A stretch of 33,248 nucleotides of DNA from a virus. The DNA is taken from the IMG/VR virus record IMGVR_UViG_3300017779_000064, one strand, 5' to 3'. Position numbers and translations under genes: made by a program. A model generated the notes under the pieces. That model made no database searches. It had not been told where the DNA came from and was given only the letters and a program-made list of their open reading frames with translations. Positions 1 through 33,248 of this stretch are shown here, one piece after another. The number at the start of each line of letters is the position of its first letter. Within the stretch, counting starts at the first letter, position 1.

Positions 1-123
1 CCCATGTTCAGCACTGCCGCTGCTATCGATACCTGCCGGTCATCGTACTGCCAGCGTATCCCAGTGGCCTCTTGGAATACTACACCATAAGCTGCACAGA
101 TGGCTCGACACGCACGTTCAGGC
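1..123. repeat. Terminal direct repeat: identical to 33126..33248, marking circular closure or assembly overlap
   Basis: Base-by-base comparison: cccatgttcagcactgccgc...cgcacgttcaggc occurs at both ends of the window (123 nt). Confidence 0.95.
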
Positions 124-827
124 TGATGACTGCCTTGCGCGCGCGTGGGCATGTGTGACTTGCTTTTCTTTCTTTCTTCAACAAAACCATTTATACTATT
201 CTTATCTTCTAGTTCTATATTGTTGCTACTAACAACCTCCGGGTTGTTTTTTCGTACAACCTGCAGGTTGTTTTTTCGTACATAGCCCTCATCACTATTA
301 CAACCTGCAGGTTGTTGACTATCGTACTTATCCACAGGCTGTTTGCGCCCTTTTGTCAGTTGTCCTTTAGCTCCTCGGTTGGCTACTGCCATTGTATCTT
401 GCGCCTCTCTTGTGAGTTCTTCCTCGGTCTTTGGTGTGGTGTTCAGCACCTCTTGCAGTGTCATTCTGGGGTCATAGATTACCCTCCAGACTGCGCCTCT
501 TTTGCCCCATGCTCTTCTGTTATCTTCTTTGCGTATCTTCTGGATGTAGCCGTACTCGACTAGCTTCTTCATGTGTTTATGTACTGCTTGCTGAGAGATG
601 CCTATGGCTTCAGCTACGGTCAGTTGGTTCATAAAGAACACTCCGGTGTGTGCTTTGGCGTAGGAGCAGACGAAGGCGAGTACACCGAATGTTGAGGCGT
701 ACTTGTGCAAGCGTGTATCCACTGTTGCTCTGGGCGGTATGAGACAGAATGGACCTGGTGCTTGGTATTCACCGTGGCCATCTGGCGCGTCCCGTATTGG
801 GTCTGGACTGAGGGCTGACTTACGCAT
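1..827 (-). CDS. Replication-initiator-like winged-helix DNA-binding protein, 5' portion (total 337 aa; continues into 32939..33125 across the junction)
   Basis: Manual minus-strand translation. ATG at 827..825 overlaps the methylase stop (ATGCGTAA). Reads MRKSALSPDP...TFGVLAFVCSYAKAHTGVFFMNQLTVAEAIGISQQAVHKHMKKLVEYGYIQKIRK (MarR/DnaD-like wHTH pattern) and stays open to base 1. It is in phase with the ...AAVLNMGYTEDTF... ORF at the other end. Absent from the ORF track only because the window cuts it. Iterons and an AT-rich tract lie inside it. Confidence 0.6.
   Translation of the reverse strand, partial: MRKSALSPDPIRDAPDGHGEYQAPGPFCLIPPRATVDTRLHKYASTFGVLAFVCSYAKAHTGVFFMNQLTVAEAIGISQQAVHKHMKKLVEYGYIQKIRKEDNRRAWGKRGAVWRVIYDPRMTLQEVLNTTPKTEEELTREAQDTMAVANRGAKGQLTKGRKQPVDKYDSQQPAGCNSDEGYVRKNNLQVVRKNNPEVVSSNNIELEDKNSINGFVEERKKSKSHMPTRAQGSHQPERACRAICAAYGVVFQEATGIRWQYDDRQVSIAAAVLNM
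161..232. promoter_or_regulatory. AT-rich tract (about 74% A+T by my count) flanking the iterons; candidate DNA-unwinding element of a phage origin
   Basis: tgcttttctttctttcttcaacaaaaccatttatactattcttatcttctagttctatattgttgctactaa has 19 G/C in 72 nt, against roughly 50% G+C elsewhere. It lies directly downstream (in gene direction) of the iterons, as in lambda ori. Confidence 0.5.
233..314. repeat. Iteron cluster: 24-bp tandem direct repeat (233..256, 257..280) plus a third copy of the 14-bp palindrome (301..314)
   Basis: caacctccgggttgttttttcgta / caacctgcaggttgttttttcgta / ...caacctgcaggttg. CAACCTGCAGGTTG is a perfect palindrome. All copies are inside the initiator coding sequence. Confidence 0.85.
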
Positions 828-1851
828 CGATGCTGGCCTTGATTGCTTCACCAATCTTCTGTGCGATTTGGGGCACGATTGCGTTGCCTAGTCCTTTAAG
901 TCTGTCGGCTCGTCCTTTAACGCCTTTGACTGTTCTGGGGGTGTCTCTAGGCTCGTCCAGCCAGCGGGGTATCCCATCAGCCATTCCACCCAATCCGCTG
1001 AGAGTTGACCGCTGTGGTGGTTCTCCCTGACTGCCTCGTCCAGATTGCATTTGTATGTCGGGCTGTTCATAAACCTGTTCTTGGCCGCGCCTTTGTAGTT
1101 CGCGTACGCTGGTGTCGGCCACATCTTGTCTTTCATCGCCTTTCCTTTTCGGAAGGCCATCCCGTCGAACTCTTCTTTCGTTGCCGCCTTCTTGCTCAAC
1201 ATCTCCAGACTGCCTTTGTTGGTGAACCCCCGCGTGTCTGGTGTCGGCCATAGTTTGTCCGGGTTGAACACCGCCGCTGTCAGATTGTTCTGATGGTTCT
1301 CGCGCCATTTCTCGGTTGCTTTGTTGCTGTCCTGCACTGTCGGTGTCGGAAACATTTTTGGCAATAATCCAGAGCCTGTTTCTTCTGTGTGGCGCATCGA
1401 CGGCGCAAGCTGGAACAATAAACGGCCTTGTGGCGTACCCTTGACCTTCCAAGTCAAGTAGCACTTGGTCGAGGCCCATTGAGACATGACCATAAACGTT
1501 TTCGAAACAGCACCAAGCGGGTCGTTTTTGTGCAATAATTTGCAACAAGTACGGCCAGATGTGGCGGTCATCTTCATGTCCGAGGCGCTTACCGGAGAGG
1601 GAGAACGGCTGACAGGGATAACCGGCTGTGAGGATGGTTCGCTTGGGGTCAGTTCTGGGAATAAGTCCATCTGGGTCATTGGCTAACTCTTTCACATCTT
1701 CAGCGATTGGCACATCAGGCCAATGCTTGGCTAATACTTTGCGCGACCACGGTTCTATGTCGCAGAAGAAGACAGGCTTGCTTAGACCGGCCCACTGAAA
1801 GCCGAGGGCGAACCCGCCTATGCCGGAACAAAGGTCAACGTGGCTCAACAT
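820..1851 (-). CDS. DNA (cytosine-5) methyltransferase (343-aa ORF); central third is compositionally aberrant
   Basis: Motif I DLCSGIGGF, motif IV GYPCQPFS, motif VI FENV, motif VIII APHRRNRLWIIA, motif X RLKGLGNAIVPQIA. Residues about 168-300 are Q/R/G/E/D-rich with no recognisable TRD or motif IX. Confidence 0.85.
   Translation of the reverse strand: MLSHVDLCSGIGGFALGFQWAGLSKPVFFCDIEPWSRKVLAKHWPDVPIAEDVKELANDPDGLIPRTDPKRTILTAGYPCQPFSLSGKRLGHEDDRHIWPYLLQIIAQKRPAWCCFENVYGHVSMGLDQVLLDLEGQGYATRPFIVPACAVDAPHRRNRLWIIAKNVSDTDSAGQQQSNREMAREPSEQSDSGGVQPGQTMADTRHAGVHQQRQSGDVEQEGGNERRVRRDGLPKRKGDERQDVADTSVRELQRRGQEQVYEQPDIQMQSGRGSQGEPPQRSTLSGLGGMADGIPRWLDEPRDTPRTVKGVKGRADRLKGLGNAIVPQIAQKIGEAIKASIDA
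888..1679 (-). CDS. 263-codon ORF fully embedded in the +1 frame of the methylase gene. It carries the WPTP-repeat/TRD-like and motif-IX-like sequence. Either an overlapping gene or the true central reading frame of the methylase
   Basis: ORF track. FPTPT (1338..1352), LWPTPD (1239..1250), MWPTPA (1110..1121). Two of the PTP motifs are followed by NLxxAV (NLTAAV, NLDEAV). WVEWLMGYPAGWT lies at 954..992. It is far longer than any other same-strand alternative-frame ORF in the window (next longest 114 aa). Confidence 0.55.
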   Translation of the reverse strand: MTQMDLFPELTPSEPSSQPVIPVSRSPSPVSASDMKMTATSGRTCCKLLHKNDPLGAVSKTFMVMSQWASTKCYLTWKVKGTPQGRLLFQLAPSMRHTEETGSGLLPKMFPTPTVQDSNKATEKWRENHQNNLTAAVFNPDKLWPTPDTRGFTNKGSLEMLSKKAATKEEFDGMAFRKGKAMKDKMWPTPAYANYKGAAKNRFMNSPTYKCNLDEAVRENHHSGQLSADWVEWLMGYPAGWTSLETPPEQSKALKDEPTDLKD

Positions 1852-2051
1852 TCCTCGTCATCCTCATCGTCTGTCAGGCGCTCACCACTTCCCAAGCAGT
1901 CTGTACAGGTCTCGACACGCTCCTCTACGTATCCGCTATCAACGTCAAAAGACTGACGGTGATACAGTTCTATGAGAATGGTGCCGGTGCCCCCACATTC
2001 TTGGCATATCCGCATGGCTTCGTTGGTGGCGTTGCTCATAGCTTGACCCAT
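1845..2051 (-). CDS. Small zinc-ribbon protein with two DnaJ-type CxxCxGxG motifs
   Basis: CQECGGTG and CTDCLGSG in 68 aa, with an acidic C-terminus. Overlaps both neighbours by a few nt (operon packing). Confidence 0.6.
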   Translation of the reverse strand: MGQAMSNATNEAMRICQECGGTGTILIELYHRQSFDVDSGYVEERVETCTDCLGSGERLTDDEDDEEC

Positions 2052-2533
2052 GCCCCGCCGACCGCTTTTCTGGCCACTGTGATGGGCATCAGGATTGCCT
2101 TGGCACCTGTTTCTTTATCACCGACCGGAACGTGCCGACCTCCCCAGCTTGTGGCGTGTGTGTCGCAGAGTGCTTGGATGGCGCTAGTCTTCATCAGCCA
2201 CACCTCATCGCCAACGCCGTGTATCCATAGTTCAGGGTTTGGCCCTGCGGGGTGAATGCCTGACGGCTTGCCTTGGCTTTGTGTTTCCAGTGCCAGGTTG
2301 CCGGATCCGCTGGCGGCGAAGTCCATTTTGCATTCAGCCTTAATGCGGTGGGCACCATAGAGCGGGACATCTAGAACGACCGTCAGGTCATAGTCATGGT
2401 CTTTGCGCTTCCATGCTTCATGTCCGGCTTTCTTCAACAGCTTGATGACTTTGCGTTCGAACTCTTCGCCCAGTTTGCGCTGATGATTGAACCGTTCCAT
2501 AGGTGACATTTCGTAATTGTACGTTGGTGCCAT
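2036..2533 (-). CDS. PD-(D/E)XK-like nuclease-fold protein (165 aa from the internal ATG)
   Basis: D-x-D...AECK arrangement (DYDLTVVL...HRIKAECKMD). ATG at 2533 is preceded by AAGAGGG and sits 2 nt after the upstream gene's stop. The longer 2578 start would overlap that gene. Confidence 0.45.
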   Translation of the reverse strand: MAPTYNYEMSPMERFNHQRKLGEEFERKVIKLLKKAGHEAWKRKDHDYDLTVVLDVPLYGAHRIKAECKMDFAASGSGNLALETQSQGKPSGIHPAGPNPELWIHGVGDEVWLMKTSAIQALCDTHATSWGGRHVPVGDKETGAKAILMPITVARKAVGGAWVKL

Positions 2534-2535
2534 GA

Positions 2536-2970
2536 CTAGCCCTCTTTTTGCGCTGATACTGCGCCATAGACCCAGCAATCTCTTCTGCCAGCGGCCACGT
2601 TCTTACCGTTCTTGCGTATGGTGTGCAGCTTTACGATTAGGTTGACGTTGGCGAGGGCTGACATGTTTGCGGCTACACTGTTGGCGTTCATGCCGGTGCC
2701 CTGGCTTACGGCGGTGACTGTTGCCGGTCCTTTGGTGGTCAGGAAGCTGATGATTTCTTTTTGTTGTGCGCTTAGTTTCTTCAAATAAGTGCGGGCATCG
2801 CATGGCAGGGGTTCGCGCAAGGTGATGCGCTTGGTCTGGCGGTCGGGGTACAGAGTTCCACGGGGCGTTGTTGTCTTGGCGTCCCGGCGCTCATGCTCAA
2901 GCATTCTCTGGCCAAATTGTTCTTCGCTCTCGCCCTGTCGTGGCGCTCCTGCAAACGGGTTCAAGGTCAT
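2536..2970 (-). CDS. Winged-helix (MarR-like) DNA-binding protein
   Basis: LSAQQKEIISFLTTKGPATVTAVSQGTGMNANSVAANMSALANVNLIV. ATG at 2970 is preceded by AGGGAGA. The N-terminal extension to 3120 overlaps the previous gene. Confidence 0.55.
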   Translation of the reverse strand: MTLNPFAGAPRQGESEEQFGQRMLEHERRDAKTTTPRGTLYPDRQTKRITLREPLPCDARTYLKKLSAQQKEIISFLTTKGPATVTAVSQGTGMNANSVAANMSALANVNLIVKLHTIRKNGKNVAAGRRDCWVYGAVSAQKEG

Positions 2971-3157
2971 GTGTCTCCCTTTCGTACTCTTTTTTTTGGA
3001 ACGTAACGCCGTAGTAGTGGGCGTATCGTCGAAGGTTTGGCTCTGGAACGTCGAGTATCTTGGCGGCGTCTTTAATGCAGTATGAGGGGGCCAGTGATTG
3101 AACAAGTTCCAGACGCTCACGCCGGTGTCTTGCTGTCATCTCGGTCCAATACTCCAT
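2897..3157 (-). CDS. Small HTH protein; N-terminal region loosely resembles the GcrA-type DNA-binding domain
   Basis: WTE...RLELVQSL...IKDAAKILDVPEPNLRRYAHYYGVTF, compared from memory with the GcrA N-terminus (WTDERVELLKKLW..LSASQIAA.LG.VSRNAVIGKVHRLGL). Family assignment is weak. Confidence 0.4.
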   Translation of the reverse strand: MEYWTEMTARHRRERLELVQSLAPSYCIKDAAKILDVPEPNLRRYAHYYGVTFQKKEYERETHDLEPVCRSATTGRERRTIWPENA

Positions 3158-3158
3158 A

Positions 3159-3542
3159 TTACTCAGGCAGTGCGAACTTGACTGAGCGGTACTTGCTTGC
3201 GGGCACCTCTATGATTTTAGTGCCGGTGAACTGTGCCTCGACCAGCTTCTTTTTGAGCCTGTAAATTGCTGTTCTCATGCCCTTTACATCCTCGACCACC
3301 AGCGCCCCGGTCTGACCGTCTGGGCCAATTACTTTGCAATCGAAATACTGAAAATCGGCTTTGTATTTGCATATCTTCTTGCCCTTGATTTCAATCTGGA
3401 AAGCGGTCTGCATTTCAAGGTGCGTGATTTCACCAGCATCAAGGCGAGGCTTAAGCGTGTGCCAATAGTGTTTAGCTTCAGCGAGGCTGTCGAATTTGTA
3501 GCCGCCGAACTCCACCTTTTTGTTGCCAAACTTACTACGCAA
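3159..3542 (-). CDS. DUF1064-family protein (phage nuclease/resolvase-like)
   Basis: KFGNKKVEFGGYKFDSLAEAKHY...GEITHLEMQTAFQIEI...YKADFQY...VVEDVKG...RLKKKL matches the DUF1064 signature. Confidence 0.75.
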   Translation of the reverse strand: MRSKFGNKKVEFGGYKFDSLAEAKHYWHTLKPRLDAGEITHLEMQTAFQIEIKGKKICKYKADFQYFDCKVIGPDGQTGALVVEDVKGMRTAIYRLKKKLVEAQFTGTKIIEVPASKYRSVKFALPE

Positions 3543-3729
3543 TGTTTCTAGCCATCTTGACCAGGTTCAGCATGTCGGCGTCCACGTCCTTGTTCAGACG
3601 GTCGAGGCCAGCCCGTAACAGGTCGTTTGCCACGAAGGTCATTGACCGGCGCTGCAGGGTGGCGGTCATTTCTAACTCGTCGCGGAGTTCCTTGCTGACC
3701 CTTAAATGTATGACTGCCTTATCGCTCAT
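3535..3729 (-). CDS. Ribbon-helix-helix (Arc/CopG-like) regulator; first gene of the minus-strand early operon
   Basis: MSDKAVIHLRVSKELRDELEMTATLQRRSMTFVANDLLRAGLDRL: beta-strand followed by two helices, 64 aa. Lies next to the divergent control region. Confidence 0.6.
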   Translation of the reverse strand: MSDKAVIHLRVSKELRDELEMTATLQRRSMTFVANDLLRAGLDRLNKDVDADMLNLVKMARNIA

Positions 3730-3843
3730 TTGTACATCCTCAACTATCGTAACAATTAATACTTGTACAATGTGTAGCGCGTTGCTATATCTGTGTCTAG
3801 GTGAGCAAAACGTGAGTGCTCAAATTAATTTCGGGAGAGACAG
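3730..3843. promoter_or_regulatory. Divergent control region between the RHH gene and the serine recombinase gene
   Basis: 114-bp gap. TTGTACA at 3730..3736 and the perfect palindrome TTGTACAA at 3763..3770. Plus-strand candidate promoter TTGTAC (3763..3768), 17 nt, TATATC (3786..3791). GGGAGAGA lies upstream of the ATG at 3844. Confidence 0.5.
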
Positions 3844-4638
3844 ATGACCGGCCTTATTCAAACCAGACCTGACCACGGTGCAATGCACACTGGCAAGTTC
3901 GCGGCCTATGTGCGTGTGTCTACTGACAAGCAGGACAATGAGAACCAGCGGGCCGCAATCAAGGCATATTTGAACGGTGGCGATTACACGGTTGAATGGT
4001 TTGAGGACGAATGCTCTGCCGGTACGCCGTGGCATAACCGCAAAGGCTTGCAGGACTGCATCAACTACGCCCGCAAGCACGGTGCGACTATGGTGGTGTA
4101 CTCTGTTAGCCGCTTGTCACGCAAAACATGGGAAGGCTTACGCTTTCTTGACCAGCAAGTCAGCACCGGCAAGGTACAGTTCGTTGCTGTTGATAACCCG
4201 CTGCTTGACCACAAGACGGTCGGCTTGTTGGCCGCTGTCGCTGACATGGAACGCACCGACATCAAGGCACGTACCAAAATGTCATTGGCCCGCATCCAAG
4301 CTGAGATTGCCGAGAAGGGTAGCTATGTCACCAAGGCTGGCCGCACAATAAATAAGCTAGGCGCAACCGATACAACAGAGGCATCGTTGGCGGGGAATGC
4401 CGCAAATGCCCGTAAGGCGCTTGTCTATGCCACGCAACTAGAAAACCTGTTCAAAGCATTCGTTAAGCAGGGCATGTCGTACCGTGAAATGGCCTCAGAA
4501 CTGAACAAAATAGGTATCTTGACGCCACGTAAAGCGGCTGACCCTGACATGCTAGAGAACCCAATATGGCACGCAAGCAGTACCCGCAACTATGTCAAAC
4601 GCCTCATCAAAGCTGGGGTCATAAGTTCCAATAAGTAA
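3844..4638 (+). CDS. Small serine recombinase (resolvase/invertase family) with a C-terminal HTH
   Basis: AAYVRVSTDKQ (catalytic Ser), VYSVSRLSRK, ADMERTDIKARTK. C-terminal GMSYREMASELNKIGILTPR. The start could instead be Met14 (3883). Confidence 0.85.
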   Translation: MTGLIQTRPDHGAMHTGKFAAYVRVSTDKQDNENQRAAIKAYLNGGDYTVEWFEDECSAGTPWHNRKGLQDCINYARKHGATMVVYSVSRLSRKTWEGLRFLDQQVSTGKVQFVAVDNPLLDHKTVGLLAAVADMERTDIKARTKMSLARIQAEIAEKGSYVTKAGRTINKLGATDTTEASLAGNAANARKALVYATQLENLFKAFVKQGMSYREMASELNKIGILTPRKAADPDMLENPIWHASSTRNYVKRLIKAGVISSNK

Positions 4639-4746
4639 TTGTTGACTAATTAAGAAAGATAACTTTGGGTACGTTATCACGTATCAAACTGCAATTAATC
4701 GGAGAACCCTAACGACAGTTGGGTTAGGCTTTGGAGGGAATTACAC

Positions 4747-4947
4747 ATGAAACGTCAGTTAAATAGAACCGGCATGGTTTGGAGCCACATTGTCCCAAGT
4801 TGGACAACCGCCAACATTGTTATGCCAGCCAGCGAACGCGCAATGCACATTACGCCAAGTGAAGCACGGCATACACAGAATAGGAATGCAATTGAACTAG
4901 TATCACCGCCGAGAGCAAAGGAGCAAATACACAATGCCTTTAGATAA
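4747..4947 (+). CDS. Hypothetical small protein (66 aa)
   Basis: GGAGGG lies 7 nt upstream of the ATG, and the ORF overlaps the xis start by 14 nt. No recognisable motif, so this region could equally be non-coding. Confidence 0.3.
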   Translation: MKRQLNRTGMVWSHIVPSWTTANIVMPASERAMHITPSEARHTQNRNAIELVSPPRAKEQIHNAFR

Positions 4948-5176
4948 TCAATTTATAATTCCAGAAGGGATGCGGCGAGCGCAAGCCGCAACCCACGTTG
5001 GCATTTCTGCCGCTCACTTTGACAAGCTAGTAATCGATGGCCTCATGCCTTCGCCACGTATCGCGGCGGGCGTTAAGATATGGCTTAGAAGTGAACTTGA
5101 GTATGCTTTGCTTGAACTTGAGCAAGACCAGCGGGGTTCAGTGCAATGCAAAAGCGAGTACACCTTAAACATCTGA
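4934..5176 (+). CDS. xis: AlpA/excisionase-type (MerR-like) HTH protein
   Basis: RRAQAATHVGISAAHFDKLVIDGLMPSPRIAAGVKIWLRSELE. AAGGAG RBS. Immediately upstream of and overlapping the integrase gene. Confidence 0.65.
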   Translation: MPLDNQFIIPEGMRRAQAATHVGISAAHFDKLVIDGLMPSPRIAAGVKIWLRSELEYALLELEQDQRGSVQCKSEYTLNI

Positions 5177-6234
5177 ATAGGTCCGGCGAATACAAGTCAG
5201 GTAACCCGCGTTGGTATTACCGGCCAGTAGGGCAGAAGGGCATCCCGATGCCTGACGCTACTATGGGGTCTGTTGAGTTCCTTAAAGCATATACCGAGGC
5301 GGCGGGCGTAGAGCCTGTACGGCCAATCATCAAGGGCAGCTTGGCCAGTGCCGTGTCAAAGTATATCGCCAGTTCGCACTTCACCACCTTGGCCCCGCTC
5401 ACCCAAGGCGTTAGACGCCGTGCCCTAGAACGTATCAGGGAGACCGCTGGCAGTGAGAAGGCACTGACGCCGGACGTTATCCGCGCTGACCTCAAGAACT
5501 ATCACGGCCACGCGCAGCACACTCAGCTTAAAATGTGGCGGGGGTTCTGCAAATATTTGATGCACATCGATGCGCTGAAGATAGACCCCAGCAAGGACAT
5601 GGTCCGTGCGCCTGTTGTCAAATCTGATGGACACATACCGTGGGACCACAATGACGTTGAGATGTTCCGCAATCATCATGCTTTGAACACGCACCCACGC
5701 ATGGCGTTTGAGTTGCTGTACTGGACCGGCGCAAGCATGGTGGACGCTGTCCGACTTGGACCAGGCAGCATACGCCCCGGTGGCTGGCTGTCATACCGCC
5801 GGTCAAAGACAGGCACCTTAGTCGAGATACCTTTTGACCGAGAACTGCCACACTTTGCACAGTCGTTTAAACGCGACCTAGACCTATTGCACAAAGCAAT
5901 TGCCGCGCAAGCTGACAAGCACATGACCTACATTGTGACCGGCGGTTTCGCCAACAGCGGCAACGCAAAGAGCCGTGCAGTCAAAGGCGCATCGTCATGG
6001 TTTAGCCGACAGGCATCGGCGGCGGGTGTTGAAGGCAAGACAGCGCATGGCCTGAGAAAAAGCAGGGACATGGAGATTGCGGCCAACAACGGGTCAGCCA
6101 CAGCCATTATGTCTTGGTTGGGCCACTCAACGCTGGTTGAGGCGAGTCGGTACATTAAAATGTTTGACAAAAGGAGGGCGTTATCAATATCAAATGGTGA
6201 GCATACAGGGGTTGGAACTTCCAACTCTAATTAA
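5146..6234 (+). CDS. int: Tyrosine recombinase (phage integrase)
   Basis: C-terminal catalytic signature ...TAHGLRKSRDMEIAANNG...WLGHSTLVEASRYIK (H-x-x-R, then H...Y). 362 aa. Confidence 0.85.
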   Translation: MQKRVHLKHLNRSGEYKSGNPRWYYRPVGQKGIPMPDATMGSVEFLKAYTEAAGVEPVRPIIKGSLASAVSKYIASSHFTTLAPLTQGVRRRALERIRETAGSEKALTPDVIRADLKNYHGHAQHTQLKMWRGFCKYLMHIDALKIDPSKDMVRAPVVKSDGHIPWDHNDVEMFRNHHALNTHPRMAFELLYWTGASMVDAVRLGPGSIRPGGWLSYRRSKTGTLVEIPFDRELPHFAQSFKRDLDLLHKAIAAQADKHMTYIVTGGFANSGNAKSRAVKGASSWFSRQASAAGVEGKTAHGLRKSRDMEIAANNGSATAIMSWLGHSTLVEASRYIKMFDKRRALSISNGEHTGVGTSNSN

Positions 6235-6422
6235 GAAACTTCCAAGTAACGCGCATGTTGCGCCAATAAATGACCAACTAACAAAGGACTATCTAATGAG
6301 TAATGTAAAAGTGGCAGCCCGTACGAGACTGCCTGAGTGTAATGATAACAGTAGTTTATCTTCACAAGTTCCAACTGACCCTGTCGTGCAGGGTCAAGAG
6401 GTTAGTCGAGCAAGTTCCAACT
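6211..6422. repeat. Cluster of AAGTTCCAAC(T)-type motifs and a 7-bp-stem hairpin at and after the int 3' end; candidate attP or arm-type sites
   Basis: Palindrome GTTGGAAcTTCCAAC at 6211..6225. caagttccaact at 6365..6376 and 6411..6422 (identical 12-mers). Hairpin gaccctg-tcgtg-cagggtc at 6377..6395. Related cttccaagt at 6239..6247. Confidence 0.45.
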
Positions 6423-6541
6423 TATCCCTGATATTAGACGGTGTCAGCTTCACGCTGTTCTGCGTGTGCCTGATGGCCTCGTCTTGGTTTTTCTGTGCGC
6501 TGTCTGACGTCTGCACCGCCGCCAATGGGGGGCCGTTCTGA
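6296..6541 (+). CDS. Hypothetical small membrane protein (81 aa) translationally coupled to the exonuclease gene
   Basis: AAGGA lies 8 nt upstream of the ATG at 6296. Hydrophobic segment VSFTLFCVCLMASSWFFCAL. Its stop overlaps the exo ATG (TGATG). It also overlaps the putative att region, so it is uncertain. Confidence 0.3.
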   Translation: MSNVKVAARTRLPECNDNSSLSSQVPTDPVVQGQEVSRASSNLSLILDGVSFTLFCVCLMASSWFFCALSDVCTAANGGPF

Positions 6542-7476
6542 TGCCTAAGCTAACCAAAACAGGATTTGAGATTGGTAGCTCTGAGGCAGGGGCAATCGTT
6601 CTAGGCAAGACCGCATTCCAGAACCGGCATGACATCTTGGAAAAGCACAAACTGGCCAAAGCTGGGGTCGAGACTATTGAGCCTGACTTAAAAAGTTGGG
6701 CACTTATTCGCGGCATCTTCCTAGAGCCAGCGGTGGCTAACATGGTTGAGTTTTGGATTAACGAACTGTGCGTCAAACCGTGTCAAATGTGGGAACCAAC
6801 TGAGCCGTACCAGAAGGCTAGGGCGGCGAGTTCTATTGACCGAATTGTCAAGCTGGCTGACCCACTAACGCTGAAAAATCTTGAGGGCAAAGATATTGTT
6901 ATGAGCGGCACCGGGGTGGTTGAGATTAAGACCGACCGATACCATCACGACAAGCCAAAACCTGAGTGGATATTTCAAGTGCTTCATCAAATGCACTGTA
7001 GTGACATCAACTGGGGAATGATTGGTTGTTTTGACCAGAACTTTAATTTGCATTTGTACCCGGTTGAGCGGTCGGCCAATCTCATTGGCATTATGCTTGA
7101 GGCATACGATGAGTTCTGGAACCTAGTTGATACTGACAGTCACTACCCGCCGGACCCTGACCCTGACGCTGACATTGTTGCTGTATCCTACCCTGACGGC
7201 TGGGAGACCAACGCTGACATCTCAGGTGCCGCCCAAGGCTATGTTGAGGCAAGCGCCGAGGTGGCCCTTGCCCGTGCCAAGCTGCGCGAGTTGGAGAAAG
7301 AGCGCGACGAGTACAAGAACGCGCTGGTCGATGTCATGTACCTGTCAAACATCACGCACGTTGATGCTGACGGCTACCGCATTCACTCGGAGTATATCAG
7401 CAAGCCCAAACGCAAAATGGTTGAGACCGATGAGGTCACCGAGACCCTAAAATTTTCTGTTAAGGAGTTAAATTAA
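6541..7476 (+). CDS. YqaJ/lambda-Exo-type recombination exonuclease
   Basis: SSEAGAIVLG..., GVVEIKT (E-x-K), FQVLHQMHC. Sits directly upstream of RecT. Confidence 0.75.
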   Translation: MPKLTKTGFEIGSSEAGAIVLGKTAFQNRHDILEKHKLAKAGVETIEPDLKSWALIRGIFLEPAVANMVEFWINELCVKPCQMWEPTEPYQKARAASSIDRIVKLADPLTLKNLEGKDIVMSGTGVVEIKTDRYHHDKPKPEWIFQVLHQMHCSDINWGMIGCFDQNFNLHLYPVERSANLIGIMLEAYDEFWNLVDTDSHYPPDPDPDADIVAVSYPDGWETNADISGAAQGYVEASAEVALARAKLRELEKERDEYKNALVDVMYLSNITHVDADGYRIHSEYISKPKRKMVETDEVTETLKFSVKELN

Positions 7477-8408
7477 TGAGTAACGCATTAGTATCCCGCG
7501 CCCTGTTGCCACAAAATCTAGATGAAGCAATTAAGTTTGCTGAGTTTTATTCAAGGTCTGGCATGATACCGGCAGACTACCAAGGCAAGCCCGCGAACGT
7601 CCTCGTCGCAATAAATTGGGGGTTAGAGGTGGGCATATCGCCGCTTAGTGCGTTAAAATATATAAGCCTCGTGAATGGTAGGCCAGCAATATGGGGGGAT
7701 GGTCTGTTGGCAATATGCCAGAACCACCCTCAATATCTTGGCATTGAAGAGACAAGCGAAGGTGAGGGCCAAGATTACAAAGCCACTTGTGTCGTTAAAC
7801 GTGAAAACAAGAATGGAGACATAAACGAAACAATACAAATTTACTCCTACGCGAAAGCCCAGCGGGCAGGACTTCTGACACGGCAAACATGGAAGCAATA
7901 CCCAGAGCGCATGATGCAATTACGTGCCAGAGGCTTTGCTTTGCGTGATGCTTTTGCTGATGCTGTCGCTGGCATCATCACGGCAGAAGAAGCCCAAGAC
8001 ATGCCGCCTATGAAGACCGTGCCCGTACAGCCCCAACCAGCGCCGTCAGGGCCGACCATAGCCGAGAGGGCAATGGCTGCAATTGAGCCGCCACAAGAGG
8101 CTGTGGAAGCTCCACAAGCTCCACCAGAGCCGGTTGAGGGGTTCGCCCTTCGTATCCCCGGCAAGCCTACGCAATCGTTCACTGTGCAAATGGACTTTGC
8201 TGATGCCTACAATGATTTGCTGTTGAAGGTTCGCCGAGCACGGTCATTGCCGGAAGCTGAACGCCGGACAAAAATGAAGGCGCTTGAAGAGGCCAATGCT
8301 GACACGTTCGCTATGCTTGATGAAGACTTGGCAAAGGAACTGCATGACAAGCGGTTGCAGTACAATGCCGGTCTAGGCGCTGAAGAAAAAGAGGCCCCCA
8401 ATGACTGA
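7476..8408 (+). CDS. recT: RecT-family single-strand annealing protein
   Basis: GMIPADYQGKPANVLVAINWGLEVGISPLSALKYISLVNGRPAIWGD...WKQYPERMMQLRARGFALRDAFADAV. Confidence 0.8.
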   Translation: MSNALVSRALLPQNLDEAIKFAEFYSRSGMIPADYQGKPANVLVAINWGLEVGISPLSALKYISLVNGRPAIWGDGLLAICQNHPQYLGIEETSEGEGQDYKATCVVKRENKNGDINETIQIYSYAKAQRAGLLTRQTWKQYPERMMQLRARGFALRDAFADAVAGIITAEEAQDMPPMKTVPVQPQPAPSGPTIAERAMAAIEPPQEAVEAPQAPPEPVEGFALRIPGKPTQSFTVQMDFADAYNDLLLKVRRARSLPEAERRTKMKALEEANADTFAMLDEDLAKELHDKRLQYNAGLGAEEKEAPND

Positions 8409-8643
8409 TGGTAAAGTAACCTTAACCGTTGAACAGCGGGAGTTTTACGACTTCCTAAAACTGTTCGTCAAAGTCCACGGCGTTGCACCGAGTTGGCGCG
8501 AGATGGGCGCTGGTTATATTGCTGGCGAGAAGGCCACCGTCATGCGGCACCCCGGTCAGATTGCGAGGACAATAGGATGCCTTGAAGAACGGGGCTGGAT
8601 AGAAAGGTTGCCCGGTAAATCGCGGGCCATCAAGTTCCTCTAA
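8401..8643 (+). CDS. LexA N-terminal-domain-like winged-helix protein (no peptidase domain)
   Basis: LTVEQREFYDFLKLFVKVHGVAPSWREMGAG...IARTIGCLEERGWIERLPGKSRAIKFL matches the LexA DNA-binding domain pattern. Only 80 aa. Confidence 0.55.
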   Translation: MTDGKVTLTVEQREFYDFLKLFVKVHGVAPSWREMGAGYIAGEKATVMRHPGQIARTIGCLEERGWIERLPGKSRAIKFL

Positions 8644-8825
8644 AATTTTTTTGGCACACAGTACGCCACAACAAAATCGTCCGGCGAGTTGGTAAACCCG
8701 TAACGCTTCACCACTTGCCGGGCCATTTCATTGCATGTGTATATGTCTTGGAATGCCATAGTATTTGACACAAGCTCACGGTCCTTACCCAGCCCAATAA
8801 ATACAAACAGGACGAAGAGGTGCAC
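8640..8825 (-). CDS. Hypothetical protein, last gene of the minus-strand operon (GTG start; may start at the internal Met)
   Basis: ORF track. N-terminal hydrophobic MHLFVLFVFIGLG. Its stop codon overlaps the stop of the convergent plus-strand gene. Confidence 0.3.
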   Translation of the reverse strand: MHLFVLFVFIGLGKDRELVSNTMAFQDIYTCNEMARQVVKRYGFTNSPDDFVVAYCVPKKF

Positions 8826-8977
8826 TACCTTTTCTTTGCGGTCTTGGCGCTTTGCCTAAATGCCTTTGCCGTTGGCGCACCCGCACTGCCAGGCTTTCGC
8901 ATCTTCTCGCCACTACCGGCGGCGATACGTTTTTTCTTTGCATTGATGTTGGCGTACAAGCCAGGTTTCTTAGCCAT
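8825..8977 (-). CDS. Small, very basic protein (50 aa; below the ORF-track cutoff)
   Basis: Manual translation gives MAKKPGLYANINAKKKRIAAGSGEKMRKPGSAGAPTAKAFRQSAKTAKKR. AAAGGA RBS lies 6 nt upstream. It starts 4 nt after the previous stop. Confidence 0.4.
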   Translation of the reverse strand: MAKKPGLYANINAKKKRIAAGSGEKMRKPGSAGAPTAKAFRQSAKTAKKR

Positions 8978-8980
8978 TTG

Positions 8981-9181
8981 TTATCCTTTCTTTTGGTTGC
9001 GTTTTGAAATTCGTTTGCCCTTGGCCACGGCATCGGCCTTAGAACTTGCACCCCAATCCATCAGGCTTTTAAGCAATGGCGTAGGCTTACCGTTGCGCCG
9101 TTCTGGACCGCGCATACGTCCCATGCGTTGGAGAAAAGCGGCTCTTCGCGGGCCATTTCCAGTACGTTCTGGCCTACTCAT
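8981..9181 (-). CDS. Small arginine-rich basic protein (66 aa)
   Basis: The ATG overlaps the endolysin 3' end. No TM segment or lipobox, so it is not a spanin by sequence. Confidence 0.35.
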   Translation of the reverse strand: MSRPERTGNGPRRAAFLQRMGRMRGPERRNGKPTPLLKSLMDWGASSKADAVAKGKRISKRNQKKG

Positions 9182-9689
9182 TTATCATTTGCAGCGAGTG
9201 TTCGCGCACCTCATTATTGCGGCGGGTCCAACCTTTACCAAACGTCTTGAACGTCTTGAGACTTTCGTAAAACGATTGCCTCACATCTGCCAAACGCTTA
9301 ACCACTTCAGAACTGTCGCTGTTGCTAACCGCTTGCAACGTCATTGGCCCAATCGCACCATCTGGTTTTGCGCCAACGCATTTCTGAAGCATCTTGGCCG
9401 CTCGGCTTGGCCCACTGTTAATCGCTATATCGCAAACCGAGTAATCTATACCCGCTGGTAAATCGTCACCGTTGATGGCGTCAAAATACCATTGCTTGTA
9501 AATTGGGCTGACGTCTTCTTTTGTCAGGTCTCGCATTTCCTGTTCAGTTGCTTCGCGGCCCAACCAACGAGAATACACGGCTCTAGTCACCCCTAAATTT
9601 GTCATGCCGCCAGGGTCACTCGGATGGTCTACAAACCCGCCCTCAGATTTAATGACGCTTTCGAATATTTGTTCCCAGCTTTCTTTCAT
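9174..9689 (-). CDS. Endolysin: GH108 N-acetylmuramidase with a PG_binding_3-type C-terminal domain
   Basis: ESVIKSEGGFVDHPSDPGGMTNLGVT (GH108 signature with catalytic Glu). C-terminal GAKPDGAIGPMTLQAV. Confidence 0.85.
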   Translation of the reverse strand: MKESWEQIFESVIKSEGGFVDHPSDPGGMTNLGVTRAVYSRWLGREATEQEMRDLTKEDVSPIYKQWYFDAINGDDLPAGIDYSVCDIAINSGPSRAAKMLQKCVGAKPDGAIGPMTLQAVSNSDSSEVVKRLADVRQSFYESLKTFKTFGKGWTRRNNEVREHSLQMINE

Positions 9690-9787
9690 TTGTATAGCTC
9701 CTCAATTAGCTTTTTCTGGCGCTCAACCTGACGCCGTTGGGCTTCCAAAATTATGAACTGCTCATCCAGGTCCGACCGCTTGGGCAT
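9686..9787 (-). CDS. Tiny ORF (33 aa, charged helix) between holin and endolysin
   Basis: MPKRSDLDEQFIILEAQRRQVERQKKLIEELYK. Its stop overlaps the endolysin ATG (ATGA). The RBS is weak. Confidence 0.3.
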   Translation of the reverse strand: MPKRSDLDEQFIILEAQRRQVERQKKLIEELYK

Positions 9788-9807
9788 CGGTATGACCTTG
9801 TCGCTTG

Positions 9808-10215
9808 TCACTTGGTCAGGCCCTTCTGCTTCTCGTAGGTACGCAACCCACCAATCCCAAGCATGCCGCCTAGAACGGTCATCATCGGCCCCATGTCTAG
9901 GACCGGGGCAACCTCGGCCCACTCGTAAAAGCCATAGATGCCGTACAATGCACCCGCTATAGGGTACACTAGGAAGTTGTACGCAAAGGACGCCGCGCAG
10001 ACCCAGCCTACTGCCGGTCTCCAACCACCTTTGAACGTGGAGCCTGATGCCGCCTCGGCCTTGTTAATTTCTAGCTGGGCCAACAGTGCTTGTTGCGCGT
10101 GTTGGTCTGACATGGTGGCTATCTCATGGGCCAGCCGTGCCCGCTCGGTGGCGTCAGGAACAACCTTGTCTAGAACGCCGGTAAGCGGGGCAATGAGTGC
10201 GCTTACAATGCTCAT
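9808..10215 (-). CDS. Holin of the 3-TM 'gene-transfer release' family
   Basis: MSIVSALIAPLTGVLDKVVPD...EINKAEAASGSTFKGGWRPAVGWVCAASFAYNFLVYP...LGIGGLRTYEKQKG matches the GTA/alphaproteobacterial phage holin pattern. Confidence 0.75.
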   Translation of the reverse strand: MSIVSALIAPLTGVLDKVVPDATERARLAHEIATMSDQHAQQALLAQLEINKAEAASGSTFKGGWRPAVGWVCAASFAYNFLVYPIAGALYGIYGFYEWAEVAPVLDMGPMMTVLGGMLGIGGLRTYEKQKGLTK

Positions 10216-10430
10216 GCTTCTTTGTGCCCGACAGCAAAGTAGGCTCCAACCAATGCGGACAGCGCCAGGTACTGCGCCATCAGGATACTCTCGGCAGCTT
10301 CCATACGCGCCGGGTCATAGACCGTTGCAGCGGTGCATATCAGCATCATTACCATTGCACCCCAGCACATGTGCCGCCGGTTGCGCTGGTATATTTCGTA
10401 GTTAAGGTGGTGCTTTTCTTCTAGTGTCAT
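10212..10430 (-). CDS. Small two-TM membrane protein (holin-associated?)
   Basis: Hydrophobic stretches CWGAMVMMLICTAATV and AQYLALSALVGAYFAV. Overlaps the holin start by 4 nt. Confidence 0.5.
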   Translation of the reverse strand: MTLEEKHHLNYEIYQRNRRHMCWGAMVMMLICTAATVYDPARMEAAESILMAQYLALSALVGAYFAVGHKEA

Positions 10431-10434
10431 CAGG

Positions 10435-10698
10435 TCAGTTCCTCTTCAGTGAATCTAAAATCTCGGACAGGGTGGGGCGCTTGTCCTTCTTTTCGTAGAC
10501 GCATGAGAACACCTTGGGGCACTCGCTAAAGGACAAGGTTGGGAAGTGGTAACCAAGACCTCCGAACCCCGCCGTAAAGCGATAGACGCACACGCGCTGG
10601 CCGGAATGGTCGGTGTATCTTTTCCATAAACTGCACGGCACATGTGTAGGGTTCGCCACCCCGGCCAAGGTCACAGCGAGAACCAATGCCGGTATCAT
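10435..10698 (-). CDS. Secreted cysteine-containing small protein (signal-peptide-like N-terminus)
   Basis: MIPALVLAVTLAGVANP... followed by several Cys. No lipobox. Confidence 0.45.
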   Translation of the reverse strand: MIPALVLAVTLAGVANPTHVPCSLWKRYTDHSGQRVCVYRFTAGFGGLGYHFPTLSFSECPKVFSCVYEKKDKRPTLSEILDSLKRN

Positions 10699-11198
10699 CG
10701 CACCCCCTCCGCTGGCGGTGGCACTTGCTGGCTTGCCCAGATGACCGCAAGAACAATCCCAATGATGGTGATACCTATGACCAATGAAGCAATGAGAATG
10801 AAGATACCTTGTATCCGCTCACGCTTTTCAAGCCGTTGTTGTCTTTCAATCGCCGCCAAACGCTTGGCTTCCTTGTCTCTCTCGGCCTGTAAAACTACAA
10901 TATCGTCCCAGGCTTTTGGCCCAAATCTCATGCTGATAGCCATGCGGGCGTCCCACAATGCCTCTTTGGCCAGCCGGGCATCAATCACTTCTTGGGCCGC
11001 TGACCCTGCACCAAGCTGGTCCTTGAGAGACATGCCGGACTTTTTCGCCCGCGCCTTTTGACACTGCTTGTTGCCTTCGAACAGGGCATCAATGTCGCCC
11101 GCCAGTTCGCCCATAGACTTGGCCGCTGAAACGCCTTCCTTGATTGCCGCCGCACTCGCTTTAACAAGTGCTATCCCGGCTAGTATCTCAGCGACCAT
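10695..11198 (-). CDS. Coiled-coil membrane protein with a C-terminal TM segment
   Basis: C-terminal IFILIASLVIGITIIGIVLAVIW. Central charged heptad-like region ...QAERDKEAKRLAAIERQQRLEKRER. Confidence 0.5.
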   Translation of the reverse strand: MVAEILAGIALVKASAAAIKEGVSAAKSMGELAGDIDALFEGNKQCQKARAKKSGMSLKDQLGAGSAAQEVIDARLAKEALWDARMAISMRFGPKAWDDIVVLQAERDKEAKRLAAIERQQRLEKRERIQGIFILIASLVIGITIIGIVLAVIWASQQVPPPAEGVR

Positions 11199-11203
11199 AT
11201 CAT

Positions 11204-11326
11204 TTACTTCTTGTCAGTTTTCTTGGGCCGACCACGCTTGCGCTTCTCAGCCTTTGGCTGTTCAACATCATCGGTACGTTTGTTAATTGTACGCAGGTGA
11301 GGGTTAAGGTCCACGATAGTTACCAT
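11204..11326 (-). CDS. Tiny basic ORF (40 aa) with an AT-hook-like KRGRPKK
   Basis: Manual translation gives MVTIVDLNPHLRTINKRTDDVEQPKAEKRKRGRPKKTDKK. GGAG lies 7 nt upstream. It fills the gap between neighbouring genes exactly. Confidence 0.35.
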   Translation of the reverse strand: MVTIVDLNPHLRTINKRTDDVEQPKAEKRKRGRPKKTDKK

Positions 11327-11330
11327 CTCG

Positions 11331-11519
11331 TTACTCCATTATCAGGCTGAGAAGCAGGGCGATTGTGGCGGCGGCTGACCCCAAGATGATATGTTCTAGC
11401 CTACGCATTCGGTGCAGTTGTTCCAGCCACCGCTCCTCTAGGCGCACCTCTAAGGCCACCAGCCGGTTGTCTATGCCATCGATGCGCTCATGGGCGCTTG
11501 CTACAGTTCGCTTATCCAT
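11331..11519 (-). CDS. Small tail-anchored coiled-coil membrane protein
   Basis: 62 aa with C-terminal ILGSAAATIALLLSLI. Its start overlaps the upstream stop. Confidence 0.45.
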   Translation of the reverse strand: MDKRTVASAHERIDGIDNRLVALEVRLEERWLEQLHRMRRLEHIILGSAAATIALLLSLIME

Positions 11520-11794
11520 TAGCTAGGCTCACTTGGCCAAGTAACTGAGTTTGGAAATCCTGCTTGCGTCGGCACGTCTCTTAGCGCCTGTCGGTATACG
11601 CGCCACTCGTCTGACATTGTTACATCACTGTTAGCCATCCAGTCGCAAGCAGCTAGTTTAGCGTCACGTTTTTTTCGGATAGCTATAGCAGCACCGTAAG
11701 CAGGGTCATATTCTGAAAATCTAGCGTCCCAAGCCGCTTCCTCTGCGGCTGTAAACTGAACGTCTACCCCATCAGTATTGTGAAATCTTGGCAT
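11519..11794 (-). CDS. Tail fibre assembly/chaperone-like protein
   Basis: ...RKKRDAKLAACDWMANSDVTMSDEWRVYRQALRDVPTQAGFPNSVTWPSEP (tail assembly chaperone C-terminal pattern). ATG at 11794 with an AAGGAA RBS. Directly after the fibre gene. Confidence 0.6.
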   Translation of the reverse strand: MPRFHNTDGVDVQFTAAEEAAWDARFSEYDPAYGAAIAIRKKRDAKLAACDWMANSDVTMSDEWRVYRQALRDVPTQAGFPNSVTWPSEPS

Positions 11795-11804
11795 AGCAGT
11801 TTCC

Positions 11805-14570
11805 TTACTTTTTAAATCCGTAAACACGGATTGTTCCAGAAGTAAAATTACCTCCTGACGATGGGCCGGAGGCTAAATAAAATTGGATAGCATTAATTGC
11901 TGTGGTGCTTCTGAAAACACTATTTCTATAAGCCTCACTGAGTGCAGCATAAGCATCACCGCCAGCAGAAACATACGAAGCAAACATAGAATAGTTACTT
12001 GTATTATCAGGGCTGATAAGAACAATGTCACCATTTCTAAGATTTTCTGCGGCAGTAGAGCCACCTCCACCCGAAAGTTCTAGATATGCTCTATTTGCTC
12101 CATCTGTAAAATAATCAGTACTGCCACTTAGGTAGTTAGACCCTCCGTCTGTACTAACCAAAGCGCGTAAAGTAACGTTTGCTGTTGCAGGCTTTAAATC
12201 AACTTTAAACAAATACGAACCATATGTGCTTGCATCAAAACCTGTGAAGTTTAATGTCGTACTATTATTTGCTGTTAAAGTTGCTATTAGTTCTGTCGCA
12301 CCCCCTCCCGCTTCAGCCCAAGTAAGGCCACCAGTATTACCTGATTGTGCGGTCAGCATGTAACCGTTTACTGGGCTGTTGCTGACCTTGAGATTTGCCT
12401 CATCCACTACATTGTCAGCAATAACTGTTGCGCCATCTGCCGTACTAGTAACTTCACCAGAGTGATTGGGGTGGACGTAATTGTTAGCTGATGCGGCAAC
12501 GCCATTAAGTTTTGTGTGGTCAGCATCCGTAAACACATTACTATCGGATGCGGATTCTACTAAAGTTCTAATTTCTGATGCTGTCTGGTCGGCAGTAGCA
12601 CTAGCCTCAATGCCATCTAGTTTGGATTTCAACGTATTCGTAAAGTTATTTTGCGTCAGACCGCCATCGCCGACTGAATACTCTGTATTTGTGTCGGTTG
12701 GTGTTGCCCAAGTAAAAGTGCCATCGCCATCAGAGCGCAAAAACTGGGACGTGCTTCCGTTACCTGTTACCTTTAGATTGTCAGCATCAATGACATTTGA
12801 CGCGACAACAGTTGCGCCATCGGCAGAACTGGTGACTTCGCCACTGTGATTAGGGTGGACGTAATTGTTAGCACTTGCAGCAATGCCATCCAACTTAGTA
12901 CCATCGGCTGATACATCCCGACCATCTACAGTTTGACTGCCAGCCATTGTGAGATTGCCAGAAAGCTGACCTCCCGACAGAGGCAGGAAGCCAGAGCCAG
13001 CAGTTACGCCCTGCTCCCACGCACTACCAGTATAAACTTTAAGAGTATCGCTGCTTGTGTTGAAAAATAAATCACCAGCATTGAGATTGGAGCTAGGGTC
13101 AGAACTCCCGCTAGAATAAACCTCGGAAAATGCGGTAATACCAGATAAATTTGTAGCAACGGTATTAACGTTTGATATAGAGCCAGACACGTTTGACATA
13201 GCTGTAACGTTGGCGGATGTGCCAAGGATACCCATATCTTCCACAACCGCTGCCGTGCCTAGGAAGCCCATATCTTCAACAACTGCCGAGGTGCCAAGTA
13301 ATCCCATTGCTGTGACGTTTGCTGATGTCGCAAGCGTGTTCATATCGGACACAATGTCGGACGTTGCCAGCGTGTTCATATCTGAGACAACATCCGTTGT
13401 GCCAAGTATTGCTAAGTCAGCAACAACGTCAGACGTTCCAAGCAAGGCCATATCAGCAACAACATCGCTCGTTCCAAGCAAGGCCATTGCTGCTACATTG
13501 GAAGACGTAGCAAGCAAGTTCATGTCAGTGACAATGTCACTGGTGGCAAGCGTGTTAAGGTCGGAAATAATATCACTAGTAGCTAAAGTATTCATATCAG
13601 CGACAACGTCTGTAGTAGCTAGTATTGCCATATCTGCGACAACATCTGTCGTGCCTAAAATAGCCATATCAGCAACCGTTTCTGACGTTCCCAGCAATCC
13701 CATCGCGGTGACGTTAGCAGACGTTCCCAGCAAATTCATATCTTCGACGATTGCAGCCGTACCAAGAGTATTCATATCAGCAACAACATCGCTGGTGCCT
13801 AGAATTGCCATGTCCGCAACAGCATCGCTAGTGCCTAGTCGTCCAATCTCTGTAGCTTTCCCTGCAACCACGCCTATGTCGGTGGCATCGCCAGCCACAG
13901 CGGTCACATCGCTTGCTATCCCAGCCACGGTCGTGATGTTGCTGGCAATACCAGCAAGTGTGTTTTGATTTGTGACATTGCTAGATGTCGCTAAGGTATT
14001 CATGTCGCTGACTGCGTCAGATGTGCCCAGCAAGTTGATAGCGGTTGTCACATCGGCCAGAGATTGAACCGCCGTAATGCTTGGCCCAGCTTCTGGGTTG
14101 CCTGATGTAGCGTTGAACCCCAAGACTGTTCCCTTGCGGGCGTCCTTGTTTGGCAGGGTCATATCAATGCTGGTGGCGTCATCCACCGGGGCAATCAAGG
14201 TGCGGTCTAGGCGCTCGTCTTGTTGCTGAAACAGCATCATGTTTGTGTCGAAGTCTGTCTCTAAGCTAGTGGCATTTATAGTGCCGCCGGATGTGTACAC
14301 ACTTGACCTGGCCAGTGCCGTCTTGGACATAATCGTGACTATCTGGCCGTTCGTTGGCGTATTGCCTGACGTAAAGGTAATAGACCCCGCGCCGGTCGAG
14401 GACGTTATGCTGACCGTGTAGTGCGTTGAGATTGTCTTTAGCGTAGTGCCGACAAAAACCGCAACATCGGCCTCAGTGTTTACCGAAAAGCTAAACGAGA
14501 ACTCATTGGTTGAGCCATTGGCCGTGGCCTGGGCTTTGCGCGTAACTGCGCTGATTGCAAAAGTGGCCAT
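11805..14570 (-). CDS. Tail fibre protein (about 921 aa from ATG 14570) with a repeat-rich shaft and a duplicated module
   Basis: N-terminal ...ANGSTNEFSFSFSV... adaptor-like region, then 12-residue tandem repeats, KLDGI(A/E)ASA motifs, duplicated ASANNYVHPNHSGEVTS modules and a C-terminal beta-rich domain. AGGAAGGA RBS lies 6 nt before ATG 14570 (the track start at 14576 is TTG). Confidence 0.8.
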   Translation of the reverse strand: MATFAISAVTRKAQATANGSTNEFSFSFSVNTEADVAVFVGTTLKTISTHYTVSITSSTGAGSITFTSGNTPTNGQIVTIMSKTALARSSVYTSGGTINATSLETDFDTNMMLFQQQDERLDRTLIAPVDDATSIDMTLPNKDARKGTVLGFNATSGNPEAGPSITAVQSLADVTTAINLLGTSDAVSDMNTLATSSNVTNQNTLAGIASNITTVAGIASDVTAVAGDATDIGVVAGKATEIGRLGTSDAVADMAILGTSDVVADMNTLGTAAIVEDMNLLGTSANVTAMGLLGTSETVADMAILGTTDVVADMAILATTDVVADMNTLATSDIISDLNTLATSDIVTDMNLLATSSNVAAMALLGTSDVVADMALLGTSDVVADLAILGTTDVVSDMNTLATSDIVSDMNTLATSANVTAMGLLGTSAVVEDMGFLGTAAVVEDMGILGTSANVTAMSNVSGSISNVNTVATNLSGITAFSEVYSSGSSDPSSNLNAGDLFFNTSSDTLKVYTGSAWEQGVTAGSGFLPLSGGQLSGNLTMAGSQTVDGRDVSADGTKLDGIAASANNYVHPNHSGEVTSSADGATVVASNVIDADNLKVTGNGSTSQFLRSDGDGTFTWATPTDTNTEYSVGDGGLTQNNFTNTLKSKLDGIEASATADQTASEIRTLVESASDSNVFTDADHTKLNGVAASANNYVHPNHSGEVTSTADGATVIADNVVDEANLKVSNSPVNGYMLTAQSGNTGGLTWAEAGGGATELIATLTANNSTTLNFTGFDASTYGSYLFKVDLKPATANVTLRALVSTDGGSNYLSGSTDYFTDGANRAYLELSGGGGSTAAENLRNGDIVLISPDNTSNYSMFASYVSAGGDAYAALSEAYRNSVFRSTTAINAIQFYLASGPSSGGNFTSGTIRVYGFKK
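13197..14036 (-). repeat. Coding tandem repeat, 36-bp / 12-residue period (about 20 clean units plus degenerate and 10-residue units)
   Basis: AILGTTDVVADM|AILATTDVVADM|NTLATSDIISDL|NTLATSDIVTDM|NLLATSSNVAAM|ALLGTSDVVADM|ALLGTSDVVADL|... Consensus x-x-L-(G/A)-T-(S/T)-(D/A)-(V/I/N)-V-x-(D/A)-M. Confidence 0.9.
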
Positions 14571-14591
14571 TACCAATCCTTCCTATTAATG

Positions 14592-14620
14592 ATTGTACAC
14601 TGTTTTGGGTGATTTGTCAT
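14592..14620 (-). promoter_or_regulatory. Sigma70-like promoter candidate upstream of the tail fibre gene
   Basis: Minus strand reads ATGACA (14620..14615), a 17-nt spacer, then TACAAT (14597..14592). It sits in the 46-bp gap between the 1057-aa gene and the fibre gene. Confidence 0.4.
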
Positions 14621-14622
14621 TG

Positions 14623-17600
14623 TCATAACTCGCCAAGCTGACGGCGGCTTTCCAGCATAATGTCCACCCCTGTCATTCCTCGCTTGCTTCTAGTGCCAGG
14701 ACGCCCAGCCATGTATTCCTTTGCCAAAGTCCGGCGCTCAATCAAAACTCCTGATAACAAATCGAACTTGTCATCGTCAGTAATGGCATCGGCGTACTCT
14801 TCGCTGGTCAGCATCTTGTCCAAAGCAATAACAAGTTTTTCGCTTTCATCGTAGTATATGTCATCTGGCATATAGCCACGGTCATCAATGGTATTTATTG
14901 TGCTGATGAACATACTAAATTGTTCATTGTTTAGCTTGGTCTGTCCTATGCGGTCGCGGTGGAACCCGAACACACCAGCCCCAACCTCGGCCAACCTAAT
15001 TAGTTCCTCGTCTAAACTAGAGTACGCACCATCCTGAATTTTAAACGGGTTAATTGTTTCAAGCCTAGTGCCGCGCCCTTGGTACTTTTCCTCGCCCCAA
15101 AAATTCAAACCTTTTGGCAAGTTTTCTGAGAAATTAGGGTTGCGGGCCTTTGCCTTTTGCAGAGCGGTATAGAACCCGGTCATAAATGGCGGCAACTCGG
15201 TATACAGGTCATCGGTGAACGGGGCAGTGCCTAGCGGCAATTTAGTGGAACGCTGCACCGGGTCGTTAAGGCGCTCTAGCGTGGCCATTAAACTAGTCTG
15301 GCTAATGAGCGGGTACTCATCACCGCGCAAGAACTCATTGGCATAACTGAGCAAGCCTAGAGTTGATTGGTCAACATTTCCCAAGACATTGGTGCCAACA
15401 GTGCCCGCTTGTGTTCCAAGGAACTGCAAGGCTCTGGCAATGCCATCCTCTTGACTGCCTCGACCGTTGAAAAACACCTCGGACAAATCGGACATACCTT
15501 GCAGGAAAGGCATTGATGTTGCGTATTCTGCAACCGCCAAAGTATAGGCACCGGTCAGTTCAGCAATGCCCACCTCGTCATCAGAATACTTAACATATTC
15601 AGCCATGTCCGACCCCATAAACAATAGGGCAGATATTGGGTCAAAGCGTGTAAAGGTCGTGAACTCGTATTCACCTTTCTCATCGTTCCAAATGCCGACC
15701 GAACCAGGCGGCACACCGGCAGAGCCAGCGATATTGTATTGTGCTGAAAGGTCATCACTGATGTTGCCGGTAATCATGTAGTCTTCACCAGCATAGCCCT
15801 TGAGGCCAAAGACGTTTTGCACCGCGCCTAGATAGCCGGAGATGATTGGAGGATGTTCCTGATAGCCATCATTGCTGGCAATACCAAACATTGTAAGTGC
15901 AATGCTATTACCTATGGCCAGCTTAGAGATTGCCTGGTCTATCTCTTTCCCTGCTATCGGTGCGTTGCCACCAAAGCGGTCACCTAGTGCGGGCAATAAA
16001 GCCCCTGCCTTTGTGTTCTGTTTTATTGCTCGATATATTGGTGACCAGTTTAGTGTGCGGTCAAATGCTTCATTAATTATATTAGTAGGAGTGTTGTAAA
16101 ACGGCGCAATCACTTTCATCAAAGGGAACTCGTTTATGAGCGGCCCCATGCGCCCAAACCAGCCTTTAGGCTGACCTTGGAATGTCATTTGCCGAGAGTC
16201 ATCAACCATCATTTTTTGCACGGCGTCTGGCGGGCTGACCATAATGTCAGCGGCTTTTTTCTTAGATAACTTCTGAGCGTCTGACCTAGACAACCCGGCT
16301 TTCCTTGCGCTTTGGTAGGCTATTTGCGCGGCTCGGTGCGCCTCACGATACAACACACGGCGGCGTGTTATAACCTTGAAATACTCATCCTCGGTCGCAA
16401 GCAATCGACCTGACATTCTAGTGGCAATGCCAAACGCATCAATTGCTGTTTTGTAAAAGTCGCCTTCATATACGCCCTTGGCAATATCAACTAGGTTGTC
16501 AGTGCGGCCCACGGCGCGTTGTTCTTTGAGGTCAATCTTTGTCATAAGGTCTGAACTTTGACCCGTCACAAATGTTTTGCCCATTAAAGTGAACGCATCG
16601 CGCTGCGCCATCATAAAGCCAAATGCTTCAGCCGATGCCTCGCCCATGTATGCTTGGTCACCAATCTCGCCTCGTCGGCCACCAACCGTGCGAATATTGC
16701 CAATAAGACCAGCTAGGCCACGCTCGGCCAGCGTCATAATTTGAAATGACATATTGCCCGCTAGGTTTACCGTGTGGCTAACCGGGCCGGAAAGAATGGC
16801 ATTGATATAGTTCTCCATAGCAAAATCATAGGTCTTGGAGATTATGCCTTTCTCGGCATACTTGGCGCGGGCGGCGGGGTTCTCCATAGAAAGAAGCACA
16901 TGGGCATGATAGTCCATCATCCCCTCGTCCATCTCACCAACAAAACGGTCTAGCTGTTCTGCGTAATCACCAGCATTTAGGTTTAGCTTAGAGATTGATG
17001 ATATAATGCCTAGACCGCGCCCGTACTCTGAAACATTGCCAGAGACTTGAGCGGCTAGGTTAGATGTCACCGCACCTAACATCCGCATTTTTTTAAACGC
17101 CATAAGTTTTTCGGGTGAGCCTTCAGCGAGGTTAATGACGGCGCGGGCTGCAACCTCTATTTCTTGGCCCAGTTTAATAACGCCAACCATTCCGGCCAGC
17201 ACTTCCTCTGGTGGCAGCACCTCGCCAGGTTTGCGGCCTAAGAACTTGTAAGCGATTTTCTCAAAGCCGGTTGCTTCAGCCAATGTCATCAACTCGTCCA
17301 TTGACTTAGTGTCACGGCGCAGATGGGCAAAAAGTTCAGTGTTGTTTGTTTTGATGTTTGTTAAAACTGTCTCAAGGTTAAAGTCATCAGTACCGGCGGC
17401 GTTAAATATCTCACCAATACGGCCTAAGTTGACTGCACCGGCTTGCTTGTTAGTGACTGCGCTGAAAACACCAGAGTTGCCCGCAATTGATTGGTTCAGC
17501 CGTTCTAGGTCTTCATTGGGCATGGCCTTGATTACTAGGCTGTCACCGGGGCCAGAGAACACGTTAGCTTCTGGCACACCAACAAATGAACGCGCCTCGG

Positions 17601-17796
17601 CCTTATTGGCGAAATCTTCAATCGGCTTAACCACGGCACCAACCGCCGCGCCAATCGCGTCCTTAAGTGGACCCGCGACCTCGACGCCTTGCGGTTCGAC
17701 CTCAGTTGCTGGCGTCATGTCACCGGCTACACCGGCGTCAACCATTGGTGGTTGTGCTTCTGGCTGGGGAAGTATTGGGCTGTCAGCTACGCTCAT
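14623..17796 (-). CDS. Large internal virion/ejection protein (gp16-position, 1057 aa)
   Basis: Size and position immediately upstream of the tail fibre in a T7-like structural gene order. I could not recognise any catalytic motif. Confidence 0.5.
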   Translation of the reverse strand: MSVADSPILPQPEAQPPMVDAGVAGDMTPATEVEPQGVEVAGPLKDAIGAAVGAVVKPIEDFANKAEARSFVGVPEANVFSGPGDSLVIKAMPNEDLERLNQSIAGNSGVFSAVTNKQAGAVNLGRIGEIFNAAGTDDFNLETVLTNIKTNNTELFAHLRRDTKSMDELMTLAEATGFEKIAYKFLGRKPGEVLPPEEVLAGMVGVIKLGQEIEVAARAVINLAEGSPEKLMAFKKMRMLGAVTSNLAAQVSGNVSEYGRGLGIISSISKLNLNAGDYAEQLDRFVGEMDEGMMDYHAHVLLSMENPAARAKYAEKGIISKTYDFAMENYINAILSGPVSHTVNLAGNMSFQIMTLAERGLAGLIGNIRTVGGRRGEIGDQAYMGEASAEAFGFMMAQRDAFTLMGKTFVTGQSSDLMTKIDLKEQRAVGRTDNLVDIAKGVYEGDFYKTAIDAFGIATRMSGRLLATEDEYFKVITRRRVLYREAHRAAQIAYQSARKAGLSRSDAQKLSKKKAADIMVSPPDAVQKMMVDDSRQMTFQGQPKGWFGRMGPLINEFPLMKVIAPFYNTPTNIINEAFDRTLNWSPIYRAIKQNTKAGALLPALGDRFGGNAPIAGKEIDQAISKLAIGNSIALTMFGIASNDGYQEHPPIISGYLGAVQNVFGLKGYAGEDYMITGNISDDLSAQYNIAGSAGVPPGSVGIWNDEKGEYEFTTFTRFDPISALLFMGSDMAEYVKYSDDEVGIAELTGAYTLAVAEYATSMPFLQGMSDLSEVFFNGRGSQEDGIARALQFLGTQAGTVGTNVLGNVDQSTLGLLSYANEFLRGDEYPLISQTSLMATLERLNDPVQRSTKLPLGTAPFTDDLYTELPPFMTGFYTALQKAKARNPNFSENLPKGLNFWGEEKYQGRGTRLETINPFKIQDGAYSSLDEELIRLAEVGAGVFGFHRDRIGQTKLNNEQFSMFISTINTIDDRGYMPDDIYYDESEKLVIALDKMLTSEEYADAITDDDKFDLLSGVLIERRTLAKEYMAGRPGTRSKRGMTGVDIMLESRRQLGEL

Positions 17797-17802
17797 GTCT
17801 CG

Positions 17803-19179
17803 TCATCCTTTTGCCCGCCTTTTGGCCTGAGATTTTGAAAAAACTTCGTAAACGTCTATAAAATCCTCTGGGGCCTCAATGATGAAATTGGGCGGCGGCT
17901 TGTAACCCTTTTTGATATATTCCATGCCGTTTCGAGTTTCGTACCCATCTGGCGGGATGACGTAAATGACATCACCCTTTCGAGGCGCGTATTGTTCATC
18001 AATAATATTTGTTGGCGTGCCGCCTTTATACGCTGGCAATAGTTGCCCGCCTGTAAACCCATTTTTTAAAACAGACTCCTTCACCTCTTGCGGATTGTGT
18101 TTACCTTGGCGGCCCTTAACGTCAACGTGTACCAGATAGTTTTTTTGAAATTGCTTTCTTGTTGGCATAGCGGCATTTTGTGCTGTGCTAGACAATTTTC
18201 CATCCCCGGCAATTTTGCCTCCATCATAAGAAGCATCCGGTGACGGTTCAACCTTGGACACAAACTCATCAGTTGCGCGGGCGGCACTTGTTGCCACTTC
18301 ATCTGTTGTAGTTGCGGCCTGAGTAACAAACCTGTCAGTTGCTTCACCCGCCTTATCAAAGAACGATTGGCTAGGCATAACTTGCGTATCAGTTGGCGGT
18401 GGTGCTTGAGCCAGTGTTTCTTTTACTGCCTCGACCGCTTCCTTGTTAGACCGTATGAGGCGAAACCCGTACATGACCACATCAATTGGAACGCCGATGG
18501 CTGTGCCTTCAACCGCTTGCAATATCCGCGCCTTTAGTCGTTCCTCTGGCCCTGCATCGCTGTCAACTTTGCTGTCTAAATAATCCAAGACGGCGTAGTC
18601 TAAACCCATGCCTTTGAGCAATGATGACAGGTTGCCCTCTTCTGGGTCAAGCAAAGCATCAGCAAAACCAGAGCGCAGCATATTTGCGCCCATGCCCGCA
18701 CCGCGAACCGGGGCCGCTGCCATGCCCGCCGCGAACTGGACTAGCCCCCGCGCAAAGCCCTCGGCCATGCTGTCGCCTTTTGGCACATCAGGTAAATCGC
18801 CAAGCTGTCCTGGCTGGGCACCGGCGGGTGGTTCCTTGCTCCAATTTACGCCGTTCTCATCCACGTTGAGATAGCCCAAGCTGCCCACGTTTGTCTCAAT
18901 CATGCCACCGAGTTCAGAACTCAGGTCGATGACGCCTTGGGAGAAATCGCGCAGACCTCCAGCCACGGCCCTGCCAGTTGCTTTCGCAGTTCCAACCGGG
19001 TCCATTGCCGCATCAACCACAGCCTCACCGGCAGACATTGCAACGTCACCAGCTTTGCTAAGAAGACCAGGCGGTGGTGGTGGCGGTGTATATGAAACAC
19101 CATCCTTAGTTATGTAGACATCATAAGCCTCTTGGCTACGAACTGCCCGGCTTTCTGCGATTGCGTCGAGAAGGTCCAT
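17803..19179 (-). CDS. Internal virion protein (458 aa) with Pro/Gly/Ala-rich linkers and a distinct C-terminal globular module
   Basis: Position in the core-protein block. PPPPPP and A/G-rich segments. The C-terminal ~120 aa (KNYLVHVDVKGRQGKHNPQEV...YVIPPDGYETRNGMEYIKKGYKPPPNFI) have a different composition. Confidence 0.45.
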   Translation of the reverse strand: MDLLDAIAESRAVRSQEAYDVYITKDGVSYTPPPPPPGLLSKAGDVAMSAGEAVVDAAMDPVGTAKATGRAVAGGLRDFSQGVIDLSSELGGMIETNVGSLGYLNVDENGVNWSKEPPAGAQPGQLGDLPDVPKGDSMAEGFARGLVQFAAGMAAAPVRGAGMGANMLRSGFADALLDPEEGNLSSLLKGMGLDYAVLDYLDSKVDSDAGPEERLKARILQAVEGTAIGVPIDVVMYGFRLIRSNKEAVEAVKETLAQAPPPTDTQVMPSQSFFDKAGEATDRFVTQAATTTDEVATSAARATDEFVSKVEPSPDASYDGGKIAGDGKLSSTAQNAAMPTRKQFQKNYLVHVDVKGRQGKHNPQEVKESVLKNGFTGGQLLPAYKGGTPTNIIDEQYAPRKGDVIYVIPPDGYETRNGMEYIKKGYKPPPNFIIEAPEDFIDVYEVFSKSQAKRRAKG

Positions 19180-20411
19180 TATCTAATCGCCCTCTCTAGT
19201 CTTTGTATCTGCCCAGTAATCCCATTCCGCTCTCTCTCAGTCTTATACCCTTTGATGCGTTCGCCATTTTTGAGCCGTTCTTGGATGTCCTTTAAAAAAT
19301 CAATAGCGCCAGCATAATCGTCTATTTCTAATTCCGCACCTTTTTTGCTGTTTAAAATGCCAATTAGACCGCTTGCATTTTTCTGCAATGCTAAGAATTG
19401 CGCCTCGTCAATTTCATCGGCTTGTGTGCCCAATAGAGATTGTGCCGTTGCAATCGCATCAAAGTTCTGACCCGCCTTGTCAGCGTTTAATTTTGCCAAG
19501 GCCAGCTTGCCAACTAGGCTTGCGTATAACTGGCTTTTCTCAAACATTGGGTTATCAATGGCAATCTCACGCAAGTCACCCGTCAACTTTAGTTCACCTT
19601 TAAGCCATGACTCCGCAATAGCCACCTCGGCGCTTTCGTAAGTTTCAACTAGTCCAAGATACTTGGTGTAATCGGCTGCACTCAAGTCACCTCTAGCATT
19701 AACCACATCGGCATACGATAATTCTCGGCGCTTGGTATCTAGCGTGTTGACTACACTTGGGTCGCTTGTTTGGCGAACCGTACCGATTGTTAGGAACTCA
19801 GTTTCTAATTTTGCAGCGGCTTCTGGGTCGAGCGAGTTTAATTTTTTAACCGCAATGTCAAACGCATCGCGGTCGCCTATTGCCATTGCCCGCGTTGCCG
19901 CCGCTGTATGAGTCTCTTCATCTTTAATTGCTTGCCTTGCATCAGCGGCATCTTGCGCCTCTTGCTCTCGCAGCATTACCGTGCGGCGTTTGGCCAGTTC
20001 ATTAGCTATGTCATAGTACGGTATATTCTGAGAATGAAGATAGGTAACTGCATTGTATAATGCGTTATTGCCGGAAAGCCTTTTTACTTTTCCTGCGCGA
20101 ATAAGGTCAATTACTTCAGACTTTTTAGGCCCGGTAAAAACTTCATCAATTAACAAAGCAAGCATTTTTTCTTCATTAACTGCATCAAAATTATTTGCCG
20201 CTGCCGTCATTTGCGAGGATGTCATGCCAAGGCTGGCATATCGCTGCAACCTCTCTAGCTTTTCCATTTGCACAAGTTCAACAAATGTTGCTTCGGCGGT
20301 TAAATCTATAACCTCATTCTCTGGTGCAGAACGCAATTTTGGCTTTAGTGAACGCCGGACCTTTCCATCAATCATAATAGAGGAACCTTGCTGAACTAAA
20401 CTTTCAGCCAT
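19179..20411 (-). CDS. Internal virion protein (410 aa, largely alpha-helical)
   Basis: Position, overlapping start and stop codons with neighbours, and Ala/Glu/Leu/Lys-rich helical composition. Confidence 0.4.
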   Translation of the reverse strand: MAESLVQQGSSIMIDGKVRRSLKPKLRSAPENEVIDLTAEATFVELVQMEKLERLQRYASLGMTSSQMTAAANNFDAVNEEKMLALLIDEVFTGPKKSEVIDLIRAGKVKRLSGNNALYNAVTYLHSQNIPYYDIANELAKRRTVMLREQEAQDAADARQAIKDEETHTAAATRAMAIGDRDAFDIAVKKLNSLDPEAAAKLETEFLTIGTVRQTSDPSVVNTLDTKRRELSYADVVNARGDLSAADYTKYLGLVETYESAEVAIAESWLKGELKLTGDLREIAIDNPMFEKSQLYASLVGKLALAKLNADKAGQNFDAIATAQSLLGTQADEIDEAQFLALQKNASGLIGILNSKKGAELEIDDYAGAIDFLKDIQERLKNGERIKGYKTERERNGITGQIQRLERAIR

Positions 20412-21055
20412 TAGTTGCTCCTCCCTGTCACAGTACGGGCTTGGTTCACTCTTTGGTCGCTAGCGTCCGTTGCTTTGTCTTGTGCCAAGAAGGTTGCCAA
20501 AGCATTAGACTTGTTCTGACCAATCTTCCATTTACTGTATGCCTCAAACTCGTTGTTAGCATAAATGCCCATTTTGGCGCGAAACTGAACCGCAACCGTT
20601 GGAGCTTCTTTGTCAAACGTGCCCGCATAGCCAGCAATGACCTCGTCAATTTTGTCAGCCAAATCATCTGCTGGCATCTTGGACTGATAAGCGCCCAGCA
20701 CAATCTCTGATATTTTTTCGCGGGTTAGCATTTCCAGTTGGTCGCTGGCCATATTGTATGCGGCCCGCTTCGCGGCACGGTCGAACACAGACAGATTGCC
20801 ACCGGGCATATCTACTGCACCGCCTGATTTGTACGCATCCTCAATTTGTTTCTTTGTGGGCGCGTGTAGTGCCCCATATTCTGCGCCCGCAATTTCTGCT
20901 TGCTGTTGCGTTTGCTGCAAGAAAAACTGGGTCATTCGGCCCAAGTCTTGAGCCTTCTGTGCCGCACCCCGCGCCCCGACTTGACCTACCGCATCTTGGA
21001 ATGTCGGCAATCTAAGCTGTGCGCCTCGCCGTTGATATGTGGGACGTTCAGCCAT
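20411..21055 (-). CDS. Virion-associated hypothetical protein (214 aa)
   Basis: Position in the structural operon. ATGA-type overlaps on both sides. Confidence 0.4.
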   Translation of the reverse strand: MAERPTYQRRGAQLRLPTFQDAVGQVGARGAAQKAQDLGRMTQFFLQQTQQQAEIAGAEYGALHAPTKKQIEDAYKSGGAVDMPGGNLSVFDRAAKRAAYNMASDQLEMLTREKISEIVLGAYQSKMPADDLADKIDEVIAGYAGTFDKEAPTVAVQFRAKMGIYANNEFEAYSKWKIGQNKSNALATFLAQDKATDASDQRVNQARTVTGRSN

Positions 21056-21621
21056 TAGCCACCCGCCAAAGTCTGACCACCAGACAAGTTTATGGTGTTC
21101 ATAGAGCCACTGTTCATTGGCACTGCATTGCCGGTAAATCCACCACTACTCGCACCCATTAGCCCGCCCTTCACCACGGCAGAGATTACCCCGCGCTTGG
21201 CAGCTTTCTGCGCCATACGAAGACCAGTATCACCGGCTAGTCTAAAATTGTCGGCTTGCATTTGCGACATGCTTTGAGCCAGCGAGGCGTTGTCTGACTG
21301 TATGCTGAACTCGTCCGCTGCGCCACGCATACTCGCTATGTTAATCATTGCCGTGCTTTCGCCAGAGATATACGGCGCAAGGCCACCACTGGCAGCGCGG
21401 GCCGTAGCCGTGGCCATCGTCTTCTGCACGTTTCTTAAAATATCAATGCCTTCGCGTTTATAAGCCAGGGCATCAACTCGGCCTTTTAATTCGGCCTGTC
21501 TGGCATTGCTGTAATAAGTATTTCGTTGGTACTCTGCCGCCTCGACTTTGGCCCGACCTTCAGCCGCCGCTGATGCACCTGAGACAAGCGCACCAATAAT
21601 GACCATTTCCATTCCGCTCAT
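21055..21621 (-). CDS. Internal virion protein with an N-terminal hydrophobic segment (188 aa, gp13/gp14 position)
   Basis: MEMVIIGALVSGASAAA... followed by an Ala/Gly/Ser-rich sequence. Directly downstream of the tubular-B-like gene. Confidence 0.4.
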   Translation of the reverse strand: MSGMEMVIIGALVSGASAAAEGRAKVEAAEYQRNTYYSNARQAELKGRVDALAYKREGIDILRNVQKTMATATARAASGGLAPYISGESTAMINIASMRGAADEFSIQSDNASLAQSMSQMQADNFRLAGDTGLRMAQKAAKRGVISAVVKGGLMGASSGGFTGNAVPMNSGSMNTINLSGGQTLAGG

Positions 21622-24038
21622 GCGCCTACACTCACTTTATAATCGAGGGCCAAGACCGTGAAGAACACCGGCTGTGATTGGCTGATTGTTATCTGGGCAT
21701 CACGGCTGTAGCCGAGAAACCCCATTTGCTTTTTTGGGCCAGTGAAAGTCGGAACTGACCCGGTCCCAGATAGCGGCAGGGTTTGTAACTGAACTTCTTT
21801 GCCCTGGACCGTCAGGTTCTGCGTGTTGTCCAAAATCGGCGTCACCTCGACCACCCGCCGCCGGGCTGATTGACTAGAGCCGGATGCGGCCCTTGGCTCA
21901 AATGGCTGGGTGGTTACGGTCGGCGTGAAGGGCAAACCAACTTCAGCATATACACTAGGCACCCCGCCCAGTGTGACATTTCCGCTGGCCACCGTGTCGT
22001 TAGCGTCAACAATGTCGTCGCGCACTACGTTGACCACCTCGCCCTCAATGTGGCTGAGAGACCCCGCCGTTGTGTTGCTAGGCAGTGCTTGGTCAGGCGC
22101 GACCGGGTTGGCGTAGTATTGCAAGCTGCAATCGGTGGTGCGGTCATCGTCAAAGGTTTCAATGTAGTACTTGGCGGCACCGCCTATGGTGCGTTTGACA
22201 ATGCAATAAATGGTATCGCCATCCACCGCGACATCGATGAAATCACCATCGGTTGAGAACGTACTAGCCGCCACAATCTGTTGTGGGCGGTTCAGCATGA
22301 ACGCCGCGATATTACCCGCAAAGCCTGTGGAAGCGGCCCTGTAGCCCGTTGTAGATGTGCCGTTAACAACCAGCAACAAATCGCCCTCAGTGGTGTCTGT
22401 AGCCGGTCTAAGCGCCATCCGCTGTGGGTCCAGTATCATGTGCGAACAGAGCAAGCTGATGTTGTTGGCCACGTAGGAAAGTTCAACGTCAGAGAACAAC
22501 ATTTCTCTCAGCGCCTTGCCCTCTTTGGACATGAACAGCGTACCGCCTTCAGCCGCCTGTGGGCGCAATCCCAGCTTGGACCCGCGCCGGGTCGCAGACT
22601 TAACCGTTACGTTGCTCGGCGTAATTGGCGTGAGGTCGGCTTGAGGCACAAAGAACTCGGCCCCGGTAGTGAATATCTGGAGGTCACGGCCAGAGCGCAT
22701 AGCAGTAATTGCGTTTACACTATCGGTGCTGAGTGTCACCTTGATGGCGTCATCGTCCAAACCTTCTGATGCCTTGAACGAAAAGAAATTACCTACTTTG
22801 GAACCAAACAGCGTGGCTGGTTCTGAAGCACTGCCGCCGAGATACAAGCGACCTTCATGGAACGTACACGTTCTAGGCCATCCCCGGCTGTTGGAAAAAC
22901 TGTCTTCATAGCCCGCTTCAAGTTCCCATTGGGGCGTTGAAACAAAATCGGTGACTGCCAAGCGTGTGCTGTCGCTGGTGGTGACTACCAAGTTATTTGC
23001 CCCAGTGGTCGTTCTGGTGACAGTAACAGTGTCACCGGCGGGTTGTGCCGCCGTAAACCCAGTGCAGTTATTTATAGCAGTGGCAATCCGGTCAGCGGTC
23101 GTGTTGTTGCCGACAGCCGGGGCAAAGTCTGGCGTAGTGTCATCAACATTGTCGCTGTCGGTAGCATCAACAGCCAGGCTTGTAAGCGTAGTTGTTGTGC
23201 CGTCATTTTTCTTGAAAACGATGGTCGAGCCGGTCGCAATATTGGCGTAGTCGAAAACCTTTATTGTGAACGTGTTCGTTCTGTTTATCGGCGTTTCAGA
23301 CCGCGCAAATGGCACCTCGGTAATTACACGCACCTGGCGGGCGCTTACATATTCGGTAATGCGGGCACGGCCAAAATCGCTGAGAACATTGATGTACTGG
23401 TCAACGCTGGCGGCTGAAAATATGTCAGCATCGGCAGTCACTGTGACATTGCCGGTCGTGCCGTCAGGGGTGATTGATGCCGCTGGGTTTGTATTGTTCG
23501 CAGTGAATACCGTCTTGGGAACTGTCAGGGTCAGGGCTGCAATAGTCCAAGTCTGGTTGTTAGCCCCACGGGTAATTTTGAACGGCGCAAAGTTCTCATG
23601 TGTGCAAATCAGCGTGTCGGCGCTTTGCGTAAAATATAACTTCTGAAGGTCAAAGGCTGACACGCTGTACAATGTGCCGACCGAGTAATCTATGTACTCG
23701 TTGGTCGTACTGTTAAGGTTTTCTATCTGCGTCTGGTCGGCAAAGAAACGAAAGCGGATTGTTGAACTGGTGTTGTAGGCAGACGCCACAATCATAAATT
23801 TCTGGGTGGTCGAGAACTCAAACGGTATGAGGACCACCGAGTTGTTGGGATTGTCGGCAGTAAGGTCATGCAAGAACCGGGTGCCTGGGCGGCGAGAGAA
23901 CCCACCTTGAGGCTCGAACACAACATTGTCGGCAAGGTCCACGCTTGAATAGTATTGCTGCAAGTCAATGCGACCGCGCAACAACGGGTCCAGTTCACCG
24001 ACTGTGAAGGACGCTTGATATTGTTGCGTTCTACTCAT
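21618..24038 (-). CDS. Tail tubular protein B-like (nozzle) protein, 806 aa
   Basis: Size and position match T7 gp12. N-terminal FTVGELDPLLRGRIDLQQYYSSVDLADNVVFEPQGGFSRRPGT resembles the gp12-type N-terminus. Confidence 0.55.
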   Translation of the reverse strand: MSRTQQYQASFTVGELDPLLRGRIDLQQYYSSVDLADNVVFEPQGGFSRRPGTRFLHDLTADNPNNSVVLIPFEFSTTQKFMIVASAYNTSSTIRFRFFADQTQIENLNSTTNEYIDYSVGTLYSVSAFDLQKLYFTQSADTLICTHENFAPFKITRGANNQTWTIAALTLTVPKTVFTANNTNPAASITPDGTTGNVTVTADADIFSAASVDQYINVLSDFGRARITEYVSARQVRVITEVPFARSETPINRTNTFTIKVFDYANIATGSTIVFKKNDGTTTTLTSLAVDATDSDNVDDTTPDFAPAVGNNTTADRIATAINNCTGFTAAQPAGDTVTVTRTTTGANNLVVTTSDSTRLAVTDFVSTPQWELEAGYEDSFSNSRGWPRTCTFHEGRLYLGGSASEPATLFGSKVGNFFSFKASEGLDDDAIKVTLSTDSVNAITAMRSGRDLQIFTTGAEFFVPQADLTPITPSNVTVKSATRRGSKLGLRPQAAEGGTLFMSKEGKALREMLFSDVELSYVANNISLLCSHMILDPQRMALRPATDTTEGDLLLVVNGTSTTGYRAASTGFAGNIAAFMLNRPQQIVAASTFSTDGDFIDVAVDGDTIYCIVKRTIGGAAKYYIETFDDDRTTDCSLQYYANPVAPDQALPSNTTAGSLSHIEGEVVNVVRDDIVDANDTVASGNVTLGGVPSVYAEVGLPFTPTVTTQPFEPRAASGSSQSARRRVVEVTPILDNTQNLTVQGKEVQLQTLPLSGTGSVPTFTGPKKQMGFLGYSRDAQITISQSQPVFFTVLALDYKVSVGA

Positions 24039-24664
24039 CTGATGTCAGTCAGCAAGTAATCAGAGATAACGCTAGGCGGTGTGCCGGAACTATCCATAGA
24101 CATCGCTTGACGTAGCCAGCCGCCTCGGAAATTCTCTGCCGGTGAGCCAAGGGCAATGCCCCGCCAGTATTGGCTCTTTGTGGTCTGGTCAGTGATAACC
24201 TCGGCCAAGTGCCAGGCAAGCTGGTACACCATCAGGGTCACGAAGTAGGGCGGCATTTGCGCCTCTGGAACAGCCTTTTGGTAATCAATGAAAATGCTGG
24301 TCTCGTTAGTCATCAATACAGACAGACCGCCGATTGATTGGTTTATCTCGTAGGACCGCACCAATGGGGCATTAGCCGCCGAACTGGTACGCACTGCGCG
24401 AGGTACGCCGGTAAGCATGTCACTAGGTAGAATATATTCGTAGGTCCACTCACTAGCCGGAGTGTTGGTGCTTCTGGCCAGTTCAACCTTGGCCACCGTA
24501 AACGACCAAGAGAAGATGCCGAGAGTCGAATTTTTAACCATGTCATAAACAATGCTGCAAGCCTGAGAACCGGCAGTGCCATCGTCAAAAGATGAGATAC
24601 TTTCATCACCCAACAACAGTAGCGCCTGATTGCAAATAGATATGCTTGTATCGCCCTGGGCCAT
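24035..24664 (-). CDS. Tail tubular protein A-like (adaptor/gatekeeper) protein, 209 aa
   Basis: Size and position match T7 gp11, between the head genes and the nozzle gene. Confidence 0.45.
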   Translation of the reverse strand: MAQGDTSISICNQALLLLGDESISSFDDGTAGSQACSIVYDMVKNSTLGIFSWSFTVAKVELARSTNTPASEWTYEYILPSDMLTGVPRAVRTSSAANAPLVRSYEINQSIGGLSVLMTNETSIFIDYQKAVPEAQMPPYFVTLMVYQLAWHLAEVITDQTTKSQYWRGIALGSPAENFRGGWLRQAMSMDSSGTPPSVISDYLLTDIR

Positions 24665-24715
24665 GTATCAACTCCAATAGGTACGAGGGCGGTTTGCCCG
24701 CCCCCGTAGTCAGTA

Positions 24716-24997
24716 TTAGTCGCTGTCAGTAACCGCGATTGTCACGCCGTCACCTACGTCAACCACGCCTGATGCGTTAGAAAGTACAACATGGTGGCTT
24801 GCCGTAGCGGTGCCCCCGGTTGAGGCGTAGGAGTAAATGAGGTCACCCACTACTACGTCACCAGACACATCATTGAAGTAGCCCGCACCATCAACAACCG
24901 TTTTGGCGTCAGTGGTGGTGTAGGACCACATTTGAGGCGCTTTGCCCCGTTTGGATTGGCCACCAATCGGTGACCAGTTCGCTCTGTCAAAAGCCAT
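24716..24997 (-). CDS. Small head-associated protein (93 aa; possible decoration or head-tail protein)
   Basis: Starts 2 nt after the capsid gene. Gly/Val/Thr-rich beta-type composition. Confidence 0.4.
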   Translation of the reverse strand: MAFDRANWSPIGGQSKRGKAPQMWSYTTTDAKTVVDGAGYFNDVSGDVVVGDLIYSYASTGGTATASHHVVLSNASGVVDVGDGVTIAVTDSD

Positions 24998-24999
24998 GA

Positions 25000-25854
25000 T
25001 TAAGCCTCCCTGGTTGTGACATCGACGATGCCAGCCGCATCAATTGCGACAGCACCCATTGACAGACATGCAGCAACCAAGAACGAAGTTTTCTCAGCGA
25101 TGTAGTCAATCTTTGTCGTTGGTGCCATTCCGACTGCACAACCGATGGCGCTCTTGTGGAACGCAAAGTTTGTGCGGTCACTTGAGCCGTCAATTGCCAA
25201 CCCGCCTTCGTCGCGGTCACCAAGAACGTGCATGGTGAAGCCCATAAACGTGTTGATGTCTCCACGCTGCAATGCTTGCAGTGAATTGAAATCAGACGAA
25301 ACAGCCCGCTCGTCACCAAGCAATGCGGCAAGGCCGTTTGCGTGGATTACCATGTGGCGGTCGGTGCTTGGCACGTTAGCTGCGTTCAGTGCTTTAGCAG
25401 CCGCAATAATCTTACCAACGTTAAGGTCAGATGCAGCGGCAGAGCCTGATGTTACAACCGTATTGGCCACCGTGGTGCCCGCTGATGCTGCCGCGATTGC
25501 GTCCAGAATAAGCTGGTCTTGGCGGCGTCCGATTGCGGACCCAACAACTTGCGCTAACTCGGAACGCTCGTCAAAGTTCACCTTTTGCTGATTGAAGATG
25601 TCACTGTACTCTGCAGCGATATAATCCTGCAATGTACAGCTAACGGTCGCAAAATCGGTATTAAGGGGCACTACATCAGTTTGCGGAGAACGCAGTGATG
25701 CGGAACCCTTTCCAACGGTCGGGAAGTTGACGGTCGAACCTTCAACTCCTGTTCTTGTGCGTACTGTGCCAGCCAGCATTGAGGTGCCCTGATAGGCCTG
25801 TTTGACCTCGGCATCAAATAGCTGGACAAACGCTGGGGAAAGTCCTGTAGACAT
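25000..25854 (-). CDS. Major capsid protein (284 aa)
   Basis: Follows the scaffold gene, with a strong AGGAGA RBS. Sequence FVQLFDAEVKQAYQG...VNFPTVGKG...DFNSLQALQRGDINTFMGFTMHV is typical of small podoviral capsid proteins. Confidence 0.65.
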   Translation of the reverse strand: MSTGLSPAFVQLFDAEVKQAYQGTSMLAGTVRTRTGVEGSTVNFPTVGKGSASLRSPQTDVVPLNTDFATVSCTLQDYIAAEYSDIFNQQKVNFDERSELAQVVGSAIGRRQDQLILDAIAAASAGTTVANTVVTSGSAAASDLNVGKIIAAAKALNAANVPSTDRHMVIHANGLAALLGDERAVSSDFNSLQALQRGDINTFMGFTMHVLGDRDEGGLAIDGSSDRTNFAFHKSAIGCAVGMAPTTKIDYIAEKTSFLVAACLSMGAVAIDAAGIVDVTTREA

Positions 25855-26012
25855 GATTGTCTCCTGATTAAACCAAAAATTCGCGTCTGGTTATCGGGAG
25901 AACTCCCGGCCTCTACGTGTGAGGACCGGCCCAAAAAGGGTTGTCAGTCAAAACCGCCTTACACGATTTTGCACAATGTGTAAATACTAGGTGCTACTTT
26001 TGATGTGTGTAC

Positions 26013-26055
26013 AAAAAATGGGGAGCAAGACAAGGACGAGAAAACCTTGCCCCCC
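26013..26055 (-). terminator. Intrinsic-terminator-like hairpin with a U6 tail between the scaffold and capsid genes
   Basis: Minus-strand RNA reads GGGGGGCAAG-(16 nt)-CUUGCUCCCC-AUUUUUUG. Arms at 26046..26055 and 26020..26029 (9 of 10 bp). A-run at 26013..26018 on the plus strand. Confidence 0.55.
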
Positions 26056-26093
26056 AAGGTGCGCCAAGCTGGGAGGAGACCTGGCGAGGCGAA

Positions 26094-26867
26094 CTAACCA
26101 AATCGGCGGTTAAACTCATTCTCAACTTTTTGGCGATACGCTGGGTCACTTTGATAGCGTGGGTCAGCCATGCGGCTTTGCATCTCGACCGCAAAATCTG
26201 CCTCAGATAGTTGGTCTTCCGCGACCGGGGCCAGCGGTATCTTGGACATATCGCCGGTCATAGTGCGAACTTTCTGCATCAGCCGCTGGCCAATGGCCGT
26301 GCCGCCCCAGTTGTTCAATTCAGCGCGTTCATCTTCTGTGACAATGCCCTTACGAACCAGACCGTCAGCCCAAGTCACATTGCTTTTAATTATCTCGTTG
26401 GCATTAGGTCCAAGAGCCTCATGCTCTGCTTTGTAGTCAGCTTCAGCCGCCGCCACGTTCTCGCCGGACATCTGCGTGATGGCACCGGCCAGTTCGTCAA
26501 ATGCCTCTTGGTTGACGTTGTACTTCTTGGCCCAGCCTAGATAGGTATCGACCACCGGGTCATCCAACTCATAACCTGCCTCGGTCAGCACATCGGTTGA
26601 GTATTCATCCGGCGCTTTGTGCTTTCCCTGAGAGAATTTCTTTTGCAGTTCGTCATAGCTTTTCGCTAGGTCTTCCGGCTTGGCGAACTTTTCGTCGAGC
26701 CACGCTGGTCGTTCCTCTTTTGGCGGCTTCTCATCCTCGACGCGGTGCGGCATTGCCTCATCTGCGACCTCACTTTCTGGCTCAGAACTTGACACGCCTT
26801 CCATAAGGCTTGCTGGTTCCGGCGTTTCAGTCTCGGCCACTGTTTGACCTTCATCATTTAAAGTCAT
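26094..26867 (-). CDS. Scaffolding (capsid assembly) protein
   Basis: Acidic, helical, 257 aa. KFAKPEDLAKSYDELQKKF motif typical of T7-like scaffolds. Lies between portal and capsid. Confidence 0.65.
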   Translation of the reverse strand: MTLNDEGQTVAETETPEPASLMEGVSSSEPESEVADEAMPHRVEDEKPPKEERPAWLDEKFAKPEDLAKSYDELQKKFSQGKHKAPDEYSTDVLTEAGYELDDPVVDTYLGWAKKYNVNQEAFDELAGAITQMSGENVAAAEADYKAEHEALGPNANEIIKSNVTWADGLVRKGIVTEDERAELNNWGGTAIGQRLMQKVRTMTGDMSKIPLAPVAEDQLSEADFAVEMQSRMADPRYQSDPAYRQKVENEFNRRFG

Positions 26868-27153
26868 CGGCTCTTTTCACTCGCTGAATTATTTCTCTAA
26901 CGATGCTGTTCTGACCTTCGCGGGCATAGCCGTAGCTTTCATGTGCGCCCGGTGACCAACAAGGCTGGTCAAGCGTTTGGGCATGTAGGTGCGCCAAGAC
27001 TTGCTTGCCCGCCGGTGTGGTAAAGGTGCGTTTGAAGTTAAGGTCCATCTCGCGCATCAGGTCGAGAGGTTCTAGTTTGACCGGCTGGGCCTCGGCGTTA
27101 ACGCCATCCCAACCAGGGGAGTTTATGCTTCGAATACGTTGGGCGTTGTTCAT
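26854..27153 (-). CDS. Hypothetical protein (99 aa) between portal and scaffold
   Basis: ORF track. Overlapping start and stop codons with both neighbours. Confidence 0.45.
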   Translation of the reverse strand: MNNAQRIRSINSPGWDGVNAEAQPVKLEPLDLMREMDLNFKRTFTTPAGKQVLAHLHAQTLDQPCWSPGAHESYGYAREGQNSIVREIIQRVKRADDFK

Positions 27154-28700
27154 GCTTGTGGTGCCTCAGTTGGCGGTGCCCCGCCCATCTCTTGTTCGGC
27201 CATCATGGCGGCAGCTTCTGCCATCTGCGCTTGCATCTCAGCGCGTTCTTCTAACGTGGTGCGTAGGTCTGCCGGAATGCCAAGCTGGTCAGCAATGTAA
27301 TCGCCAACAGCATCCATTTTGATGAGTGTTTGGCCGACCGGGCCTAGTGCTTGGCTTATCTGCATAAACTGCATAATCTCACCCAACCTCTCCGCATTGT
27401 TGGCCATAGCCAGCGGCGATTGTGGAACGACTGTCACCTCTAGGCCGTTCACTTTGAGGGGCAGTTCAATCATCCCCATCTCGTCCATCAGTTCTAGCGA
27501 CCGGCGCACGATTGGAAACATTGTCTCGCTGATTAAACGACCAAACGCGGATCCGAGGTTCTGGGAAAGTTCAGACAGTTTTGCGTTTATTTCAGTAGCC
27601 GACCTGGCGCTCATATTCTCAGGCGTCAGGCTCTCGTCCAGCAAGGCTTTCTTGATGTTGGTGCGTAGGTCATTGGCCACAATCTGGGACAGGTTCGCAT
27701 CGCCACTACGGGGCAGGGGCGTCAGGCTTGGACCGCGTGGCCCACCGTTACTTGACACGCCTATGACCGCACCCGGCACAATGGAGATTGTTTGCGGGTT
27801 AAGCACACCGTCATCGACCGCCGTAAACACGCCACCGATACTTATGCTGGCATTCTTGAGCGTGAGTTCAACGACCTTGTTCAATGTGCGAATGTCAGCC
27901 AAGGCATACAATACCGGGCCGCGACCGTACCGCTCGTTGCTTGCTTTCATGTAGCGGCTTATTACCCACGGCCATGATTTCAGGTCGCGGTGGACCAGCT
28001 TGTCATCGCCCTCGGCAGTGACGAGGCAATAGTACATCTGGCCATCGATGGTGTAGGTGGCCTCAATCAAGCCAACCTTCTTGGTCGGGTCTTCGGCGGC
28101 ATCGTCAATCATCCGCTGTGGAATGTTGGCGTCAGGCCACTCGCGTTGGATTACATTGAACGGTCGGTTCAGCTTGCGATAGACCGTGTCAGGAACCCCG
28201 TTGGGGCCTTCGTCAAAGCAAATATGATAGGAGGGCACAGCCGTGTAGCGTATCGGCGTCAGAGTATCGCCGGGCTGTATCAGCATAACCGAGGTGCCGA
28301 CCGCGAGGTCAAGCAAAAATTCCCCCATCGCTAGGTCAAAACCTGATTGCATCATCACGGCAAACATTTTTTCGGTGTAGAAGTCTAGGACTTGCTGGGC
28401 CTCAATCTTTTGCCCTTCGGGAATGTCATTGCCCGGCTGCAAACGGCACCAAGGACGCTGGGGAGGAAACAGCGAGGACTGAATACGGTTCGCAAAGCGG
28501 GCGGTCGAGTGAATGGCGGTTGAGTCAAAGACACGGCGCATTTTGTTTTGCCCAGGTGTGCCGCTTTCAGCATAGCCATCGTACAGATTACGCATCGGCA
28601 AAGCGAACTCGTAAGCCTCTTCATAGATGCTGCGCCACTCTTCTTTGTGAGCGTTGCAACGGGCGTACCGCTTCTTGATGTCCTCAACCGAGAGTACCAT
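27150..28700 (-). CDS. Portal protein (T7 gp8-type head-to-tail connector)
   Basis: NERYGRGPVLYALADIRTLNKV aligns with T7 ESYGRSYIEEYLGDLRSLENL. ARSATEINAKLSELSQNLGSAFGRL aligns with T7 ERVTAEEIRYVASELEDTLGGVYSIL. 516 aa. Confidence 0.85.
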   Translation of the reverse strand: MVLSVEDIKKRYARCNAHKEEWRSIYEEAYEFALPMRNLYDGYAESGTPGQNKMRRVFDSTAIHSTARFANRIQSSLFPPQRPWCRLQPGNDIPEGQKIEAQQVLDFYTEKMFAVMMQSGFDLAMGEFLLDLAVGTSVMLIQPGDTLTPIRYTAVPSYHICFDEGPNGVPDTVYRKLNRPFNVIQREWPDANIPQRMIDDAAEDPTKKVGLIEATYTIDGQMYYCLVTAEGDDKLVHRDLKSWPWVISRYMKASNERYGRGPVLYALADIRTLNKVVELTLKNASISIGGVFTAVDDGVLNPQTISIVPGAVIGVSSNGGPRGPSLTPLPRSGDANLSQIVANDLRTNIKKALLDESLTPENMSARSATEINAKLSELSQNLGSAFGRLISETMFPIVRRSLELMDEMGMIELPLKVNGLEVTVVPQSPLAMANNAERLGEIMQFMQISQALGPVGQTLIKMDAVGDYIADQLGIPADLRTTLEERAEMQAQMAEAAAMMAEQEMGGAPPTEAPQA

Positions 28701-28703
28701 TAC

Positions 28704-28805
28704 TTACCCTTTTTTACCTTCTTTGTCGGCTTTTTGGGCGGCTTTTTTTGACCGTACATCGTCTTTCACCTTTGTGTGCTTGGGGTTTCGTCGGTAGGTT
28801 TTCAT
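28704..28805 (-). CDS. Tiny lysine-rich ORF (33 aa)
   Basis: Manual translation gives MKTYRRNPKHTKVKDDVRSKKAAQKADKEGKKG. It exactly fills the gap between the MGGLFSS ORF and the portal gene. Confidence 0.3.
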   Translation of the reverse strand: MKTYRRNPKHTKVKDDVRSKKAAQKADKEGKKG

Positions 28806-28807
28806 CG

Positions 28808-29077
28808 TCACCCTCGCGGGTTCCGGCCAGTGCCTAGAATGCGGGAGAGAACTTGCCGACCGGGTCCGGCATCACCGGGTGCCACGCCTTGGGCCATCAG
28901 CATACGCCGACCGCCGCTACTCTTGGACCGTCGACGAGCCTGTATTTTCTTCTGTTCAGTTTTTTCCTGACGGTCGGCTGTTTCTTCCTGGCGGGCCACT
29001 CGTTGCTCAGTTGCCGTCTCAACGGGAGACGGTGGTGGTGGTGGTGCTGGCGCCCTGCTACTGAATAAACCGCCCAT
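28808..29077 (-). CDS. Small Pro/Arg-rich protein starting MGGLFSS (89 aa)
   Basis: Internal ATG at 29077. MGGLFSSRAPAPPPPPSPVETATEQRVARQEE... Confidence 0.4.
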   Translation of the reverse strand: MGGLFSSRAPAPPPPPSPVETATEQRVARQEETADRQEKTEQKKIQARRRSKSSGGRRMLMAQGVAPGDAGPGRQVLSRILGTGRNPRG

Positions 29078-29567
29078 GAAACAATCTCCCGTACATGTAG
29101 TAGTCCGCACCATCAGGGCCGTAGCGCCTCAAGGTGCCTTCGCGCTGAAAATAGCAGCGTTCTGCCCACATACAAGCGGTAGCATTTGCTGAGTGTACAC
29201 TAAATTGCAGCCTTTTTATCTTCATTCGCTTAGAAACGTGGTTAAAAAAGGCCAATGAACCACGATGCAAGGGCACAACCTTGCGCCCAATGTCCGCGCT
29301 GGGGATAAGCCAAGCCTCACAAACGCCCGGCCATAATTGCCAAACGCCAAACATGGCAGAGATGCCGTCACGGTCCAAGACAGAAAACGCCAAGCCAGCG
29401 TTCGCGTAGGTCTCCAAGTACTGCTTGTAGTCCGCAAACAGTTCAATATTGGCGGCGTCAAACTCGTTCAATTCGCACATGTCCAAGTGATGGGGATACC
29501 AGCGGACCACACGGTTATCCCGTTGCATCCGCATAACCTCGTTAAGTTCAGCTATTGAAAACGTCAA
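29058..29567 (-). CDS. GNAT-fold acetyltransferase-like protein (DUF2833-like)
   Basis: C-terminal ...LQFSVHSANATACMWAERCYFQREGTLRRYGPDGADYYMYGRL resembles the GNAT beta4-alpha3...beta7 region, and ...VWQLWPGVCEAWLIP... is also present. Family assignment is from memory. Confidence 0.45.
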   Translation of the reverse strand: MTFSIAELNEVMRMQRDNRVVRWYPHHLDMCELNEFDAANIELFADYKQYLETYANAGLAFSVLDRDGISAMFGVWQLWPGVCEAWLIPSADIGRKVVPLHRGSLAFFNHVSKRMKIKRLQFSVHSANATACMWAERCYFQREGTLRRYGPDGADYYMYGRLFHGRFIQ

Positions 29568-31074
29568 AGTCCAACACCTTTGCTTGTTTGAACGACCCGC
29601 CGGAAGGCATCGGGCGTTTCGTCATGATTTTATGCTCAGAACCCAAGAGACAATAGCCCGCCGCATCGCCAACGTGTGAATGCTCATTTTTGTTTGGAGC
29701 GTCCCGAAACCGCTCTTGCCCCGCACCAATGCTGACCCGCCGGAAGTGATACCCGCCGCCCAAAGACTTGCGTGTGCGTATGCACTTTCTATCAACCAGC
29801 AACCCCGGCTTGCCATCAATCAATCGGCCCATCGGCATAGCCAAAGCCTCGCGCCGCGTCTTAAAATCATTGGTTGCCGTAGGCTGGGCCAAGATGCCGT
29901 GCGTCTTCAAATGGTCAAAAGACGTTGTCTCAAATATCTGGTCCCTTTGCATACCGGCAGGGTCACCCCACACCAAGGTGCTGTAGCCAGGAAACCGAGA
30001 AGACAAGTCAGCCTTGAGCGAAGAACAAAACCGTTCCAAGCCCATCTCAAACGTCACCAACTCATGCAGGATATGCCAGCGGCCATTCTTTAATCTCTGA
30101 GCAAACACCGCCGCCGGGGTCAAACCAAAGTCTAGGCCCACATGTACCGGCAGGGACGGGTCAGGCTCCAAATCAGCGGTCATCAAGTTATCGTTAAACT
30201 CAGGCCAAACGGCCCGCCCTTCCTGCACAAACGTGTACTTGCCCTCAGCATAGCACTGTATCCAATCCAGCCGCTTGCCGCCCAGCAATTGCTCATAGTA
30301 CCCATCGGGAAGGTTAACTAAGTTCTCGGCGTTTGGATTGGTCTGCCACCACTTCCCAGCTTGAAACAAATAACCCTGCGCCTCTGGCATACTTTCCGGC
30401 AGTTCCTCTAGCGGCACCTCAATCACACCGCCTGGTTGCTTAAAAAAATCCCAGCGAAATTTACCACCCGGCTTTTCCTTCTCGCCAAGATGATAATACC
30501 AATGGTCGCTATCCATAGGGTTCGTATCCAAGATAACGCCCCGCCAGGTCGCACCGCCATCAGCCTTGGTTGGAAACCGCCCAACCCGGTGCGTCAGGCC
30601 ATCCACAATGCTCTTCGGCAGTTCGCGGCACTCGTTTACCCAACTCCCCGTTAGTTCTAGGCTGAGAAGTTTACGAACGTCTTTCGGGTCATCCAACGCC
30701 AAGAAGATAACCTCCATATCAATCCCAGCGGCACCCTCCCTAGACGGCAACTTGATGTGGTGCGTGATGGGCGGGCTATGCTTAACCGGCCCAAACGTAT
30801 CCTCCGGCAACAACTCCAACCAAGTCTTGAGCGTTGTAGTCTTCAGCATAGGGTGCGTGTTGCGGACAATCGCCCAGCGCGAATACTTGATGCCGTCCCT
30901 GGGACTAGCCTTCTGAGCAACAGCCCGCCGGAATATCTCAGCGCAGCAAGCGTACGACTTGCCAGACCCAACCGGCCCCATGATGCCCCTGACGAACGCA
31001 TCAGACTTAAAGAACCTCGCCACAGTGGGCGAAGAACTGAAGTTTAACTTTAATCCGGCTACTGGCTTAACCAT
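29548..31074 (-). CDS. terL: Terminase large subunit
   Basis: Walker A GPVGSGKSY. Walker-B-like LSLELTGSWVNE. C-terminal nuclease-region acidic residues. 508 aa. Confidence 0.85.
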   Translation of the reverse strand: MVKPVAGLKLNFSSSPTVARFFKSDAFVRGIMGPVGSGKSYACCAEIFRRAVAQKASPRDGIKYSRWAIVRNTHPMLKTTTLKTWLELLPEDTFGPVKHSPPITHHIKLPSREGAAGIDMEVIFLALDDPKDVRKLLSLELTGSWVNECRELPKSIVDGLTHRVGRFPTKADGGATWRGVILDTNPMDSDHWYYHLGEKEKPGGKFRWDFFKQPGGVIEVPLEELPESMPEAQGYLFQAGKWWQTNPNAENLVNLPDGYYEQLLGGKRLDWIQCYAEGKYTFVQEGRAVWPEFNDNLMTADLEPDPSLPVHVGLDFGLTPAAVFAQRLKNGRWHILHELVTFEMGLERFCSSLKADLSSRFPGYSTLVWGDPAGMQRDQIFETTSFDHLKTHGILAQPTATNDFKTRREALAMPMGRLIDGKPGLLVDRKCIRTRKSLGGGYHFRRVSIGAGQERFRDAPNKNEHSHVGDAAGYCLLGSEHKIMTKRPMPSGGSFKQAKVLDFDVFNS

Positions 31075-32032
31075 TGGCCGCTGCCTTCAAGCCAAGTTTA
31101 GGCTCAGGCTTTATAGACTTGCTAAATCCAGACCAATACTCATCCACTAAACCAGCGCGAAGAACATAATTTACCATCTCCACGCGGGTATTCGTAAATA
31201 TCCCCTGAATCTTATTGGAATAAGGCGAAGCCCGCGTATGGTCAGCGTTCTTAAAATTTAAAACGTGCATGAACGTGCTTACAGTCGTGCGGCGGCGGTC
31301 GTAACTCTGGTTAGTAATTAAATTACCCGCCGTGTACTTTCTAATCAAAGCCCGCCCAATCGGTGGCAAATCCTCAATCTGCAATTCATTTATGTTCTTG
31401 TAGAAATCAAAGGCATATTTGCTATCGCCCTCAATCAAAGCAGTCATAACAACACACGCACGTATCATACCACTCGACAAACCACGCTGCTTCTTAGGCG
31501 CATAAGCAAGCAACTCCTCGGCCAAATGGTGTATCTCGCTGCCCCAAATCCACTCATATTCGACCGGCGCAAGACGCAGGTTCATGTGGTGAAGCATCGC
31601 CGCAATAAACGAACAAATTGCAGTCACCTCTTTTGAAACGCCGTACATATCCGCAACAGTGCGCTTTGCACCCTGGTCTAGCACTTGGTAAACCTTGGGG
31701 TTGTTAGTCACCGAACACTGAACCCGAATATTCACACCCGACATCACACACGCAGCCAATCTATGCTGGCCGTCATGCAAGTACCCCTCAGTGTCAAACA
31801 ACAAGCCCTGATGCGTCATTTCAAACTGACCACCACGTATCATCCGAGTTAATTCAGTCACCCGCTGTTGACGCAATTTGCGCTGACCAGGCCACACTCT
31901 CGTCAAAATATCACGCGCAATAGACGGCGTAATCACAAACACACTCGACCCAGAGTTAGGTGCCATGCCCCTAATAATCTGCAATGTCTCGCGCTCAATT
32001 TTGCTTAGAACTGTTCTAATCTCTTCACTCAT
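31067..32032 (-). CDS. ParB/Srx-fold (DGQHR motif) protein between TerS and TerL
   Basis: GYLHDGQHRLAAC motif in the N-terminal half. Overlaps TerS (8 nt) and TerL (8 nt). Confidence 0.6.
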   Translation of the reverse strand: MSEEIRTVLSKIERETLQIIRGMAPNSGSSVFVITPSIARDILTRVWPGQRKLRQQRVTELTRMIRGGQFEMTHQGLLFDTEGYLHDGQHRLAACVMSGVNIRVQCSVTNNPKVYQVLDQGAKRTVADMYGVSKEVTAICSFIAAMLHHMNLRLAPVEYEWIWGSEIHHLAEELLAYAPKKQRGLSSGMIRACVVMTALIEGDSKYAFDFYKNINELQIEDLPPIGRALIRKYTAGNLITNQSYDRRRTTVSTFMHVLNFKNADHTRASPYSNKIQGIFTNTRVEMVNYVLRAGLVDEYWSGFSKSIKPEPKLGLKAAANG

Positions 32033-32474
32033 CTTCTGTCCTCTCCTTGGTTTCAGTCTTCCCCGGTTCTTCCGGCAATATCATATCAATTGAAATCACA
32101 GACGGCTTATCCACCACCTTCTCGCTATCAAGCAGCCCCGCACTCTTGGCCAACATCTGCATAACCCGCACCTTGTCCACCATCTCAAACTCCATGATGT
32201 CCCCGTGCTGCGTAGGCGTTATCTTCACCTTCTTAATCGCCGCCTTCACATGGTCCGGCACATCCTTGAACGCACGTATCCGCGCCTTGCCGTCATCATC
32301 CCAAGACACAACATCAGTCAGTTTCGCAGAGGCCAAACCCAACAACTCCAAGGCCAACTCATCGCGGTGGTCGTAAATGATGCTCGACCCACGCAACCGC
32401 TTCACAATCGGCCCCATCGCCATCTTCGGCGGGCGAGGACCAGTGCGCCCCCGCCTCTTCGGTTTCTCAGCCAT
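32025..32474 (-). CDS. terS: Terminase small subunit (P27/Terminase_2-like C-terminal region)
   Basis: ...KDVPDHVKAAIKKVKITPTQHGDIMEFEMVDKVRVMQMLAKSAGLL. Basic N-terminus. Lies upstream of TerL. Confidence 0.6.
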   Translation of the reverse strand: MAEKPKRRGRTGPRPPKMAMGPIVKRLRGSSIIYDHRDELALELLGLASAKLTDVVSWDDDGKARIRAFKDVPDHVKAAIKKVKITPTQHGDIMEFEMVDKVRVMQMLAKSAGLLDSEKVVDKPSVISIDMILPEEPGKTETKERTEDE

Positions 32475-32770
32475 CAGAACGGTATGGCGTCGTTTAAGTC
32501 GTCGCGTGGCGCAGCCGCAGCCTCACCAATCGGCGCAGAAAACGCACCAGTGGCTCCACCACCCGCAGCCACAGCCGCTCCAGCGCCCGCACCATCGTCC
32601 TCAAACAAACGCAACCACACATCGCCGTCCTTGTTAGGCAATGGCAACACATCCAACTTTATGCTCAGAGGCTTGCCGTCCTTCTCAAACGCAGTGCCCA
32701 ACCTCAACCACAACGGCTTGTCTCGACCAGGGATTTCCTTGCCCTGTACAACTCGGTATCGCTTACTCAT
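32474..32770 (-). CDS. Small protein (98 aa) with a Gly/Ala linker and an SSB-type acidic C-terminal tip (...DDLNDAIPF)
   Basis: C-terminus verified at DNA level (CGC GAC GAC TTA AAC GAC GCC ATA CCG TTC TGA). N-terminal ~60 aa contain an internal repeat (WLRLGTAFEKDG / WLRLFEDDG). The stop overlaps the TerS ATG. Confidence 0.5.
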   Translation of the reverse strand: MSKRYRVVQGKEIPGRDKPLWLRLGTAFEKDGKPLSIKLDVLPLPNKDGDVWLRLFEDDGAGAGAAVAAGGGATGAFSAPIGEAAAAPRDDLNDAIPF

Positions 32771-32813
32771 AGAATTTCCTTTCAGTGGAAAATGGGAAAA
32801 TATTTCGGGGAGG

Positions 32814-32837
32814 CCCCCCCTATACGTGCGTGGGGGG
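32814..32837. other. C7 / G6 homopolymer hairpin in the early-late intergenic region
   Basis: ccccccc (32814..32820), tatacgtgcgt, gggggg (32832..32837), followed by cGGGGGGGctaaGGG (to 32852). Confidence 0.6.
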
Positions 32838-32938
32838 CGGGGGGGCTAAGGGCGGTTCTCGCGCTGGCCGGACGCGCCGGTCACGCCACGCAATTATTCT
32901 GGTGTACAGGCACCAATGGAACGATTGATGTTTGTACA

Positions 32939-33248
32939 CTACCATCTCGCAGCACCCGTGACCTTGCCTAGAATGGCGTTGATGTCAGGCCCTGGTGTCT
33001 TGTGTCCTGCCTTGTTCTCAGCTTTGCGGGTGAACCATGCAAGCGAGACCGGTGGCTTCTTGTCCTGACCTATGAACCATGCGGCTGTCTTCGTAGCATC
33101 CTCAATGAACGTGTCCTCAGTGTACCCCATGTTCAGCACTGCCGCTGCTATCGATACCTGCCGGTCATCGTACTGCCAGCGTATCCCAGTGGCCTCTTGG
33201 AATACTACACCATAAGCTGCACAGATGGCTCGACACGCACGTTCAGGC
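32939..33248 (-). CDS. 3' portion of the junction-spanning replication-initiator-like gene (stop at 32939..32941)
   Basis: ORF track 32939..33139 (MLNMGYTEDTFIEDATK...GAARW). Its upstream sequence is open to the window end and identical to 1..123, where the frame continues to the ATG at 827. Confidence 0.6.
   Translation of the reverse strand, partial: PERACRAICAAYGVVFQEATGIRWQYDDRQVSIAAAVLNMGYTEDTFIEDATKTAAWFIGQDKKPPVSLAWFTRKAENKAGHKTPGPDINAILGKVTGAARW
33126..33248. repeat. Second copy of the 123-bp terminal direct repeat (same as 1..123)
   Basis: Same 123-nt string as the window start. The reading frame of ORF 32939..33139 continues in phase into 1..827. Confidence 0.95.

What the first reader, a model, noticed from the sequence alone, without database searches (positions are those of the whole stretch)
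820..1851. Cytosine-methylase locus is open in two overlapping frames, with the conserved motifs split between them
Seen in sequence:
- The 343-aa ORF (820..1851) has C5-MTase motifs I, IV, VI and VIII up to about nt 1357, and motif X (RLKGLGNAIVPQIA) at its end.
- Its residues about 168-300 are Q/R/G/E/D-rich with no TRD or motif IX.
- A 263-codon ORF (888..1679) in the +1 frame covers that stretch. It encodes FPTPT, WPTPD and WPTPA, two of them followed by NLxxAV, then WVEWLMGYPAGWT.
- From established family knowledge, that last string is the ERLMGFPxxW-type motif IX, which normally precedes GNAVVP.
- The repeated VSDT/MADT/VADT strings of the long ORF are simply the off-frame reading of FPTP/WPTP.
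- The two points where the frames would have to be joined coincide with homopolymers: A5 on the coding strand (1355..1359, GCC AAA AAT G / CCA AAA ATG) and C5 (937..941, ACA CCC CCA).
- The embedded ORF is open for about 107 codons upstream of the first junction, has its own ATG, and is 2.3 times longer than any other same-strand alternative-frame ORF in this window (114 aa).

Inference, three explanations:
1. A genuine overprinted gene pair.
2. One methylase made by +1 then -1 recoding, or by phase-variable homopolymers.
3. Two compensating indels, from sequencing or mutation.

Having both frames open over such lengths is unlikely by chance and argues for selection on both.
Basis: partly seen in the sequence, partly recalled or inferred. 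Interest (0 to 1): 0.8.

Follow-up and report, generated by a model that had tools for sequence, protein, structure and literature searches.

The report
Two-subunit phage cytosine methylase, nested genes
One stretch of phage DNA is read in two frames to make the catalytic half and, most likely, the DNA-recognition half of a cytosine methyltransferase as two proteins; this layout had one described precedent but turns out to be shared by a very large phage gene family.

Summary

- **The two ORFs.** Frame A (1851..820, 343 aa, "alpha") carries C5-methyltransferase motifs I-VIII and X. These are joined by about 150 residues that are unconserved and predicted disordered. Frame B (1679..888, 263 aa, "beta", +1 relative to A) carries a conserved N-terminal domain, three WPTP modules and the motif IX-like LxxxWVEWLMGYPxGWT.
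- **Conservation of the layout.** In 141 of 149 related loci from many bacterial phyla and viral contigs, the frames run A, then A+1, then A, with frame A open from motif I to motif X.
- **Independent start for beta.** Beta has a conserved ATG (MTQxDLF) with AAGGAG seven bases upstream in relatives (AAAGAG here) and an in-frame stop two codons upstream.
- **Selection on both frames.** Synonymous sites of alpha are constrained where beta overlaps (identical-codon fraction 0.58 against 0.36). Beta avoids T-ending codons where alpha reads through (11.5% against 28.7%).
- **Not an artefact.** The gene is base-identical in three independent SRA assemblies.
- **Homopolymers.** The A5 and C5 runs are not conserved in relatives.

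Best explanation: an overprinted gene pair encoding a heterodimeric orphan phage C5-methyltransferase. The closest precedents are M.EcoHK31I (nested) and M.AquI (split). Assembly and activity of the two proteins are inferred, not shown.

The parts
820..1851 (-). alpha ORF (343 aa): the C5-methyltransferase large (catalytic) domain with motifs I-VIII, a long disordered linker, and the motif X helix
   Evidence: PF00145 116.2 bits. Residues 3-164 align to M.HhaI residues 13-170. AlphaFold2 gives pLDDT about 90 for residues 1-170, about 30 for 171-323, and above 90 for 324-343. Foldseek matches catalytic domains of M.HhaI, M.HaeIII, DNMT1 and DNMT2 over about 170-200 columns.
888..1679 (-). beta ORF (263 aa), +1 frame, wholly nested in alpha: N-terminal domain, three WPTP modules and a motif IX-like segment; proposed target-recognition (small-domain) subunit
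   Evidence: 1997 homologues, none with a Pfam domain. Matches phrog_1008 'DNA methyltransferase' at 1.8e-31. A profile search finds 24,359 cluster representatives at E<=1e-10.
1677..1692 (-). beta translation start: AAAGAG (1692..1687), a 7-nt spacer, then ATG (1679..1677); an in-frame TAG at 1685..1683 blocks any earlier start
   Evidence: Read. In relatives the same position reads AAGGAG, then 7 nt, then ATG ACC CAG (MTQ), with the same upstream stop.
1357..1676 (-). dual-coding segment 1: alpha motifs IV (GYPCQPFS, 1623..1600), VI (ENV, 1503..1495) and VIII (HRRNR, 1389..1375) in frame A; beta N-terminal domain (residues 2-107) in frame B
   Evidence: Identical-codon fraction among same-residue pairs is 0.58 here against 0.36-0.37 in alpha-only parts. 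It is higher for all 15 amino acids tested, Mann-Whitney p = 4e-13. Frame B has 0 stops in 16,729 codons across 141 loci, against 940 in the third frame.
1005..1356 (-). segment 2: beta WPTP modules (FPTP 1352..1341, WPTP 1250..1239, WPTP 1121..1110) in frame B; alpha disordered linker in frame A, kept free of stops
   Evidence: Alpha amino-acid identity is only about 0.2 here. Alpha pLDDT is about 30. T-ending beta codons are 6.5% in the window and 11.5% in the family, against 28.7% in alpha-only codons. The module consensus is [KR][ML]W[PA]TPxAxD.
951..1004 (-). beta motif IX-like segment LSADWVEWLMGYPAGWTS (residues 226-243)
   Evidence: hhalign of the beta profile against M.HhaI gives a single hit, beta 224-243 to HhaI 272-291, which is motif IX (E 0.041). 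An A-B-A chimera gains 4-12 bits and aligns full length to single-chain methyltransferase models. Alpha synonymous sites are constrained here, fraction 0.67-0.71.
862..894 (-). alpha motif X, GLGNAIVPQIA (residues 320-330); the beta stop codon TAG (890..888) lies inside its Leu-Gly codons
   Evidence: Beta ends ...DLKD* over alpha RLKGLGN in most relatives.
1355..1359 (-). A5 run at the alpha-to-beta content junction: incidental
   Evidence: Not conserved in relatives. Identical in four independent assemblies.
937..941 (-). C5 run at the beta-to-alpha content junction: incidental
   Evidence: Not conserved in relatives. Identical in four independent assemblies.

Best explanation
The locus is a genuine overprinted (nested, same-strand, +1) gene pair that encodes the two subunits of one orphan phage DNA cytosine-5 methyltransferase.

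**Alpha** is translated in frame A from 1851 to 820. It is the large catalytic and AdoMet-binding domain (motifs I-VIII). Its C-terminal motif X helix is tethered through a linker of about 150 residues. That linker is merely the off-frame reading of beta and only has to stay free of stop codons.

**Beta** is initiated independently at its own Shine-Dalgarno sequence and ATG (1679) inside alpha. It supplies what alpha lacks:
- the target-recognition region, built from WPTPxAxD modules;
- motif IX;
- an N-terminal domain of about 105 residues, encoded over alpha motifs IV-VIII, which probably docks beta onto alpha.

Alpha and beta would then assemble non-covalently into the usual two-lobed enzyme. 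That enzyme would methylate phage DNA and so protect it from host restriction.

**Shown here:** both ORFs, their conservation, the independent start signals, and selection on both frames.

**Inferred:** physical assembly, the requirement for both chains, activity, and the biological role.

**Likely origin (inference):** an ancestral single-chain gene acquired a +1 frame change after motif VIII and a -1 frame change before motif X. The recognition ORF then extended upstream into alpha.
For: 1. **Same layout in distant phages.** Phage C72C1 and Paenibacillus phage Likha have the same nested arrangement. In Likha both CDSs are annotated as methyltransferases.
2. **Frame pattern in related loci.** Of 149 evaluable related loci, 141 have the motif I-VIII frame f, beta in f+1 and motif X back in f, with frame A open throughout. 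The loci come from IMG/VR and from genomes of Proteobacteria, Bacillota, Bacteroidota, Verrucomicrobiota, Planctomycetota and CPR.
3. **Stop avoidance.** The third frame has 1260 stops in 19,754 codons, against essentially none in frame A. Codon permutation gives a median P of no stop of 0.005 per locus. Beta T-ending codons are 11.5%, against 28.7% in alpha-only codons.
4. **Independent initiation.** Beta starts at a conserved MTQxDLF, with AAGGAG 7 nt upstream and a stop two codons upstream.
5. **Synonymous-site constraint in alpha exactly where beta overlaps**.
6. **Split relatives.** In some relatives alpha stops after motif VIII and motif X is fused in frame to beta (L090, L136, L147, P0014, P0016). 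In those, two polypeptides are unavoidable.
7. **No single-chain close relative.** Among the 120 best hits to an A-B-A chimera, none has motifs I-VIII, the recognition region, IX and X in one frame.
8. **Structure prediction.** The alpha model is a complete large domain plus the motif X helix, joined by a disordered linker. Beta alone folds poorly (pLDDT 60.6), as might be expected for a subunit that needs a partner.
9. **Motif IX of M.HhaI aligns only to beta residues 224-243**.
10. **Experimental precedent.** M.EcoHK31I beta is encoded inside alpha in another frame and both chains are needed for activity. M.AquI is split after motif VIII (PMC2836561; PMC3404938).
11. **Not an artefact.** The gene is identical in independent assemblies.
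Against: - There is no direct evidence here that either protein is made, that they bind each other, or that the enzyme is active.
- The statistical support that beta holds motif IX is weak: hhalign E 0.041, and a chimera gains only 4-12 bits.
- Beta matches no solved structure by sequence, and its model is too poor for fold comparison. Its assignment as the small domain therefore rests on position, motif pattern and analogy.
- The Shine-Dalgarno sequence in this window is AAAGAG, weaker than the AAGGAG of relatives.
- The related loci are phylogenetically related, so the 141 cases are not fully independent.
- Low-level frameshifting that also makes a fused chain cannot be excluded.
Confidence: 0.82

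Rival explanations
1. One single-chain methyltransferase is made by programmed +1 frameshifting near the A5 run and -1 frameshifting near the C5 run. A variant of this idea is that the homopolymers act as phase-variable switches.
For: The motif order I-VIII, recognition region, IX, X is restored by an A-B-A reading, and the two junctions coincide with A5 and C5. The chimera aligns full length to single-chain methyltransferase profiles.
Against: - The homopolymers are not conserved. In 45-48-nt junction windows of 100 relatives the longest run is mostly 3.
- There is no X XXY YYZ heptamer (read) and no Rfam frameshift element.
- Frameshifting would not require frame B to be open about 107 codons upstream, a conserved ATG with a Shine-Dalgarno sequence, or constrained alpha synonymous sites there. 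Nor would it require frame A to stay open through the beta-specific stretch.
- Runs of 5 nt are short for phase variation, and they are identical in four independent assemblies.
Confidence: 0.05
2. Two compensating indels, arising from sequencing or assembly error or from recent mutation, have produced a damaged or pseudogenised conventional methylase.
For: Changing A5 to A4 and C5 to C6 would fuse everything into one conventional ORF. One database protein, P0121, is a one-off fusion of the alpha N-terminus to the beta C-terminus.
Against: - The gene has 0 nucleotide differences in three independent SRA-run assemblies. A JGI metagenome copy has only 3 differences, none changing alpha or falling in beta.
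- The same frame pattern is present in 141 of 149 distant loci.
- There is selection on both frames.
Confidence: 0.01
3. Beta is a real, separately made protein but is not the recognition subunit. It might, for example, be a regulator or inhibitor of alpha, or have an unrelated function, while alpha acts alone or with a host factor.
For: Beta has no Pfam, NCBIfam, PADLOC or PDB sequence match. Its structural model is poor. The motif IX assignment is statistically weak.
Against: - Alpha has no folded or conserved segment between motifs VIII and X that could recognise DNA.
- Beta ends with LNPxWVEWLMGYPxGWT, exactly where motif IX belongs, immediately before motif X.
- In some relatives motif X is covalently part of beta.
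- The M.EcoHK31I precedent shows that such a beta chain is required for methylation.
Confidence: 0.1

Closest known systems
M.EcoHK31I (E. coli HK31; recognises YGGCCR), the alpha/beta C5-methyltransferase of Lee, Kam and Shaw 1995, as described in PMC2836561 and PMC3404938
   Same: Beta is encoded entirely inside the alpha gene in a different reading frame. [quoted passage not shown] The two chains must associate for activity, and the beta N-terminus is needed for that association.
   Different: - The literature places the predicted target-recognition domain of M.EcoHK31I in alpha. Here the alpha stretch between motifs VIII and X is unconserved and predicted disordered, and the conserved modules lie in beta.
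- Here beta also has an N-terminal domain of about 105 residues overprinted on alpha motifs IV-VIII.
- M.EcoHK31I belongs to a restriction-modification system. This gene is an orphan in a phage replication module: no adjacent product hits a nuclease family, although most neighbours have no family hit at all.
- Sequence homology to M.EcoHK31I could not be tested, because its sequence and the original paper were not available.
M.AquI (Agmenellum quadruplicatum; recognises CYCGRG), a two-subunit C5-methyltransferase
   Same: The enzyme is naturally split after motif VIII into two polypeptides. Relatives of this locus have that partition, with overlapping ORFs: in Brevibacillus L090 alpha is 174 aa and stops after motif VIII, and beta is 309 aa and carries the recognition region, IX and X.
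   Different: In the window motif X stays on alpha and beta is fully nested. The overlap here covers all 263 beta codons. Homology to M.AquI was not tested.
Engineered split and circularly permuted C5-methyltransferases (M.HhaI, M.SssI and M.MpeI fragments)
   Same: Large-domain and small-domain fragments complement each other in vivo. Engineers found it best to link the C-terminal motif X helix covalently to the large domain and to split between motif VIII and the recognition domain (PMC3404938; PMC5944983). That is the partition this natural pair shows.
   Different: Those are artificial constructs encoded by separate genes. This is a natural pair read from one stretch of DNA in two frames.
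Multispecific phage C5-methyltransferases (SPR, phi3T, rho11s, H2); recalled from my own knowledge, not checked here
   Same: They are phage-borne orphan C5-methyltransferases with several tandem recognition modules of about 40 residues. Beta has 1-8 WPTPxAxD modules spaced about 39 residues apart.
   Different: Those enzymes are single chains. Whether the beta modules are independent recognition domains is untested.

Membership tests
DNA cytosine-5 methyltransferase (Pfam PF00145) | Motifs I (FxGxG), IV (PCQ), VI (ENV), VIII (QxRxR-like) and X (GNAV) in a Rossmann-type large domain | tested here: met
   Alpha has DLCSGIGG, GYPCQPFS, ENV, HRRNR and GLGNAIVP. PF00145 scores 116.2 bits. Residues 3-164 align to M.HhaI. 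Foldseek E is 1e-10 to 1e-12 against C5-methyltransferase catalytic domains.
DNA cytosine-5 methyltransferase (Pfam PF00145) | Target-recognition domain and motif IX lie between motifs VIII and X on the same chain | tested here: not met
   Alpha residues 171-323 are unconserved and disordered. Motif IX aligns only to frame B.
Nested two-subunit C5-methyltransferase (M.EcoHK31I type) | The beta ORF lies wholly inside the alpha ORF, on the same strand, in another frame | tested here: met
   Beta 888..1679 lies inside alpha 820..1851, in the +1 frame.
Nested two-subunit C5-methyltransferase (M.EcoHK31I type) | Alpha holds motifs I-VIII and X; beta holds motif IX | tested here: met
   The motif IX assignment is statistically weak (E 0.041) but correct in position and pattern.
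Nested two-subunit C5-methyltransferase (M.EcoHK31I type) | Beta is translated independently | tested here: inconclusive
   A conserved ATG, a Shine-Dalgarno sequence and an upstream stop are present, and both frames are under selection. No expression data are available.
Nested two-subunit C5-methyltransferase (M.EcoHK31I type) | Both polypeptides are required for methylation and they associate | not testable with these tools
   This needs co-expression and an activity assay.
Nested two-subunit C5-methyltransferase (M.EcoHK31I type) | Sequence homology to M.EcoHK31I alpha and beta | not tested
The original paper is not held.
Split C5-methyltransferase (M.AquI type) | Alpha ends after motif VIII, and beta carries motifs IX and X | tested here: not met
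   In the window motif X is in the alpha frame. The feature is met in relatives L090, L136 and L147.
Programmed ribosomal frameshifting | A conserved slippery site at the shift point, and the alternative frame needed only downstream of it | tested here: not met
   No conserved homopolymer or heptamer. No Rfam hit. Frame B is open and selected 107 codons upstream of the junction.
Phase-variable methyltransferase | A long simple-sequence tract whose length varies between isolates | tested here: not met
   The tracts are 5 nt long and identical in four independent assemblies. They are absent from relatives.
Type II restriction-modification system | A cognate restriction endonuclease gene is adjacent | tested here: inconclusive
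   On record for the neighbours are DUF1064, weak HTH and resolvase hits and no nuclease family, but most adjacent products have no family hit at all. Relatives also sit in phage replication modules. A restriction gene without a known family cannot be excluded from these data.

The most novel reading that the evidence does not exclude
The nested alpha/beta layout, until now treated as a one-off curiosity (M.EcoHK31I), may be the standard architecture of a very large, largely unannotated family of phage and prophage C5-methyltransferases.

- **Family size.** The beta profile finds 24,359 clusters at 50% identity with E<=1e-10.
- **Origin by reciprocal overprinting.** The beta N-terminal domain would have arisen de novo over alpha motifs IV-VIII. 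The alpha linker would have arisen over the beta recognition region.
- **Beta as an exchangeable specificity subunit.** Beta has 1-8 WPTPxAxD modules of about 39 residues. It could act like HsdS next to a constant catalytic subunit, possibly giving multispecific methylation. Close relatives keep about 93% identical alpha ends but swap the middle of the gene.
Probability: 0.4. Interest if true: 0.85.

Novelty: new variant of a known kind. Interest (0 to 1): 0.68.

Why it matters
- **A clear overprinting case.** This is one of the longest and best-supported same-strand nested gene pairs in a prokaryotic virus: 263 codons, with both frames demonstrably under selection, and it recurs across phyla.
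- **An annotation gap.** RefSeq/PGAP calls only alpha (as "dcm") in the plasmid examples examined and leaves beta unannotated. Such methylases would then look as if they lacked a recognition domain, which could mislead specificity predictions, REBASE-style inference and pseudogene calls.
- **An engineering scaffold.** A natural enzyme divided into a catalytic-domain chain (with motif X attached) and a recognition-domain chain is the design that engineers of targeted methyltransferases arrived at. It offers many ready-made scaffolds.
- **A testable idea.** If beta is a modular, swappable specificity subunit, the pair gives phages a compact way to change or multiply their methylation targets.

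Tried and rejected
- **DNA searches.** Megablast of the locus against phage records found nothing. Only distant blastn and tblastn found relatives. A distant blastn search of E. coli genomes found nothing.
- **Beta against protein and structure libraries.** Pfam, NCBIfam, PADLOC and a PDB profile search gave no hits.
- **Beta structure.** AlphaFold2 of beta alone gave pLDDT 60.6, and its Foldseek matches are meaningless (E above 1). No structural claim is made for beta.
- **Pfam on the repaired chimera.** I expected a large PF00145 gain for the A-B-A chimera. The gain was only 4 bits, so the motif IX claim is kept at the level of pattern plus position.
- **In-frame fusions.** I looked for alpha-beta fusions among the longest beta-family members. 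None of the 10 tested has a Pfam domain. One one-off partial fusion, P0121, was seen.
- **Literature.** The original M.EcoHK31I and M.AquI papers are not held, so homology to them is untested. Searches found no description of a widespread nested phage methyltransferase family. The Paenibacillus larvae phage paper lists two cytosine methyltransferase genes without comment.
- **RNA elements.** An Rfam scan of 600..2100 found nothing.
Full report
**Observation.** On the minus strand the window holds a 343-aa ORF (1851..820, frame A, "alpha") and a 263-aa ORF (1679..888, "beta") in the +1 frame, wholly nested in alpha.
- Alpha matches Pfam PF00145 (116.2 bits). Beta matches no Pfam family.
- Alpha residues 3-164 align to M.HhaI residues 13-170, which cover motifs I-VIII.
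- Alpha ends with GLGNAIVPQIA, which is motif X.
- Beta contains FPTP, WPTP and WPTP at residues 110, 144 and 187, and LSADWVEWLMGYPAGWT at residues 226-242.
- Beta is the longest same-strand nested alternative-frame ORF in the window. The next longest is 124 aa, so the ratio is 2.1 rather than 2.3.

**Not an artefact.** The exact alpha protein is encoded on at least seven public contigs.
- In three independent SRA-run assemblies the 1032-nt gene has 0 differences from the window.
- In a JGI marine metagenome it has 3 differences, at gene positions 6, 21 and 48. These lie upstream of beta and leave the alpha protein unchanged.
- Beta is identical in all four copies.

**The same two-frame layout is a family trait.**
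- *First relatives.* Distant blastn found Phage C72C1 and about 50 Paenibacillus larvae phages. In Likha both overlapping CDSs are annotated "DNA cytosine methyltransferase". ORF listings show the same nested pair in both phages.
- *Family size.* Beta has 1997 homologues in the word-indexed search, none with a Pfam domain. It matches phrog_1008. A profile search of 1.84 billion cluster representatives returns 40,779 proteins at E<=1e-3 and 24,359 at E<=1e-10.
- *Frame analysis.* I fetched 160 related loci from IMG/VR and from genomes of many phyla. I located the four parts by tblastn: alpha motifs I-VIII, the beta N-terminal part, the beta C-terminal part, and the alpha motif X tail. Of 149 evaluable loci, 141 have beta in frame A+1, motif X back in frame A, and frame A open from motif I through motif X.
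- *Split relatives.* Three loci (L090, L136, L147) and several database proteins (P0014, P0016, P0023, P0038) have motif X fused in frame to beta. In these alpha stops right after motif VIII.
- *Minimal versions.* On Bacillus and Lacticaseibacillus plasmids alpha is 246-260 aa and beta 161-182 aa. RefSeq annotates only alpha, as "dcm".
- *E. coli.* A P2-like E. coli phage has the layout too.

**Selection acts on both frames.**
1. *Stop avoidance.* Over the beta-specific stretch of the 141 loci (19,754 codons) the third frame has 1260 stops and frame A essentially none. Shuffling beta codons predicts about 5 frame-A stops per locus, with a median P of no stop of 0.005.
2. *How it is achieved.* Every frame-A stop must begin with the third base of a beta codon. 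T-ending beta codons are 11.5% there (6.5% in the window), against 28.7% in alpha-only codons of the same genes and 27% in the window's structural genes.
3. *Upstream overlap.* Frame B has 0 stops in 16,729 codons, against 940 in the third frame.
4. *Synonymous sites.* Among pairs of alpha sequences with the same residue, the fraction using the identical codon is 0.36-0.37 in the alpha-only parts. It is 0.58 where the beta N-terminal domain overlaps, with a peak of 0.75, and about 0.7 under beta motif IX. The excess holds for all 15 amino acids tested. By column, Mann-Whitney p = 4e-13.

**Beta has its own start.** In most close relatives beta begins MTQxDLF at an ATG preceded by AAGGAG with a 7-nt spacer, and by an in-frame stop two codons upstream. 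The window has AAAGAG (1692..1687), the same spacer and the same TAG. This part of alpha is a variable loop in C5-methyltransferases, so the conservation belongs to beta.

**Recoding and phase variation are not supported.**
- In junction windows of 100 non-redundant relatives the longest homopolymer is usually 3.
- There is no X XXY YYZ heptamer in the window (read), and no Rfam element.
- Frameshifting would explain none of three facts: the 107 open and selected beta codons upstream of the junction, the beta start signals, and the stop-free alpha frame across the beta-specific stretch.

**What each chain is.**
- *Alpha model.* AlphaFold2 of alpha with 93 sequences gives pLDDT about 90 for residues 1-170, about 30 with no secondary structure for 171-323, and above 90 for the terminal helix 324-343. 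Foldseek matches only the catalytic domains of M.HhaI, M.HaeIII, DNMT1, DNMT2 and MET1, over about 170-200 columns.
- *Alpha linker.* It is G/S/R/E/Q-rich and only about 20% identical between relatives.
- *Conclusion for alpha.* Alpha is the large domain with the motif X helix on a disordered tether, and it has nothing that could recognise DNA sequence.
- *Beta organisation.* Beta has a conserved N-terminal domain (consensus SG...W.ST.C.LTWK..TP.GRLLFQL) and 1-8 modules of consensus [KR][ML]W[PA]TPxAxD, with mode 3 and median spacing 39 residues. It ends LNPxWVEWLMGYPxGWT.
- *Motif IX.* hhalign of the beta profile against M.HhaI gives one hit, beta 224-243 to HhaI 272-291, which is motif IX (E 0.041). 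An A-B-A chimera aligns full length to single-chain methyltransferase profiles and gains 4-12 bits over alpha alone. This support is weak in score but exact in position. In most relatives beta ends ...GWTDLKD* over the alpha codons for RLKGLGN.
- *Limits for beta.* Beta alone folds poorly (pLDDT 60.6), so no fold claim is made for it.

**No close single-chain form.** A search with the A-B-A chimera returned 6782 proteins. The 120 best hits all carry PF00145. The seven full-length hits whose sequences I read are alpha-type with frame-A linkers, and the coverages of the rest (about 48-62%, or about 100% at 50-60% identity) fit the same type. The exception is P0121, a single-contig fusion of the alpha N-terminus to the beta C-terminus that lacks motif X. 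None of the ten longest beta-family proteins has a Pfam domain.

**Mechanism proposed.** Two polypeptides come from one stretch of DNA. Alpha is the catalytic lobe with motif X. Beta is the recognition lobe with motif IX plus a docking domain. They would assemble into a normal two-lobed C5-methyltransferase.
- *Genomic context.* The gene sits in the replication and early module. It is translationally coupled to a 68-aa upstream ORF. A 337-aa HTH protein gene follows it, and no adjacent product hits a nuclease family.
- *Role.* It is most likely an orphan methylase that protects phage DNA from host restriction. This role is inferred from context and established knowledge, not tested here.
- *Origin.* The likely origin is two ancient compensating frame changes in a single-chain ancestor, followed by upstream extension of the recognition ORF. 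Comparing Likha (nested) with Brevibacillus L090 (split) shows that one frame change between motifs IX and X, plus loss or gain of alpha read-through, converts one layout into the other.

**Comparison with what is known.**
[quoted passage not shown] Alpha carries motifs I-VIII, X and the predicted recognition domain, beta carries motif IX, and association is required (PMC2836561; PMC3404938).
- *M.AquI.* It is split into motifs I-VIII and motifs IX-X.
- *How the field sees them.* These two are cited as the exceptions among otherwise monomeric C5-methyltransferases.
- *Engineering parallel.* Engineers found that tethering the C-terminal helix to the large domain and splitting between motif VIII and the recognition domain gives the best complementing fragments (PMC5944983). 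That is the natural partition seen here.
- *Differences from the M.EcoHK31I description.* The recognition modules are on beta, not alpha. Beta has an overprinted N-terminal domain over alpha motifs IV-VIII. The enzyme is a phage orphan.
- *What could not be checked.* Homology to M.EcoHK31I was not testable. I found no paper describing the nested layout as a widespread phage family, but the library searched is incomplete.

**Verdict.**
- The kind of system is known from one nested and one split precedent.
- This locus is a variant of that kind, with a different domain partition.
- The breadth of the family may be the more notable result.

Noticed in passing
window 1-123 and 33126-33248: There is an exact 123-nt terminal direct repeat. 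The window is therefore probably a complete, circularly closed phage genome of about 33,125 bp. The 337-aa HTH gene downstream of the methylase starts at 827 on the minus strand and runs across the window ends.
   Followed up: yes
L169:802-1650 (GCA_027943315.1, BOPT01002549.1): A close relative keeps about 93% identical alpha N- and C-terminal parts but has a different middle, with different beta recognition modules. This suggests cassette-like exchange of the specificity region.
   Followed up: partly
L163:1230-1970 and L164:1305-2087: On Bacillus thuringiensis HD-771 plasmid p05 and L. paracasei plasmid pAM56, RefSeq annotates only alpha as 'dcm' (246 and 260 aa). The nested beta ORFs (161 and 182 aa) carry the conserved N-terminal domain, one LLPTPTAS module and motif IX, and they are unannotated.
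   Followed up: yes
L090:2248-3388 (Brevibacillus sp.): This is the split, M.AquI-like version of the same family. Alpha (174 aa) stops after motif VIII. Beta (309 aa) overlaps it by about 104 codons and carries four WPTP modules, motif IX and motif X.
   Followed up: yes
L170:1221-2231 (Escherichia phage ESSI2_ev129): The 'dcm' of this P2-like phage has GEQS where ENV (motif VI) is expected, and it holds a nested beta-like ORF with three GWPTPT modules. It may be a divergent or differently functioning member of the family.
   Followed up: no
window 888-1679 and beta homologues P0001-P0377: Beta proteins carry 1-8 (mode 3) [KR][ML]W[PA]TPxAxD modules with a median spacing of 39 residues. Protein length correlates with module number (r = 0.62). 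This is reminiscent of the tandem recognition modules of multispecific phage methylases.
   Followed up: partly
window 1845-2051 (minus strand): A 68-aa Cys-rich ORF (CQECGGTG...CTDCLGSG, resembling a zinc ribbon) ends in ATGTTGA, which overlaps the alpha start codon. This suggests translational coupling. The same small ORF precedes the gene in relatives.
   Followed up: no
P0121 (ENA contig, 351 aa): This is a single database protein that fuses alpha motifs I-VIII, part of the frame-A linker and the beta C-terminal modules with motif IX in one frame, and it lacks motif X. It is probably a frameshift mutant or an assembly error in that contig.
   Followed up: no
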